Shown here one piece after another: positions 1 to 64,000 of a stretch of 64,000 bases of DNA (its first letter is position 1; every line of letters begins with the position of its first letter). A model generated the notes under the pieces. That model was not told where the DNA came from. It did not search any database and saw only the letters and a list, made by a program, of their open reading frames with translations. The DNA lies in the NCBI GenBank assembly GCA_029099845.1, contig JAQXOT010000023.1, forward strand, positions 150 to 64,149. The letters are read 5' to 3'. The position numbers and the translations under genes were made by a program. This DNA is from a bacterium (GTDB lineage Bacteria; Bacillota_I; Bacilli_A; RF39; UBA660).

Positions 1-69
1 GTTATTTCTTTTTTTATAAACAAAAAAAGTACAATATTCAGCATTCATATTGTACTCTTATATAAATAT

Positions 70-1626
70 TTATTTAGCTTCTTCTTGTGCTCTAGTTTCA
101 CGAACAACTGTAATTTTAATTGTTCCTGGATACTTCATGTTAGCCTCAATTTTTTCCTTGACCTCTCTTGCAATTTGATGTGCACCTAAATCGTCAACTT
201 CTTCTGGCTTAACAATTACTCTTAATTCACGTCCAGCTTGTACTGCATAAGTCTTTTCAACACCTTCAATATTATTACCAACTTCCTCAAGCTGAGACAA
301 TCTTTGAATATAATTTTCTAAAGAATCATTTCTTGCTCCTGGGCGAGAAGCAGATAATGCATCAGCAATAGCAACAATTGATGAAATAACACTTGTAGCA
401 ACAGTATCACCATGATGAGAAGCAATAGCGTTTATAACTATTGGATCCTCATTATATTTCTTAGCCAAATCAACACCAATATCAACATGGCTACCTTCTA
501 CTTCATGATCAATAGCTTTGCCAATATCATGCAATAAACCAGCTCTTTTAGCTAAAGCAACATTTTCTCCTAATTCACCAGCTAAAATACCAGAAAGTTG
601 TGCCACCTCAATTGAATGTTGTAAAGCATTTTGACCATAACTAGTCCTAAAATACAATTTACCAATTATTTCAATTAAAGCTGGATCAAACTTCGTTAAA
701 CCAAGTTCAAAAGTAGCCTCTTGACCATAGTCAATTATCTTTTGTTTCATATCTTTACAAACTTTATCATATAGCTCTTCAATTCTAGTTGGATGAATTC
801 TTCCATCCTTTATCAAGCTTTCCAAAGTAACTCTCGCAATTTCTCTACGCAATGGATCAAAGCTAGATAAAACAACAGCTTCTGGTGTGTCATCAATAAT
901 TAAATCAACCCCAGTAATTGCCTCAATGGTTCGAATATTTCTACCTTCTCTACCAATTATTCTACCTTTCATTTCATCATTAGGTAAATCAACAACCGTA
1001 ACGGTTTGATCACTTGCCACATCAGCAGCATATTTCTGCATAGCTGAAACAATTAACTCATGAGCCCTTTTATCTGCAGTCAACTTAGCCTCATTTTCAG
1101 CCTCACGTACGTACTCAGCAATTTCACGATTCATTCCTTCTTTAACTTGGTTCATTACCATTTCTCTAGCTTTATCTCTACTAAAACCAGAAATCTTTTC
1201 TAATAAATCTAATTGTTCTTTTTTAATTTCCTCCACTTTACTTTTTTCATTTTGGATTTCCATTTGGCGTTCAGAAAGTTTTTCCTCACGCTCATCAAGA
1301 GTTGCTTCCCTCTTCTGATACAACTCATCTCTCTTATCTATATTTGCTTCTCTTTGAAGTAAACGTTGTTCAGATTGTTTTAACTCCTCTTTTTTTTCAC
1401 GAATCTCCCTATCTAAATCCATCTTTTGTTTATGAGCTTCTTCCTTTTGTTCAATCGCAGCATCCCTTTTTAATTTATCAATTTCTTTTTTTGCTTGACT
1501 AATTAAATTTTCAGCGGCTTTAGCAGCCTTGCTCACTCTTAAATTATTTAAAATAAAAGCTAAAATAAACCCAACTAGCAGTCCAACTGCTATAAGTAAA
1601 ACGGAGAATAATGCATTGTTTTCCAT
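70..1626 (-). CDS. rny: Ribonuclease Y
   Basis: N-terminal TM helix, coiled coil, KH domain ([14 protein letters not shown]) and HD motif (LLHDIGK). Start moved to ATG 1626 (GGAGG RBS). Confidence 0.97.
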
Positions 1627-1724
1627 AACATTCCTCCATCTAGACCATAATAACAATCCAATTATATTGTAGAGTGAATTTTATACCTTGTCAAGCAAAA
1701 CAAAAACGGGAGAAAAGCAAAATA

Positions 1725-3122
1725 TCATGCAAAGTATTGAGCAATAACATCATAATCACAATAAGGAATTTTCTCATTACCTATTGCCATATAATTATCT
1801 CGTCCCTTACCCAAAATTAAGACAACATCGCCACTTAAAGCTAAATTAAAGGCCCGATAAATAGCCGCTTTTCGATCAATATTTCGTTCATAATTAGAAT
1901 TAGTTGTTGCCCTAAGCATATCGTCAATAATTAAATCAACATCCTCATTTCGTGGATCATCCATTGTAAAAATTACCAAATCAGATTTTTCCAAAACAAG
2001 TTTTCCAATCTGAGATCTTTTTTCCTTTTCTCTACCTCCCGCTGCTCCCGTAACAGTTATAATACGCTTATAATCACTAACACTATTTAAAATATTTAAA
2101 ATTCCATTATAAGTATGGGCATAATCTAAAATAATTTCAAAATCTTGCCCAAAATTCAAGTGCTCAGAACGACCTAATACAGGCTCCATATTTTTAATTT
2201 GCTTAATCAAAACATCACTAGATATACCTAAATACAAAGATACAATAAAGGCTAAGCCAACATTATAAATGTTATATTTCCCCAAAAAAGGGCTAAAAAT
2301 AGCATAAGAATTACTTTCATGATTAACTGTAAAGTTAACACAATTATCTAAATATTTTACATTAGAAAACACAAAGTCATTATTCCTATTAAAACCAAAA
2401 GTAGACATATCATCATGTGTCAACATCCGACAATTATCATCATCGCCATTAATAAAAATATGTCCATCACCATCTAAATAATTAACTAGTAAAAATTTTG
2501 CATTTCTATAATTTTCAATAGTTCCATGAATATTTAAATGATCCTCTGTAATATTAGTAAAACAAATAACTTTAAATTTTAAACCAGCAATTCTATTATG
2601 AAGTAATGCCTCACTTGACACTTCCATTACCACAGTTTTACATTTTTCTTTTTTTATAATTGACAAAAACTTATATAATTGAGGAACACAAGGTGTAGTA
2701 TTACTACTATCATAATGTTTATCTAAAATATCTACGCCATTTGTCCCAATATAAGCAACTTCCTCTTTTGATGATAATAATCGTCTAATAATTGAAGCTG
2801 TCGTCGTTTTTCCATCAGTACCAGTAATACCAATAAATTTAAATTCTGTTGGATTGACACCATAAAAATTTTGGCATATCTTCACAAAAGCATCAGAAAT
2901 ATTATCAACTACTACTACTGGTACAGAAACACTAATTTCTTTATCTGTTATAATTGCACTTGCTCCTCTAGCAATAGCATCATCTATAAAATCAAAGTGA
3001 TCAACATTAAACCCTTTAGTCGCTACAAAAAGATATCCTACTTCAACAAGCCTTGAATCTTCGGCTATTCCAACTATCTCTATATCAAAAGGGCATTTAA
3101 TAAGATTACAAAGTTTCTTCAT
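1725..3122 (-). CDS. murE: UDP-MurNAc-L-Ala-D-Glu:diamino acid ligase MurE (DDPR specificity motif, likely Lys/Orn type)
   Basis: GITGTDGKTT P-loop, MEVSS, TNITEDHL, DYAHT, MDDPR and GKG motifs. Start at ATG 3122 after GGAGG; ends in TGA. Confidence 0.93.
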   Translation of the reverse strand: MKKLCNLIKCPFDIEIVGIAEDSRLVEVGYLFVATKGFNVDHFDFIDDAIARGASAIITDKEISVSVPVVVVDNISDAFVKICQNFYGVNPTEFKFIGITGTDGKTTTASIIRRLLSSKEEVAYIGTNGVDILDKHYDSSNTTPCVPQLYKFLSIIKKEKCKTVVMEVSSEALLHNRIAGLKFKVICFTNITEDHLNIHGTIENYRNAKFLLVNYLDGDGHIFINGDDDNCRMLTHDDMSTFGFNRNNDFVFSNVKYLDNCVNFTVNHESNSYAIFSPFLGKYNIYNVGLAFIVSLYLGISSDVLIKQIKNMEPVLGRSEHLNFGQDFEIILDYAHTYNGILNILNSVSDYKRIITVTGAAGGREKEKRSQIGKLVLEKSDLVIFTMDDPRNEDVDLIIDDMLRATTNSNYERNIDRKAAIYRAFNLALSGDVVLILGKGRDNYMAIGNEKIPYCDYDVIAQYFA

Positions 3123-3183
3123 ATAACCTCCTACAATACAATAATACGCCAAAAAATTAATAAAATTAATAAAGGAAAAGAAA

Positions 3184-4233
3184 TTACTTTTCCTTTTCCT
3201 TTTTCTTATCTTTTTCCTCTTCTTTGGTAATAACTATATCATAATATTCACGAACTTTATTTTCAAGTTCTTCTTTTAATTCAACGTTTTCCTTAAGTAA
3301 CAATTTAACGTTTTCTTTACCTTGACCAAGCTTTTCACCTTGATAAGAATACCAAGCACCTGTTTTTTCAACAATACCAGCTTCAGCGGCTAAATCAATA
3401 ATTTCTCCTTCACGAGAAACACCTTCACCATACATAATATCAACAGTCGCAGTTCTAAATGGTGGAGCAACCTTATTTTTTACAACCTTAATGGTAGTTT
3501 TATTACCAACAATTCCCTCACCCATTTTTAATTGCTCATTACGTCTAATATCCAAACGAATAGAAGAATAAAATTTTAATGCCCTTCCACCAGGAGTAGT
3601 CTCTGGGTTACCAAACATAACTCCAACTTTTTCACGCAATTGATTAATAAATATACACGTAGTATTAGTTTTACTAATTGTTCCAGACAACTTTCTTAAA
3701 GCCTGGCTCATAAGCCTAGCTTGTAATCCAACATGAGAGTCCCCCATTTCTCCATCAATTTCAGCTTGAGGAACAAGTGCTGCTACCGAATCAATAACAA
3801 TAATACTAACAGCCTCACTTCGAACTAAAGCATCACAAATTTCCAATGCTTGCTCACCAGTATCAGGTTGAGATAATAACAACTCATCAATATCAACACC
3901 CAACCTTTCAGCATATACTGGATCCAAGGCATGCTCAGCATCAATAAATGCCGCACGACCTCCTGCCTTTTGATGCTCTGCTATTGCCTGCAAAGCAAAA
4001 GTCGTTTTACCACTTGATTCAGGACCATAAATTTCGATAATACGACCACGCGGATAACCACCAACACCTAAAGCAATATCCAAAGATAAACATCCACTAG
4101 AACAAACATCAACTTTTAAATGTTTATTATCTCCTAGTTTCATAATAGAGCCTTTCCCAAATTGTTTTTCAATATCATTTAATACCTGCTCCAAAGCTTT
4201 ATCTTTAGATACATCTTTATTTTCTGCTTTCAT
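3184..4233 (-). CDS. recA: Recombinase RecA
   Basis: [29 protein letters not shown] signature. Confidence 0.99.
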
Positions 4234-4264
4234 ACTTACCTCCTAGTAAATAACTTACAAAACC

Positions 4265-4315
4265 ATTGTATACTAACTTAAAATAAAAATCAATAACATT
4301 TCGAACAAATGTTTT
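4265..4315 (-). promoter_or_regulatory. recA sigma-A promoter (TTGATT-17-TACAAT) with adjacent LexA/Cheo SOS box
   Basis: CGAACAAATGTTTT at 4302-4315 matches the Firmicute GAAC-N4-GTTY box. -35 at 4288-4293, -10 at 4265-4270 (minus strand). Confidence 0.75.
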
Positions 4316-4392
4316 TATTTTTTGATAACAAAATTACTAGCAAAAAGAAAAAATCCCCTAAAGAAAAAGGATTTTTCACAACAAATTGATTA

Positions 4393-5001
4393 TCAATCAA
4401 CAACTTTCTTAGAAATAATAATATCTTTATTCATAGAAAAATATTGCCAAGCTGAGATAATAGACATAATACATGCAAAATATAACAATAAGGATGCAAC
4501 ATCAATACCTACAAGAGCAAATGGTAAATTATAGAAGAAAGATAACACAATACCAACCATTAAAGATGCCGTTTTCAACTTACCAGCACCAATAGCTGCA
4601 ACAACCTTTCCTTTAGCAGCTGCCTCCATTTTAATTGCATTAACCACAATATCACGTAAAACAATAATTACTGGAATAATTTCATTAATAAATCCATGTG
4701 CTGCTAAAATAATTAATACTGAATTAACTAAAACTTTATCAGCAATAGCATCAAGCATCTTTCCAGTATCAGTAATTAAATCATATTTTCTCGCAATATA
4801 TCCATCCAAAAAGTCTGTAAGACTAGCGATTATAAAAATAATACCAGCAATAATATATTGTAATTCAATAGGATTAGACAATCCCGAAATCGTAAAAGTT
4901 GGAAATTGTATGCCAACTGCATAAAATGGGAAAACTAATAAAATTATTATTACAATTGATAAAATTAATCTAAGTACAGTTAATTTAGTAGGTAAATTCA
5001 T
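4393..5001 (-). CDS. pgsA: CDP-diacylglycerol--glycerol-3-phosphate 3-phosphatidyltransferase
   Basis: DFLDGYIAR...G...D...DK CDP-alcohol phosphotransferase motif; synteny with recA. Confidence 0.95.
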   Translation of the reverse strand: MNLPTKLTVLRLILSIVIIILLVFPFYAVGIQFPTFTISGLSNPIELQYIIAGIIFIIASLTDFLDGYIARKYDLITDTGKMLDAIADKVLVNSVLIILAAHGFINEIIPVIIVLRDIVVNAIKMEAAAKGKVVAAIGAGKLKTASLMVGIVLSFFYNLPFALVGIDVASLLLYFACIMSIISAWQYFSMNKDIIISKKVVD

Positions 5002-5479
5002 AAATAAGCTCCTCTCTTAAATCTGGTAACAATTCTTCACTACGAACAGGTACCCTATTGATAGTACTAATTACCCAATAAATAATTAGTATTAACAAAA
5101 TAAAACCTAAAAAAACACAAATAAACGGCCATGGGCCAATTTTTTTTGTATAAGTTTTGGTATATGGAGACTGAACTTTTTTTTCACTATCCTCAATCTT
5201 TTTCTGAGCGGCCTTGATATCTTCTAAAGATATTTTTGATGTATGTTCAAATAAAAAGCCATTAAATTCATCAACTACTTTTTCTGAATCTAATCCTAAA
5301 TATTTAGCATACTGAATAACATAAGATTTTAAATCATAAACATCTTTAAAAGCCTTAACATTACCACTTTCTATATTTTCAAGTTGAGATGTAGATAATT
5401 CTAAATCTTCGGCTGCCTCTGTCAAACTAACACCATTACTAGTTCTAGCTTGCCTTAAATACTCTCCTAATTCTTTCAA
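4985..5479 (-). CDS. RodZ/YmfM-like HTH + TM protein (short, little extracellular domain)
   Basis: LGEYLRQAR...IESG...YAKYLGLD HTH and one TM helix, upstream of pgsA like ymfM. Likely TTG start at 5479 after GAGGTG. Confidence 0.75.
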   Translation of the reverse strand: MKELGEYLRQARTSNGVSLTEAAEDLELSTSQLENIESGNVKAFKDVYDLKSYVIQYAKYLGLDSEKVVDEFNGFLFEHTSKISLEDIKAAQKKIEDSEKKVQSPYTKTYTKKIGPWPFICVFLGFILLILIIYWVISTINRVPVRSEELLPDLREELIYEFTY

Positions 5480-5502
5480 GAATAACACCTCACAAAATAA
5501 AC

Positions 5503-5862
5503 AATAAATATAAATAAGCCATGTTCTGTTCCTAGTAATCTAGGCGACAAACATTTATCTATTAACTTTCGTCAATCCCTAATCTAATTCTTATTATCAA
5601 ATTAAAGCTCCCCTACCAAAATTTGGGTTTCTCACTCGCGGGGTTTACCACGTTTCACTCTTTCGTTTCCAAAAGCCTCGTCACTGCGGCACTTTATGGC
5701 ATAAAATCATATCACAAGACTTAGATTTTAAAACCGCCGTTAGTAAAAACTACCCTAAGTTATTTTTTCCTTAGGCGCGAACACTACAATCATCACAGAT
5801 TGTGCGAGCATGGACTTTCCTCAAGAATCATATAAATTCCAGCGTTTGTCTATATATTAATT
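5503..5862 (-). ncRNA. rnpB: RNase P RNA, bacterial type B
   Basis: Minus strand has GAGGAAAGTCCATGCTCGCAC, AGTGCCGCAGTGACG, GGTAAACCCCGCGAG, TAGATAAATG and ACAGAACATGGCTTA; P2 helix GACAAAC/GTTTGTC. Follows gpsB as in Bacillus. Ends approximate. Confidence 0.95.
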
Positions 5863-6207
5863 GTCATTTTTTTCATCAGTTGGTTTCATACTAGCATATA
5901 CTAATTTTTCAAGTTGTGATAATCTACGTAAAATATCAACATTAGTAACTTCAGCAGATTCACTAGTACGCATAACTTCCATATTTAACTTAGAATTTCT
6001 TAACTCTTGCTTCAAATTAACATTCTCTGCAAGCAAATCAGCCTTTTCCTTTTCTAAACTATTAATTATTTCATAGAACTGTTCATAATCACCAATAATA
6101 GTATCTAAATATTGATCAACCTCTTTTAACCGATATCCACGAGTATCTATTCTAAACTCTTTTTTCAATATTTCCTCAGGAGAAAGCGTAATCTTATTTT
6201 GATACAT
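5857..6207 (-). CDS. gpsB: Cell division regulator GpsB (DivIVA domain)
   Basis: LSPEEILKKEF...RGY...EVDQYLD and C-terminal TNVDILRRLSQLEKLVY. Confidence 0.92.
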   Translation of the reverse strand: MYQNKITLSPEEILKKEFRIDTRGYRLKEVDQYLDTIIGDYEQFYEIINSLEKEKADLLAENVNLKQELRNSKLNMEVMRTSESAEVTNVDILRRLSQLEKLVYASMKPTDEKNDN

Positions 6208-6232
6208 TTTATCACCAATCCCTTACAGTATT

Positions 6233-6261
6233 ATTATGTCATTTTTAGTCATATTTGTCAA
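6233..6261 (-). promoter_or_regulatory. sigma-A promoter of gpsB (TTGACA-17-CATAAT, extended -10 TG)
   Basis: Direct match on the minus strand upstream of gpsB. Confidence 0.65.
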
Positions 6262-6352
6262 TTATTAACCGTGATACAACATATGATAATTTAATACTCC
6301 TAGTATTATCAACCATTCTATTGATTATTCTAATAACTTCTAATCCATTCAT
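6245..6352 (-). CDS. Putative 35-aa small protein (MNGLEVIRIINRMVDNTRSIKLSYVVSRLIIDKYD), not in ORF track
   Basis: ATG preceded by a GGTGA RBS like neighbouring genes; no recognisable family. Confidence 0.35.
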   Translation of the reverse strand: MNGLEVIRIINRMVDNTRSIKLSYVVSRLIIDKYD

Positions 6353-6493
6353 AACTATTCACCACTACAATAATAATACAAAAAAATACCAAAAAACATA
6401 CATTCGACAATACTAGTTAAAATTAGTCACTAAATAAATCCAAAATATAGAATTTTTTTTGCTAATATAGTATAATGAATGATAGGTGATGAA

Positions 6494-7066
6494 ATGAACT
6501 ACCCAAATGCTATAAAAAAGAAACAAACAACTTTGACTAGGGAACCTAGTTTCAGTAATAGAGGAATGCTTTTAGAAAATGAACTTAATATTTCTAACGA
6601 ATATTATCGTTCAATTGATAAAGCATACATATATAAAAAACCAACACCTATCAAAATAACTAACGTAGACTACCCATCTAGAAACAAAGCGGTAATAACT
6701 AAAGCTTACTTTACCGTTCCATCAACTACAGATTATAATGGAATATATAAAGGAAAATATATTGATTTTGAAGCCAAGGAAACCAAAAGTACCACTTCAT
6801 TTGCCCTTGAAAATATCCATGAACATCAAATAGAACATTTAAAAAACATCTATAGACATCAAGGCATTTCTTTCATAATAGTAAGATTTTCTACTTTAAA
6901 TAAAACCTATTTACTTATGACAAAAGACTTAATAGAATTCATCTCTACTGAAAAAAGAAAATCAATTCCACTAAGTTATTTTGAAGAAAAAGCTTATTTA
7001 ATAAAAGATGGTTATACACCAAGACTTGATTATTTAAAAATAATTGACCAAATCGGAGGTATTTAA
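6494..7066 (+). CDS. recU: Holliday junction resolvase RecU
   Basis: NRGMLLE, KKPTP, STTDYNG, DFEAKET, IHEHQ motifs; coupled to ponA. Confidence 0.97.
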   Translation: MNYPNAIKKKQTTLTREPSFSNRGMLLENELNISNEYYRSIDKAYIYKKPTPIKITNVDYPSRNKAVITKAYFTVPSTTDYNGIYKGKYIDFEAKETKSTTSFALENIHEHQIEHLKNIYRHQGISFIIVRFSTLNKTYLLMTKDLIEFISTEKRKSIPLSYFEEKAYLIKDGYTPRLDYLKIIDQIGGI

Positions 7067-7067
7067 T

Positions 7068-10000
7068 ATGAACAATAAAAAAGATACAAAAGGGAAAAAA
7101 ACTACTACTGCTAGTAGAACTAGTCAGAATACAAATATAAAGAAAAAACAGGAAAATAGTTCAAAGCAAGTAACTATCAACAAAAAAAATATAAAGCCTA
7201 GAACAACAGCATCAAGAACAACTTCCACTTCAAAAAATTCGCCAAGTTCTAAAAATATTAAATCTAGAGTTATCAAAAAAAATACTAAACAAGATAATAA
7301 TGTAAAACTAGCATGTTTAATTGCACTAGTTTTCATCGTAATCCTATTTTATTTCTTATTTGACTGGATTTTTGCTTTAATAACCATAGTAGGAATTTTC
7401 TTAATAATTGGAATTGCCCAATTATTAAGAAAATGTAAAGGAAAAAAATCTGGGAAAATACTAAAAATACTTTTAATAATATGCCTAATCCTAGGAATCA
7501 TTGGTGTTTGTGGCTTTTCAGCCTTTATGCTATACATAAAAAAAGAAGCTGACCCAATATATATTCCATCACAACTAGAAGCCCCAGAAAATACAACTTT
7601 TCTAGATATTAACAATATGGAATATGCAAAATTAGGAACAGAAGTTCGACAAAAAGTAACTTATGACGAATTACCACAAGTACTAATAGATGCACTTGTT
7701 GCTACTGAAGATTCAAGATTCTTCCAACACAATGGTTTTGATGCACCTCGTTTTATTAAAGCAGCTATTGGCCAAGTACTAGGAAAATCTGATGCCGGTG
7801 GTGCTTCAACAATTACAATGCAAGTAGTAAAAAATACTTTTACCGATCCCTTCGCCACATCTGGTATGAGTGGAATCGTTCGAAAATTTAAAGATATATA
7901 TTTAGCTATTTTTAAACTAGAAAAAAACTGTACCAAAGAAAAAATCATTGAATATTATGTAAATAATCACTACTTAGGTGGAAACATATATGGTGTTCAA
8001 GAAGCCGCTGAAACTTACTTTGGAAAAAATGTTAGTGACATAAATTTAAGTGAAGCTGCTATTCTTGCTGGAATGTTTAAATCTCCATTATATTATAGAC
8101 CAACAGTTTACCCTGAACATGCGGAAGAACGTAGACAAACAGTTTTATATTTAATGAAACGACATGGCTACATAACAGAAGAAGAAGAAAAATTAGCTAA
8201 TAGTATTCCCGTTGAAAGCCTAACTGTTTCTAATTCCAGTACAAATAATAGCATTTATCAAGGATATATTGATACAGTTGTTCAAGAAATTAGTGATAAA
8301 TATGGCATCAACGCTTACACTACTCCACTTCTTGTATATACTAATTTAGATCGAAGTAAGCAAGATGCAGTAAATAGTGTTTTCAATGGTGAAAGCTATA
8401 ACTGGATTAATGACAAGGTCCAAGCTGGTGTATCAGTACTAGACAGTCAAACTGGAAAAATTTTAGCAATAGGTAATGGTCGTAATGTTAATGGTCGTGT
8501 TGCTTCCGACATTGGAAAATTAAACTACGCTACTGACATTTCAAGACAGCCTGGTTCAACTGCTAAACCGCTATTTGACTATGGACCTGGTATCGAATAT
8601 AACAACTGGTCAACATACACCTTATTTGATGATGCACCTTATACCTACTCCAATGGTCGTTCTATTAAAAACTGGGATAATGGCTACTTTGGTGTTATAA
8701 CAATGCGAAGAGCCCTTTCAACATCTCGTAATATTCCTGCCTTAAAAGCCTTCCAACAAGTAAACAATGACAAAATTAAAGAATTTGTATTAAATTTAGG
8801 CTTAACTCCAGAAATATGTGAAACAGGATACAAATATAATAAAGAAACGGATTTATGTGAAAATAAAAAAGATAAATCTGATACAAAAAGTCCATCAAAA
8901 ATTCATGAAGCCCATTCAATTGGAGCTTTCTCACCTGGTACTAATCCACTAGAAATGAGTGCTGCATATGCGGCTTTCTCAAACGGTGGTACCTATCACG
9001 AACCATATAGTGTAAATAAAATTATTTTCAAATCAACCGGGGAAGAAATTGTTCATGAAGATAAATCAAATAAAGCAATGTCAGATGCTACTGCCTTTAT
9101 GATCTCAAGCATTTTACAAGACGTAGCACTAACTGGTGGAACACCAAAAAATGTTGCTTGTAAAACAGGAACCACAAACTATGATTCTCAAACAATGAGT
9201 AATTATGGCCTACCAAGTGATGCTATCAGAGATTCTTGGGTTGTAGGTTACTCAACCAAAACTGTAATTGCCCTATGGTATGGCTATGACTTTATTGATA
9301 GCGAATATTGCTTACATAACCTTCCTGCTACAATTCAAAAAGATAAAATCTTTAAAGCCCTAATTAACGCTGGAGCAATGGAATCAAATAGAGAAGCCTT
9401 CACTCAACCAAGCAGTGTTTCAAAAGTTGGCGTAGTCGCAGGCAGCGATCCACCTATGCTTCCAGGTGCCTATACCGGTGAAGTAGTATATGAATACTTC
9501 AAAAAAGGTTATGAGCCTGATCAAGTATATGAAGAAGAAAAACTAGAAAAACCAAATAATTTCAAAGCAACCTACAATAAATTAACTAAAAAAGTTACTT
9601 TAAGTTGGGAAAAAGTTGCTCAAGGAAATACCGCCGATAAAAATTATGGCACATTCGGTTACAATATATATCTTGGCTCAACATTAATCGGATTTACAGA
9701 AAAGACAAGCTATACGTACACACCAAAAGATACCCCATATGGAACATATAAAGTAATAGCTGCATATAAAGGCTACTCTGGTATTCAAAGTGAAGCGGCA
9801 ACCTATGAATTAAAAGATACAACAGCACAAGATGCTATAAAAGAAAAATTAAGTCTTACATATACCGGTGAAACCATTATTCCACAGGATTCATCGTTAA
9901 CATTAGATCATAGTAAATTTATAGTTAAATATGATGGAAAAATAGTAAATGCTACTGTTAATACTTGTAGCCCAGAAAAAATAAGTATTGCTGGTAAAAA

Positions 10001-10121
10001 CTTCATTATATGTAAAATAACCTACGACAAAAATGAATACGAATTAAGTACTTCCATCGAAACGACAAAAGAAGAAGCATCTTCACCAGAAACTCCAGAA
10101 AATACTCCAGAAACCGAATAA
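7068..10121 (+). CDS. ponA: Class A penicillin-binding protein (transglycosylase-transpeptidase, C-terminal FN3/Ig-like domains)
   Basis: GT motifs EDSRF, GASTITMQ, RKFKD; TP motifs STAK, SRN, KTGT. recU-ponA operon; ATG 7068 after GGAGGT. Confidence 0.93.
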   Translation: MNNKKDTKGKKTTTASRTSQNTNIKKKQENSSKQVTINKKNIKPRTTASRTTSTSKNSPSSKNIKSRVIKKNTKQDNNVKLACLIALVFIVILFYFLFDWIFALITIVGIFLIIGIAQLLRKCKGKKSGKILKILLIICLILGIIGVCGFSAFMLYIKKEADPIYIPSQLEAPENTTFLDINNMEYAKLGTEVRQKVTYDELPQVLIDALVATEDSRFFQHNGFDAPRFIKAAIGQVLGKSDAGGASTITMQVVKNTFTDPFATSGMSGIVRKFKDIYLAIFKLEKNCTKEKIIEYYVNNHYLGGNIYGVQEAAETYFGKNVSDINLSEAAILAGMFKSPLYYRPTVYPEHAEERRQTVLYLMKRHGYITEEEEKLANSIPVESLTVSNSSTNNSIYQGYIDTVVQEISDKYGINAYTTPLLVYTNLDRSKQDAVNSVFNGESYNWINDKVQAGVSVLDSQTGKILAIGNGRNVNGRVASDIGKLNYATDISRQPGSTAKPLFDYGPGIEYNNWSTYTLFDDAPYTYSNGRSIKNWDNGYFGVITMRRALSTSRNIPALKAFQQVNNDKIKEFVLNLGLTPEICETGYKYNKETDLCENKKDKSDTKSPSKIHEAHSIGAFSPGTNPLEMSAAYAAFSNGGTYHEPYSVNKIIFKSTGEEIVHEDKSNKAMSDATAFMISSILQDVALTGGTPKNVACKTGTTNYDSQTMSNYGLPSDAIRDSWVVGYSTKTVIALWYGYDFIDSEYCLHNLPATIQKDKIFKALINAGAMESNREAFTQPSSVSKVGVVAGSDPPMLPGAYTGEVVYEYFKKGYEPDQVYEEEKLEKPNNFKATYNKLTKKVTLSWEKVAQGNTADKNYGTFGYNIYLGSTLIGFTEKTSYTYTPKDTPYGTYKVIAAYKGYSGIQSEAATYELKDTTAQDAIKEKLSLTYTGETIIPQDSSLTLDHSKFIVKYDGKIVNATVNTCSPEKISIAGKNFIICKITYDKNEYELSTSIETTKEEASSPETPENTPETE

Positions 10122-10150
10122 ATCTTAACTAACAAATGAGAAAAATACAT

Positions 10151-10182
10151 AAAAAAATCAAGGCTAACCTTGATTTTTTTTA
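10151..10182. terminator. Bidirectional intrinsic terminator between ponA and nth
   Basis: AAAAAAATCAAGG-CTAA-CCTTGATTTTTTT hairpin flanked by A and T tracts. Confidence 0.8.
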
Positions 10183-10809
10183 TTACTTACCAACTTTTTT
10201 CTGCTTACATATATCGCTAAGTAAACAACAATCACATTGTGGTCTTACCGCTTTACAATGATAACGTCCAAATAACACTAGCTGTAAATGCCTTTTGGCC
10301 CAAGTCTCTTTAGGAAATCTTCTCATCAACTTCTTTTCAATTTTCAAAACATCATCATCCACTGCAGCTAATCCTAATCTTTTAGAAACCCGTTCAACAT
10401 GTGTATCAACCGCAATCGCCGCCTCACCATAAAATTCGCTCAAAAAAACATTAGCTGTTTTCCTACCAACTCCAGGAAAAGTCATCAAAACATCCCTATC
10501 TTTTGGTACGAGTCCATTATATTTTTCATCCAATATTTTCGCAATTTCCCGAAGATAATACGCCTTTTTTCTATAAGAACCAATACTTCTAATAATATTT
10601 TCTAAATCTGAAATATCTGCATTCTTTAACTCTTTAAGTGTTTGATACTTAGAAAATATAACGGGAGTAACCATATTAACTCTTTTATCAGTAGACTGAG
10701 CACTTAATACAATTGCCATCAGCAACTCATAATCTTTATCATAATTAAGTTCACATTGTGGATTAGGAAATAAATAATCTAAATACTCAGCTATCCTACT
10801 CGTCTTCAT
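10183..10809 (-). CDS. nth: Endonuclease III
   Basis: LSAQSTD, HhH FPGVGRKTAN, AVDTHV, C-terminal 4Fe-4S Cys motif. Confidence 0.96.
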   Translation of the reverse strand: MKTSRIAEYLDYLFPNPQCELNYDKDYELLMAIVLSAQSTDKRVNMVTPVIFSKYQTLKELKNADISDLENIIRSIGSYRKKAYYLREIAKILDEKYNGLVPKDRDVLMTFPGVGRKTANVFLSEFYGEAAIAVDTHVERVSKRLGLAAVDDDVLKIEKKLMRRFPKETWAKRHLQLVLFGRYHCKAVRPQCDCCLLSDICKQKKVGK

Positions 10810-11470
10810 CAAACCAATTCCAATCAACTATATCTAAATCAACATCATTATCCGCTGTATCTTTCGCTTTATTGCGTTTCTTTCTATTAGCCTCAACATC
10901 AGCAACCGTTTTAATCCCCAATTTTCCCCATTCATACAAAATCTTATCAATATAGCGCAAATTAGAAACACCATTAAACGTTGCCTCTTTTATAGCTTCC
11001 CTAATAAGTTCTTCGGCAACTCCTCCATCTAACCATGCTTTAATTATCTCGTACTCAATAGGACTAAGCGTCCTACCAAATTCCTTCTCAATAATATCAA
11101 AGATATTTGAATTAGCACTCTTAGAAACTTGATTAACCTCATCCATTACAATTAAAGACAATTTGTTATAAAAATCATCTAGTAAAACAACTTCCTCCAT
11201 AAGACCCTTATCATTCTTCACAACGTCAACTCTAATAAGTTTATTATCAGTTAAAGTACCTATATATTCCATTACTACAGCAAGATCAATATTTAAATCT
11301 TCTGCAAATTTACCTGGATTAAATATAATATTATTACCTAAATTATATAAATACATCAAAAAGACAAATTCATTCATCCCAATATTTAATTTTTTATAAG
11401 ACTGCAATATAAAAAGTGGAATTACCATATGACCTTGTTTAAAAAAAGAAACTAATTTTGAGCCTTTCAC
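10796..11470 (-). CDS. dnaD: Replication protein DnaD
   Basis: EKEFGRTLSPIE and YIDKILYEW motifs; dnaD-nth synteny; probable GTG start. Confidence 0.9.
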   Translation of the reverse strand: MKGSKLVSFFKQGHMVIPLFILQSYKKLNIGMNEFVFLMYLYNLGNNIIFNPGKFAEDLNIDLAVVMEYIGTLTDNKLIRVDVVKNDKGLMEEVVLLDDFYNKLSLIVMDEVNQVSKSANSNIFDIIEKEFGRTLSPIEYEIIKAWLDGGVAEELIREAIKEATFNGVSNLRYIDKILYEWGKLGIKTVADVEANRKKRNKAKDTADNDVDLDIVDWNWFDEDE

Positions 11471-11554
11471 ATCATCATCCCCAATCAATATAGGCACTAT
11501 AATAACACAAATTAAAAATAGATACTAGATACTAGATATCTATATACCATTATA

Positions 11555-12649
11555 TTATTCTTTATAATTATCTACTACATATTTTATAATAGACTCCTTA
11601 TTATTAGCTAATTTCCTATACAATATATTATAAATAATATCATCATAAATCTCAGATAAATATTTTCCAGGTTTCTTATTCAATGCCGTAGTAATATCAC
11701 TACACTCAATAGCCAAATCTTTTTTTGAATGAATAGCAAGACAGGCATAAGCACTAGTAATCTCTTTTTTATCTAATCCTTTTATATCTCCTGCAACACT
11801 ATTAACATATAATCCATACTTATATAACGCCATTGGGTCCAAATTATTAAGCTTTAAGGCCTGATTAATGTCCTTAATAAGCTCCTGCTCATTGCTAGAA
11901 AAAGGATACTTATCAACCACATTTAAAATACTCCATGCCGAAATAGAACTATCAATATGCTTAATGTCTTTTAAACGTTCCAGCTCAAGTTCTTCATCAA
12001 GTCCAAGCTCCAATAATAATCTGACACCTTCCATATTGTTACCACAGCTAAATATTCTATCCAATTCACTTTTTTTCCGGTAATAAGAAAGATTACGTAA
12101 TAAATGTTTAGTCTTCTTTATTCCCGCAACAACAGAATCATCTAGCTTAAATCCCAATATTGTTGCAAACCTAACCGCTCTTAAAATTCGTAAGCAGTCT
12201 TCTTCAAATCTCTCGGTAGCAACACCAATTGTCTTAATAACTCGGTTATCAATATCAACTCGTCCACCTAATAAGTCAATAATTTTTCCATTTTCATCCA
12301 TACAAAGTGAATTAATTGTAAAATCTCTTCGTAATAAATCTTCATACAAACTATCAACATACTCTATTTTATCAGGTCTTCTATGATCAATATAATTAAT
12401 CTCTCGTCGAAAAGTAGTTATTTCAAACAAAATACCATTTTTTACAACTGTCACAGAGCCATAATCTTCTGTTGGCAAACAACTATCATCAAAAATTTCT
12501 TTTATTTCCTTTGGCGTAGCATTCGTAGCAATATCAATGTCATTAGACTCAATTCCTAATATATAATCACGAACAAAGCCACCAACTATATATGACTCAT
12601 AACCATGAGAATTTATTTCTTTAAGTACTTTTAAAGCCAATTGTAGCAA
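11555..12649 (-). CDS. cca: CCA-adding tRNA nucleotidyltransferase
   Basis: VGGFVRD, DIDIAT, RRDFTIN, EDCLRILRAVRF. Confidence 0.9.
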   Translation of the reverse strand: MLQLALKVLKEINSHGYESYIVGGFVRDYILGIESNDIDIATNATPKEIKEIFDDSCLPTEDYGSVTVVKNGILFEITTFRREINYIDHRRPDKIEYVDSLYEDLLRRDFTINSLCMDENGKIIDLLGGRVDIDNRVIKTIGVATERFEEDCLRILRAVRFATILGFKLDDSVVAGIKKTKHLLRNLSYYRKKSELDRIFSCGNNMEGVRLLLELGLDEELELERLKDIKHIDSSISAWSILNVVDKYPFSSNEQELIKDINQALKLNNLDPMALYKYGLYVNSVAGDIKGLDKKEITSAYACLAIHSKKDLAIECSDITTALNKKPGKYLSEIYDDIIYNILYRKLANNKESIIKYVVDNYKE

Positions 12650-12746
12650 ATTTATATCACCAACATCTTTCCACTAATATTATACCAAAATAAAAGCAAA
12701 CTAACAATATTCACTAAAAAAAAAGAACCAAAGAGGTTCTTAAATA

Positions 12747-13019
12747 TTAGTTTACAGCGTCCTTTAATGCAGTACCAGCTTTAAATGTAACAGCCTTTCT
12801 AGCATCAATCTTAACTGTTTCACCAGTTCTAGGATTACGTCCTTCACGAGCAGCTCTTTCAGATACTCCGAAAGTTCCAAATCCAACTAATGGTACTTTA
12901 TCACCCTTTACTAAAGCTTCAGTAATAGCTGCAAATGTAGCATCAATAGCTTTAGTAGCATCAGTTTTTGTTAATCCAGCTGCAGCAGCTACAGCTTCTA
13001 CTAATTCAACTTTTTTCAT
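12747..13019 (-). CDS. hup: DNA-binding protein HU
   Basis: GFGTF...RAAREGRNPRTGE. Confidence 0.98.
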   Translation of the reverse strand: MKKVELVEAVAAAAGLTKTDATKAIDATFAAITEALVKGDKVPLVGFGTFGVSERAAREGRNPRTGETVKIDARKAVTFKAGTALKDAVN

Positions 13020-13121
13020 TAAATTATACCTCCTATCATTGATTAAGCAAAATATTATGCTTACATATAAAATCTAACATGAAATACTATAAATTGCAAG
13101 AAATATCAACAAAATTTACAT

Positions 13122-13451
13122 CTATTTACTCAAATGATCTCGAATATCAGTAAGTAAAGATACAATATGACCAACTGCAAAGAAAAATAAACATACTAAG
13201 AAACTACCAAACCAAAACAAAATAGTTAAGAAGAAATTAAACTCTGTTGCTACACATACATCACTATATAAAGAAGCATTAGTACAAGTAGGAAATAAAT
13301 TGCCTAAAATAACTCCAAATACTAAACAAACAAAATAAGTAATAATTGCAAATCTCTGATACCAATTAAAATCAAACTTGCCCACTTCTTTTTCAATATT
13401 TTTAAACTTTGGTAATTCTTTCTTTACCTTATCAATTTCCTCAAACAACAT
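13122..13451 (-). CDS. Hypothetical membrane protein (2 TM, Cys pair in loop)
   Basis: 109-aa ORF with RBS and two hydrophobic segments; directly follows the upstream gene. Confidence 0.7.
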   Translation of the reverse strand: MLFEEIDKVKKELPKFKNIEKEVGKFDFNWYQRFAIITYFVCLVFGVILGNLFPTCTNASLYSDVCVATEFNFFLTILFWFGSFLVCLFFFAVGHIVSLLTDIRDHLSK

Positions 13452-13453
13452 AA

Positions 13454-14272
13454 TTACTTCTCCCCATTCTTTTCACTTTCATTTTTTTTACTATCTTTCT
13501 CTACCTTTTTCTCTTTTTCCTTACTATTTTTTATTTCTTCTTCCTTTTCATCTTTTTTAGGGATTAAAGCATTATCAATAAAGTCTGTTGTTGCAGTAAT
13601 TGCATCTGTTGCAATATCATCAACTCGATCACAAAAATGATCAAAATTACCAGGTGCAGTAGGATTCTTCTTTATTGAATCTAAATACTCTCCATACAAA
13701 TATATATATCTTGCAAATAAAATAGAACAAATACAATCAAGTGTAGCAAAAAAAGTTCCATCAACAGTTGTCATTGAAATAAGGCTTACCGCAAATAAAG
13801 TAACCTCGATTACTACAATTGCATCAAAATACCAATCATTTCCTAACTCATTAAATAATGATTTACTTAAATTAAAATCTTTCCAAAATCTAGTTCCTCT
13901 AAGAAATGTATGAGAAAAGTAAATAAATAATAAGAAATTATTAAAAACATTTAGTAAAGCTATTAATGAAAATGACTGAAGTAAAGATAATATCGATGTA
14001 ACAAACGAAATAAGGAAAAAAATAATCATTAATACATTAGAATAATCAAAATATTTTTTACCAAATTTAGTATGTAAAAGAACAAAATATACAATCATAA
14101 TCATATAAGTAATATTATGATTTAAAATATTTTGAACTAGTTTCAAAGCATCAATACTGCCATCAACCGAAAAAGATTGACTAGTTAAAATTGTTAAAGA
14201 AAAAATTACTATTAAAACCCATGAAATTATCGATGGATTATTATACCATTCTATCTTTTCTTGTTTATTCAT
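13454..14272 (-). CDS. Hypothetical multi-pass membrane protein with Lys/Glu-rich tail
   Basis: 272-aa ORF, about 6 TM segments, AGGAG RBS. Confidence 0.75.
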   Translation of the reverse strand: MNKQEKIEWYNNPSIISWVLIVIFSLTILTSQSFSVDGSIDALKLVQNILNHNITYMIMIVYFVLLHTKFGKKYFDYSNVLMIIFFLISFVTSILSLLQSFSLIALLNVFNNFLLFIYFSHTFLRGTRFWKDFNLSKSLFNELGNDWYFDAIVVIEVTLFAVSLISMTTVDGTFFATLDCICSILFARYIYLYGEYLDSIKKNPTAPGNFDHFCDRVDDIATDAITATTDFIDNALIPKKDEKEEEIKNSKEKEKKVEKDSKKNESEKNGEK

Positions 14273-14389
14273 ATCATCACTCTCCTATACCAATTATAAC
14301 ATAAAATATAATTCAACACTCAAAAATATATTTTTTCTTTTAAAGTTTACAATATTATGATATAATACGTTTGAATTGGAGGGGATACT

Positions 14390-15697
14390 ATGTCAATACC
14401 TACTGTAGCACTAGTTGGTCGTCCCAATGTTGGAAAGTCAACTTTATTTAATAAAATCGTTGGAAAAAAGATATCAATAATTGAAGATATTCCAGGAGTA
14501 ACAAGAGATCGTATTTATCAAGAAGCAATGTATAATCAAAAAAAATTCTATTTAGTTGATACTGGTGGAATCGATGATACTAAAGAAACTTTTAATGATG
14601 AAATTAAAATCCAAGCAGAAATAGCAATTAATGAAGCTGATATCGTTGTTTTTATTGTAGACGGGAAAGATGGCTTAACTAGTAACGATTTTACTATTAG
14701 AGATCTATTAAGAAAAAGTAAGAAAAAAGTAATTGTTGCTATTAACAAAATGGATGTTAAAGAAGCCCAGGACAATATCTATGATTTTTATGAATTAGGC
14801 TTTGATACATATATTCCTATAAGTAGTATTCACAACATTGGATATGTTGAATTAATGGATACTATTACTAAAGATTTTCAAGAAAAAGATGAAATCGTTG
14901 ATAATCGATTAAAATTTTCTATAATTGGTCGTCCTAATGTTGGAAAAAGTAGTCTTATGAACGCTTTATTAAATGAAGAACGCGTTGTCGTTTCAAATAT
15001 TGCTGGTACAACACGAGATTCAATTGATTCTGTTCTAAAATACCATAATGAAGAATACGTTTTAATCGATACTGCCGGTATGAGAAAAAAAGGAAAAGTA
15101 TTTGAAAGTATAGAAAAATATAGTCTTCTACGTTCCCTAAAAGCAATTGATCGTAGCGATATCTGTCTAGTTGTTATAAATGCTGAAGAAGGAATCAAAG
15201 AGCACGACAAACATATTGCTGGTTATGCCATTGAGCGTGGAAAAGGTCTAATCTTTGTTGTAAATAAATGGGATACCGTTAAAGATACAACTATTCAAGA
15301 ATTTGAAAAACAAATGCGTGCCGAATTTCAATTTGCAAGTTATGCTCCTATTGTTTACTTATCAGCACTTACCAAAAAAAGAATTCACACACTAATGCCA
15401 GAAATATTAAAAGTAGCCGAAAACATTAAGCGGGAAGCCAAAACAAGTCTTATTAATGAAGTAATTCAAGACGCTTATCAACTAAATATCCCACCTTCAT
15501 ACAAAGGAAAACGTTTAAAAATTTACTTCACATCACAAACAGGAACTAAACCGCCAAAATTTACTTTTAGAGTTAACAATAAGGGATTAGTACATTTTTC
15601 CTATGAAAGATATTTAGAAAACAAAATTAGAGAAAACTTCGACTTTACAGGCACACCTATTGTTTTACAATTTAAAAATCGTAATGATGAAGATTAG
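14390..15697 (+). CDS. der: Ribosome biogenesis GTPase Der (EngA)
   Basis: Two GRPNVGKS P-loops and KH-like C-terminal domain. Confidence 0.98.
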   Translation: MSIPTVALVGRPNVGKSTLFNKIVGKKISIIEDIPGVTRDRIYQEAMYNQKKFYLVDTGGIDDTKETFNDEIKIQAEIAINEADIVVFIVDGKDGLTSNDFTIRDLLRKSKKKVIVAINKMDVKEAQDNIYDFYELGFDTYIPISSIHNIGYVELMDTITKDFQEKDEIVDNRLKFSIIGRPNVGKSSLMNALLNEERVVVSNIAGTTRDSIDSVLKYHNEEYVLIDTAGMRKKGKVFESIEKYSLLRSLKAIDRSDICLVVINAEEGIKEHDKHIAGYAIERGKGLIFVVNKWDTVKDTTIQEFEKQMRAEFQFASYAPIVYLSALTKKRIHTLMPEILKVAENIKREAKTSLINEVIQDAYQLNIPPSYKGKRLKIYFTSQTGTKPPKFTFRVNNKGLVHFSYERYLENKIRENFDFTGTPIVLQFKNRNDED

Positions 15698-15707
15698 AGG
15701 TAATACT

Positions 15708-15986
15708 ATGATTATAGATGACAACTTCAATAATAATTCAAATTTTAATTTTCATAAAGAACCAAGCGTACCAAGTAAAAAACTCCACAGCAACGAAGGA
15801 CTAATTACACCAAACAATAATCTTCTAACAAACAATCTTGCTTCTTTTAACCAAACAGATCCAGCAAATAGACAAGCAATGGCTGATAAATCCGTTGCCA
15901 TGTTACATGAAAGATATCAAAATAATCTTGTAAGCACTGATGAGTTCAATAAAAAGTGCAACAATATCGCCAAAAACCGACAATAA
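15708..15986 (+). CDS. Hypothetical Asn-rich protein with SHOCT-like C-terminus
   Basis: GAGGT RBS; LHERYQNNLVSTDEFNKK resembles the SHOCT pattern. Confidence 0.6.
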   Translation: MIIDDNFNNNSNFNFHKEPSVPSKKLHSNEGLITPNNNLLTNNLASFNQTDPANRQAMADKSVAMLHERYQNNLVSTDEFNKKCNNIAKNRQ

Positions 15987-16024
15987 ATTAAAGCCTCCTA
16001 CATATAATTACATAGGAGGTTTTT

Positions 16025-16264
16025 ATGTTTAAGGATAGCTTTTTTAAAAAAGTTGAAAATAAAACCAATGTCGATAAAGATACCATTTTATCTTTAGCTA
16101 AAAAAATGCAAAATTCAAACATGAAAGATGAAAAAACCATACGTGAATTAATTGCCGAAATAAGTACAATTACGGGAAAAAGTGTATCAAAAGAAAAAGA
16201 AAATAAAATCGTTAACGCAATTCTACAAGATAATATTCCTAAAAATATTGATTCTATGTTTTAA
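16025..16264 (+). CDS. spoVIF: Stage VI sporulation protein F family
   Basis: FFKKVENKT...NMKDEKTIRELI...VSKEKENKIV matches the SpoVIF family; adjacent to spoIVA. Confidence 0.82.
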   Translation: MFKDSFFKKVENKTNVDKDTILSLAKKMQNSNMKDEKTIRELIAEISTITGKSVSKEKENKIVNAILQDNIPKNIDSMF

Positions 16265-16330
16265 GTAAAGAACTTCTAGTTCTTTTTTTATACTATAAAT
16301 CATACATATTACTGTATAAGGAGAATGTGT

Positions 16331-17806
16331 ATGGATAAACATGAAATAATTAAAAACATTGCCAAAAGAAGTGGTGGAGATATCTACTTAGGAGTTGTTG
16401 GCGCCGTCAGAACTGGAAAATCCACCTTTATTAAAAGAATGGTTGAAACACTCATTGTCCCAAATATTGAAAATGAATATGAACGAAAAAGAGCTTTAGA
16501 TGAAATTCCTCAAAGTGCCGCGGGCAAAACAATAATGACTACTGAACCAAAATTTGTTCCCAACAACGCTGCTAATATAAAAATTGATGACTTTACTTGT
16601 AATATACGTTTAATAGATTGTGTCGGTTACATGATCGACAAAGCAAATGGTGCAACCGATGAAAACGGTCCAAGAATGGTTAAAACCCCTTGGTATACTG
16701 AAGAAATACCCTTTGTTGAAGCCGCTGAAATTGGAACGGAAAAAGTAATCAAAGATCATTCAACGATTGGTATCGTTGTAACAACTGACGGATCAATCGG
16801 AGAATTTGAGCGAAACGATTACATAGAAGCTGAAACACGTGTAATTCAAGAACTAAAAAATATTGGTAAACCATTTATCGTTATACTAAATTCAACTCAC
16901 CCAACACTACCAGAAACAGAACGACTAGCCGAAAAATTAAAAGAAGAACACCAAGTACCCGTCTTACCAATAAGCATAGAGGCAATGACAGAAAAAGATA
17001 TGTACAATATTTTAAAAGAAGCTCTCTATGAATTTCCAGTTCTTGAAGTAAAAGTTAATATGCCAGAATGGATAGCCATTTTAAACCCCGATCATCCCGT
17101 AAAAAAAAGCTATATTGACTCAATCAAAGAAAGTGTTGTTGAAATTGATAAATTAAAAGACATTGATAATATTATTAGTCATTTTCTAACCAATCAAATG
17201 ATTGAAAAAAGCTACTTATCAGATGTAGATCCCTCTACTGGAATTATTACAGTAAACTTAACAGCCCCAGCCGATTTATATAACAAAACACTAACAGATA
17301 TTATCAAAATAGACGTTAAAAATAAGGCTGACTTACTTGCTCTATTTCAAGAATTTAATACAGCAAAAAAGGAATATGATCAAATTAAATACGCTTTAAA
17401 AATGGTAAAACAAACAGGTTATGGAGTCGCAACACCATCAATAGAAGACATGAAACTAGACACTCCAGAAATTATAAAACAAGGACCACGTTATGGTGTA
17501 AAATTAAAAGCAGTTGCTCCATCAATCCACATGATACGAGTTGATGTAGAATCAACCTTTGAACCAATAATCGGTAGTGAAGTTCAAAGTAAAGAATTAA
17601 TCGATTATATTATGAAAGATCATGATAAAAATCCAAATGAAATTTGGAAAAGTGAAATATTTGGTCGTAGCTTAGACTCAATTGTTCAAGAAGGCATTCA
17701 ATCAAAAATAAATCTAATGCCAGATAACATCAGATTTAAGTTACAAACAACGCTTTCAAAAGTTGTTAACAAAGGATCAAATAATATGATTGCTATAGTT
17801 ATCTAA
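16331..17806 (+). CDS. spoIVA: Stage IV sporulation protein A (spore coat ATPase)
   Basis: YLGVVGAVRTGKSTFIKR, IMTTEPKFVP, RLIDCVGY, APSIHMIRVD; about 491 aa. Confidence 0.98.
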   Translation: MDKHEIIKNIAKRSGGDIYLGVVGAVRTGKSTFIKRMVETLIVPNIENEYERKRALDEIPQSAAGKTIMTTEPKFVPNNAANIKIDDFTCNIRLIDCVGYMIDKANGATDENGPRMVKTPWYTEEIPFVEAAEIGTEKVIKDHSTIGIVVTTDGSIGEFERNDYIEAETRVIQELKNIGKPFIVILNSTHPTLPETERLAEKLKEEHQVPVLPISIEAMTEKDMYNILKEALYEFPVLEVKVNMPEWIAILNPDHPVKKSYIDSIKESVVEIDKLKDIDNIISHFLTNQMIEKSYLSDVDPSTGIITVNLTAPADLYNKTLTDIIKIDVKNKADLLALFQEFNTAKKEYDQIKYALKMVKQTGYGVATPSIEDMKLDTPEIIKQGPRYGVKLKAVAPSIHMIRVDVESTFEPIIGSEVQSKELIDYIMKDHDKNPNEIWKSEIFGRSLDSIVQEGIQSKINLMPDNIRFKLQTTLSKVVNKGSNNMIAIVI

Positions 17807-17827
17807 AGAATCCCCAAGGATTCTTTT

Positions 17828-18280
17828 TTATATCAAAATTCCTCGGTCAAAAACATCATACATCTCTTTTCCATACACAAATTCCCCAAATTCAACTACG
17901 CTATCCATATCCATAATATCATCAACTAAGCAATAATAATTACCATCCAAATAATGAACATTAGAAACATCCCTAATTTTAAAATAATCATCTGTCTTAA
18001 AATATATATCCTCATCAAAATAAACAATTACTCTTAAATCAACAACATTATTCCTCTCTATCCCATCAAGTAAAACACCCTCAATAAATAAACCAGTTTT
18101 TTCATTAACATAAACCTTTATTTTATAAAAACCTTTAAGCCTAAGCTTTCCACTAATATTTGCAATAATTTCTTTAACTACTTTAATTATCTCTTCTTTA
18201 TTATCATAATCCCTAATTTTTGCATACAAAAGATTAACAAAAATAAAAAATTCTTCCGAAGAAATAACTTCAACCTTCAT
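17828..18280 (-). CDS. Hypothetical protein, possibly a divergent MecA/YpbH-like ClpC adaptor
   Basis: AGGTGA RBS. Weak resemblance to the MecA N-terminal strand pattern; position matches ypbH in Bacillus synteny. Confidence 0.5.
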   Translation of the reverse strand: MKVEVISSEEFFIFVNLLYAKIRDYDNKEEIIKVVKEIIANISGKLRLKGFYKIKVYVNEKTGLFIEGVLLDGIERNNVVDLRVIVYFDEDIYFKTDDYFKIRDVSNVHYLDGNYYCLVDDIMDMDSVVEFGEFVYGKEMYDVFDRGILI

Positions 18281-18313
18281 GTATCTCACCTAATATAATA
18301 TATGAAAAAAGAC

Positions 18314-18907
18314 TTAGATAGTTTCTTCTACTAAGTCTTCAATTTTTTTAAGTACTTCCTTAACTCCTAATTTAGTAACACTAGAGAAAACAACTAAGTC
18401 ATCGCCAACAACTAAATCCAAAGTATCTAAAATAACTTTTAAATTATGTTGTTTTTTGCTTCCACTAACTTTATCTGCTTTAGTAGCAATAACTGTAACC
18501 GGCAAATTATAATACTTTAAAAAATTATACATCAACAAATCATCTTCAGTCGGTTTAATCCTAAAATCAATTAACATAAAAACTCGACGTAAATTATCTC
18601 TTTTCTCCAAATATTCCTCAATCATCATACCAAACTTAGCTTGAGTTTTCTTATCTGTTGCTGCATAACCATATCCAGGTACATCAATTAAATAAAAGCT
18701 ATCATTTACTCCATAAAAATTAAGTGTTTGTGTTTTACCAGGTTTAGCTGAAGTATAAGCTAAATTCTTTCTGGATAGAATTGCATTAATAAAACTACTC
18801 TTACCAACATTACTTCTGCCGACTAGTAAAAATTCCGGTTTGTCGCCCTCTGGATATTGACTTCTTCTCGTCGCAATAATATCCAATTTAGCTTCTTTAA
18901 TCACCAT
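18314..18907 (-). CDS. engB: GTP-binding protein EngB/YsxC
   Basis: GRSNVGKSS, PGKTQ, DVPGYGY, TKADK. Confidence 0.97.
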   Translation of the reverse strand: MVIKEAKLDIIATRRSQYPEGDKPEFLLVGRSNVGKSSFINAILSRKNLAYTSAKPGKTQTLNFYGVNDSFYLIDVPGYGYAATDKKTQAKFGMMIEEYLEKRDNLRRVFMLIDFRIKPTEDDLLMYNFLKYYNLPVTVIATKADKVSGSKKQHNLKVILDTLDLVVGDDLVVFSSVTKLGVKEVLKKIEDLVEETI

Positions 18908-19865
18908 TATTGCTTGCCTCCTCTAATCCCTCTTTATATTCTTTTAAAAACATATCTAAATCGTGCATTAATTCCATAGCTTCTTCAAATGATTTTAACT
19001 TAACACCAGAAGCCTGTTTATGACCACCACCATGGTATTTTTCAGCTATTTGATTAATCTCTGGCCCCCTTGACCTAATAGAAACTCTAATTTGATCATT
19101 TTTTACGTCTTCCGTTATCGTAGCCCAAACTAAAACTTCATTTATAAAATTAAAATTATTAACCATATTACCAGCCGCTGCACTATCAACTTCATACTGA
19201 TTAATAATATCATCAGTAATTTTTATATAAGCCAAAGAATTTTCTGTAACAACCATATTTGATGAAATATACCCCTCAAGTCTTACTTCATTAAGTGGTC
19301 TTGCATATAATTGCTGATATAAAGGAGCTATATCGAATTTATATTCATCCAAATATTGTGATACCAAAGCAAAAGTTGAAGCCGTACATGAATTAAATAA
19401 AAATCTGTTAGAATCTGATACTAATCCCATAAATAATTCTTGAGCTATCTCCTTATTACATTCAAGTTTTGTATTAAGAATAAGTCTCATAATAACTTCA
19501 CACGCTGAAGATGCTGTATCTTCAATTAATTCCATATCACAAAATTTTTCTATAAAAGGATGATGATCTATTTTTATAGAATAAGCAAATTGTCTAACGT
19601 CAACAGAATCAACTCTTTTTTTATCAGGCGTATCTGTAACAATCAACAATGCATTATTAACTTTTTCAAGCCTATCAAGTTTCCCTAAAAAAGTAAACTT
19701 AGCACTTCCCGTACCAACCGCATAAACTTTTTTTTCAGGAAAAGTCAATTTAATTGAATCCCTAAGAGCAATCTGACTAGCCATTGCATCAGGATCAACA
19801 CCAATATGTCTAGCAATAACAATAGTATCATACTTCTTTATTTCTCTAAAAATTTTTTTATACAT
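18897..19865 (-). CDS. nrnA: DHH/DHHA1 bifunctional oligoribonuclease / pAp phosphatase
   Basis: RHIGVDPDA, IDHH, SIRS, GGGH motifs. Confidence 0.88.
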   Translation of the reverse strand: MYKKIFREIKKYDTIVIARHIGVDPDAMASQIALRDSIKLTFPEKKVYAVGTGSAKFTFLGKLDRLEKVNNALLIVTDTPDKKRVDSVDVRQFAYSIKIDHHPFIEKFCDMELIEDTASSACEVIMRLILNTKLECNKEIAQELFMGLVSDSNRFLFNSCTASTFALVSQYLDEYKFDIAPLYQQLYARPLNEVRLEGYISSNMVVTENSLAYIKITDDIINQYEVDSAAAGNMVNNFNFINEVLVWATITEDVKNDQIRVSIRSRGPEINQIAEKYHGGGHKQASGVKLKSFEEAMELMHDLDMFLKEYKEGLEEASNNGD

Positions 19866-19875
19866 TTCACATTTC

Positions 19876-21057
19876 CTATCTATTTATTAAGTTAAGTGTA
19901 TCTCTTGCAATCATCAATTCTTCATTAGTTGGTATTACATAAACTAAAATTTTAGAATCGGAAGCACTAATTTTACTAATACCCGTACAATTATTATTTA
20001 ATTCATCATCAATAACAACACCTAAACAAGCCAACTGTTCACAAACCTCTTTACGTATTAAACTATTATTTTCACCAACACCAGCCGTAAACACAAGAAC
20101 ATCTGCTCCACCCAATAAAACATAATACTGAGCAATATAATCAACAATTCGGCGAATATACTTACGTTTAGCAATAATAGCTTCTTCATCTCCCAAACTA
20201 CACTTAGCTAAAACATCACGCATATCACTACTACATTCACTTAATCCTAATAATCCACTTCTTCTATTTAAATCATCAATAACTTCGCTGGCATTCTTGC
20301 CTTCTTTCTCCATTACATAAGGAATAATAGATGGATCAACATCACCAGAACGTGTTCCCATCATTATTCCAGCAAGAGGTGTAAATCCCATTGAAGTATC
20401 AACACATTTACCATCTTTAATTGCTGTAATAGACCCTCCATTACCAATATGACAACTTATTAATCGATATTCTGATGTATCTAATAACTTTTTAACTTGT
20501 GATGCTATATAACGATGACTAGTACCATGAGCTCCATATTTTCTTACACCATACTCTTTATACCATTTATAAGGAACCGCATATAAATAAGCATCCTCTT
20601 CCATTGTCTGATGAAAAGCCGTATCAAAAACAGCAACATGTACAGCCTCTGGCAAAGCGCGCCTAAAGGCTTCAATGCCTAACATATTAGCAGGATTATG
20701 TAATGGGGCAAAAGATTTTATTTCTTCTAACTTTTCCATAACGGTATCATTAATAACAACAGAAGAATTAAAAACATCTTTTCCTTGAACAATTCTATGA
20801 CCGACACCATGAATTTCATATAAAGACTCAATAATATCTAAAGAAATTAATTTTTCAAGTAAAATATTAACAGCCTCCAAATGAGTTGGTAAGAAAACCT
20901 CTTGCCTAATCTTTTCAGAATTAAACTTAATAGTATAAAAACTACCCTCAATACCAATTCTTTCAAATTGCCCACTAGCAATTACACTCTCATCATCCAT
21001 ATTAAATAAACTAAATTTTAAAGAACTACTACCCGCATTAATGGATAAAATTTTCAT
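19876..21057 (-). CDS. ackA: Acetate kinase
   Basis: INAGSSSLK, GHRIVQG, APLHN, TSMGFTPLAG, TNEE. Confidence 0.97.
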   Translation of the reverse strand: MKILSINAGSSSLKFSLFNMDDESVIASGQFERIGIEGSFYTIKFNSEKIRQEVFLPTHLEAVNILLEKLISLDIIESLYEIHGVGHRIVQGKDVFNSSVVINDTVMEKLEEIKSFAPLHNPANMLGIEAFRRALPEAVHVAVFDTAFHQTMEEDAYLYAVPYKWYKEYGVRKYGAHGTSHRYIASQVKKLLDTSEYRLISCHIGNGGSITAIKDGKCVDTSMGFTPLAGIMMGTRSGDVDPSIIPYVMEKEGKNASEVIDDLNRRSGLLGLSECSSDMRDVLAKCSLGDEEAIIAKRKYIRRIVDYIAQYYVLLGGADVLVFTAGVGENNSLIRKEVCEQLACLGVVIDDELNNNCTGISKISASDSKILVYVIPTNEELMIARDTLNLINR

Positions 21058-21197
21058 AGTACTCCCTCTTTTCTAAAAAACCTATAAATATTATACTACA
21101 AGCCTAAAAATATTAAAAGAGGCAAAATTTACCCAAACATCTGTCTTGTTTTTACATAACAAAAAGATAGGAAACCCTATCTTTTAAGCTATACTAC

Positions 21198-21413
21198 CTA
21201 TTTATTTGTATTATAGCTTCCACTTACTTGATTTAAACCATTTTGTACTAAACGTCTAGTAATTTCACCACCAACAGTACCATTAGCACGGCTAGTTGCA
21301 TCAGCTCCTAGATTAACACCAAATTCATTAGCAATTTCGTATTTCATCTTATCAATAGCTTGTTTAGCACCTGGAACTCTCATTTTCATAGAAGAATTCT
21401 TTGTATTATTCAT
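21198..21413 (-). CDS. sspA: alpha/beta-type small acid-soluble spore protein
   Basis: [34 protein letters not shown]; sits next to thiI as sspA does in B. subtilis. Confidence 0.92.
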
Positions 21414-21435
21414 TATTTCACCTCCTATACACTAA

Positions 21436-21464
21436 TAGGTTGTGAAAAAAATAAATTTTAATAC
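21436..21464 (-). promoter_or_regulatory. sigma-G-like promoter of the SASP gene (GTATT-17-CAACCTA)
   Basis: Near match to the GHATA-17/18-CATACTA consensus upstream of a known sigma-G-type gene. Confidence 0.55.
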
Positions 21465-21482
21465 CTAAAATCAATTGGAAAT

Positions 21483-22670
21483 TTATAACAATTCAGAAAA
21501 CTCACTTTCAACAGCATCTATAATTTTTATAGTATTTAAATTATTTAAAGCCTCTGTAATCATACTTTCATAATCAAATTTATTTTCTTCATATATAGCT
21601 GTACTTAACTTTGGATTAATCACTGGATGCTTTGGTACAAATACCGTACAGCAATCCTCAAAAGGTAAAATACTAGTTTCATAAGTATCTATTTTTTTAG
21701 CAATATCTATTATTTCCAATTTATCAAGACAAGCAACAGGTCTAATAACAGGAACATTAGTAACACTATTAATAACAGACATACTAACAAGTGTCTGACT
21801 AGCAACTTGTCCAATTGATTCACCATTTACAATTACATATCCTCCACGATCTTTAACTATTTTTTCCATAATACGATACATCATTCTTCGCATAATAGTA
21901 ATACAATAGTCACCACGGCAATTTTTATAAATAGCTTCCTGTATTGGAGTAAAATTAACAATATGCAAGTTAATACTATCTGTATATTTAGCAAGCTTTT
22001 TTGTTAAAGTAATAACCTTATTTCGTGCTTCCAAACTAGTATGTGGAATAGCTTCAAAATAAACTGCTTCCAATTTTACCCCACGTTTCATTGCCAAATA
22101 ACCCGCAACAGGTGAATCAATGCCACCTGATAGCATCAAAAATCCCTTTGGTTGCGTTCCAACTGGATATCCACCACTACCCTGATAATCATTTAAATAA
22201 ATAAAACTATTATTTTCACGAATCTCAACTTGAATAAGTAACTCTGGATTATGAACATCAACACTAATATCAGCTGTATTTTTTAAAATATAACCACCAA
22301 TAATTTTACTAGTTTCTAAACTATCAGTAGGAAAGTCTTTAAAACTACGTTTAGTTTCCACTTTAAAAGTTGAAAAATGTAAATTTTTAATAACTTCAAG
22401 CACTCTCTTTTTAATAGCTTCTATATTAGTATCAACAATATAAGCAATATGATACTTATGAATTCCAAAAACCTTATCAATTACTTTCTTTATCTCATCA
22501 AGTTCTTGATCTTTAAATTCAATATACATTCTTGCTCTATCTTTACTAATTTTAACATCAAAAGTTTTTAATTTATTTTTAATATTATTATACAAAGTAT
22601 TTATAAAAAAATTACGATTTCCTTTTTTTGTACTAAGTTCCCCATATTTAATTAATATAACTCGATCCAT
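21483..22670 (-). CDS. thiI: tRNA 4-thiouridine synthase ThiI
   Basis: KYGELSTKKGNR, THUMP domain, LSGGIDSPVA PP-loop, GQVASQT, EDCC. Confidence 0.96.
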   Translation of the reverse strand: MDRVILIKYGELSTKKGNRNFFINTLYNNIKNKLKTFDVKISKDRARMYIEFKDQELDEIKKVIDKVFGIHKYHIAYIVDTNIEAIKKRVLEVIKNLHFSTFKVETKRSFKDFPTDSLETSKIIGGYILKNTADISVDVHNPELLIQVEIRENNSFIYLNDYQGSGGYPVGTQPKGFLMLSGGIDSPVAGYLAMKRGVKLEAVYFEAIPHTSLEARNKVITLTKKLAKYTDSINLHIVNFTPIQEAIYKNCRGDYCITIMRRMMYRIMEKIVKDRGGYVIVNGESIGQVASQTLVSMSVINSVTNVPVIRPVACLDKLEIIDIAKKIDTYETSILPFEDCCTVFVPKHPVINPKLSTAIYEENKFDYESMITEALNNLNTIKIIDAVESEFSELL

Positions 22671-22740
22671 AATTACACCACCAGCAATATACTAGCATAA
22701 AAAAAAAGAAAAGTACACAAAAAAAGGTGATTATCACCTT

Positions 22741-24450
22741 CTAATAGCCCTCATTATTAAACAACTTCTTTGAAATATCTATATCAACCATTTCAATAGA
22801 TTTAATAGCAATATCCAAGGCTTTTTTATAATCACCAACATAAAACTTTTTCTTTGCATCATCAAGACCGGCACTAACCTCAGCATAAACTCTATATCGA
22901 TTACCGTAAACCATCGCAATTTCTGCACATTGAGCTGTTCTAATCATATCATTAGTAGTATTATAAAGTTTCAAAACTAAATCCCTAGCGGTATCAACTC
23001 GCGTATTTAAAATTGTAATTGCAATAGGCTTCTTTTCAAGTTCTTTAATAACCTCCATAATTGCCTCATTAGCTTCCGATAACTGAACAAAATAATTATC
23101 CGTAATAACTGGCAATTTATAGCTACGCATCTTAGTCTTACACTGCTTTAAAAACATCTGAATTTCATCAAGTTGTTCCCTTGCCCGAACCTCATCATCA
23201 TACATATTACCAAGCGACTTCAAAGCCTTATCTAAATCAACCTCTAAAGCCTTCAATCGCAAAGTTAAATCCTCCATCTCTTTATTGACAACAGAATATG
23301 GTGAAGATTTAACTTCTACCTTATTAATAACCTTTTTATAATCATCATTAATAACAACTAATTCTTTATTAACCTTGTGAATTATCTCAACATCTTCATC
23401 ATGTAAATCATATAATTTTTTTATATCATCAAGTTGCATATAAATATCATTAACTAATTTATTAGTTTTAACAATTTTCTTTGAAAAATCTCCCTCTACT
23501 TCATCATATACTTTTCGAGATAACCTTTCTTTTTCAAAATCAACAAATAATGAATCTAAGTACTCCAACATAGTTTTTAAATCAAACATGCAGCCCTCTA
23601 AATTCAAAACATTAACTTTTTCCAATATAACTTCGATATTCTTTTTAATCTCATCTAAATTATAATCTATATTTAGGTAATCAAGTGGAAATTCCTGCTT
23701 TACCATTTCATCATAAGTATTTTTAATTTCCTCAATTCTATTCGGAATAATCTTTTTACTCATAAGCAATACATCTGGAACCTCATTAACAATTATTTCC
23801 ATATGCTCAATCATTGCATCAAGGGCCTTAACAATATGCACAACTTCATTGTAATCATTATCTTCCATTACTTTTTCAAAATCCAAAAAACGTCTCTCAA
23901 TATTTTCTAATTGTAAAGAAACAGATTCCTGAATTTCTCCGTACAAATCCTTATGGTTTTGAAATTCCTTATTCAAAAAACGATATTTAGTTTTTAATTT
24001 AGTAACAATAGAACGATACTTTTCTTCACTTAAAGTAATGTCTTTTATTTCTCCTAATATATGATCTGCAGCTTCTCTGACTTTATAAATTTCCATTTCT
24101 ACTTTTGCCATTCGATAACCACAAGATTTATAATCTCTCTTATCAATATATATATCTAAATCAATTAACATATCATCAATAAGCGTTAACCGATTTTCTT
24201 TCAACTTAATAAATTCATCTTGCCACTTATTATATTTTTCTTCCATTCTATCATTTTTAATAATTGGCTCAACTTTTGATAATTCCAATAAAACCGGTGT
24301 ACTAGCTACAATATTACGTTGCACTTCTAAATTCTTAATTCTATCCCGATAATACTTCATTTCAACTTTCCTAATAAAATGAAGTATGATAATAACAATA
24401 ACAAGCGCTATAACAATAGCTGAACCAATAATTAAATACTGTCCTGTCAC
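22741..24450 (-). CDS. ezrA: Septation ring formation regulator EzrA
   Basis: N-terminal TM helix, long helical repeats, YGNRY patch near C-terminus; divergent from rpsD as in Bacilli. Confidence 0.88.
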   Translation of the reverse strand: MTGQYLIIGSAIVIALVIVIIILHFIRKVEMKYYRDRIKNLEVQRNIVASTPVLLELSKVEPIIKNDRMEEKYNKWQDEFIKLKENRLTLIDDMLIDLDIYIDKRDYKSCGYRMAKVEMEIYKVREAADHILGEIKDITLSEEKYRSIVTKLKTKYRFLNKEFQNHKDLYGEIQESVSLQLENIERRFLDFEKVMEDNDYNEVVHIVKALDAMIEHMEIIVNEVPDVLLMSKKIIPNRIEEIKNTYDEMVKQEFPLDYLNIDYNLDEIKKNIEVILEKVNVLNLEGCMFDLKTMLEYLDSLFVDFEKERLSRKVYDEVEGDFSKKIVKTNKLVNDIYMQLDDIKKLYDLHDEDVEIIHKVNKELVVINDDYKKVINKVEVKSSPYSVVNKEMEDLTLRLKALEVDLDKALKSLGNMYDDEVRAREQLDEIQMFLKQCKTKMRSYKLPVITDNYFVQLSEANEAIMEVIKELEKKPIAITILNTRVDTARDLVLKLYNTTNDMIRTAQCAEIAMVYGNRYRVYAEVSAGLDDAKKKFYVGDYKKALDIAIKSIEMVDIDISKKLFNNEGY

Positions 24451-24556
24451 ATTATCACCTCTATCCTAGATATACCTATTTTAACACAAATATTTGACAA
24501 TTTTCTACTATTTTATAAAATATTAAAATAATTTTTAAGCCTATCTTTAAAAATGC

Positions 24557-24750
24557 TTGACATATCAACAAACCTACCATATAATTAAAAATGCAAATTA
24601 ACTTGAAACAGCAGATTTTAGAATATTTTAAAGTGTTTTATTTAATGTCAAGTAACTATTGCTGTTTATGCGAACAACAAAGAAAAACTCCCTAAAATAT
24701 GGCTAAATCAACTTTCAAGAATTGTAATATAACAGAAAGGAGACAAAAAT
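24557..24750 (+). promoter_or_regulatory. rpsD promoter (TTGACA-17-TATAAT) and about 160-nt structured leader, probably an S4 autoregulatory RNA
   Basis: Consensus sigma-A boxes at 24557-62 and 24580-85. The leader has complementary arms AAACAGCAG/TTGCTGTTT and TTGAAA/TTTCAA. S4 leaders are known in Bacilli. Confidence 0.65.
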
Positions 24751-25353
24751 ATGGCAAGATATACTGGTCCAAGCTACAAACAAGCTCGTCGTGTTGGTTT
24801 TTCTATCAGTGAAACTGGTAAAGAATTAGCAAAACGTCCTTATGGTCCTGGTCAACATGGAAATGAACGTAAAGGAAAATTATCTGATTACGGAACACAA
24901 TTAAAAGAAAAACAAAAAGTACGTTTCATGTATGGTTTAAATGAAAGACAATTCCATAAAACATTTGTTGAAGCTGAAAAAATGGAAGGAATTCAAGGTA
25001 CTAACTTCTTAAGATTACTTGAATCTCGCTTAGATAACCTAGTTTATCGTATTGGTTTCGCATCAACGCGTCGTGGAGCTAGACAACTTGTTAACCACGG
25101 ACACGTAACTGTAAATGGTAAAAAAGTTGATATTCCATCATACAGAGTAAAAGTTGGTGACGTTATTTCTCTTAAAGAAGATGACAAGAACCTAAAAGTA
25201 GTTGAAGAATCTTTAGCAAAAGTTTCAAAGCGTGTTGATTTCATTACTTATGATGAAAACAAAAAAGAAGGAACTTATGTAAGATTACCTGAAAGAAATG
25301 AATTAAATGCTGATATCGATGAAGCATTAATCGTTGAATTCTATAACAAGTAA
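24751..25353 (+). CDS. rpsD: 30S ribosomal protein S4
   Basis: [27 protein letters not shown]. Confidence 0.99.
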
Positions 25354-25381
25354 AAAAGAACTAAAATTAGTTCTTTTTTTT
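25352..25381 (+). terminator. rpsD intrinsic terminator
   Basis: AAAAAAGAACTAA-AA-TTAGTTCTTTTTTT hairpin. Confidence 0.8.
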
Positions 25382-25530
25382 GTATACAAATTTAGCAAAA
25401 AAATAAAAACCAAATATTATGTTCATTATTTTGATTTACATAGATAATACATAAATTAGTCATAAAATTAAATAACTCAAGCATTATACACAAATAATAT
25501 ATGAACTTTACTATTAAGTATAAAATTATA

Positions 25531-25564
25531 CAAAAAAAAGACAGTATGACTAAATCACACTGCC
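25531..25564 (-). terminator. Intrinsic terminator downstream of the WXG100-like fragment
   Basis: GGCAGTGTGA-TTTAG-TCATACTGTC followed by a T tract on the minus strand. Confidence 0.7.
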
Positions 25565-25585
25565 ACATAAGTAACTACACGCTTA

Positions 25586-25738
25586 TTATACTGATTGTCC
25601 AGCAATAGTACCAGTATCTGAACCTAAATCACCAGAAATATCAGCATCTTGTTGAGCGTAAACAGTTTGAACACTATTAACAATTTCAGCTTCAGCAGCT
25701 TTTAACTTATTTAAATAAGATATTGAAACCTCTACTTT
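25586..25738 (-). pseudogene. 3' fragment of a WXG100-like (type VII secretion substrate) gene
   Basis: Start-less frame KVEVSISYLNKLKAAEAEIVNSVQTVYAQQDADISGDLGSDTGTIAGQSV ending TAA TAA; helical, with a YxxxD motif. Confidence 0.5.
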
Positions 25739-25889
25739 TTAAAATCCCCCCCTCAGAATTAGAATCAATATTTATAGAATTTTCCATTCCTGTATCATAT
25801 GACTTATAAGAAAAAAGTAAAGCACCATCCACTTTTGCTGGCAAATTATATTTTACTAAGTTATTCTTTTCCTGAATATATAATCTCAT
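25707..25889 (-). pseudogene. 5' fragment resembling the N-terminus of EssC (type VII secretion ATPase)
   Basis: MRLYIQEKNNLVKYNLPAKVDG...INIDS...ILKS resembles the N-terminal FHA-like region of Firmicute EssC as I recall it. Promoter and RBS intact; truncated after about 50 codons. Confidence 0.5.
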
Positions 25890-25999
25890 ATGAAATCCCA
25901 CCTATTATGTTAACATTGTATCAAATTACCAAAACAAAGTCCATAAATTAAAAATATTTCAAATTATTTTTAATAAAAAGTAAAAATAAAATTTCTAAT

Positions 26000-26542
26000 C
26001 TATCTATCCTTTACTTCTATTTCCTCACAATAACAGTTTTTAATATCAAAATCTAATAAATTAGAAGAATGATTAGTTCCTCTTAAAATATGATGTAAAG
26101 CTCTTATTGGTGCACCATGAGAAACAATTAAAATATCCTGTCCAGGGTGTCGCTCATATAAATAATTTAGAAAATCTTCGCATCTCGCAAAAATATCCTG
26201 TACTTTCTCAACCTCATTATCACCTAAATTAAGGTCATAATCCCAATATTTATTAACATCATACAACTCCCTACTCTTTCCCTCTAAAGTTCCCATATCA
26301 CGTTCTATAAGTCTCTTATCTGTTACTGTTTCAACACGTTCACCAATTAAAATTATCGCAGTCTCTACTGTTCTTAATAATGGAGACATATAGCAAACAT
26401 CAAAATGCTTATCTAATAATTCCGTCCTTAATTTTTTACATTGTCTTCTTCCTTCATCATTTAAATAATTATTAGTTAATCCTTGAATTTTATTTTCATA
26501 ATTAAAATCCGTTTGTCCATGTCTAACCAAAGTAATTTTCAT
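26000..26542 (-). CDS. Histidine phosphatase (phosphoglycerate mutase family)
   Basis: LVRHGQT, SPLLR, VSHG motifs. Confidence 0.92.
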   Translation of the reverse strand: MKITLVRHGQTDFNYENKIQGLTNNYLNDEGRRQCKKLRTELLDKHFDVCYMSPLLRTVETAIILIGERVETVTDKRLIERDMGTLEGKSRELYDVNKYWDYDLNLGDNEVEKVQDIFARCEDFLNYLYERHPGQDILIVSHGAPIRALHHILRGTNHSSNLLDFDIKNCYCEEIEVKDR

Positions 26543-26627
26543 ACCCTACCTCCAATATTTTTAATACACAACTATAATAGCAAAATAAAACTGTTTTTTC
26601 CACAATAAAAGAGGAAAACTGTTTCCT

Positions 26628-27854
26628 CTATTCATAAATTCCAATATAATATTTCTTTTTACCTCTTCTAATAACAACATATTTAGAACATAAACAAATA
26701 TCACTTGAAACAACAAAGTTTTGATCCACAACTTTATCACCATTAACACTAATAGAACCACTAGAAATAAGTTCACGAGCTTCTCTTTTACTAGAACAAA
26801 CTCCCCCAGTAATCAACAAATCTACAAGTGGCATATCACCATCAATTTTAAATGGAGTTAATCCTTTGAAAGCATCTTTGATATCATTTTCAGTAAAAGA
26901 TTTTATATTACCACTAAATAAAGCCTCACTTATTCTAACTGCTTCTTGATAAGCCTCTTCACCATGTAAATCTGTAATTACCTCACGTGCTAAAATCTTA
27001 TGTGCCTCACGCAATTCTGGTCTTTCCTTATGCCTTTTTTCAATTTCCTCTATTTCTTCCCTACTCAAAAAAGTAAGCTTTTTTAAATAATCAATAATCA
27101 TACAATCTTCAAGATTAATCAAATATTGATAAAGTTCATAACTAGATGTCTTATTTCTATCTAACCATAAAGCATTACCCTCTGTTTTACCAAATTTTAC
27201 TCCATTAGAATCTGTAACAAGTGGCATAACCATTCCATAAACCTCTTTATCAAGTTTTTTTCTAACCAACTCAATACCAGAAGTAATATTTCCCCATTGA
27301 TCAGAGCCAGCCACCTGCAATACACAATTTCTTGTTTCATATAAATGCATAAAATCCAAAGCCTGTAAAATCATATAAGAAAATTCTGCATATGTAATGC
27401 CTGAATCTAATCTTGATTTAACCTTATCTTTAGCCAACATATAATTAACATTAAAATATTTACCATAATCTCTTAAAAAATCAATTACATTAATATCCTT
27501 GATCCAATCAAAATTATTAACAACTTCAAAACCAAATATCTTCTCTGCTTGAGCCTTTAACCCTTTAAAATTATGTTCAACTTCTTCTTTAGAAATCATA
27601 GGGCGCTCAGCCGTAGGCTTAGGATCTCCAATTAATCCAGTAGCTCCACCTACCAAAAGAATCGGATGATGTCCAGCTTTAGCCAATCTTTTTGAAATTA
27701 AAAATGACGAATAATGTCCAATATGCATAGAATCAGCCGTAGGATCAGTACCTATATAAAAAGTAAGTCCCCCTTCATTTAGTTTATCAATCAATTCAGG
27801 ACTAGAAATATCTTGTACTAATCCTCTCCATTGTAAATCTTCAAATAAAGTCAT
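26628..27854 (-). CDS. tyrS: Tyrosine--tRNA ligase
   Basis: DPTADSMHIGH, GSDQWGNI, KFGKT, S4-like C-terminus. Confidence 0.98.
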   Translation of the reverse strand: MTLFEDLQWRGLVQDISSPELIDKLNEGGLTFYIGTDPTADSMHIGHYSSFLISKRLAKAGHHPILLVGGATGLIGDPKPTAERPMISKEEVEHNFKGLKAQAEKIFGFEVVNNFDWIKDINVIDFLRDYGKYFNVNYMLAKDKVKSRLDSGITYAEFSYMILQALDFMHLYETRNCVLQVAGSDQWGNITSGIELVRKKLDKEVYGMVMPLVTDSNGVKFGKTEGNALWLDRNKTSSYELYQYLINLEDCMIIDYLKKLTFLSREEIEEIEKRHKERPELREAHKILAREVITDLHGEEAYQEAVRISEALFSGNIKSFTENDIKDAFKGLTPFKIDGDMPLVDLLITGGVCSSKREARELISSGSISVNGDKVVDQNFVVSSDICLCSKYVVIRRGKKKYYIGIYE

Positions 27855-28399
27855 TATTTTCTTTCCTCCTCTAATTTTAAATTATAAATTTCTTCAATAT
27901 TATACCCATAATCTAAATAAAGACTTTCAACATCTTTAGTAGTAGCATCTTCTTTTTTTAACCCAAGAAGACTAAGAACACTATAAACATCATCCTCACT
28001 AGAACCCTCAATTTCCAAATAAGTAGGAATAAGTGGCCAATAATCAATATCAATTTCTACTCCATTAAGTATATACTGAACTCTGCGATTTTCTTGATAA
28101 CCTTTTGCTTCATAACCCAATTCCTTTAAAATTAAATTAGTTCTTTCAAAGTCACCAACACTAACCTCTAATTCTTGCGTGCCATCAATCTCACTAGATA
28201 CTAAATTCTTAATCGTCAAAGTTGTTTTATCGCCATTAGTCCGAAGTCTAATCCATTTACCATCAACTTTAGGAATAAAATCATATACATATCTTCGTTG
28301 CAACTTATCCCAACAAAATTCTGCGCCTATATCTTTTAGCTTTTTTTCAATATCTTTGACATTAATTTCTAAAACTCTAACCTCATATTCTGTTCGCAT
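27854..28399 (-). CDS. CYTH (class IV adenylate cyclase / triphosphate tunnel) domain protein
   Basis: EYEVR N-terminal motif, WIRLR, LTIK, QELE, YLEIE; stop overlaps the tyrS start (TAATG). Confidence 0.85.
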   Translation of the reverse strand: MRTEYEVRVLEINVKDIEKKLKDIGAEFCWDKLQRRYVYDFIPKVDGKWIRLRTNGDKTTLTIKNLVSSEIDGTQELEVSVGDFERTNLILKELGYEAKGYQENRRVQYILNGVEIDIDYWPLIPTYLEIEGSSEDDVYSVLSLLGLKKEDATTKDVESLYLDYGYNIEEIYNLKLEEERK

Positions 28400-28410
28400 A
28401 GCATTCCTCC

Positions 28411-28615
28411 TAAAAAAAAAACGAACATTCCATCACTAAGGACGAAATATTCGCGGTACCACCTTAATTCATAAGTAAAACTTATGCACTTTACTATTTT
28501 AACGCAATAAACGCTTTTCTCCTAATATTGTAATTCAAAACTAATCATCTCCTAGTTTTCACCAACCACTAAGTCTCTAACAAAATAACTAATTTCTACT
28601 AATATATTAATCATC
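28411..28615 (-). promoter_or_regulatory. Tyrosine T-box riboswitch leader
   Basis: AAGGTGGTACCGCG T-box (28452-65), AGAGA and GGTGAAA stem I motifs, specifier TAC at 28530-32, terminator with T tract. Ends approximate. Confidence 0.92.
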
Positions 28616-28677
28616 AAAAATATAAATGTATTATATCATAATTAAGTAAATCATCAAGAAAAAAATAAGCATAATGC

Positions 28678-29088
28678 TTACTTTTTAGTAGAAGTTTCCA
28701 ATCTTTTCAAAACATCCTTAGTAACAAGAACTGCTGTTTTCTTAACTTCTTCAGCTGCATTACGTAATACTGGGGTACCCTTATCAACTGCTAATTGTAC
28801 CAATTCCTCAACTTTTTCCTTTATTTGCACAGCTTTTTCTTGAGCAATTTCTAATACTTTTTCTTTATCAAGATCATCCAAATTAGCTTTAATATCATCA
28901 AGTCTTTTATCAAACTCATCTTTTACTTCGGAAACATCAATTTCCTTAATTTTAGTCATCAATTCATCAATTTTAACCTTTAATTCAGCTCTTAAATCGC
29001 TTCCCTTTTTAGGAGCAAACAAAAGTCCTAAACCAGCTCCTAATGCTGCACCAGCAAAAAATTTACCAAAACCTTTTTTCTTACTCAT
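28678..29088 (-). CDS. YtxH-like general stress protein
   Basis: FFAGAALGAGLGLLFAPKKGSDLR signature; ATG at 29088. Confidence 0.88.
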   Translation of the reverse strand: MSKKKGFGKFFAGAALGAGLGLLFAPKKGSDLRAELKVKIDELMTKIKEIDVSEVKDEFDKRLDDIKANLDDLDKEKVLEIAQEKAVQIKEKVEELVQLAVDKGTPVLRNAAEEVKKTAVLVTKDVLKRLETSTKK

Positions 29089-29389
29089 CTGTATCTTCCT
29101 CCTCTTTCTTACTTTTTTTATTTGATTTTTTTCCAACTAAGCTATGAACAAGCCTAGCAATGGCATTAACTATAGTATCACTAAGCAATGCGATGCTATC
29201 AGTAGTCTTATCAATTAATGAAAATGCCCTATTTAAAGAATTAACTTTATCCTCAACATTATCAACAAGTCGATCTACCTTTCCTAGCATCATAATTAAT
29301 TTTATTCCTAATACTATTAAAACTATTAATAATATTATACCAAAAACGTATAATAATACCAGCAAAATTAAATTTAAAGTATTATCCAT
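29081..29389 (-). CDS. YtxG/DUF948-like membrane-anchored coiled-coil protein
   Basis: TM helix plus heptad region, immediately upstream of ytxH. Confidence 0.65.
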   Translation of the reverse strand: MDNTLNLILLVLLYVFGIILLIVLIVLGIKLIMMLGKVDRLVDNVEDKVNSLNRAFSLIDKTTDSIALLSDTIVNAIARLVHSLVGKKSNKKSKKEEEDTDE

Positions 29390-29403
29390 AAAAATTCTCC
29401 TTT

Positions 29404-30438
29404 TTACTCTTGTTCCTGATACATTGAATCAATTAAATCAAATAAATTATCATCATCAGTAGTCTCATTACCTGCATCAACTAATTTAGGTTCTGCATCA
29501 GTATCATAAACTTCAGAATTATTATCACTATCATAAGTATCTTTTACTCTACGGCCACTAGCTTTTTTACTAGCATCTAAATAATCAACATTATATTCTA
29601 AACCCAAATCTTCAAAATACTCAACAGCATCACCAACGGTAACCTCTTTAACAGCTGGCTTACTTTCTTCAGAACTTAAATCAACAACGCTTGTTGACTC
29701 AGCAACATCAAAAGTTGGTTTAATAGTTTCTTCTCTAGTTTCTACTTTGGCAGTTGCATCATCGCTAACCGCCCCAAAAGCTTTTTCTCTAACATCATCA
29801 ACATTTAACTTTTCCCTAGCGAAACTACTAGTAAATCTAACTTCTCTTTTTTGCACAACATCTTCCTTTTTATAGTTCTTATCTAAAATACCATAAATAG
29901 GAGAAATTATTGGTGAAGGCTTAAAATGAGTCTCTTCTTTTTTTGCCTCATAAATGCGATAATCACTAACTGTAGATTTTGGTGATGAAGTTGTACCATA
30001 AGGCTGATTAGGAACTCTACCATGATATAAATTATCACTTTCATAACCATATGGAGTTGGTTCTTTCTCAATGACTTTAACAATTTGTGGTTCAACATCT
30101 GGCTTCTCTATTTTTTCATCTGCATCAACTGTAAAATCACTATCGTCCATAATCCTAAATTGTCTTTTTTCCACAACTTCTTCTACTTCTTTATCATCAA
30201 CATCATCTATATCTTCTTCTAGCTTTTCAGGATAAGAATCTTTCTTTTCTGGTAAAACTATCTTTTTAGCAATAGGTTTTTCATCCCTATATTTATCTTT
30301 TATATCCTCACGTACTGATTCTCTTTTTATTTCCTTAACCTTATTCTTTTTAGGAGCCTGCTTCACTCTAGGCTTTTCCTCAACCTCTACATACTCTTCC
30401 TCAAAAAGAGCATTTTTAAGTTTCTCAAATACACCCAT
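29404..30438 (-). CDS. Acidic, largely disordered protein resembling the SftA (YtpT) N-terminal region, without FtsK motor
   Basis: Amphipathic N-terminus MGVFEKLKNALF and FKPSPIISPIYG motif; syntenic position of sftA. Confidence 0.6.
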   Translation of the reverse strand: MGVFEKLKNALFEEEYVEVEEKPRVKQAPKKNKVKEIKRESVREDIKDKYRDEKPIAKKIVLPEKKDSYPEKLEEDIDDVDDKEVEEVVEKRQFRIMDDSDFTVDADEKIEKPDVEPQIVKVIEKEPTPYGYESDNLYHGRVPNQPYGTTSSPKSTVSDYRIYEAKKEETHFKPSPIISPIYGILDKNYKKEDVVQKREVRFTSSFAREKLNVDDVREKAFGAVSDDATAKVETREETIKPTFDVAESTSVVDLSSEESKPAVKEVTVGDAVEYFEDLGLEYNVDYLDASKKASGRRVKDTYDSDNNSEVYDTDAEPKLVDAGNETTDDDNLFDLIDSMYQEQE

Positions 30439-30456
30439 GAACTCACCTCTTCAAAT

Positions 30457-31116
30457 TTATTCATCATCAAGTTCTAGCTTTTCTTGATCTTTTGCTTCCT
30501 TATAACCAACATCATATTTCTCCACTACATCCAAAAAATCTTCTTGTGTAGCTTCTGTTTCAAACAATGAGAAATTTTCCTCAGCATAGCTCAAAATATT
30601 TTCACCAACTAAACTATTCAAAATCTCATCATTATAAGTAATAGAACGCAAAACATAACTCATATTATTAACAACCATAACTAAATCATCAAAATCAACA
30701 AGAGCCTGCATTCTACCATAATTAAACACATATTGAATATAATACTTATCATCCACTTTGTCTATTTCAAGATATCCATCTTTATCATCAAAAGTAAGTA
30801 AAGACGAATAATAAGCATCACTATTTACGAGATAAGTATTAGCTGTTTTATGATAATATCCAATAACATCAACAAATAAATAATATTTATTTTCGAATCT
30901 ATCTTTAAATACAGCGTTATATTCTTCCTTATTTAAAAATTTCAATCCTCGTGGAACAAAATACTTATATCCATCAAAACTAGTATTAGTAATACTAACA
31001 TTTTCAGAAAGCAAAATATCAATATTTTTATCAATACTTTTACTGTCCAACTTCTTAACACTACAACCAGTAAAGAACAGTAAAACACCAGAGAGTAAAA
31101 CAATTATCTTCTTCAT
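30457..31116 (-). CDS. Hypothetical lipoprotein
   Basis: MKK-hydrophobic signal peptide with FTGC lipobox. Confidence 0.8.
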   Translation of the reverse strand: MKKIIVLLSGVLLFFTGCSVKKLDSKSIDKNIDILLSENVSITNTSFDGYKYFVPRGLKFLNKEEYNAVFKDRFENKYYLFVDVIGYYHKTANTYLVNSDAYYSSLLTFDDKDGYLEIDKVDDKYYIQYVFNYGRMQALVDFDDLVMVVNNMSYVLRSITYNDEILNSLVGENILSYAEENFSLFETEATQEDFLDVVEKYDVGYKEAKDQEKLELDDE

Positions 31117-31176
31117 AGTTCACCTACTCTTAATATATTATATCAAATTTTTTATAAATGTAAAAATATTTTCTTA

Positions 31177-31824
31177 CTATTTACTATTTTGGACACTCTT
31201 CTTGATTGCCCTAACCGCATAAATAGGTAACCCTTTATTAGAAAACTTATCTTCATACTCCGTAGTTATTAGCTCTTCCTTTACATCATTATGTAAATCA
31301 AAACTTATATCTGACAACACATATCCATTTTCGCTAAAGCTCATCAATGAATAAATATATAAATCCCTATTATCAGTGCGCATCCAAATTTCACAATCAG
31401 AAACAAATACATTATCATACTTGTCAAGAAAAACTTTACTAGAAAGTCTCCGTGAAGCATGTCGAACTTTAGGCCAAGGATCAGAAAAATTTAAATATAT
31501 TCTTTCTACCTCCTTAAAAAACACCTTATCTATATTATTAGCATCCATCCTAATAATCGCCAAATTACTTATTCCCTCAGGAATTTTAGGTAAACATCTC
31601 GCAACAACACTATCAAATTTTTCTATACCAATAAAATTAATATTAGGATATTTTAAAGCATTATCAATGATAAATTTTCCCTTTCCCATTCCAATCTCTA
31701 TATAAATAGGATTATCATTGTGAAAAAAATTTTTCCACTTTCCAATATAATCCTCTGGATTTTTAACTAAATAACTTGAACTATTTAAAATTTCTTCCTT
31801 ATTTTTTACATTTCTAAGTCTCAT
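31177..31824 (-). CDS. trmB: tRNA (guanine-N7)-methyltransferase
   Basis: MRLRN start, IEIGMGKG, LNFSDPWPK, TTEYE. Confidence 0.96.
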   Translation of the reverse strand: MRLRNVKNKEEILNSSSYLVKNPEDYIGKWKNFFHNDNPIYIEIGMGKGKFIIDNALKYPNINFIGIEKFDSVVARCLPKIPEGISNLAIIRMDANNIDKVFFKEVERIYLNFSDPWPKVRHASRRLSSKVFLDKYDNVFVSDCEIWMRTDNRDLYIYSLMSFSENGYVLSDISFDLHNDVKEELITTEYEDKFSNKGLPIYAVRAIKKSVQNSK

Positions 31825-31898
31825 AATAATCACCACCAATATTTTATCACATAATAAGACAATTAGCATATAATAAAACGAAAGATGAGTTGATTCTA

Positions 31899-32078
31899 AT
31901 GAACAATATGCCTTTTCCCTATTTAATTCCATATCAACCTACACCAATACCTAACATTGAAGAAGAAATAAAGAAATTAAAATATGATATAAAAATATTA
32001 AAAGAAAAGGTAGAAAATTTAGAAAAAAAAGGTAATAAAAATTATCTTCAAAAAGAAGAAGGCAAATATATGATGTAA
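31899..32078 (+). CDS. Small Pro/Tyr-rich + coiled-coil protein, candidate mother-cell sporulation protein
   Basis: 59-aa ORF with its own terminator (32078-32105) and an upstream AC-16-CATATAATA sigma-K-like promoter. Confidence 0.65.
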   Translation: MNNMPFPYLIPYQPTPIPNIEEEIKKLKYDIKILKEKVENLEKKGNKNYLQKEEGKYMM

Positions 32079-32157
32079 AAAAAAAGGAAGCCCCTTCCTT
32101 TTTTTGTTGAAAGCAATATTTTATGATATACTAACTATAGAAGGAAGTGAAGTAACA

Positions 32158-33474
32158 ATGTTAAAGCTCAAAAACATTGATAAAGATATATATGACAATT
32201 ATGTAAAAAATCACCCAACCAAATCACATTTTTTACAATCACACGCATGGGGAGAATTTGCCAAAGTAAAAAAAGGAGTCACCCCCTATTACTTAGGACT
32301 AGTAAATGAAAAAGACGAACTAGTAGCAACAACGCTTCTATTGCAAAAAATTCTACCCTTAAATTTTTGTTATTTCTATGCCCCTAGAGGTTTTGTAATA
32401 GATTACAACAAAAAAGAGCTAGTAAAAATAATGACTAAAAAAGTAGTAGAGTTTGCTAAAAGGAAGAAAGCCATTTTTGTTAAAATAGACCCCGACATAA
32501 TATATAAAAGTTATAACTACTTAAACGAAGAAGTAAAATTAAATTATGACCCTAAAGAAATCTTTGCTACACTACAAGAAGCCGGTTTTAAACATCAGGG
32601 CTTTACCAAAAATTTTGAAACAATGCAACCACGATATACATTTAGAATAGACTTAACTCAACCAATAGAAGAAATAGAAGAACATTTTTCCAAAACTACA
32701 AAGCAACGGATAGCTAAAGCCATTAAACTAGAAACCGAAGTTACTATTGGTGGAAAAGATGATATTAAAGAATTCTACCATTTAATGACACTAACAGAAA
32801 ATAGAAAAGACTTTATTTCATACAACGAAGATTACTATGAAACCTTATATGAAATATTTAATGGTAATGAAAACAGTAAAGCTACCTTATTTCTAGGAAA
32901 AGTTAATTTAAATAAAACTATTAAAAGTTTAGAAAAATCGTTAAAAAGAATAAATGACCAAATATCTATTATTCCAATCGATAACTTAAGCAAAAGTGCC
33001 AAAACCAAATTATCAGAATTAACAAAACAAAAAGAAAATATTAATAATGAAATTGAAAAATTTAAAAGCTATCGCCAAGAATATGGTCAAGAACTAACAT
33101 TAAGTGCTCATATGATTATCGAATATGGTGACAAAGCTTGGGTCTTATATGCTGGAAATCATAATATTTTAAGTGAAACATATGTTAATTATAATACTTA
33201 TTATGAACATATCAAATACTGCAAAAATAGAGGTCTAAAAATATATGATCAATTTGGCACTATCGGTGATATAAACGAAAATAATCCTCGCCTAGGCCTA
33301 CACGAATTTAAAAAGAAATTTGGTGGTGACTACGTTGAATTTATTGGAGAATGGGATTACATTACCAATAAAATAATGTACTTTATCTTTACAAAAATCG
33401 TCCCAATCTATCGAAACTTTGTAAAAAAGAGAAGTAAAAAGGAGCTTCAAAATGAAATTAACAAAACTAACTAA
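32158..33474 (+). CDS. FemABX/MurM family lipid II aminoacyltransferase
   Basis: HFLQSHAW, YAPRG, KIDP, QPR, FKKKFGG...EFIGE motifs with coiled-coil insert. Confidence 0.92.
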   Translation: MLKLKNIDKDIYDNYVKNHPTKSHFLQSHAWGEFAKVKKGVTPYYLGLVNEKDELVATTLLLQKILPLNFCYFYAPRGFVIDYNKKELVKIMTKKVVEFAKRKKAIFVKIDPDIIYKSYNYLNEEVKLNYDPKEIFATLQEAGFKHQGFTKNFETMQPRYTFRIDLTQPIEEIEEHFSKTTKQRIAKAIKLETEVTIGGKDDIKEFYHLMTLTENRKDFISYNEDYYETLYEIFNGNENSKATLFLGKVNLNKTIKSLEKSLKRINDQISIIPIDNLSKSAKTKLSELTKQKENINNEIEKFKSYRQEYGQELTLSAHMIIEYGDKAWVLYAGNHNILSETYVNYNTYYEHIKYCKNRGLKIYDQFGTIGDINENNPRLGLHEFKKKFGGDYVEFIGEWDYITNKIMYFIFTKIVPIYRNFVKKRSKKELQNEINKTN

Positions 33475-34753
33475 AGAAGAATTTAAAGAATTTGCCATCA
33501 AACATCCCCAAATTACTTTTCACCAAACAGAAGAATGGGCCAATCTTAAAAAGAAAAATAACTGGGAAAGTTACTATGTTGGTTTAAAAGATAAAGATAA
33601 CATCACTGCTGGTGCACTCTTATTAGCTAAAGAAATTCCCATCATCAAGAAAAAAATGTTTTATTCACCAAGAGGATTCCTAATCGACTATAATAACTTC
33701 GAACTACTAGAAACTTTTACTAAAGAAATTAAAAAATTTGTTCAAAAAGAAAATGGTATTTTTATAAAAATTGATCCCTACGTGGAGTACCAAGAGCATG
33801 ACAATAATGGTGATATTGTAGAAAATGGTTTCAATAATGCCCAAGTAGTTGAAAACTTAAAAAAATTAGGTTATAAGCATTTTGGATTTAACTTAATGCA
33901 AGACACCCTACAGCCAAGATGGATGCACATTATTGACACTAAAGATAAAAGCTTAGATGATATTTTAAATGACATGGAATCAAAAACTAGACAAATACTA
34001 AGAAAAAATGAAAAATCTGGAATAACAACAAGAGAAATCACGCGAGATGAGCTTCCTATTTTTAAAGACATCATGCAAAAAACAAGTGATAGACGAGAAT
34101 TCATTGATAGACCATTATCATATTATCAAAATATGTGGGATAATCTCCACGACTCAGGAATATTAAAAATAATTATTGCAGAAATTAATTTTAACGAATA
34201 TGAAAAAAATACTCTCAATGAATTAAATATAAATAAACAAGAATTAGAAGATCGCATTACCAAAAAAGAAAAAAATCTTCTAAAAATGAATGAAAAAAAA
34301 TATCAACAAAGCAATAACCAAAATAAAGAAGCCATAAAACGTTTAGAAAAGCAACTAGTAAAAATCAAAGAATTAAAAGAACAATATGGTGAAACCAAAG
34401 TTCTAGGTGGCATACTATTTCTAATCTATGGTAATGAAGTATTATCACTTTATGGTGGATCCGATGAAAACTTAATGCAGTTTCAATCAGCCTATAGTAC
34501 ACACTTTGCAGGAATAAAATATGCTGTTGAAAACAACTATGCAAAATATAACTTCTACGGAATCACTGGCGATTTCAGAAAAGAAAACCCATTATATGGA
34601 CTATTTTTATTCAAAAAAAGTTTTGGTGGACATGTATCAGAGCTAATTGGTGAATTTGATTATATCATTTCACCATTCTGGTATAAAATATATAATTTAT
34701 CCTTCAAAATATATCACAATATCAAAAATTTAAAACAAAAAATTAAGAAATAA
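33452..34753 (+). CDS. FemABX/MurN family lipid II aminoacyltransferase (paralog)
   Basis: FHQTEEW, YSPRG, KIDP, QPRW, YNFYGI, FKKSFGG...ELIGEF. Confidence 0.92.
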   Translation: MKLTKLTKEEFKEFAIKHPQITFHQTEEWANLKKKNNWESYYVGLKDKDNITAGALLLAKEIPIIKKKMFYSPRGFLIDYNNFELLETFTKEIKKFVQKENGIFIKIDPYVEYQEHDNNGDIVENGFNNAQVVENLKKLGYKHFGFNLMQDTLQPRWMHIIDTKDKSLDDILNDMESKTRQILRKNEKSGITTREITRDELPIFKDIMQKTSDRREFIDRPLSYYQNMWDNLHDSGILKIIIAEINFNEYEKNTLNELNINKQELEDRITKKEKNLLKMNEKKYQQSNNQNKEAIKRLEKQLVKIKELKEQYGETKVLGGILFLIYGNEVLSLYGGSDENLMQFQSAYSTHFAGIKYAVENNYAKYNFYGITGDFRKENPLYGLFLFKKSFGGHVSELIGEFDYIISPFWYKIYNLSFKIYHNIKNLKQKIKK

Positions 34754-34763
34754 CACTTCTTTG

Positions 34764-36401
34764 TTATTTCTTTTTAAATGTTTTAAATTTATCACCAAAT
34801 ATAGACTTAATAATTCCCAATTTATAAGTTACCAATAAATAAACTAACGCCCCTAAAATAGCGTAAATAATTATAATAAATATATTAACAAAACGTTTCA
34901 TTGAAACAATAGGAACAATAAACTTAAATAAAAACAAAACTAAAATCATTACCATTGTCCCAGAAATAATATCCATAAAATTTTTAATTACATTCTCATA
35001 ATTAACCTCATATTTATAATGTAAAACAATAAGACAAATTATAAATGATACTAAATATCCAATTATACTAGCCGTAATAACACCATAATATGCCGGTAAA
35101 CCCATTTTATAAAAAGCACTAACTAAATTATTATTTAAAAATAATTTTAATAATACCCCAACAATTAAACTTATAAAAACCGTCTTATAATCTTTTAAAA
35201 CTTGAACAATAGAAACAGTAGCCGTAAATAATCCCATAACTAATCCCGCAAATATAAAGTAAGCCAAAACACTAGGTCCATATAAACTTTCTCCATAAAA
35301 TAAAAACCAAATTGGCTTTGCCAAAAAACTAATTCCAACTGTCATAGGAATCATTAAAAATAATAGTATGTTAAGAGCTTGAGTAATTTTTTTATTAATA
35401 TCTTTTTTATCATCTTTAATTACACTTTGTGTTAAATTAGGAATTAAACTAACAATAACACCAGTTGAAACCGCTAATACGATCATATTAAACTTATTAG
35501 CCCAAGTTGAAAGCATACTCATAATTGTTTCTGCATCTAAAACACTAAAATTAGCATTACTAACTAATCCTTCAATTACCGTAGTCATATCTATATAATT
35601 ATATAAAGCCTTAAAAACATCTATCATAATAAATGGCAAAGCATAAACAACGATTTTTTTAAATATTTGCTTATTTGTAATAATAGGTTCATTAGTAGTT
35701 CTAATCCGTTCATTAAACTTCTTACTATTTTTTCTCTTCTTTAAAATTAAGTAACCTAATGCAAAAATAGCTCCCAAAGTAGCTCCCAATAAAGCAACAC
35801 CTACTGTAAAAGAAAGAGACATCTTAAAAACATTTAAAGCTAAATAACTTCCCAAAACAATAACCAAAATTCTAATTAATTGTTCAAGAACTTGCGAAAT
35901 CGAAGGTGGGCTCATAAATCTATGCCCTTCAAAATAGCCCCTATAAATACTTAAGACCGGTACAAAAAGAATCGCTATAGAAATAACTCTAATAACAAAA
36001 ACAACATCATCGATTGTATTACCACCAGTCAAATCTCCCAATACCGATCTAGCAATTAATGGAGCAAATAGCATTAATAAAAGAAAACAAACAAATCCTA
36101 ATAATAAAGCTATTCTCTTACCAATAATAAAAGCTCTCCGTTTAGCATTATAATAACCCAGTGTTTGATATTCAGAAATAATTTTACTAATTGCTAATGG
36201 TATTCCAGCCGATGACAAAGACATAAATAATAAATATATAGTATAAGCATATCCATATAATGCTCCCCCACTATCACCAATTATGCTATGAAATGGAATA
36301 ACATATAAAATACCAAGAACCTTTGTAATAACAATACCCAAAGTAGTTATAAAAGCCCCAGTCATAAAACTATTTTTAAGCATAGTACGATCTTTTTTCA
36401 T
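34764..36401 (-). CDS. murJ: Lipid II flippase MurJ (YtgP/SpoVB MOP family)
   Basis: KVLGILYVIPF, GIPLAISK, RGYFEG, SQVLEQLIR; about 14 TM segments. Confidence 0.8.
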   Translation of the reverse strand: MKKDRTMLKNSFMTGAFITTLGIVITKVLGILYVIPFHSIIGDSGGALYGYAYTIYLLFMSLSSAGIPLAISKIISEYQTLGYYNAKRRAFIIGKRIALLLGFVCFLLLMLFAPLIARSVLGDLTGGNTIDDVVFVIRVISIAILFVPVLSIYRGYFEGHRFMSPPSISQVLEQLIRILVIVLGSYLALNVFKMSLSFTVGVALLGATLGAIFALGYLILKKRKNSKKFNERIRTTNEPIITNKQIFKKIVVYALPFIMIDVFKALYNYIDMTTVIEGLVSNANFSVLDAETIMSMLSTWANKFNMIVLAVSTGVIVSLIPNLTQSVIKDDKKDINKKITQALNILLFLMIPMTVGISFLAKPIWFLFYGESLYGPSVLAYFIFAGLVMGLFTATVSIVQVLKDYKTVFISLIVGVLLKLFLNNNLVSAFYKMGLPAYYGVITASIIGYLVSFIICLIVLHYKYEVNYENVIKNFMDIISGTMVMILVLFLFKFIVPIVSMKRFVNIFIIIIYAILGALVYLLVTYKLGIIKSIFGDKFKTFKKK

Positions 36402-36446
36402 AATATCCCTCATGATAATCATACCATACAAAAATAAAAAAATAAA

Positions 36447-36620
36447 TTATTCAGTGTAAACAATCATTGCCGAAAAACAAAATATTTGTTCTTCACTAAA
36501 AACCCCAATACTAACTTGATACTTAATATCAATAACCTCTCCAGTCATATTATCTAAAAAATCATTAATATCATTTTCTAAATCATCTTCATCTTCTAAA
36601 TCAAATATTTTAACTTTCAT
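36447..36620 (-). CDS. cse60: Sporulation protein Cse60 (57 aa, missed by ORF track)
   Basis: MKVKIFDLEDEDDLENDINDFL...IDIKYQV...EQIFCFSAMIVY matches Cse60/YteV; GGTGA RBS and upstream CATATTTT sigma-E-like -10. Confidence 0.85.
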   Translation of the reverse strand: MKVKIFDLEDEDDLENDINDFLDNMTGEVIDIKYQVSIGVFSEEQIFCFSAMIVYTE

Positions 36621-36696
36621 TTAATCACCAAATAAAATATAAACCATAAAATATGAAAAAATTGTCAAAAAAAATATGCAAATATTTTTGCATACT

Positions 36697-37617
36697 TTAT
36701 TTCCTCAAACCAGGCTTTTTATTTAAATCATCACTTTTTTGTTTAGCAACTCTAACACCATCAACCATAGGTGGCACATGAACTTCTTGCTTAAGGCGTT
36801 CATTTATATCTAATTCAATAATAGAATCACAAACTTTATATCGATAAAAATTCTTAATTTCCGAATAATCTCCACCACCAATAGCTTTACCCATTGCATC
36901 GTGATATTCATCACGTTCTTCAGCCTTAATATAAACTGGTGGAAAACCAGCATCCTCTAACAATTTATTTACAAAGCCACGAACTGTACGACCATTGCCA
37001 TCTGCAAAAGGATGAATTTTAATCAAGTTACAACCCAACACTACACATTGATCTAAATAGTCTAATAAAATACCAGGATCTCTCCATTCCCTAACAAATG
37101 AAGCCACTTCTTTTAAAAATAATACCTCATCATTTAGCCCTTTTAACTCACTAAAAATTGCATACCATGGAACTAAATCAGAAGGACAATTCTTAATACG
37201 CGCAGGCTCTCTTCTAAAACTACCACCAAATTCTGGATATGGTGTTTTAGAATATAATTTTTCATGCAACGTTTTAAGCGTAAAAATATCAAACATATCT
37301 TCAATTTCATCAGAATGAATATATTCATACATTTCACGTAATCCTTCTATTTCTTCAGGACTGTGAACTGCCTCCAATTTACTCTCATTCTTAATATATC
37401 GAGATACAAAAGCATTTTTCAAACTTTCAAATTCAATTTCCTCAGGATTCAACGAGAAATACATTTTTAACAAGGTTGTAGGAACAGTATTATCTTCACT
37501 ATAAAGTTGTCTTCTTTGTTTTCTTTGCTTATATCCTAAAAACATTTCCCGAATAACAACACTCATATCTATACCCTTTGAATCAAATAACTTCAAAATA
37601 AGTTCTCTCTCGCTCAC
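36697..37617 (-). CDS. Fic family protein
   Basis: Canonical HPFADGNGRTVR motif; ESKLEA may be the N-terminal autoinhibitory helix. Confidence 0.9.
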   Translation of the reverse strand: MSERELILKLFDSKGIDMSVVIREMFLGYKQRKQRRQLYSEDNTVPTTLLKMYFSLNPEEIEFESLKNAFVSRYIKNESKLEAVHSPEEIEGLREMYEYIHSDEIEDMFDIFTLKTLHEKLYSKTPYPEFGGSFRREPARIKNCPSDLVPWYAIFSELKGLNDEVLFLKEVASFVREWRDPGILLDYLDQCVVLGCNLIKIHPFADGNGRTVRGFVNKLLEDAGFPPVYIKAEERDEYHDAMGKAIGGGDYSEIKNFYRYKVCDSIIELDINERLKQEVHVPPMVDGVRVAKQKSDDLNKKPGLRK

Positions 37618-37855
37618 TATAAGCCCCCCCTTAATTTGGACATATTATAACACAAAAATAAAAAAAAGACAAGTATAACTAATCTATCAATCTTATAAAA
37701 CAAATTATTATTTTTAATGCATTAAAATATAATTTACTTTTTATTTAAACTAATTATTAAAAAAATAAAAACCATCTACAAATGGTTTTTATTTCAATAT
37801 AGAAATAACATTTAATTATAACTAATAAAAATAATATTAGTTTATCTTAATGTTA

Positions 37856-40267
37856 CTATTTAACAACTATATTAATTATTTTTCCCTTAATAACAATTAC
37901 TTTAACTATTTCTTTGCCATCAATGTAGCGAACAACATTTTCTTCTTGCATAGCCTTTTCTTTAATTGATTCTTCATCCTCATCAATAGAAATATTAATA
38001 GTTGCTCTAACTTTTCCATTTACTTGCACAGCAATCTCTTTTTCTTTTTCCACTGTTTTAGAATCATCATATTTTGGCCATTCAGCATAACACAATGGTT
38101 GATAACCTAAACTCTCATTTAACTCCTCTGTTATGTGTGGAGCAATAGGATTTAAAAGTATTAATAATAATCGATAATCATCTTTAGTTAATTCCTTAGA
38201 ATCTTCATACGAATTAGCTAAAATCATTAAAGCTGATACTGCGGTATTATAAGCCATACTAGTTAAATCATTTGTAACTTTCTTAATTGTCTTATTTTGA
38301 ACAACTTCAAGTTCTTTAGTATATCCTTCCTTATCCACAACTTTATCTTTAAGTCTAATAATTTTATCGATAAACCTTTTACATCCTCTTAAAGAATCAG
38401 TATTCCAAGGTGCATCTTGCTGATAATCACCCATAAACATTTCATATAAACGCAAAGTATCAGCACCATATTCACTAACAATATCATCTGGATTAATAAC
38501 ATTTCCCTTTGATTTACTCATCTTCTCATTATTAGAACCAAGAACCATACCATGACTTACTCTTGTCCAAATCATTTCTTTATGAGGAACTAAACCAATA
38601 TTGTATAAAAATTGTACCCAAAATCTAGCATATAGCAAATGCCTTGCCGTATGTTCCATACCACCATTATACCAATCTACCCTATTCCAATACTTCATAG
38701 CATCCATAGAAGCAAACTCTTTAGTATTATGTGGATCCATAACTCTTAAGAACTACCAAGAAGACCCTGCCCAGTTTGGCATAGTATCTGTTTCCCTTTT
38801 TGCAGGTCCACCGCAACAAGGACAAACAGTATTTACCCAATCAGTAATTTTAGCAAGTGGGCTCTCACCATTATCAGTAGGTTCATATTCAGCAACATCT
38901 GGAAGCAATAAAGGTAAATCTTCTTCCTTCATAGGTTGCCAACCACATTTTTCACAATAAATCATCGGAATTGGCTCTCCCCAAAATCTTTGACGAGAAA
39001 AAATCCAATCACGCATCTTATAATTATTAACCTTACGGCCAATACCCATTTTCTCCAATTTCTCAGTGATTGCACCCTTAGCTTCTTCAACAGTTAACCC
39101 AGTAAATTCTTCACTATTAATTAATTTACAACCTTTACCTAAATAATCCTGTTTTTCAAAAGCACAATCAGTAACATCTCTACCACTAATTACTTGAATC
39201 ATTTCAAGGTTATGTTCAATTGCATACTCAAAGTCCCTTTGATCATGACATGGTACAGCCATAACGGCTCCAGTACCATAATCACCTAAAACAAAATCTC
39301 CTAAGAAAATAGGAACTTCCTTTCCAGTAATTGGATGAATTGCTTTAATACCTTTAACCTCAACACCAGACTTCCCTTTATTAAGTTCTGTACGATCCAT
39401 ACTAGATTTTTTAGCAGTTTCTTCAATATAATTTAAAATTTCTTCCTTATTTTCTACTCTAGGCAGCAACTCTTTAATAAGCTTACCATCAGGAGCAATA
39501 ACAAAAAATGTAATACCATAAATTGTTTCAATACAAGTAGTAAAAATTGAGAATTTTCCACCACCAACAATATCAACATCAACTTCAACACCAGTTGATT
39601 TACCAATCCAATTAATTTGTCCCAATTTAACACGATCAGCAAAATTAGTATCATCCAAGCCTTTTAATAAATCTTCAGAATAATCACTCATTCTTAACAT
39701 CCACTGACTTTTTTCTTTTTGAACAACACTAGTTCCACAACGCTCGCAAACACCACCCGCCGCATCTTCATTAGATAAGACACTCTTACAAGTAGGACAC
39801 CAATTTACAGGAATTGTATCTTTATATGCCATTCCGTGTTTATAAAACTGTAAAAATTGCCATTGAGTCCATTTATAATATTCAGGATCCGTTGTTGAAA
39901 ACTCTCGTGACCAATCAAATGAAAAACCAAGTGACTTCATTTGTCCTTTAAAAGTCGCAATATTTTCCCTAACAGCATCCTTTGGATGAATGTGATTTTT
40001 AATAGCATATTGTTCAGCTGGGGCACCAAATGCATCCCATCCCATTGGGTAAAGTACATTATATCCCTGCATTCGTTTCATTCGTGCTAAAGCATCTTGC
40101 GCTGTATAGCTTCTAACATGTCCAACATGAAGCCCAGCACCGCTTGGATAAGGAAATTCAACCAATATATAATAAGGAGGTTTAGATGACCCATTTATAG
40201 CCTCAAAAACCTTATTATCTTCCCAATACTTTTGCCATTTCTTTTCTATCTCATTAAAATTATACAT
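37856..40267 (-). CDS. leuS: Leucine--tRNA ligase interrupted by one in-frame TAG (38753-38755)
   Basis: [27 protein letters not shown]. The two track ORFs share a frame: [17 protein letters not shown]. Confidence 0.93.
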
Positions 40268-40649
40268 TTCTAATCATTCCTTTCTTCTTATAAAATTTAG
40301 CTACCAATCCATAACTAATAAAAATAACCGGTATTACCAAAGCAATAGCCAAAATCAACTGCCAAAGATATCCATCAACTAACATAATAATCGATACTAT
40401 CAATGCCATATCAAAAGATGAAGTTAAAGAAACTATCTGTAACAATTGATTATAATTAACTTTTTCTAAATCTAAACCATATTTATTTACCAAAAACTTA
40501 ATTTCTGCTGGTTCAGATTTTTCTTTCCTATTTATCCCTTTCTTCTTATTTTTTGAAGCCTTATATTTTTTCATCGGCCATACAATAAAAATTTCATAAA
40601 TAGTTAAAATTAAAACAAAGCAGATAAAAAACAATACTATCTCTCTCAT
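40260..40649 (-). CDS. Hypothetical membrane protein (3 TM), first gene of the leuS T-box operon
   Basis: AGGAGG RBS directly after the T-box terminator; overlaps the leuS start. Confidence 0.78.
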   Translation of the reverse strand: MREIVLFFICFVLILTIYEIFIVWPMKKYKASKNKKKGINRKEKSEPAEIKFLVNKYGLDLEKVNYNQLLQIVSLTSSFDMALIVSIIMLVDGYLWQLILAIALVIPVIFISYGLVAKFYKKKGMIRNV

Positions 40650-40659
40650 ACAACCTCCT

Positions 40660-40862
40660 AAAAAAAAACGTCCTTATATCTAAATAAGGACGAAAATTTC
40701 GCGGTACCACCTTACTTCATAGTAAACTATGCAGCTTAAACAGATATAACGGGTCTCCCAAAAATGCTTAAAAATAAGTCAAGTTCACTTTTAAATATAC
40801 TTATTCACACCATCCATAAGCTCTCTTAAAAATTAATCAAAGTTACTACTACTTATCACATT
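40660..40862 (-). promoter_or_regulatory. Leucine T-box riboswitch leader
   Basis: AAGGTGGTACCGCG (40700-13), AGAGA and GGTGTGA motifs, specifier loop GAACTTGA, terminator CGTCCTTAT...ATAAGGACG-T tract. Ends approximate. Confidence 0.92.
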
Positions 40863-40916
40863 TAAAAATATAAACCTAGTATATTCTAAATTATCTTTTT
40901 TTTCAAGTATTTTTAA

Positions 40917-43337
40917 TTATACCTCACTAATATATTCCAAAAGTCTAAGGAACAAGTTAATATATTCCTTAGAAAGTCCAACTTTTTTCAACTTTCTAAT
41001 TTCAATACGCTTTTTATTAAGTGGTAATTCCCCAAACATAATTTTAGCAATATCTTCTTTTAAGTAAGTATCAATTTGTAAATCCATCAAAATACTATTA
41101 ACATCATCATTGATAAGTCTCATAGCATCAATTTCAATATCTTTACCCTTACAATTGATTGTCAATTGACCAACTGTCGGACAATCTTTTATCTCTACAA
41201 TAAAATCAGTTGCATCAACAGATGATTTAACCTCAATTTTTTCATTATTAAAATAGCCAGTAACATCTGTTGCCTGTTTAGTGTTTCTAAAAACTAATTT
41301 ATAGTTTCTCTTGTCTGGAACAATACCACTTTTTCCTTCAATAGACCTAATAATAACCGTATAATTATTTCGTAAATAATTATAATCAATTGAAGTTTTT
41401 AAAAAATAACCTTCCTTATACAATGCAGTAACACCATCATCTTCATACAAAGTATATGTATTACTTACGCCAGGAAAAATTTGAATTTCCAAATCAGTAG
41501 GTATTCCTGTATTATTATAATCACTCTTATTAGATAATGGGATAATCGAACCAGCATGTGCAAATACTGGATAATCTTCCTCTTTAAAAAATGAAACATA
41601 TTTTTTATTTCCAGGAAACTTCTTACCAGTAATAAAATCATACCAAACTCCATCAGGAATAAAAAATCTATGCAAAGTTCGATTCATAATTTTATCTTTT
41701 TTATCAAGAATCGGGCAAACTAATAACTGTGAACCAAAATAATACTGATTTTTATATAAGTCATCATCATATACCCACATATAATTATAATAAAATGGTT
41801 GAATTAAAGGTATTCCTGTTTTAGTGTAATTATAAGCTTCTGTATATAAGTATGGAATCAATCTATGTCTAAGTCTTAAATAATCAGCAGCAATATTTTC
41901 TGTTTGAGCATCCCATAACCAAGGCTCTTTTTTATAATATGGCCCCCTTGCTCCATGGAATCTAAGTATTGGTGAAAAAGTACTTAGCTGTAAATAACGA
42001 ACATAAAGTTCACCATCTTCAATACCACCATGATTACCACCAACGTCATGACTCCACCAACTAACACCAATATTAGAAGCATTTAAAATATCAAATGGTA
42101 TTTTTCTCAAAGCTTCCCAACTTATTTCGCTAGAGCCACCATATAAAACACCATAACGATGTGGAGCAATCAAACCATTACGCGCCAATAGCATACCTCT
42201 TTTTGCAACATCTCTTTTTGAATCCATATACAAATAATGATTAAGACTCCAAAGCTTATTAACATCATTTACACTACGATAGTCATTCCAAAAAAAGTCA
42301 ACACCTAAAGCTTCCAATGGATGCAAAAACATCTTTAATAAAATATCTAAAAGTTTAGGGTTTAATGGATCGAACTGAATTATAGTGGCATCCTTTTTAC
42401 CTAAATATAGGCAAGCCTGCTTAAAGAAAAACTCATGAGGATGGATTCCTTCTTCTGGATTAATACAAAGCCCAACTCTAATTCCTCTCGCGTGAAACTG
42501 TTCAATCATCGCTTTTGGATCTTTAAACAACTGACTATTAAAAGTAAAGCCAGACTTTAACCCAACTTGTTGCCCAACATTACGATAATGCCAATCATTA
42601 TCAAACAACATTATTGATAAAGGAATTCTTTTTCGTTCAAAATTACGAATCAAATCATAAACTGTCTTATCATCATAAGTAACATTTCTACTCCACCAAT
42701 TTCCAAGTGCATAACGTGGAATTAATGATGGGGAACCCGTAAGTTTAAAATAATCCATTAAGGCCTGTTTAAAATCTTTATCATACATAAAAACATAAAT
42801 ATCAATATGATCTGCCGGAGGATCTGCTAACGTACCATCTTCCATTATTAGTTTATTTTTGCTATCATCAATAGAGACAAAACCATCCAAAGAATAAAGA
42901 CCCTTAGCTTGTCCTGGACTAGTTACTAAATCAACGCTAATCATATTACCATTTAAATTTTTTGCCTCAGGATGTCCATAATACCAATCTTTTTGTCGAT
43001 CTTTATCACGGCTCTCCAAAGTGATTCTTAAATTCTTTCCAGCAGAAATACCACCGCTCATAAATGGTTGTTCTTTAGTATAATAAAGTGAAAAATACTT
43101 AGTAGTAATTTCAACAACATTCGTATCCTGCCTAATAGAAAAATCAGCCAATCCAAGATTACGTCTCAAAATTAACTGTGTTGGTCGATCTACAAACTGG
43201 CCACTAGGTGAATATTCAAGCCTAACAACTCTTTCAGTAAGTACAGAAATTCTAAATGTTTTACCCTGCACCACTGCTTTATTACTACAAATTACTTTAC
43301 TATAATCAATTTCAAATTGTTTCCCAAGTGGATACAT
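40917..43337 (-). CDS. Glycoside hydrolase family 31 protein (atypical catalytic motif)
   Basis: PRYALGNWWSR, DNDWH, FFWND, WWSHDVGG, FSPILRFH, LRHRLIPYLY, YEDDG. Confidence 0.9.
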   Translation of the reverse strand: MYPLGKQFEIDYSKVICSNKAVVQGKTFRISVLTERVVRLEYSPSGQFVDRPTQLILRRNLGLADFSIRQDTNVVEITTKYFSLYYTKEQPFMSGGISAGKNLRITLESRDKDRQKDWYYGHPEAKNLNGNMISVDLVTSPGQAKGLYSLDGFVSIDDSKNKLIMEDGTLADPPADHIDIYVFMYDKDFKQALMDYFKLTGSPSLIPRYALGNWWSRNVTYDDKTVYDLIRNFERKRIPLSIMLFDNDWHYRNVGQQVGLKSGFTFNSQLFKDPKAMIEQFHARGIRVGLCINPEEGIHPHEFFFKQACLYLGKKDATIIQFDPLNPKLLDILLKMFLHPLEALGVDFFWNDYRSVNDVNKLWSLNHYLYMDSKRDVAKRGMLLARNGLIAPHRYGVLYGGSSEISWEALRKIPFDILNASNIGVSWWSHDVGGNHGGIEDGELYVRYLQLSTFSPILRFHGARGPYYKKEPWLWDAQTENIAADYLRLRHRLIPYLYTEAYNYTKTGIPLIQPFYYNYMWVYDDDLYKNQYYFGSQLLVCPILDKKDKIMNRTLHRFFIPDGVWYDFITGKKFPGNKKYVSFFKEEDYPVFAHAGSIIPLSNKSDYNNTGIPTDLEIQIFPGVSNTYTLYEDDGVTALYKEGYFLKTSIDYNYLRNNYTVIIRSIEGKSGIVPDKRNYKLVFRNTKQATDVTGYFNNEKIEVKSSVDATDFIVEIKDCPTVGQLTINCKGKDIEIDAMRLINDDVNSILMDLQIDTYLKEDIAKIMFGELPLNKKRIEIRKLKKVGLSKEYINLFLRLLEYISEV

Positions 43338-43412
43338 ATCAACACCCTCTTATTATCCTAGTATCATATTATCATAAATAAATAAATATTCCAAGTAAAA
43401 CTATCTTGAGTT

Positions 43413-44537
43413 TTAAGCTAAAAATTCAGCATAATATTCTTCTAATGTAATATTATGTTCATATATATAGGTAGCTATTTCCTTTCCAACATATCGATAA
43501 TGCCAAGGCTCACTCCTAAAACCAGTAATTGACTGTCCACTTTTTGGAAAGCGAAGAATAAAACCATATTTATAAGCATTATCTAACATCCACTTATACT
43601 CTAAAGATTCAGCAAAAATATTACTTGTTGTACTTCCAATGTCAAATGCTAAACCAGTTTGATGTTCAGAAAAGCCAGGAGAAGCCACATACTTTTCAAC
43701 ATAGCTATCACCATATAATAAACGATAGGCCTCACATAACTCTACTTGATCATCATAGCTACGATAAGCTGAATTAATAACCAACCCAAGTCCCTCTTTT
43801 GATGCTGCATCATACATTTCTTTAAATGCTAAAACAGCAATTCTTGAAGCTTCTTTTCCAAGATCACTTGCATATGGGCTTTTTATCTCTACTAAATCCG
43901 TTGGTAGAAAATCTTGACTAACCCTATTATATTTATTAACTAACATATCAATAGAAAAATCTTCAATTACGTTATAATCTACATATTCTTCTCCATCCAT
44001 CCCCAAATTAACAAATAAAACTGTAGTTTCTTCATCTTCACCAGTTTGTCTAGAATATTCAACATATCGATCATAATACTTTAATTTAGCATAACTTATA
44101 CTATAAAATTCTTCTAAATACTTAACCTTATCTCTTTTAGCAAAATTACTAACATCATCATCATTACCATGGGCAAGAATTATTGAAATATCATTATTAC
44201 TATATCCTTTTTCAATCAAATCATTAATATTTTTAATAATATTTTCCTGTTTTTGATACTCTATTTTAGCATAAGAATCTAAATTTTTCTCATCATAAAA
44301 AGGACTTTCAAAAGCAACATTTAAAAGTTTACTAGAACCTACTTTTAAAACATATTCCTTTTTACCACCAAATAATATATTTCTACTAGATATCTTACTA
44401 TAACCAAGCTTTCTAAGATCATGAACTTGATAAGAATAAATACCAAGTAAAATAAGCCCCACCACAAAAATAGCCATCAAAGTTTTAAGAAAAATCAAAA
44501 CCGGCTTTTTTAATTTTAAACGACGCTTTTTCAACAA
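43413..44537 (-). CDS. Membrane-anchored M15B zinc carboxypeptidase (VanY/LdcB-like)
   Basis: SAYRSY, SEHQTGLAFD, EPWHYRYVG. Confidence 0.9.
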   Translation of the reverse strand: MLKKRRLKLKKPVLIFLKTLMAIFVVGLILLGIYSYQVHDLRKLGYSKISSRNILFGGKKEYVLKVGSSKLLNVAFESPFYDEKNLDSYAKIEYQKQENIIKNINDLIEKGYSNNDISIILAHGNDDDVSNFAKRDKVKYLEEFYSISYAKLKYYDRYVEYSRQTGEDEETTVLFVNLGMDGEEYVDYNVIEDFSIDMLVNKYNRVSQDFLPTDLVEIKSPYASDLGKEASRIAVLAFKEMYDAASKEGLGLVINSAYRSYDDQVELCEAYRLLYGDSYVEKYVASPGFSEHQTGLAFDIGSTTSNIFAESLEYKWMLDNAYKYGFILRFPKSGQSITGFRSEPWHYRYVGKEIATYIYEHNITLEEYYAEFLA

Positions 44538-44657
44538 TTCATCACCTACTATATATAGTATATCATAAAAAAAAGTTAATTTTATAAGTTTTAAATAAAT
44601 ATAGACATCTAACTAAAAAACATGTTAACATATTTACTGAAATTAATGGAGAGTCAA

Positions 44658-45602
44658 ATGGAAAATAAATTTAAATACAGCAATACAAATAAAAGATATC
44701 ATACTCTAGATTACTTCTATAAAGAAAAATTTCACCAGAAAGTTTTTAAGGTTAGTCTAGACGCCGGCCTAACATGTCCAAACATTGATGGTAAAGTTGG
44801 TTATGGAGGGTGCATATATTGTTCAAAAAGTGGTAGTGGAGAATTTGCTGGCAACAAAAATGAGCCCATTGAACTGCAATTTAAAAAAGTAAAAGAAATG
44901 ATGTTAAAAAAATGGCCACGAGCTAAATATATTGGATATTTTCAAGCACATACTAATACTTATGCCCCAGTGAAAACACTAAAGAAAATGCATGAAACAA
45001 TTCTTAATCAAGAAAATGTTGTAGGAATTAGTATTGCCACTAGGCCAGATGCCATAGATGATGAATGTTTAAAATATTTAAGCGAATTAAATAAAAAAAC
45101 TTACTTAACTATTGAACTTGGTCTACAAACAACCAATTCCAAAACCGCTAAGTTAATTAATCGTTGCCATAGTCTAGATTGCTTTGAAAAAATGGTTAAA
45201 AAACTACGTCAAAATGATATCGCTGTTGTTGTTCACATTATTAATGGACTTCCCTATGAAACAGAAGAAGATATGCTAAATACCGTAAAATACTTAAATG
45301 GCTTAGATATTCAAGGCATAAAAATTCATATGCTAAGTATTTTAAAAGATACAGCCATTGAAAAAATGTATGAACAAGAAAAGTTTCCTCTTTTAACTAA
45401 AGAGCAATATATCGATATCGTTATAAAGCAGTTAGAATTACTTCGCCCAGAAATAGTAATTAATCGAATAACTGGGGACCCAAAAATAGATGATTTAGTT
45501 GCACCATCTTGGCTAACAAAAAAGTTTTGTGTCTTAAATGATATAGATAAGGAAATGGTAAAGCGAGATACTTATCAAGGAATAAAAGTTAAAACAAATT
45601 AA
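44658..45602 (+). CDS. TIGR01212 / YtqA-YhcC family radical SAM protein
   Basis: TCPNIDG...GGCIYC, YFQAHTNTY, IATRPD, ELGLQT, GIKIHML. Confidence 0.92.
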   Translation: MENKFKYSNTNKRYHTLDYFYKEKFHQKVFKVSLDAGLTCPNIDGKVGYGGCIYCSKSGSGEFAGNKNEPIELQFKKVKEMMLKKWPRAKYIGYFQAHTNTYAPVKTLKKMHETILNQENVVGISIATRPDAIDDECLKYLSELNKKTYLTIELGLQTTNSKTAKLINRCHSLDCFEKMVKKLRQNDIAVVVHIINGLPYETEEDMLNTVKYLNGLDIQGIKIHMLSILKDTAIEKMYEQEKFPLLTKEQYIDIVIKQLELLRPEIVINRITGDPKIDDLVAPSWLTKKFCVLNDIDKEMVKRDTYQGIKVKTN

Positions 45603-45677
45603 AACAAAAGGAGCATCACTTTTAATAATGTTCCTTTTTATATGAAATTAACTTTTATAAATTAACCATCTAATTAT

Positions 45678-46433
45678 TTACTTTTTTATTTTATAAAATG
45701 CCCCCGCAAAATTACGGCCCAATTTCTTTTGATCATTTAATCCATATGGACTGGCAGCGCTATTAGAATAATAATTAGGATTAGTAATAGTATCATCCAT
45801 ATTAAAATCTACCCTAGCTATATTTCTTTCATTCAATTGCTCACTAATAACTTTTCTTAAGTTAATATGAAAAATTCCCTTATCATCTTCTTCTATAGCG
45901 TGTTCCCACATTTTCCTATCTTTTGCGAAACTTGGATATGAATCATATTTCCAACTAGTACCAGCACAAGCAGATACATACGCAATAATATCCGTATCAG
46001 AGCTTTCATATGCCTGAAGCAACGCGTCTGCAACCATCATAGGTAATTTCTTATCAACCAAAGAAGCTGAGCAATGAGCAATAGCACAAACATTCTTTTT
46101 TACATCTTGCATAATTACAACCGGGCAGTCAGCAACAGGATGCCCTATCACCACACCTGGCACCTTATCAGTAATAATTAAAATATCTTCATCAATATTT
46201 GTCCACCCATCGGGATTAGCCTCAACATAATCAGTAGTAATTTCAAAAAACGTACCTGTCCCATCCTTCTGATCCGCCATAAACATTTTTCTACCATCAA
46301 ACCCATACTCTGCACCACAAGCCATTCTATGCTCCATAAATACTTTTCTTTTTTCATCAGAAGATAATGTTTTAGGAAGCGTAGTCGTATTCATAGTTCC
46401 AAATCTATTACCAGTATCAACGATTTTTAACAT
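45678..46433 (-). CDS. Divergent YfiH/PgeF (laccase-domain, purine nucleoside phosphorylase-like) protein
   Basis: ADCPVV, IAH, C-terminal YYS...GR pattern. Confidence 0.72.
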   Translation of the reverse strand: MLKIVDTGNRFGTMNTTTLPKTLSSDEKRKVFMEHRMACGAEYGFDGRKMFMADQKDGTGTFFEITTDYVEANPDGWTNIDEDILIITDKVPGVVIGHPVADCPVVIMQDVKKNVCAIAHCSASLVDKKLPMMVADALLQAYESSDTDIIAYVSACAGTSWKYDSYPSFAKDRKMWEHAIEEDDKGIFHINLRKVISEQLNERNIARVDFNMDDTITNPNYYSNSAASPYGLNDQKKLGRNFAGAFYKIKK

Positions 46434-46460
46434 CTTATCCCCCCAAACAAATGTCAGTTA

Positions 46461-46520
46461 ATTATAGCACTAAATAGTAAAATTGTCAAAAAACGTTTAC
46501 ACTAACTTACACTATTACGC
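46461..46520 (-). promoter_or_regulatory. Consensus sigma-A promoter (TTGACA-17-TATAAT with extended TG) with upstream TGTAA repeats
   Basis: -10 at 46461-66, -35 at 46484-89; TGTAAG/TGTAAA repeats at 46496-46511. Confidence 0.65.
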
Positions 46521-46626
46521 CAATTATTTTCGCCTTTACAATAACTTTTCTACTTATTTACAGTAAAATTTAATTCTACAAAAAAAGACTATTAACAAAC
46601 TTAATTCATTAATAGTCATATAAAAT

Positions 46627-47559
46627 TTAAATTTTATTTGGTTTATCTAAATTAGCAACCGGTGGTTTTGGAGGCTTTGGTCTATCTATTGTTTCATTAA
46701 ATACTGTTCCCGCAGTTGCAAAATTTTGAAGCTCACTTGGAATAATAATTTTAGTTGCTTGGCCTTCAGCAACCTTAACCATTGCCTCATAACTTTTGAA
46801 TTTTAAAACAGCATCATCCATACCTGCTTCTTTTAAGAGTTTTAAACCAGTAGCAGTTGCTTCTTGAATTTTAACAATAGCCTCAGCCTCACCTTCTGCC
46901 TCACGTATATGAGCTTCACGTTTAGCATCAGCTCTTAAAATAGCGCTTTCTTTCTCACCTTCAGCAATTAAAATAGCCGCTTTCTTTTCACCTTCTGCCT
47001 TTAAGATCGCCTCGCGTCTTTCTCTTTCGGCACGCATTTGTTTTTCCATAGCATCTTGAATATCCCTAGGTGGTAAAATATTTTTTACCTCAACACGATT
47101 AACTTTAATTCCCCAAGGATCAGTTGCCTCATCCAAAATAGCTCTCATCTTAGTATTAATAACATCACGTGAAGTTAAAGTCTCATCAAGTTCCAATTCT
47201 CCAATAATATTACGCAAAGTCGTTGCCGTCAAGTTTTCAATCGCATTAACTGGATTTTCTACACCATAAGTATATAGTTTAGAATCTGTTATTTGCAAAT
47301 AAACAACTGTATCAATTTGCATAGTAACATTATCTTTTGTAATAACAGGTTGTGGAGCAAAATCTTTTACATTTTCTTTTAAACTAACAACATTTGCTAC
47401 TCTTTCAAATATAGGAATAACATAATGAAGTCCAGTTTGAATAGTTCGGTGATAAGCTCCTAATCTTTCAACCACTATAGCCTTTGATTGTGGAATAATT
47501 TTAATTCCTGATGCAGCAATCCCTACAAAAATAATTAATAGTACAACACCAAATCCCAT
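46627..47559 (-). CDS. SPFH/Band 7 (QmcA/stomatin-like) protein
   Basis: VVERLG, VITKDNV, TTLRNIIG, WGIKVNRVEVKNI, AMEKQMRAERERR. Confidence 0.95.
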   Translation of the reverse strand: MGFGVVLLIIFVGIAASGIKIIPQSKAIVVERLGAYHRTIQTGLHYVIPIFERVANVVSLKENVKDFAPQPVITKDNVTMQIDTVVYLQITDSKLYTYGVENPVNAIENLTATTLRNIIGELELDETLTSRDVINTKMRAILDEATDPWGIKVNRVEVKNILPPRDIQDAMEKQMRAERERREAILKAEGEKKAAILIAEGEKESAILRADAKREAHIREAEGEAEAIVKIQEATATGLKLLKEAGMDDAVLKFKSYEAMVKVAEGQATKIIIPSELQNFATAGTVFNETIDRPKPPKPPVANLDKPNKI

Positions 47560-47982
47560 TTATTTTTCCTCCTCCTTCTTTACGACAAGTTTTACGCCAT
47601 CTACTCGTTCAACAATAGCCTTCTCGCCAACTTCAAGTGTGCAATCAGCAATCGCTGTCCATATAGAACCCAAAACCTTTACCTCGCCATAATTACTTTC
47701 CGTAATTTGCTTAACAACTTCTGCTTTTTGCCCCAAAACTCGATCGTAATTTGTTGGAATAACATCACTCTTTTTCATCTTTTTCACTATTGGTTTAGTA
47801 GCAAGTAAAGCAATCATACTAATAACAGCAAAAACAACAACTTGTATAAGTAGTGAATCTGTAAATAGTGCTGTTATCATAGCAAGTAATGCTCCTATCG
47901 CAAACCATATAGAAACCAAATTTACGGTAGTTATTTCAACAAAAATCAAAAAAAGACAGAAAATAAACCAATAAATAGCCAT
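47560..47982 (-). CDS. NfeD family (short, YbbJ-like) protein
   Basis: TM segments plus OB-fold GEVKVLGSIWTA; classic partner of the SPFH gene. Confidence 0.9.
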   Translation of the reverse strand: MAIYWFIFCLFLIFVEITTVNLVSIWFAIGALLAMITALFTDSLLIQVVVFAVISMIALLATKPIVKKMKKSDVIPTNYDRVLGQKAEVVKQITESNYGEVKVLGSIWTAIADCTLEVGEKAIVERVDGVKLVVKKEEEK

Positions 47983-48108
47983 AAACTCACCTCTTAAAAT
48001 CATTATATGAAAATATTAAAAACTTTTCAACAAATAATGACATTTTTCTTGTTTCCCAAAAGAAAGTATACTATAATAAAAATTAAAGATAAGGAGTAAC
48101 ATATAAAT

Positions 48109-48846
48109 ATGGGAAAACTAACATCAAAAGAAACAAAAATTATTTCCTCTGTCCTAGCAACTTGGGGTCTACTTTTTGTTGGAAGTGGGCTAACAATGAA
48201 AGAAATGCAGGAACCAACAAAGATCGTTAAAAGTGACTTAGAAATAATCCAAAAAAGAGTTTCCGAAACCAAGACAAATGAAATTAAATTAAAAGATATG
48301 GAATTAGAAATAAATAAACCATTAAGCGTCAATGTTAAAGACTATCTTGCTAACCTTGAAGAAATAGATTTAAGTATAGTCAAAAATCTAAAATTAGATA
48401 CTTCAATGGTAAATCCAACGCAAGTAGGAGAATATACTTATACCATTGCTTACGAAAAGAAAAAATACAATGGAACTTTTAAAATTAAAGAAAAAGAACT
48501 ACCAAAAGTAGAATTAACAGTAAAAGACTTTAAATTAGCCCTTAATTCTCCATTAAAAGCTAATCCAGAAGACTTATCAACTTACATTGAAGAAGAATTA
48601 ACAGATGAAGTAAAAAATAATATCACCATAGACTTATCACAAGTAAGAACTGATCAAGAAGGAATATATGATTATACAGTTACATATAACGGAACAATTT
48701 ATAAAGGGAAAATTGAAGTTTATCAACCACAAACTAAAATAATTACACCAAATCAGATAGAAGAAAATAATGAAAAAACCAAAACAGAACAAGAAAAAGA
48801 TACTACACAAGATGAAAAAATAACTACCGAAAATAGTATTAATTAA
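48109..48846 (+). CDS. Membrane-anchored protein with two tandem Ig-like repeats
   Basis: Repeats LDTSMVNPTQVGEYTYTIAY and IDLSQVRTDQEGIYDYTVTY. Confidence 0.75.
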   Translation: MGKLTSKETKIISSVLATWGLLFVGSGLTMKEMQEPTKIVKSDLEIIQKRVSETKTNEIKLKDMELEINKPLSVNVKDYLANLEEIDLSIVKNLKLDTSMVNPTQVGEYTYTIAYEKKKYNGTFKIKEKELPKVELTVKDFKLALNSPLKANPEDLSTYIEEELTDEVKNNITIDLSQVRTDQEGIYDYTVTYNGTIYKGKIEVYQPQTKIITPNQIEENNEKTKTEQEKDTTQDEKITTENSIN

Positions 48847-48935
48847 TGTAAAAAAGAGTAAAAGGCTCTTTTTTATTTTCAAATTTATTGATAATTTTTA
48901 ACAAGACGAGTATCCTAAAAATAGGAGGAAAATAA

Positions 48936-50012
48936 ATGGAAAATAAATTACGTGTAGTACAATATGGTACTGGAAAAATGTCAGCTTATACCATGAAATA
49001 TGTGTATGAAAAAGGAGCTGAAATCGTTGGTGCAATCGATATAAATCCAAAAGTAATTGGTAAAGATATTGGTGAAATTATAGGTTGTGAAGAAAAAGGA
49101 ATTAAAGTTACTTCCATAGAAAATGCTGAAAGCTTACTAAAAGAACTAAAACCTGATGTTTGTATTGTTACGACTATGAGTTTACTAAATGATGTAAAAG
49201 ATGCACTATTGCTATGTGCAAAACTTGGAATTAATGCCATCACTACTTGTGAAGAAGCCTTTTTTTCATATAATTCCAACCCAAATGTTACTAAAGAAAT
49301 AGATGAATTAGCAAAGAAGAATAATTGTACGATTGCTGGTTCTGGCTATCAAGATATTTATTGGGGAGAATTAATAAGTGCAATAGCTGCCTCAACCCAT
49401 AATATTACTAAAATTAAAGGTAGCTCATCATATAATGTAGAAGATTATGGAATCGCCCTTGCAGAAGCTCATGGTGCTGGATTAACATTAGAAGAATTTG
49501 ATAAAAAAATTGCCAGTGTTGACCGTATAAGTAAAGAAGAAAGAACAGCCTTAATTGAAAGTGGAACATACTCTCCATCATATATGTGGAATGTTAATGG
49601 ATGGTTAGCTAGAAAACTTGGTTTAACCGTAACTAGTCAATCTCAAAAATGTGTACCAACAACATATAAAAAAGATATTGATTCTAAAACTTTAAATATG
49701 ACAGTAAAACAAGGTGATGCCACTGGTATGAGTGCTATTGTCACAACCGAAACTGCTGAAGGAATTACAATTGAAAGCGAATGTATTGGCAAAGTATATG
49801 GTCCAGATGAATTTGATAAAAATGAATGGACAGTTATGGGAGAACCTGATACTACAATTGTTGTAAATCGCCCTGCTACAGTAGAATTAACTTGTGCAAC
49901 TATAGTTAACCGCTTACCAGATGTAGTAAATGCACGTCCTGGCTTTGTACCAACTTGCGATATGGATGAATTAATGTATCGTACAAAAGCTTTAAATACT
50001 TATGTAAGATAA
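48936..50012 (+). CDS. DapB-like / 2,4-diaminopentanoate (amine) dehydrogenase family oxidoreductase
   Basis: N-terminal Rossmann VVQYGTGKMS, ITTCEE, TCATIVNRLPDVVNARPG. Confidence 0.78.
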   Translation: MENKLRVVQYGTGKMSAYTMKYVYEKGAEIVGAIDINPKVIGKDIGEIIGCEEKGIKVTSIENAESLLKELKPDVCIVTTMSLLNDVKDALLLCAKLGINAITTCEEAFFSYNSNPNVTKEIDELAKKNNCTIAGSGYQDIYWGELISAIAASTHNITKIKGSSSYNVEDYGIALAEAHGAGLTLEEFDKKIASVDRISKEERTALIESGTYSPSYMWNVNGWLARKLGLTVTSQSQKCVPTTYKKDIDSKTLNMTVKQGDATGMSAIVTTETAEGITIESECIGKVYGPDEFDKNEWTVMGEPDTTIVVNRPATVELTCATIVNRLPDVVNARPGFVPTCDMDELMYRTKALNTYVR

Positions 50013-50067
50013 AAAAGCACTAAAGTGCTTTTTTTATTGAAAGAATTTATAATTTTTTAATCATTTT

Positions 50068-51684
50068 CTAATCAAGACCTACAATTAAATCATCAACTAA
50101 ATCAATTTTTTCATAATTAGGAACAACCGGTAAACCTGGCATAGTAACTATATCACCAAGTAATACAGTAACAAACTCCGCCCCATTATATAAAAAGACA
50201 TCTTGTACCATTACCGAAAAATCACAAGGAGCTCCTAATTTTTTAGGATCATCAGAAAATGAATATGGTGTTTTAGCAATACAAACAGGAAACTGTGAAC
50301 AACTACTTGCAAGTCTCTCCAACTTTTCCCTTGCCAATACACTATACTCAACTTTTTTAGCTCTATATATCTCCTTACATATTTTTTCTATTTTTTTATC
50401 CAAAGGAAGACTATCTTCATACAACAACTCAAAATGATTTTTACTAAGACAACCTTGAACTACCTTTTTTGCCAAATCAATAGCACCACAACCACCATCA
50501 ATATAAGCAGTACTAATCGAAAATAAAACACCATATTTTTGGCAATATTCCTCTACTAACTTAATCTCACTGTCTAAATCATTTGCATATTTATTTAAGC
50601 AAACAACAATAGAAACACCATATTTCTTTAAATTTTCTATATGACGACCTAAATTTTCTAATCCCAAAGATAACGCCTCATAATTTTCCTCACTAATACA
50701 GTCCTTTGAAACTCCCCCGTTATACTTTAATGACTTTAATGTTGCAACAAGAACAGTACAATCAGGTACAATCCCCGCCTTCCGGCACTTTATATCAAAA
50801 AATTTTTCAGCTCCCAAATCAGCTCCAAAACCAGCTTCCGTAATAACATAATCGCCTAAACTCATCCCAAGTTTAGTTGCAACAACCGTGTTACACCCAT
50901 GCGCAATATTAGCAAATGGTCCGCCATGAATAATAACAGGTGTATGTTCCAAAGTTTGGACCAAATTAGGAAGAAAAGCATCCTTTAAAATAACAGTAAG
51001 AGCCCCTTCAATATTTAAATCTCGTGCATATACACACTTTCCACTACTATTGTAGCCAATAACTATATTACCTAATCTACGCTTTAAATCTTCTAAAGAA
51101 CTAGCCAAACAAAAAATAGCCATTATTTCACTTGCCGCCGTTATTGAAAAACTTTCACTGCGATCATTCAAGAAAACTTTTCTTAAAGCACGATCATTGA
51201 CATCTAAGCACCGTTTAAAAACAACATCAGAAATATCAAGTTGATTACCATGAAAAATATGATTATCAATAGCAGCACATAATAAATCATTAGCCGCTGT
51301 TATCGCATGAAAATCACCAGTAAAATGCAAATTAATATCTTCCATTGGAATAACCTGACTATAACCACCACCTGTAGCACCACCCTTAATTCCAAAAACT
51401 GGCCCCATTGAAGGCTCTCTTAAAACAACAACAGGATTATTATCAAGCATACTCAAAGCATCCCCTAAGCCAATACTAACAGTTGTTTTTCCCTCACCAT
51501 ATGGTGTTGGATTGACTGCAGTAACCAAAACTAATTTTGCTTTTTTATCAAACGAAGAAGTCTTAATTTTTGCTTTATCATAACCATAAAGTATTAAATC
51601 ATCAGCACTAATACCAAGCTTAGATGCAATACCTCGTATATCCTCTTTTTCCGCCCTTTGAGCAATCTCTATATCCCTCATCAT
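50068..51684 (-). CDS. fhs: Formate--tetrahydrofolate ligase
   Basis: PTPYGEGKTT, GIKGGATGGGY, HGGPFANIAHG, TEAGFGADLG. Confidence 0.98.
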   Translation of the reverse strand: MMRDIEIAQRAEKEDIRGIASKLGISADDLILYGYDKAKIKTSSFDKKAKLVLVTAVNPTPYGEGKTTVSIGLGDALSMLDNNPVVVLREPSMGPVFGIKGGATGGGYSQVIPMEDINLHFTGDFHAITAANDLLCAAIDNHIFHGNQLDISDVVFKRCLDVNDRALRKVFLNDRSESFSITAASEIMAIFCLASSLEDLKRRLGNIVIGYNSSGKCVYARDLNIEGALTVILKDAFLPNLVQTLEHTPVIIHGGPFANIAHGCNTVVATKLGMSLGDYVITEAGFGADLGAEKFFDIKCRKAGIVPDCTVLVATLKSLKYNGGVSKDCISEENYEALSLGLENLGRHIENLKKYGVSIVVCLNKYANDLDSEIKLVEEYCQKYGVLFSISTAYIDGGCGAIDLAKKVVQGCLSKNHFELLYEDSLPLDKKIEKICKEIYRAKKVEYSVLAREKLERLASSCSQFPVCIAKTPYSFSDDPKKLGAPCDFSVMVQDVFLYNGAEFVTVLLGDIVTMPGLPVVPNYEKIDLVDDLIVGLD

Positions 51685-51929
51685 AATAATCACCAAATAA
51701 ATACTTATTTTATAAATTTCCTTTCTTAAAGCACAAAATAATTGCCAAAATTAATATAATTATACATCAAACTTGAATAATCAAAAATATAAATAAATAA
51801 AAAAATAAAAACTAATTACTAAAAATTGAAAATTTATTTAAAAAAAACTAAAAAAATTAAAAATCCATAATTTGCCTCTCCAAGATGAAACTGCTATTAT
51901 CGTAAGCGTTAAGAAAAAGGAGGCAAAAT

Positions 51930-53390
51930 ATGAAAAAAATAATAATTTTCTTAATAACATTACTAATACTTATCCCTAAAAGCGTATTTGCTATGACAAC
52001 AAATTTTTTTGAAGGAGAATATATTGAAAACGTCTGGATAAATAAAATTACACCTGATAGAAAAACAATTTATTATCAAAAAGCTCGAATATTTAGAGAA
52101 AAAAGCAGTAATACCATAGCCTATTGTATAGAACCTTTCACCATGTTTAAAGAAGATAATACCTATGAAGAAAAAAGTTTAGATAATCTAACTGAAAGTC
52201 AAAAAGAGCGAATAAAATATCTCGTATATCTAGGATATGGTTATAAAGACAAAACCGATGAAATTTGGTATGCTGTAACTCAACTTCTCATCTGGCAAAC
52301 AGTCGAACCAAATGGTACCTATTATTTTACAGACTCCCTAAATGGTAAAAAAACAGACCAATATCAAAATCTAATAGACAAATTAAATACTGATATAAAA
52401 AATTATCAAAATAACACCTCATTTAAAAATGAATATAACTTAACATATGGAGAAAAATTAGAAATAATTGATGAAAATAGTTATAACACTGAATATAGTA
52501 CCGATAACCAAAATGTATCCATAATAAATAACAAAATAATTATCGAAAATTTACCAGTTGGAGAACATCAAATTACTATAAACAAAATTGAAAAAAATTA
52601 TGATCGCAAAATTCTATTCTTCACCTCACCTACCAGTCAAAATTTAGTAACTTTAGGTAATCTAGAAAAACAAGAAATCATACTAAATATAAAAGTTAAA
52701 GATACCAGTGTAAATATCACCAAACTAGACTATGATACAAATTCCATAATACCAACTGGCGATGCTAAATTAGAGGGAACAATTTACAAATTATATGATC
52801 AAAATCAAAAAGAAATAAGCCAATTAGAAATAGATAGTACATCAACAGCTAGTATTAAAAATCTGCCAATTGGCAAATACTACCTAAAAGAATATAAAGC
52901 TGGAGAAGGATACAATCTAGACGAAAATATATATGAATTTGAACTAACAAAAGAAAAACCCGAAATAAATATATATCTTAAAAATAAAATTATAAAAGGG
53001 CTATTAAATATAAATAAAGTCTACGTAAAAAATGAAGAAGAATATATAGAACCAAATATTACATTTAATATTTATGACAGTAAAAATAACTTATTTAAAA
53101 CAATAACCACAGATATAAATGGACATGCCCAAATTGAACTTCCCTATGGAATCTATAGCATAAAACAACAAAATACTACTGAAGGATACCAATACATAGA
53201 ACCATTCACTGTCATCATAAACACTAATCAAGAACTTACTTATAATCTAAAAGATTATCAAATTGAAGTTCCCAATACATATATAGAAAATAAACCAAAT
53301 AAATTATTAAATATAATAAAAAAAATACTAAAATTATTAGGGCAAATATATGATAATAAAATTACTATTACTACTACTTTCCTTAGTTAA
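51930..53390 (+). CDS. Thioester-domain (TED/TQXA) surface adhesin with SpaA/CnaB stalk
   Basis: Signal peptide, AYCIEP, VTQLLIW, SQNLV, E-box-like YYLKEYKAGEGY, VPNT motif; adjacent to a sortase. Confidence 0.8.
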   Translation: MKKIIIFLITLLILIPKSVFAMTTNFFEGEYIENVWINKITPDRKTIYYQKARIFREKSSNTIAYCIEPFTMFKEDNTYEEKSLDNLTESQKERIKYLVYLGYGYKDKTDEIWYAVTQLLIWQTVEPNGTYYFTDSLNGKKTDQYQNLIDKLNTDIKNYQNNTSFKNEYNLTYGEKLEIIDENSYNTEYSTDNQNVSIINNKIIIENLPVGEHQITINKIEKNYDRKILFFTSPTSQNLVTLGNLEKQEIILNIKVKDTSVNITKLDYDTNSIIPTGDAKLEGTIYKLYDQNQKEISQLEIDSTSTASIKNLPIGKYYLKEYKAGEGYNLDENIYEFELTKEKPEINIYLKNKIIKGLLNINKVYVKNEEEYIEPNITFNIYDSKNNLFKTITTDINGHAQIELPYGIYSIKQQNTTEGYQYIEPFTVIINTNQELTYNLKDYQIEVPNTYIENKPNKLLNIIKKILKLLGQIYDNKITITTTFLS

Positions 53391-53877
53391 AATAAAAGAA
53401 CCCGTCAAGATAGTACCAGCAATAACTTCAAATTATCAAATACCTATTAAAGAAGAAAAAAAAGAAAAGAAACAATATGAATCACCAATTGGATATATAA
53501 AAATAGAATCTATAAATTTGTTCAATAAATTATATAATCCTAATAGTAAATTAAATAATATTGAAGAAAATATTACTATACTAAAAGCATCTCAAGACAT
53601 AGAAAGTACAAATAGCCTAATTGTTCTAGCCGCCCACTCAGGTGAAGGTAAAATAGCCTATTTCAATAATTTAGACCAACTAACTATAAATGAAGAAATT
53701 ACTTTAAATTATTACAATCATAATTATACATATATTATTACAAATATTTTTGAAGAAGAAAAAACAGGATATATAAAAATTGCTAAAACAAACGAAAGTC
53801 AATTAATATTAACAACGTGTAGTACCAGCAATAAAAATAAGCAATTAATAATTGAAAGCAAATTAAAAGAACCTTAA
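53350..53877 (+). CDS. Sortase (atypical: Gln at the usual catalytic Arg position)
   Basis: LAAHSG...FNNL and LILTTC motifs. Confidence 0.85.
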   Translation: MIIKLLLLLLSLVKIKEPVKIVPAITSNYQIPIKEEKKEKKQYESPIGYIKIESINLFNKLYNPNSKLNNIEENITILKASQDIESTNSLIVLAAHSGEGKIAYFNNLDQLTINEEITLNYYNHNYTYIITNIFEEEKTGYIKIAKTNESQLILTTCSTSNKNKQLIIESKLKEP

Positions 53878-53887
53878 CTAGGTTCTT

Positions 53888-55138
53888 TTATTCCCCAAGA
53901 ATTGCTAAAGCGCGTCTAAATTGTGTATCATTATCACCCAAAACAGTATATAAATCATCTTCCTGTCCTACTTCTTCATCAGGCGTAACGCCAATTCCAT
54001 CTAACCAAACACCGCTAGATGTTAACCATCTTTGTGTCGTATATTTTAAGCTAGAACCAGTAGATAACTGAATAGCATTTTGAATAGTCCCCTTGCCATA
54101 AGACTGAAGTCCAACTATTGTTGCCCTATCATAATTTTCCTGAAAACAAGAAGCCAAAATTTCTGAAGCTGAAGCAGAATTATAATTAATCAAAACAACA
54201 ATATCATAATCCCGTTTTTCTTTACCACTAGAATAAACTTTTTCTGTTGTATCTTTCGTTCCAATTTGATATAACACAGTTTTCTTATCAAAGAATAAAG
54301 ATAAAATTTTATTTACTTGGCTTAAATGTCCACCAAGGTTATCTCTTACATCAATAATTAAACTATCTATGTTATCCTCTTCTAATTTTCTTAATTGCTT
54401 ATCAAACTGTGAATACGTATTAGCCGCAAAAGTATCAATATCAATATATCCAATCTTTTTCTCAGCATAATCGATAACTTGACTATTAACCGAAGGGATA
54501 ATTACTGTTCCTCTAGTAAGGGTAACAGTCTTTTCTTCATCATTACGCAAAACTTTAATTTTAACTTTTGTATCAATATCACCAATAAGTAAAGCAGAAA
54601 GTTCTGATAATTGATATCCAACAACATTAGTATCTCCAACACTTAAAATAATATCTCCAACTTGTAGCCCACTTTTTTCAGCTGGACTATCATCAAATAT
54701 TTCAATAATAGAGTTCCCACTTTCAGAGTAACTAATCGTTGCTCCAATACCAACATAACTACCATCAACACGTTGATTAAAATCAAAAGTTTCATTCTCA
54801 TCCATATAATAAGAGTAGGAATCATCCAAGGAACCAACCATTCCATTAATTGCTGCATTAACTAAAGTTTCCTCATCAACACCATCATAATAATTATCAA
54901 CAATACCTTCATAAGTATCCACCAACTCTTGTACATACAAAGAATCGTTTGTTCTAACAAAACCCTTTCCATAAGCAAGAATACAACCAACAATTATTCC
55001 AAATAATATAGCAATTACTACTACAACAATAACTTCAACAATATTAAAAGAAACGCTATCCTCAGAACGCCAAAGCTTCTTCCACCACTTTTTAAAACGT
55101 CCTGTAATCTTTCCCTTATTTTTTTTCTTTGCTTCCAT
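53888..55138 (-). CDS. S41A carboxy-terminal processing peptidase (CtpA/CtpB-like)
   Basis: TM helix, PDZ (GIGA...SPAEKSGL), DVRDNLGG, SASASEI, GKG. Confidence 0.92.
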   Translation of the reverse strand: MEAKKKNKGKITGRFKKWWKKLWRSEDSVSFNIVEVIVVVVIAILFGIIVGCILAYGKGFVRTNDSLYVQELVDTYEGIVDNYYDGVDEETLVNAAINGMVGSLDDSYSYYMDENETFDFNQRVDGSYVGIGATISYSESGNSIIEIFDDSPAEKSGLQVGDIILSVGDTNVVGYQLSELSALLIGDIDTKVKIKVLRNDEEKTVTLTRGTVIIPSVNSQVIDYAEKKIGYIDIDTFAANTYSQFDKQLRKLEEDNIDSLIIDVRDNLGGHLSQVNKILSLFFDKKTVLYQIGTKDTTEKVYSSGKEKRDYDIVVLINYNSASASEILASCFQENYDRATIVGLQSYGKGTIQNAIQLSTGSSLKYTTQRWLTSSGVWLDGIGVTPDEEVGQEDDLYTVLGDNDTQFRRALAILGE

Positions 55139-55242
55139 AATATCACCTCAGTATATTCTATTAATAGAATACCATAATAAAACCAAAATTAAAACTGAAA
55201 CTTAAGAAAAAGAAAAAGACTAAACAGTCTTTTACAATAAAA

Positions 55243-55770
55243 TTATTTCAAAATAGCTTCAATATTTTCTATACCTTCAACATACCTATCAATCTGGTTA
55301 TTACTAAATTTAATAAGCGTTGGTCCTGCTATTTTTAAATCGGCTGCCTTAGTTGCTAAACTATTGCCTGAATCACTATTAAATGCCGAATTCAAAGCAT
55401 TAGACATATCAACAGTATAAAGATAAATTTCTGGATTTGAAGCACGATAACTAGAAACTAAAGAAGCCATTTCACTAGATACATCCTCATCGGCAGTTTC
55501 ATAATATAAAACATAATATTCTGAATCATTAATAGAAAAACTTGTTCCAACTAAAACTTCATCATGCTGAATTTCAACAACATCTTCATCACCTTTACTA
55601 GAACTAGTATCATCATCCAAAATTATAACTGTCAACAAATAAAATAAAGCAAAAAGAATCAATACTATAACAGTAATAAGAAGAAAATTTTTTCCTTCCT
55701 TAGATCCATCTTTTGTTTCAATATTTTTTTTCTCTACATTTTTTTTAATATTAACTTTTTTCTTTGCCAT
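55243..55770 (-). CDS. Hypothetical single-TM protein, possible thioredoxin-like fold lacking CxxC
   Basis: YYVLYY...YTVDM...GPTLIKF...YVEG pattern. Confidence 0.65.
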   Translation of the reverse strand: MAKKKVNIKKNVEKKNIETKDGSKEGKNFLLITVIVLILFALFYLLTVIILDDDTSSSKGDEDVVEIQHDEVLVGTSFSINDSEYYVLYYETADEDVSSEMASLVSSYRASNPEIYLYTVDMSNALNSAFNSDSGNSLATKAADLKIAGPTLIKFSNNQIDRYVEGIENIEAILK

Positions 55771-55828
55771 AATATCACCAAAAACATTATATCATAAGGA
55801 AAAAAAAATAAAAAGGATTATCTCCTTT

Positions 55829-56824
55829 TTATTTCATAGTTGGCAAAACATTTATAGATTGAGCAATTTCAATAAGTTCATCCTGCTCTAAAACATCACT
55901 AACAATATAATACTCAATTCCATTACTAGTCCAAGACAACGAATTACTAGTCATAACGCCTAACGTATCCATCAATTGATAAGGTTCACCATAAGTAGGA
56001 ATAACCGTAAATTCCTCTAAAGTTGTCGCCGTTTCCTCAACTAATAAGAAAGGCTTATCACCATCAAATGTCATAATAACTCTCTCACCAACATCTTTTT
56101 TTACCTTTTCTTCACTTATTAATTTTGTTCCCTCAGGAATTACTAAAGGATAGATAGCCTCATCAAGCCCCATAACCTCTTCTGTTGCATCAGACGAAAC
56201 TGTATAAGTACTCATAATTGCATCCAATTCAAAATAATCATCTTTAAATGTTGGCGAATAATCAATATCATTAAATTTCATCGACATATAAACAATATTA
56301 TTTTCATCATAAACTTTTACCGTCTTAATATTTAATTTACTATCAAGTTCTATTGTTTGACTAACTAATTTCTTATTATTAGGATAATTAACATTAGTAG
56401 AAAAAGCATAACCATCATCAATTTCTTTAAAATTCCTATTTTCACTATTTTTAATGTCATTTAATAAAGCCCCTAATAAATATATCTGTGAATTACTATA
56501 TGGCCAATCACTTTGAAACTTAAAGCTTTTATTTAAAGATGGAGTAAGAACATAAACTCCCTCCTCATTCTTCAAAATAATCTGAGTATGACTATTAGCA
56601 ATATTAGTTAAACAAACTTTATAAAAATCTCCTTTCTTATAACTAACATCAACTTCATAATTATAAACATCTTCATTATTAACTATTTCCAAATTTCCTG
56701 AAAGCCTATAGGCACTAGCCTTGTCTATCTTCTTTTCTAAATCTTTAATAACATCATTTTCGCTATATTTACCACAACCACACAAAATTAAAACCATAGA
56801 TAATAAAATAAATACTTTTTTCAT
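55829..56824 (-). CDS. ydcC: YdcC (LolA-fold) sporulation lipoprotein
   Basis: LCGC lipobox; QIILKNEEGVYVLTPSLNKSFKFQSDWP...SQIYL; upstream CATATAAT sigma-E-like -10 at 56852-59. Confidence 0.8.
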   Translation of the reverse strand: MKKVFILLSMVLILCGCGKYSENDVIKDLEKKIDKASAYRLSGNLEIVNNEDVYNYEVDVSYKKGDFYKVCLTNIANSHTQIILKNEEGVYVLTPSLNKSFKFQSDWPYSNSQIYLLGALLNDIKNSENRNFKEIDDGYAFSTNVNYPNNKKLVSQTIELDSKLNIKTVKVYDENNIVYMSMKFNDIDYSPTFKDDYFELDAIMSTYTVSSDATEEVMGLDEAIYPLVIPEGTKLISEEKVKKDVGERVIMTFDGDKPFLLVEETATTLEEFTVIPTYGEPYQLMDTLGVMTSNSLSWTSNGIEYYIVSDVLEQDELIEIAQSINVLPTMK

Positions 56825-56904
56825 AACTCACCCCATATTAAATTCTAATTAATTATATGAAAAAAATATAACAATATTACAAAAAAAGAATAGCCTTCAA
56901 ATAG

Positions 56905-58260
56905 CTATTCTTCAGTAACCCTAATTTTTACTTCTTTAGTTTTTGCTTTATAAATAAGTCGAACATCATCACCAGTAACAACAACTTTTACTTGATGCTC
57001 CCCAACACCATAGTTGGTTAAGTCAACATATGCTTTAATAGAAGAAGAATCAAGCTTCTCAATAATATCAGCACTACCAGAAACAACTACTGTAATCATA
57101 CTATCCTCTTGTGATAAAGCTTGTGCCTTATAACCAGCTGAAAGATTTTCCGCACTTACTCTTATATTTTCAAATTCTTTAGTTATAGAATTATCAACAA
57201 CGACCTTAACTTTGATATTTTTAACACTCAAATCTGTAATTCCCGCTGGCTTTTTCAATGTAACATTAAAATCCTTACTACTTTCTAAGCCATCAACATC
57301 AACTTCAACTTCAAGTGATGATAACTTTTCAACAGAAGCCTCATCCCCGTAAACAACAACTGAAGTTATTTCACTATCAATAGATTTAATTGCTTTACCA
57401 ACAGCTAAAGTACCCTTAGGAACAATTTTAACTGGGATTTCTTTACGAGGAGAAGAAATAGTAAGCTTAGCATCTACTGCCTTTGGAACAATCTCAACAT
57501 CGATAATTTTACCATCAGTATCATAAGCAACTAAAGGAACATTTCTAACCGTAACATCACCAGCTTCAGGATTAGGAATCTCATTAACATCAATCAACGC
57601 TTTAACGGTAGCCACCTGATCTAACTTATATTTAGCACCTTTAACAATTACATCCGTCCTATCAAGTTCAACATTTTTAATTGATAATTTACTATCTAAA
57701 TCATCTTGATGCAATATATCATAAGTTAAACTTCTTGTATCACTTTCTTTATCATAAATTTTAACTGTTATTTTAGAAGGATCCAATTTATAATCCAAAG
57801 ACTTTAACCTTTGTGTATACTTCAAAGTTACTTCATGTGTTCCAGGTTTTAATCCAGTTAAGTCAACTGAAACATTTTTAGAAGGTGACTGTTTAGCTAA
57901 AAAGATATGACGTCTTTGCCCAACCAAAGTAATATCAACAACTTCAGGAATTCCCTCAACAACATACAATTCCTCATTATAAATAGCTGTAACCGGCTGA
58001 TTTTCAAGTATCTCAGCATATTGATCAATCATAATATCAGACTCCTGATCAACAATTATAAATACCGCAAAAGCCAGTGCCAAGCTAATAATTAATAAAG
58101 TAGACTTCTTACCAAGAATCCTATCAAAATTTTTAGAATTATTCTTAAAAAAATCAGTAATAAGTAAAACCAATTTAGTTATTGGAGTAATAACCCACTT
58201 ATCAAAGAACGTTCCTATATGACGTATAATGCGCCCAATACCCTTAAACATCTTCTTCAT
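56905..58260 (-). CDS. cdaR: CdaR (YbbR-domain) diadenylate cyclase regulator
   Basis: TM helix plus repeated YbbR-like domains (VDLTGLKPGTHEV, YVDLTNYGVGEHQV); overlaps cdaA. Confidence 0.87.
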   Translation of the reverse strand: MKKMFKGIGRIIRHIGTFFDKWVITPITKLVLLITDFFKNNSKNFDRILGKKSTLLIISLALAFAVFIIVDQESDIMIDQYAEILENQPVTAIYNEELYVVEGIPEVVDITLVGQRRHIFLAKQSPSKNVSVDLTGLKPGTHEVTLKYTQRLKSLDYKLDPSKITVKIYDKESDTRSLTYDILHQDDLDSKLSIKNVELDRTDVIVKGAKYKLDQVATVKALIDVNEIPNPEAGDVTVRNVPLVAYDTDGKIIDVEIVPKAVDAKLTISSPRKEIPVKIVPKGTLAVGKAIKSIDSEITSVVVYGDEASVEKLSSLEVEVDVDGLESSKDFNVTLKKPAGITDLSVKNIKVKVVVDNSITKEFENIRVSAENLSAGYKAQALSQEDSMITVVVSGSADIIEKLDSSSIKAYVDLTNYGVGEHQVKVVVTGDDVRLIYKAKTKEVKIRVTEE

Positions 58261-59071
58261 AAACATCTTCCTCATCTGTTTCATCAAATTCTATATCCTG
58301 TTTAGGCCTTAACTCGTCAATCAATAACATTCTAGTATCATCAATTGTTAAATTATATAACAATTCACCCTTAAGTGCTACGGATATTCTTCCCGTTTCC
58401 TCAGATACTACTATACAAATTGCATCAGTTTCCTCTGCTAAACCAAGAGCTGCCCTATGCCTAGTACCTAAACGCCTATTAATTTTTTGACTATTACTTG
58501 TTGGAAATACAGCACCAGCACAAGTAATTCTGTCTCCCTGAATAATTACACCACCATCATGTAGAGGATTTCCCTCATAAAAGATAGCTATCAACAAGTC
58601 ACTAGATAAATCTGCATATAGTTTTTTAGCCTTATCAATATAATTACCTAAACTAATATCACGTTCTAATACAATTAAAGCTCCAATATGTTCTTTTCGT
58701 AAATAATCAACTGCATTAATAATTTCATAAACCATCCGTTCTCGCTCATCAACAGTTAAAACTTTATGTCTACCAAGCAATTGGCTTCGACCCAACTGCT
58801 CTAAAATATTTCTAATTTCTGGCTGAAATATTACAATAATTGCCATAGGTCCCCACTGTATAACATATTCAAGCAAAACACCTATCGTAGTAAAGCCTAG
58901 CCAATCACTTACTACTTTCAAAAGTATTACAAAAGCTACACCCTTAAATAATAACGATAATTTAACATTATTTTTAATATTTTTTAAAATTAAATAAAAA
59001 ATTAACCAAACTAAAGAAATATCAACGATCTTTCTTAGTATAGATAACACATCAGTAAAAATTGTTGCCAT
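58244..59071 (-). CDS. cdaA: Diadenylate cyclase CdaA
   Basis: 3 TM, IFQPEIR, PLHDGG, GTRHRAA, VSEETG. Confidence 0.96.
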   Translation of the reverse strand: MATIFTDVLSILRKIVDISLVWLIFYLILKNIKNNVKLSLLFKGVAFVILLKVVSDWLGFTTIGVLLEYVIQWGPMAIIVIFQPEIRNILEQLGRSQLLGRHKVLTVDERERMVYEIINAVDYLRKEHIGALIVLERDISLGNYIDKAKKLYADLSSDLLIAIFYEGNPLHDGGVIIQGDRITCAGAVFPTSNSQKINRRLGTRHRAALGLAEETDAICIVVSEETGRISVALKGELLYNLTIDDTRMLLIDELRPKQDIEFDETDEEDVYEEDV

Positions 59072-59116
59072 TAAATCTCTCCTTCAAAAGTACTATAATA
59101 GTATATCTAAAAAAAA

Positions 59117-59701
59117 TTAATTAGTAAAGTTTTGGTTATTTAAAGTATCTTCACTTAAATTTGCAGTACTACTACTTTGCTCAGAAGATACAGTCTCACC
59201 ATTAGTGAACGAATTATTCATATTACCAAGACCAGCATTAGACATATTTTGGCTTGCCATAGCTTCCCTTTGTGCACTAGTTGCGCCTATAATATTCATG
59301 GTACTAGAAACAAGAGCAACTTCTGCTGGGTTTATCATAACAACAGACTTAGTAGGTTGCATATTTTCTTTTGAGCCAGTAACACTAGCATTAGTATTAG
59401 TACTAGAAATAGGAACACTATTTATGGTCTTACTAGGAGGGGATGAAACAGGATTAGAAAATACAGAAGTATTTAAAGGTTTAGTCACAGTTGGAGTAAA
59501 CTCTACCATTTCCTTTTCACCTTTATCATTGATAACTACAATATGAGAAGCTTCAAATTCCTCCCTAGCTATCTTTTTCTTTTTAGCATGTCTAACAAGT
59601 TGAAAAATACAAACTAGTATTAAAATAAAGCTTACAATAGATACTACTATATAAAGCGTACCACTTAATATATCACGAAGGAAAACTATAATAGTCTCCA
59701 T
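59117..59701 (-). CDS. Hypothetical single-TM protein with Ser/Thr/Asn-rich tail
   Basis: 194-aa ORF with GGTGG RBS and N-terminal TM helix. Confidence 0.7.
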   Translation of the reverse strand: METIIVFLRDILSGTLYIVVSIVSFILILVCIFQLVRHAKKKKIAREEFEASHIVVINDKGEKEMVEFTPTVTKPLNTSVFSNPVSSPPSKTINSVPISSTNTNASVTGSKENMQPTKSVVMINPAEVALVSSTMNIIGATSAQREAMASQNMSNAGLGNMNNSFTNGETVSSEQSSSTANLSEDTLNNQNFTN

Positions 59702-59782
59702 TGTACCACCCCTATCCTATAATATATAATAGCATTTCACCGCCAATTTATCAACCAAAATAAAAAAAGACTTCCGTCTTTT

Positions 59783-60001
59783 TTATTCCCTAACCGGTCT
59801 TTTAGTACCCTCAATATGATTAAATAATATACCAATATTGAATATTCCACATATACCGACTAAAGTATAAATTATATTAGTAAATAAACTATTAGCACCA
59901 AATAACATAGCCACCAAATCAAAATCAAATATTCCAATTAGTCCCCAGTTAATAGCACCAATAATTGTAACCACCAATAATACTTTTTGCAATGTTTCCA
60001 T
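59783..60001 (-). CDS. DUF378 (YuzA-like) small membrane protein
   Basis: IIGAINWGLIGIFDFDLVA signature; upstream GTATA-17-AATTCTA forespore-sigma-like promoter. Confidence 0.88.
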   Translation of the reverse strand: METLQKVLLVVTIIGAINWGLIGIFDFDLVAMLFGANSLFTNIIYTLVGICGIFNIGILFNHIEGTKRPVRE

Positions 60002-60055
60002 ATATATACCTCCTACTTATAGAATTTACCAAAAGTAAAATAATATACGAAATTT

Positions 60056-61015
60056 TTATCTAATTCTTCGTACACTAATAATATGTGTAGAAGAACTATT
60101 TTCCCAAAATAGTACCTCACTAAGTATTACCCCATCATTATTATTAGCAGCATGAATCATTTTACCATCACCCACATACAAAGATGAGTGAGTAGCAAAA
60201 TCATCATTATATCCCCAGCTTATAATATCACCTGGCAAAATATCATCATAACTAACCGTCTTCCCATCATATAGTTGTGTACTACTGCCACGGCTAAGAT
60301 CAAAACCAATCTGAGAATATAAATACTGAACAAAACCACTACAATCAAAAGCAAAAGGTCCATTAGCCCCTAATATATAAGGACTGCCTAATAACGAATA
60401 AGCCATATTAACAATTTTGGTAGAGTCCTCATTTTCTAAAACAGTTACCGTAAAGTTTACACCACTTATATTATTATTAGAATCACTGGCTAAAACCCTA
60501 ACTTCATAGTCACCAACAACATTACAATTAAAATCAGAAACTATAGTATAATAAGCTCCATTTTCTAAAGCCTCATCAACATAAGAAATTTCTCCATCAA
60601 CATTATCAATAACAGAAATAACATTACTAAGTAAATTTAAATCATTACCTTGCTTAACAGTTAATGTATCAGAAACCAAACTAATAATAGGAGCAACAGT
60701 ATCTCTAACTTCAATTTCAATTGGTATTTCCTTAATAACTGCTCCTTTAGCAACTACCACCACAACTTCTTGTGTTCCAAGGGAATGAACATCAACCTTA
60801 TTTTTTATAGATACAACATCTCCTTGAACTTTATCAAAAAATTGTTCTACATCATCATTTGAACTACCATATTCAATTATTGCTGTATCCTCAACAAAGA
60901 CATTAATACTTTGATAAATAAAATTATAGAAAACTGCATAAATACATACAGTTAATGCAATAATACTAAAAACAGCTACCAACAATCGTCCAAATGACTC
61001 ATCTTTTGTTTTCAT
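60056..61015 (-). CDS. NlpC/P60 (C40) cell-wall peptidase with Ig-like stalk
   Basis: FDCSGF, THSSLYVG, MIHA catalytic motifs; DTVAP Ig-like repeat. Confidence 0.9.
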   Translation of the reverse strand: MKTKDESFGRLLVAVFSIIALTVCIYAVFYNFIYQSINVFVEDTAIIEYGSSNDDVEQFFDKVQGDVVSIKNKVDVHSLGTQEVVVVVAKGAVIKEIPIEIEVRDTVAPIISLVSDTLTVKQGNDLNLLSNVISVIDNVDGEISYVDEALENGAYYTIVSDFNCNVVGDYEVRVLASDSNNNISGVNFTVTVLENEDSTKIVNMAYSLLGSPYILGANGPFAFDCSGFVQYLYSQIGFDLSRGSSTQLYDGKTVSYDDILPGDIISWGYNDDFATHSSLYVGDGKMIHAANNNDGVILSEVLFWENSSSTHIISVRRIR

Positions 61016-61142
61016 AAATCCCCCTAAATTGGTTCATATTATACCACAAAAATATTTAAAATACCAGAAATACTTATTTCCATTTAATAATATCCTTTCC
61101 AAAAATAAAATAAATATACAAAAAGCAACCAAAAGTTGCTTC

Positions 61143-61457
61143 CTATTGTAATATATATTGATATTCTTTTGATAAAGTATCAAATTTTTGAGTAATTTTC
61201 TGTACTGGACTTTTTTCTAAACAATACCACCCTTTTCTAAACATCAGTTCATATGTTTCTCTTTGTAAAATCAAAAGTTCAGAAAATATATTTTTATATG
61301 CTTCAAATAATCTTTCATTACTAGCCTCAGTCATAGCAACAACATAATTTTTTACTATGTCTTTTAAACAAGTGTTTAAACTAGAAATATAATCCTTATC
61401 ATTTAATTCCATTCCCGAAGAAACTTCCACCTTAGGATTACAAACTTTACTATCCAT
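61143..61457 (-). CDS. Coat F / YusN-like spore protein
   Basis: LNDKDY...Y..AMTEASN..L...QRETYELMFRKGWY. Confidence 0.82.
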   Translation of the reverse strand: MDSKVCNPKVEVSSGMELNDKDYISSLNTCLKDIVKNYVVAMTEASNERLFEAYKNIFSELLILQRETYELMFRKGWYCLEKSPVQKITQKFDTLSKEYQYILQ

Positions 61458-61686
61458 TATTCACATCCTCCCTTTCACCCAAAATATCTAATACTAAATT
61501 CAAATTACTATCAAAAAGAGAACAAGCTTTTTCTAATAAAGTAATTATTTCTAAATCATCAGTATTACTAATAGACTCATTAGTTTTCTTTAACGCACCA
61601 TAGTTCCATTCAAACATATCACTCAAATAATTTAAATCTTTATCAGTTAATATCTCCTTTGGTACTTCTACATATTGATCACTCAT
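61450..61686 (-). CDS. YuzM-like small spore protein (partner of the YusN-like gene)
   Basis: LTDKDLNYLSDMFEWNYGALKK; upstream GCATA-17-AATTATA sigma-G-like promoter. Confidence 0.7.
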   Translation of the reverse strand: MSDQYVEVPKEILTDKDLNYLSDMFEWNYGALKKTNESISNTDDLEIITLLEKACSLFDSNLNLVLDILGEREDVNNG

Positions 61687-61782
61687 AAATATCTCCTTTC
61701 TTTTTTATAATTAACAAAAAAAACAATTATATGCACTAATTGTTTTAATTTAAAATTTTATCATCAATACTAAATTATATAA

Positions 61783-62748
61783 TTATCTCGTCTTATTTGC
61801 CTTTTTATCTCTAATTGACGTAACATACTTAATTGTACTTTCTTCATCCCCTTGCCAACCACTAGCTAATAAAATAAGTGCGGCTTGTAAATCATCACAA
61901 GCATCAACAATACCTTGCATTAACTTATCATATTTTGAATTTGAACGTTCCAACTCTTTTGTTTTATATCCAAGTTGTCTTTGTAACTCTTCAATCTGCA
62001 AATCTTTTAAATAACTATTACGCCTAATTTCAATTACCTCTTGATTAGAAAAGCCTTTACATTTAGGATCATATATTAAATTACCTGTTTTGGAGATTAT
62101 ATAACAATCAGGAAATAAATCTAATAAAAATTTAACAATTTCTGGTTTTTTTAATAAACTATCACCCATTACAATGCCAGAAATAGCACTACTAGGAACT
62201 CCATATAAAATAGACGATGCTACTTCTTCACTAAGGGGCAAATCATTCGTAAAAGCATGTGCTACCTTACCATTTGGTGTATTCGTTTTATAGCAATCAT
62301 AACTAAGTAATTCATCAATTTCAGGATCCGGTTGGACTACAAAAGCTAAGCTAAATTTTCCCCTAGTCCCAAAAGGACAACGCCCATCTACATAAGAAAA
62401 ACAAGAATTATATTCAGAAACAGAAATATCTTTAGAAACTTTATGAAAATCAGCACAATAATATGACTCACCATCCTCACCAATTCCTAATGCTTGCCCC
62501 GTAAGAATTCCACTTTCAGCAATACTGATAATCTTATCCATATCACAATTGCTAGTACCATGAATAATGCTCCCTGCGGGAAAAATAATATTACCATTAT
62601 CATCAAAATTAATATTTTTATTAAAAATACGCCGCTCTTTAAGTGCATTAAACCTATTAATCTGTTCCACCAATACATTTTTCATCACATTATTCAATCC
62701 CAATTCATCTAAAAAATTTTCTGGCAAATCACTAATAATTTCGGTCAT
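61783..62748 (-). CDS. Hypothetical protein, possible ADP-ribosyltransferase-like fold plus coiled coil
   Basis: 321-aa ORF; IIHGTS...IAESGIL resembles the HGT...I..GL motif of ART-like folds. Confidence 0.6.
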   Translation of the reverse strand: MTEIISDLPENFLDELGLNNVMKNVLVEQINRFNALKERRIFNKNINFDDNGNIIFPAGSIIHGTSNCDMDKIISIAESGILTGQALGIGEDGESYYCADFHKVSKDISVSEYNSCFSYVDGRCPFGTRGKFSLAFVVQPDPEIDELLSYDCYKTNTPNGKVAHAFTNDLPLSEEVASSILYGVPSSAISGIVMGDSLLKKPEIVKFLLDLFPDCYIISKTGNLIYDPKCKGFSNQEVIEIRRNSYLKDLQIEELQRQLGYKTKELERSNSKYDKLMQGIVDACDDLQAALILLASGWQGDEESTIKYVTSIRDKKANKTR

Positions 62749-62856
62749 TCTAACACCTCACAATATATAATACATGATATAATAAAATGAAAAAAAATAC
62801 AACAAATTGACACATTACAAATGATATAATAAAATAACGCTAGAAAGAAGGATTAT

Positions 62857-63564
62857 ATGAAAAAAGTAGGAATAATTTTCGCCATGGAAGAAGAATTAAA
62901 GGAACTAATCAAATATTTAAACATAGAAAATGAATATACAATATTTGATCTAATATTTTATGAGGGAAAAATTCACAACATAGACTGCGTTTTAGTAAAA
63001 TGTGGAGTTGGTAAAGTTAATGCCGCTAGAACCACCCAAATATTAATAGATAATATTAAAGTTGACTATATATTTAATATTGGTGTTGCCGGCGGAGTTA
63101 GCAATATACTTAAAATTGGAGATATAGTAATTGGCGAAAACCTAGTTCAACATGACTTTGATATAACCGCCTTCAATCACGAAAAAGGCTATATTCCAGA
63201 AATTGGCGTCTACATAAAATCAGACGAATATTTATACACAATCGCCAATAATGTCTTAAGAGAAAAAAATGAACTCAATGTAGTATCAGGGGTAATAGCT
63301 TCAGGAGATATTTTTTGCACAGAAGAAAAAATGGGCGAAAAAATAAATAAAAAATTTAATGCACTATGTGTTGAAATGGAAGGCGCCTCAATTGCTCAAA
63401 TCTGTTATTTAAATCATATTCCATTTTTAGTATTAAGAAGCATTTCTGATACTCCCAATAATAACAATACAATAACCTATGAAAAATTCTTAGAAACAAG
63501 TAGTAAAAATATAGCTAAAGCTATGAATGAAATTCTAGAAAAGCTAAGCAATGACACCTTATAA
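62857..63564 (+). CDS. mtnN: 5'-methylthioadenosine/S-adenosylhomocysteine nucleosidase
   Basis: AMEEE, GVGKVNAA, QHDFD, VEMEGA, RSISD; TTGACA/TATAAT-type promoter upstream. Confidence 0.96.
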   Translation: MKKVGIIFAMEEELKELIKYLNIENEYTIFDLIFYEGKIHNIDCVLVKCGVGKVNAARTTQILIDNIKVDYIFNIGVAGGVSNILKIGDIVIGENLVQHDFDITAFNHEKGYIPEIGVYIKSDEYLYTIANNVLREKNELNVVSGVIASGDIFCTEEKMGEKINKKFNALCVEMEGASIAQICYLNHIPFLVLRSISDTPNNNNTITYEKFLETSSKNIAKAMNEILEKLSNDTL

Positions 63565-63581
63565 TCACAAATAAAAACATC

Positions 63582-63612
63582 TAAAAAGCTAGTAAAAGAC
63601 TTACTAGCTTTT
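63582..63612. terminator. Bidirectional intrinsic terminator
   Basis: AAAAGCTAGTAA-AAGAC-TTACTAGCTTTT hairpin. Confidence 0.75.
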
Positions 63613-63808
63613 AAATACTCAAATCTTTTATTACAAACTATTGAAATAGCTTTATCCTCGTATAACAATATTATAGCAATTTTCACAATTTAAGCATTTA
63701 TATTCCAAATTTCCAATATTTTGTGAAACAAAAGTCATTCATCCTATTCTGGCAACAAATTTTGCTTCTTATGAACAAATTCATCTAATATAATAATCTT
63801 TTTTACAT

Positions 63809-64000
63809 CTAATCTTCTGGTAAATTATATATAGTATCAGAATTAGATGGTAAAACATCATCTGAAATAAAGTTTTGACTAACTGAAGTAGTTTGTTTCA
63901 AAATAATAATGTTACCTCTATCCATAGCAGCTCCACAATTTGAGCAAAATTTATCTGTCTCTTTCGCTATCGTCCCACACTTTGCACATTTTATTGAAAT
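63809..64000 (-). pseudogene. 3' part of a zinc-ribbon protein entering from outside the window, probably truncated
   Basis: ISIKCAKCGTIAKETDKFCSNCGA...IYNLPED-TAG, followed by out-of-frame coding-like fragments. Confidence 0.5.

Follow-up and report, generated by a model that had tools for sequence, protein, structure and literature searches.

Probable scar of a recent deletion of an accessory type VII secretion cassette in an uncultured pig-gut bacterium

Proteins of the WXG100 type are about 100 residues long and carry a W-x-G turn between two helices. In T7SSb systems, the usual pseudokinase membrane partner is EssB/YukC, and the YxxxD/E motif was defined in mycobacterial systems. PMC5311947 treats YxxxD/E as a general type VII secretion motif. 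According to Garrett, Higginson and Palmer (2024, PMC11217815), the systems T7SSa to T7SSj share a near-universal core of a WXG100 protein (A), a ubiquitin-like protein (B) and an ATPase (C), and two T7SS subtypes have been reported together in a single genome. The locus studied here is the remainder of a gene cassette that relatives still carry, and this cassette encodes the A/B/C core together, with the A component recognised on weak scores. Compared with T7SSc to T7SSj, it has the same core (an EssC with FHA, the TsxB-type protein s93 and WXG100-related small proteins) and nothing further that is recognisable. Its likeness to the EssC/TsxC ATPase of T7SSb lies in the relatives' intact gene, which passes the TIGR03928 equivalog and has FtsK_SpoIIIE and N-terminal FHA matches; it differs from the T7SSb of the Staphylococcus/Bacillus type in that EssB/YukC was not found in the five genomes searched. 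Judged by its sequence, the essC copy left in the studied genome is a gene remnant and no working member of the EssC family.

We analysed a 64-kb stretch of DNA (the window) from G000, a metagenome-assembled genome (MAG) in 28 contigs that is 91% complete. We consider it very probable that almost all of a type VII secretion (T7S) cassette was recently lost in a single deletion of about 6,699 bp and that window positions 25583-25943, on the minus strand, are its scar; the deletion mechanism and the remnant's lack of function are the parts that we infer. Every element of the scar is encoded on the minus strand (Table 1). The promoter described in the earlier note, with its TG-extended -10 element, is present as a candidate site. 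A promoter scan gave 10 promoter-like sites, against 7.3 +/- 2.9 in shuffled sequences; since this count is not special, the match alone is weak evidence. The essC ATG of G007 also has a TG-extended -10 element upstream at a comparable distance. The terminator scan of 800 bases found one site, where 0.0 were expected from shuffles. The start-less frame, double stop and terminator that the earlier note had listed are likewise all in place: frame B is open for 50 codons at 25738-25589, reads KVEVSISYLNKLKAAEAEIV...GQSV and contains no ATG, GTG or TTG. The differing codon usage that the earlier note saw in the 3′ half would, judged by eye, reflect a peptide rich in Ala, Glu, Val, Asp and Gly, the product of another gene. 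Searched alone against Pfam and NCBIfam, neither the 5′ nor the 3′ half matched a family at E <= 10. As part of the deletion-scar explanation, and at the high probability that we attach to it as a whole, the promoter-like site (of predicted function), the ribosome-binding site and the terminator would be leftovers of the lost essC operon.

Table 1. Elements of the scar, in window coordinates
Feature	Position	Strand	Details
Promoter-like site	25915..25943	-	TGGACT 25943-25938, 17-nt spacer, TG-extended TACAAT 25920-25915; 9/12 matches
Ribosome-binding site	25896..25903	-	AGGTGGGA, 6 nt ahead of the ATG at 25889; read directly
Residual 60-codon ORF (frame A)	25707..25889	-	MRLYIQEK...ILFK, then stop; 52 essC codons, 8 out-of-frame codons of the 3′ gene and TAA (25709-25707)
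essC-derived stub	25733..25889	-	Codons 1-52 and one base; EssC homology
Deletion junction	25732..25733	-	Base 25733 common to both parental sides; contig pieces and homology limits
s154 3′ end	25583..25732	-	About 48 codons, GAG 25732 to GTA 25589, then TAA TAA 25588-25583; start-less; off-frame relative to the stub
Intrinsic terminator	25530..25564	-	11-pair stem and loop of 3 (25564-25540), T8 run

The two halves were searched separately against 40 related genomes and G000. The 5′ half corresponds to residues 1-55 of EssC in four species of the same genus (G007, G012, G014 and G015), with 71-80% amino acid identity and E values from 1e-19 to 1.7e-25. The matched EssC frames are 1545, 1545 and 1548 aa long in G007, G014 and G015, respectively, and 644 aa long in G012, where the contig ends; a remoter match, with 31% identity, was obtained in G002. 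The 3′ half corresponds to the C-terminal ~45 residues of proteins of 144-157 aa, encoded by a gene here called s154, in the same four species (52-61% identity, E ~1e-10). It also matches a start-less 58-codon frame in G013, a genome in which the 5′ half of G000 had no match at E <= 1. On single contigs of G007, G014 and G015, the matches of the two halves lie 6.7-6.8 kb apart. The check that had been proposed on the separate halves was thereby carried out, and its outcome agreed with the proposal: one half leads to the N-terminus of a long EssC and the other to a short helical protein far downstream, and the "essC-like start" of the earlier note is borne out in all four species. The stub retains 52 of about 1545 codons, without ATPase domains or a membrane segment. 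In relatives the FtsK_SpoIIIE matches lie at residues 698-890 and beyond, and the Pfam FHA match in the EssC of G015 (residues 110-175) is downstream of the part retained in G000.

By nucleotide homology, essC stops at 25733 and s154 begins at 25732, with nothing between them. Codon 53 of essC would begin at 25733 and the s154 codon GAG begins at 25732; because these codon starts differ by one base, the fusion was off-frame as soon as it formed and does not require a later frameshift. The frame change that had been placed near 25735 is real, but its position is 25733/25732, inside AAAAAGTA/GAGG (the slash marks the join), and not in the G7 run. One base, 25733, is common to both pieces, as seen from abutting contig pieces and from the essC of other species, and a single shared base points to illegitimate recombination. 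We propose that a single recent event took about 6,699 bp, and with them nearly the whole accessory T7S cassette, out of the phosphatase/rpsD interval, by illegitimate, non-homologous recombination or by replication slippage; no repeat or site-specific mechanism would be needed. The loci examined showed no flanking repeat, integrase or transposase. On the essC side the promoter, the ribosome-binding site and the first 52 codons would survive, and on the s154 side the final ~48 codons, the double stop and the operon terminator; arranged in this way, the remnant could yield a peptide of no more than 60 residues, for which no function is expected. A 9-nt microhomology, TAAARAGTA, which is common to essC and s154 of G007 and G014, was considered as a driver and discarded: the s154 side of the same species, visible at the loose end of the X8 contig described below, differs, and a crossover at TAAARAGTA would make the junction 5 nt shorter than the one seen.

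The stretch is found mostly in pig-gut metagenomes. We compared it with Logan contigs, which are assemblies, from four runs of four studies (X2, X3, X6 and X8), the probable source being omitted. A contig of 1,948 nt from X2 spans 25111-26600 unbroken, differs by 6 substitutions and 1 gap, and has the same scar as G000. In a contig of 8,845 nt from X3 and one of 8,765 nt from X6, the two pieces that match the window meet at 25733 and are separated by 6,699 nt; the equivalent distance in G015 is 6,677 nt. The match of the X8 contig stops at 25733, and its loose end, translated by eye, reads ...FIEGVK, the s154 residues expected just upstream. From their length, their position and the X8 loose end, we infer that the 6,699 nt in X3 and X6 are the cassette. 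Both forms therefore exist in one species, the deleted form in X2 and G000 and the 6,699-nt form in X3 and X6. Between 25486 and 25748, no substitutions were listed for X3 or X6, and because the remnant is identical to their intact allele, the deletion is recent.

On the minus strand, position 25748 is G in G000 and T in X2, X3 and X6, where it gives TGG, the codon of the conserved W of W[IF]LKS in EssC. The G turns this conserved Trp codon of the stub into a Gly codon and makes the G7 run, which is either a change private to G000, that is, a post-deletion mutation, or an assembly error. A hotspot of substitutions and small indels occupies window positions 25386-25486, about 100 bp from the rpsD terminator to the cassette terminator; it distinguishes the haplotypes of G000 and X2 from those of X3 and X6, while the flanking genes are nearly identical. 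A scan of metagenome contigs for the same-species intact allele returned three loci, with 74-81% identity, all from other species.

The species nearest to G000 is represented by G015, with 91% identity in TyrS. Its gene order is a CYTH-like gene, tyrS, a histidine phosphatase gene, the cassette, the convergent rpsD and ezrA, and G000 has the same order and orientation minus the cassette. Window positions 28400-25761 align to G015 without a break, reaching 129 nt into essC, and 25353-24701 align to rpsD. Since G015 holds the cassette in the same gene order, the pair G000/G015 ancestrally had the cassette here, and the state of G000 is the derived one. Among the 20 other species of the genus, only G015 has the cassette at the phosphatase/rpsD site. 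The gap between phosphatase and rpsD is only ~60-175 bp in G008, G009, G016 and G007, and a query with the phosphatase had no hit in this interval of G004 and G011. In G007 and in one metagenome contig, the cassette lies between gap and pgk, and the fragments of G012 are consistent with the same place, so that its cassette is probably also there. The operon that had been predicted between tyrS and rpsD in relatives thus exists in G015, more exactly between the tyrS-adjacent histidine phosphatase gene and rpsD, whereas in other species it is at gap/pgk or is absent from this site. The deletion scar itself, as the earlier note had read it, is supported: the halves are two genes of one cassette, G015 is syntenic, and 6,699 extra nucleotides lie at the join within the same species.

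Other genes occur around the same site. G003 (L028, C3) has two genes here that G000 lacks: one of 416 aa at 2248-3498 lies between tyrS and phosphatase, and an unrelated one of 391 aa at 4068-5243, whose product has an N-terminal hydrophobic segment, lies between phosphatase and rpsD. The tyrS/rpsD site seems permissive for insertions.

The cassette consists of eight genes in the order essC-s93-s108-s99a-s100-s104-s99b-s154, which is the same in G007, G012, G014, G015 and one metagenome contig; s93 encodes 90-93 aa, five genes encode 99-108 aa and s154 encodes 144-157 aa. The EssC of G015 scored 968.8 bits against the NCBIfam model TIGR03928, "type VII secretion protein EssC" (cut-off 778.4, E 4.3e-291), and matched Pfam FtsK_SpoIIIE (E 5.8e-45) and FHA. 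By sequence, s93 gave a weak YukD match in just one of eight members, and its profile found nothing among PDB sequences. Its predicted fold is a ubiquitin-like beta-grasp (pLDDT 86), and the best PDB match of the model is the Ubl domain of EccD from ESX-5 (E 1.4e-5, TM 0.70). WXG100/ESAT-6 matches below threshold were obtained for s104 and s99b, and W-x-G was seen in s99a, s100 and s99b. The cassette is therefore a type VII secretion locus, composed of EssC, a ubiquitin-like gene of the EsaB/YukD type and six genes for small helical proteins, of which several are WXG100-like. EssB/YukC (PF10140) was not found at E <= 0.1 in G000, G015, G007, G013 or G002, in a search for this one partner whose control rose above the cut-off in one genome. 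Pfam and NCBIfam searches of the cassette's genes returned no kinase, phosphatase, FHA protein or extra membrane component. The earlier note had called the operon "complete"; this holds for EssC, the ubiquitin-like protein and the six small helical proteins, but not for EssB/YukC.

The gene that supplied the 3′ half belongs to a family with members in 14 of the 201 genomes sampled from the order, with the G000 remnant counted, and a search of genome contigs with the s154 alignment gave three loci, all of them among those from the genome search. Its members have a variable, Gly/Ser-rich N-terminal part of ~55 residues, followed by two long helices joined by an [FL]-x-G turn. The turn reads AFKG, AFRG, GFKG, AFQG, GLYG or ALKG in nine of ten sequences and AFKS in L053. 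Near the C-terminus is a Y-x-x-Q-D motif, of which Y135, Q138 and D139 (G015 numbering) are invariant in six sequences of the genus, the remnants of G000 and G013 included, and Y135 is nearly invariant over ten family members. The C-terminal motif of the YxxxD/E type that had been noticed is thus present in the remnant, with a putative role in export. An AF2 model of s154 shows helices at 60-86 and 96-153, forming a helix-turn-helix hairpin, with a mean pLDDT of 57.7. With this low-confidence model, Foldseek found no match at E <= 0.001; its weak rows place EsxA, EsxB and CFP-10/ESAT-6 chains beside unrelated hairpins. The s154 profile found nothing relevant among PDB sequences (best apolipophorin, E 0.0069), and s154 of G015 matched 0 families in Pfam and NCBIfam. 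Weak WXG100 matches, none reaching the cut-offs, were obtained for two of ten members (best E 4e-4 in Pfam and 0.018 for TIGR03930), and weak LXG matches also for two of ten. By hhalign, the helical part of s154 is related to s104 of the cassette (92%, E 5.7e-7); a kinship to s99b, for which hhalign gave 9.6% probability, was discarded.

Compared with the WXG100/ESAT-6 family (PF06013, TIGR03930), s154 is alike in its aromatic-x-Gly turn, its Y-x-x-Q-D motif and its kinship to s104, may also be alike in its predicted hairpin, and differs in its length of 144-157 aa, its ~55-residue low-confidence N-terminal extension and the F or L that stands in place of W. This weak, transitive evidence suggests a relationship of s154 to WXG100 proteins; "WXG100-like" describes its look, as its score, its length and its missing WxG lie outside what membership demands. 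The "WXG100-like end" of the earlier note can be kept in that descriptive sense, with the helical look and the conserved YxxQD, but the protein falls below the WXG100 cut-offs and has FxG rather than WxG.

Elsewhere in G000, outside the window, contig C8 carries a second essC-like gene (L061 6960-12038), which encodes 1524 aa with FtsK_SpoIIIE (1e-42) and FHA matches. It is followed by a paralogue of s93 of 84 aa (hhalign 99.6%) and then by an ORF of 75 aa. Counterparts of this second essC, of 1525-1526 aa, are present in all five genomes checked, and the locus looks like a conserved "core" copy. WXG100-type genes are also found elsewhere in G000, one of them over the Pfam cut-off. The queries used here found no further copy of the cassette in G000, whose assembly is 91% complete, so that an unassembled piece might still carry one. 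Because this second essC-like locus is kept, T7S was not lost altogether in the G000 strain, and because all five genomes checked have it, the deleted cassette is best regarded as an accessory second system.

Remnants of the cassette were also observed in other genomes. Between gap and pgk of G013 (L035, C38), at 5652-5828 on the minus strand, lies the start-less 58-codon remnant of an s154 C-terminus, whose homology to G007 starts within ~3 nt of the start of the G000 remnant (L016 13996 versus about 13993). Of the 344 bp between gap and this remnant (L035 5787-6130), only the first ~80 nt match the gap-downstream sequence of other genomes. In G044 (L049, C2; 1136-1953), from another genus, essC codons 1-30 are followed off-frame by residues ~17-98 of s99b, which is of the WXG type and start-less here, and then by an intact s154 of 150 aa with its own ribosome-binding site; apparently, an internal deletion arose here separately and ended at another right-hand breakpoint. 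Only essC residues 1-60, in a frame of 69 codons, are left in G181 (L075, C3; 4069-4242), and only residues 1-184, in a frame of 200 codons, in G405 (L078, C8; 5609-6145). Full-length essC matches with interrupted frames occur in G424 (L076) and G358 (L077). Of 401 genomes sampled from the family, 121 had a match to the profile of the essC N-terminus. With essC 5′ stubs in G000, G044, G181 and G405 and a 3′ remnant in G013, the accessory cassette appears to have been lost repeatedly.

Three other explanations of the scar were weighed. The earlier note had itself offered a single gene of about 100 aa, disrupted in the G7 or A5 run by a one-base frameshift or a sequencing error, and the homopolymer runs do adjoin the frame change; the A5 run minus one A would even formally unite both frames. 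A shift in the G7 run is unable to join them, because frame B reads TAA at 25741-25739, and the X2 contig has the same run lengths, with no indel listed there. In five other genomes or contigs the halves belong to two genes that lie 6.7 kb from each other, which refutes the single gene, and no search returned a contiguous homologue of ~100 aa; we regard the chance that this account is right as practically nil. Collapse of an intact cassette by the assembler, or a mis-join of its parts by assembler or binner, deserves thought for a MAG in this many contigs, since coexisting intact and deleted forms can confuse assemblers. However, the one shared base is far too little for a k-mer collapse, and X2, an independent assembly from another study, has the same continuous junction. 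X2 is not the same data as G000, because the two differ at 25748. We accordingly reject the assembly collapse that had been kept in view, as a very unlikely source of this junction.

It is also highly improbable that the remnant is active, in the sense that the peptide of 60 aa, or a fusion of ~100 aa that arises by frameshifting and bears the C-terminal YxxxD motif, is made and kept and might serve the remaining EssC as a decoy or substrate. The promoter, ribosome-binding site and terminator are intact, the 3′ frame is still open for 50 codons, another EssC is retained in G000 and essC 5′ stubs recur in other genomes, all of which would fit such a role. However, intact signals and an open frame are also expected of a recent deletion, and the remnant is identical to the X3/X6 allele; the stubs elsewhere have differing right-hand partners, which means that no one fusion is conserved. 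Essential neighbours that limit the reach of deletions explain the retained ends more simply. We therefore retain a single recent deletion of the cassette as the explanation of the scar, which is a fresh instance of a familiar process, ordinary gene loss.

If the deletion explanation holds, the scar is a pseudogene and calls for no annotation as a small protein gene. The locus would be a presence/absence polymorphism at base resolution in an uncultured pig-gut species, with both alleles in public metagenomes, and may serve as a strain marker, while the deleted form would be a natural knockout with which to study the role of the accessory system. On a wider scale, we put forward one joint proposal, which we hold only tentatively and think somewhat doubtful as a whole: the lost cassette may be an unusually minimal T7S module, made of an EssC with FHA, a ubiquitin-like protein and helical proteins related to WXG100, with no recognisable second membrane component, and possibly an undescribed subtype; it would occur in up to two paralogous copies in a family of uncultured gut Bacilli whose genomes measure ~0.8-1.6 Mb, the accessory copy residing at phosphatase/rpsD or gap/pgk depending on the species and apparently being destroyed repeatedly by internal deletions. 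The compact cassette of EssC, ubiquitin-like and WXG-like genes is widespread but patchy in this large family of small-genome gut Bacilli and seems to be lost repeatedly; if the joint proposal is true, this pattern would mean that a system for secretion or contact-dependent competition turns over fast at the level of strains.
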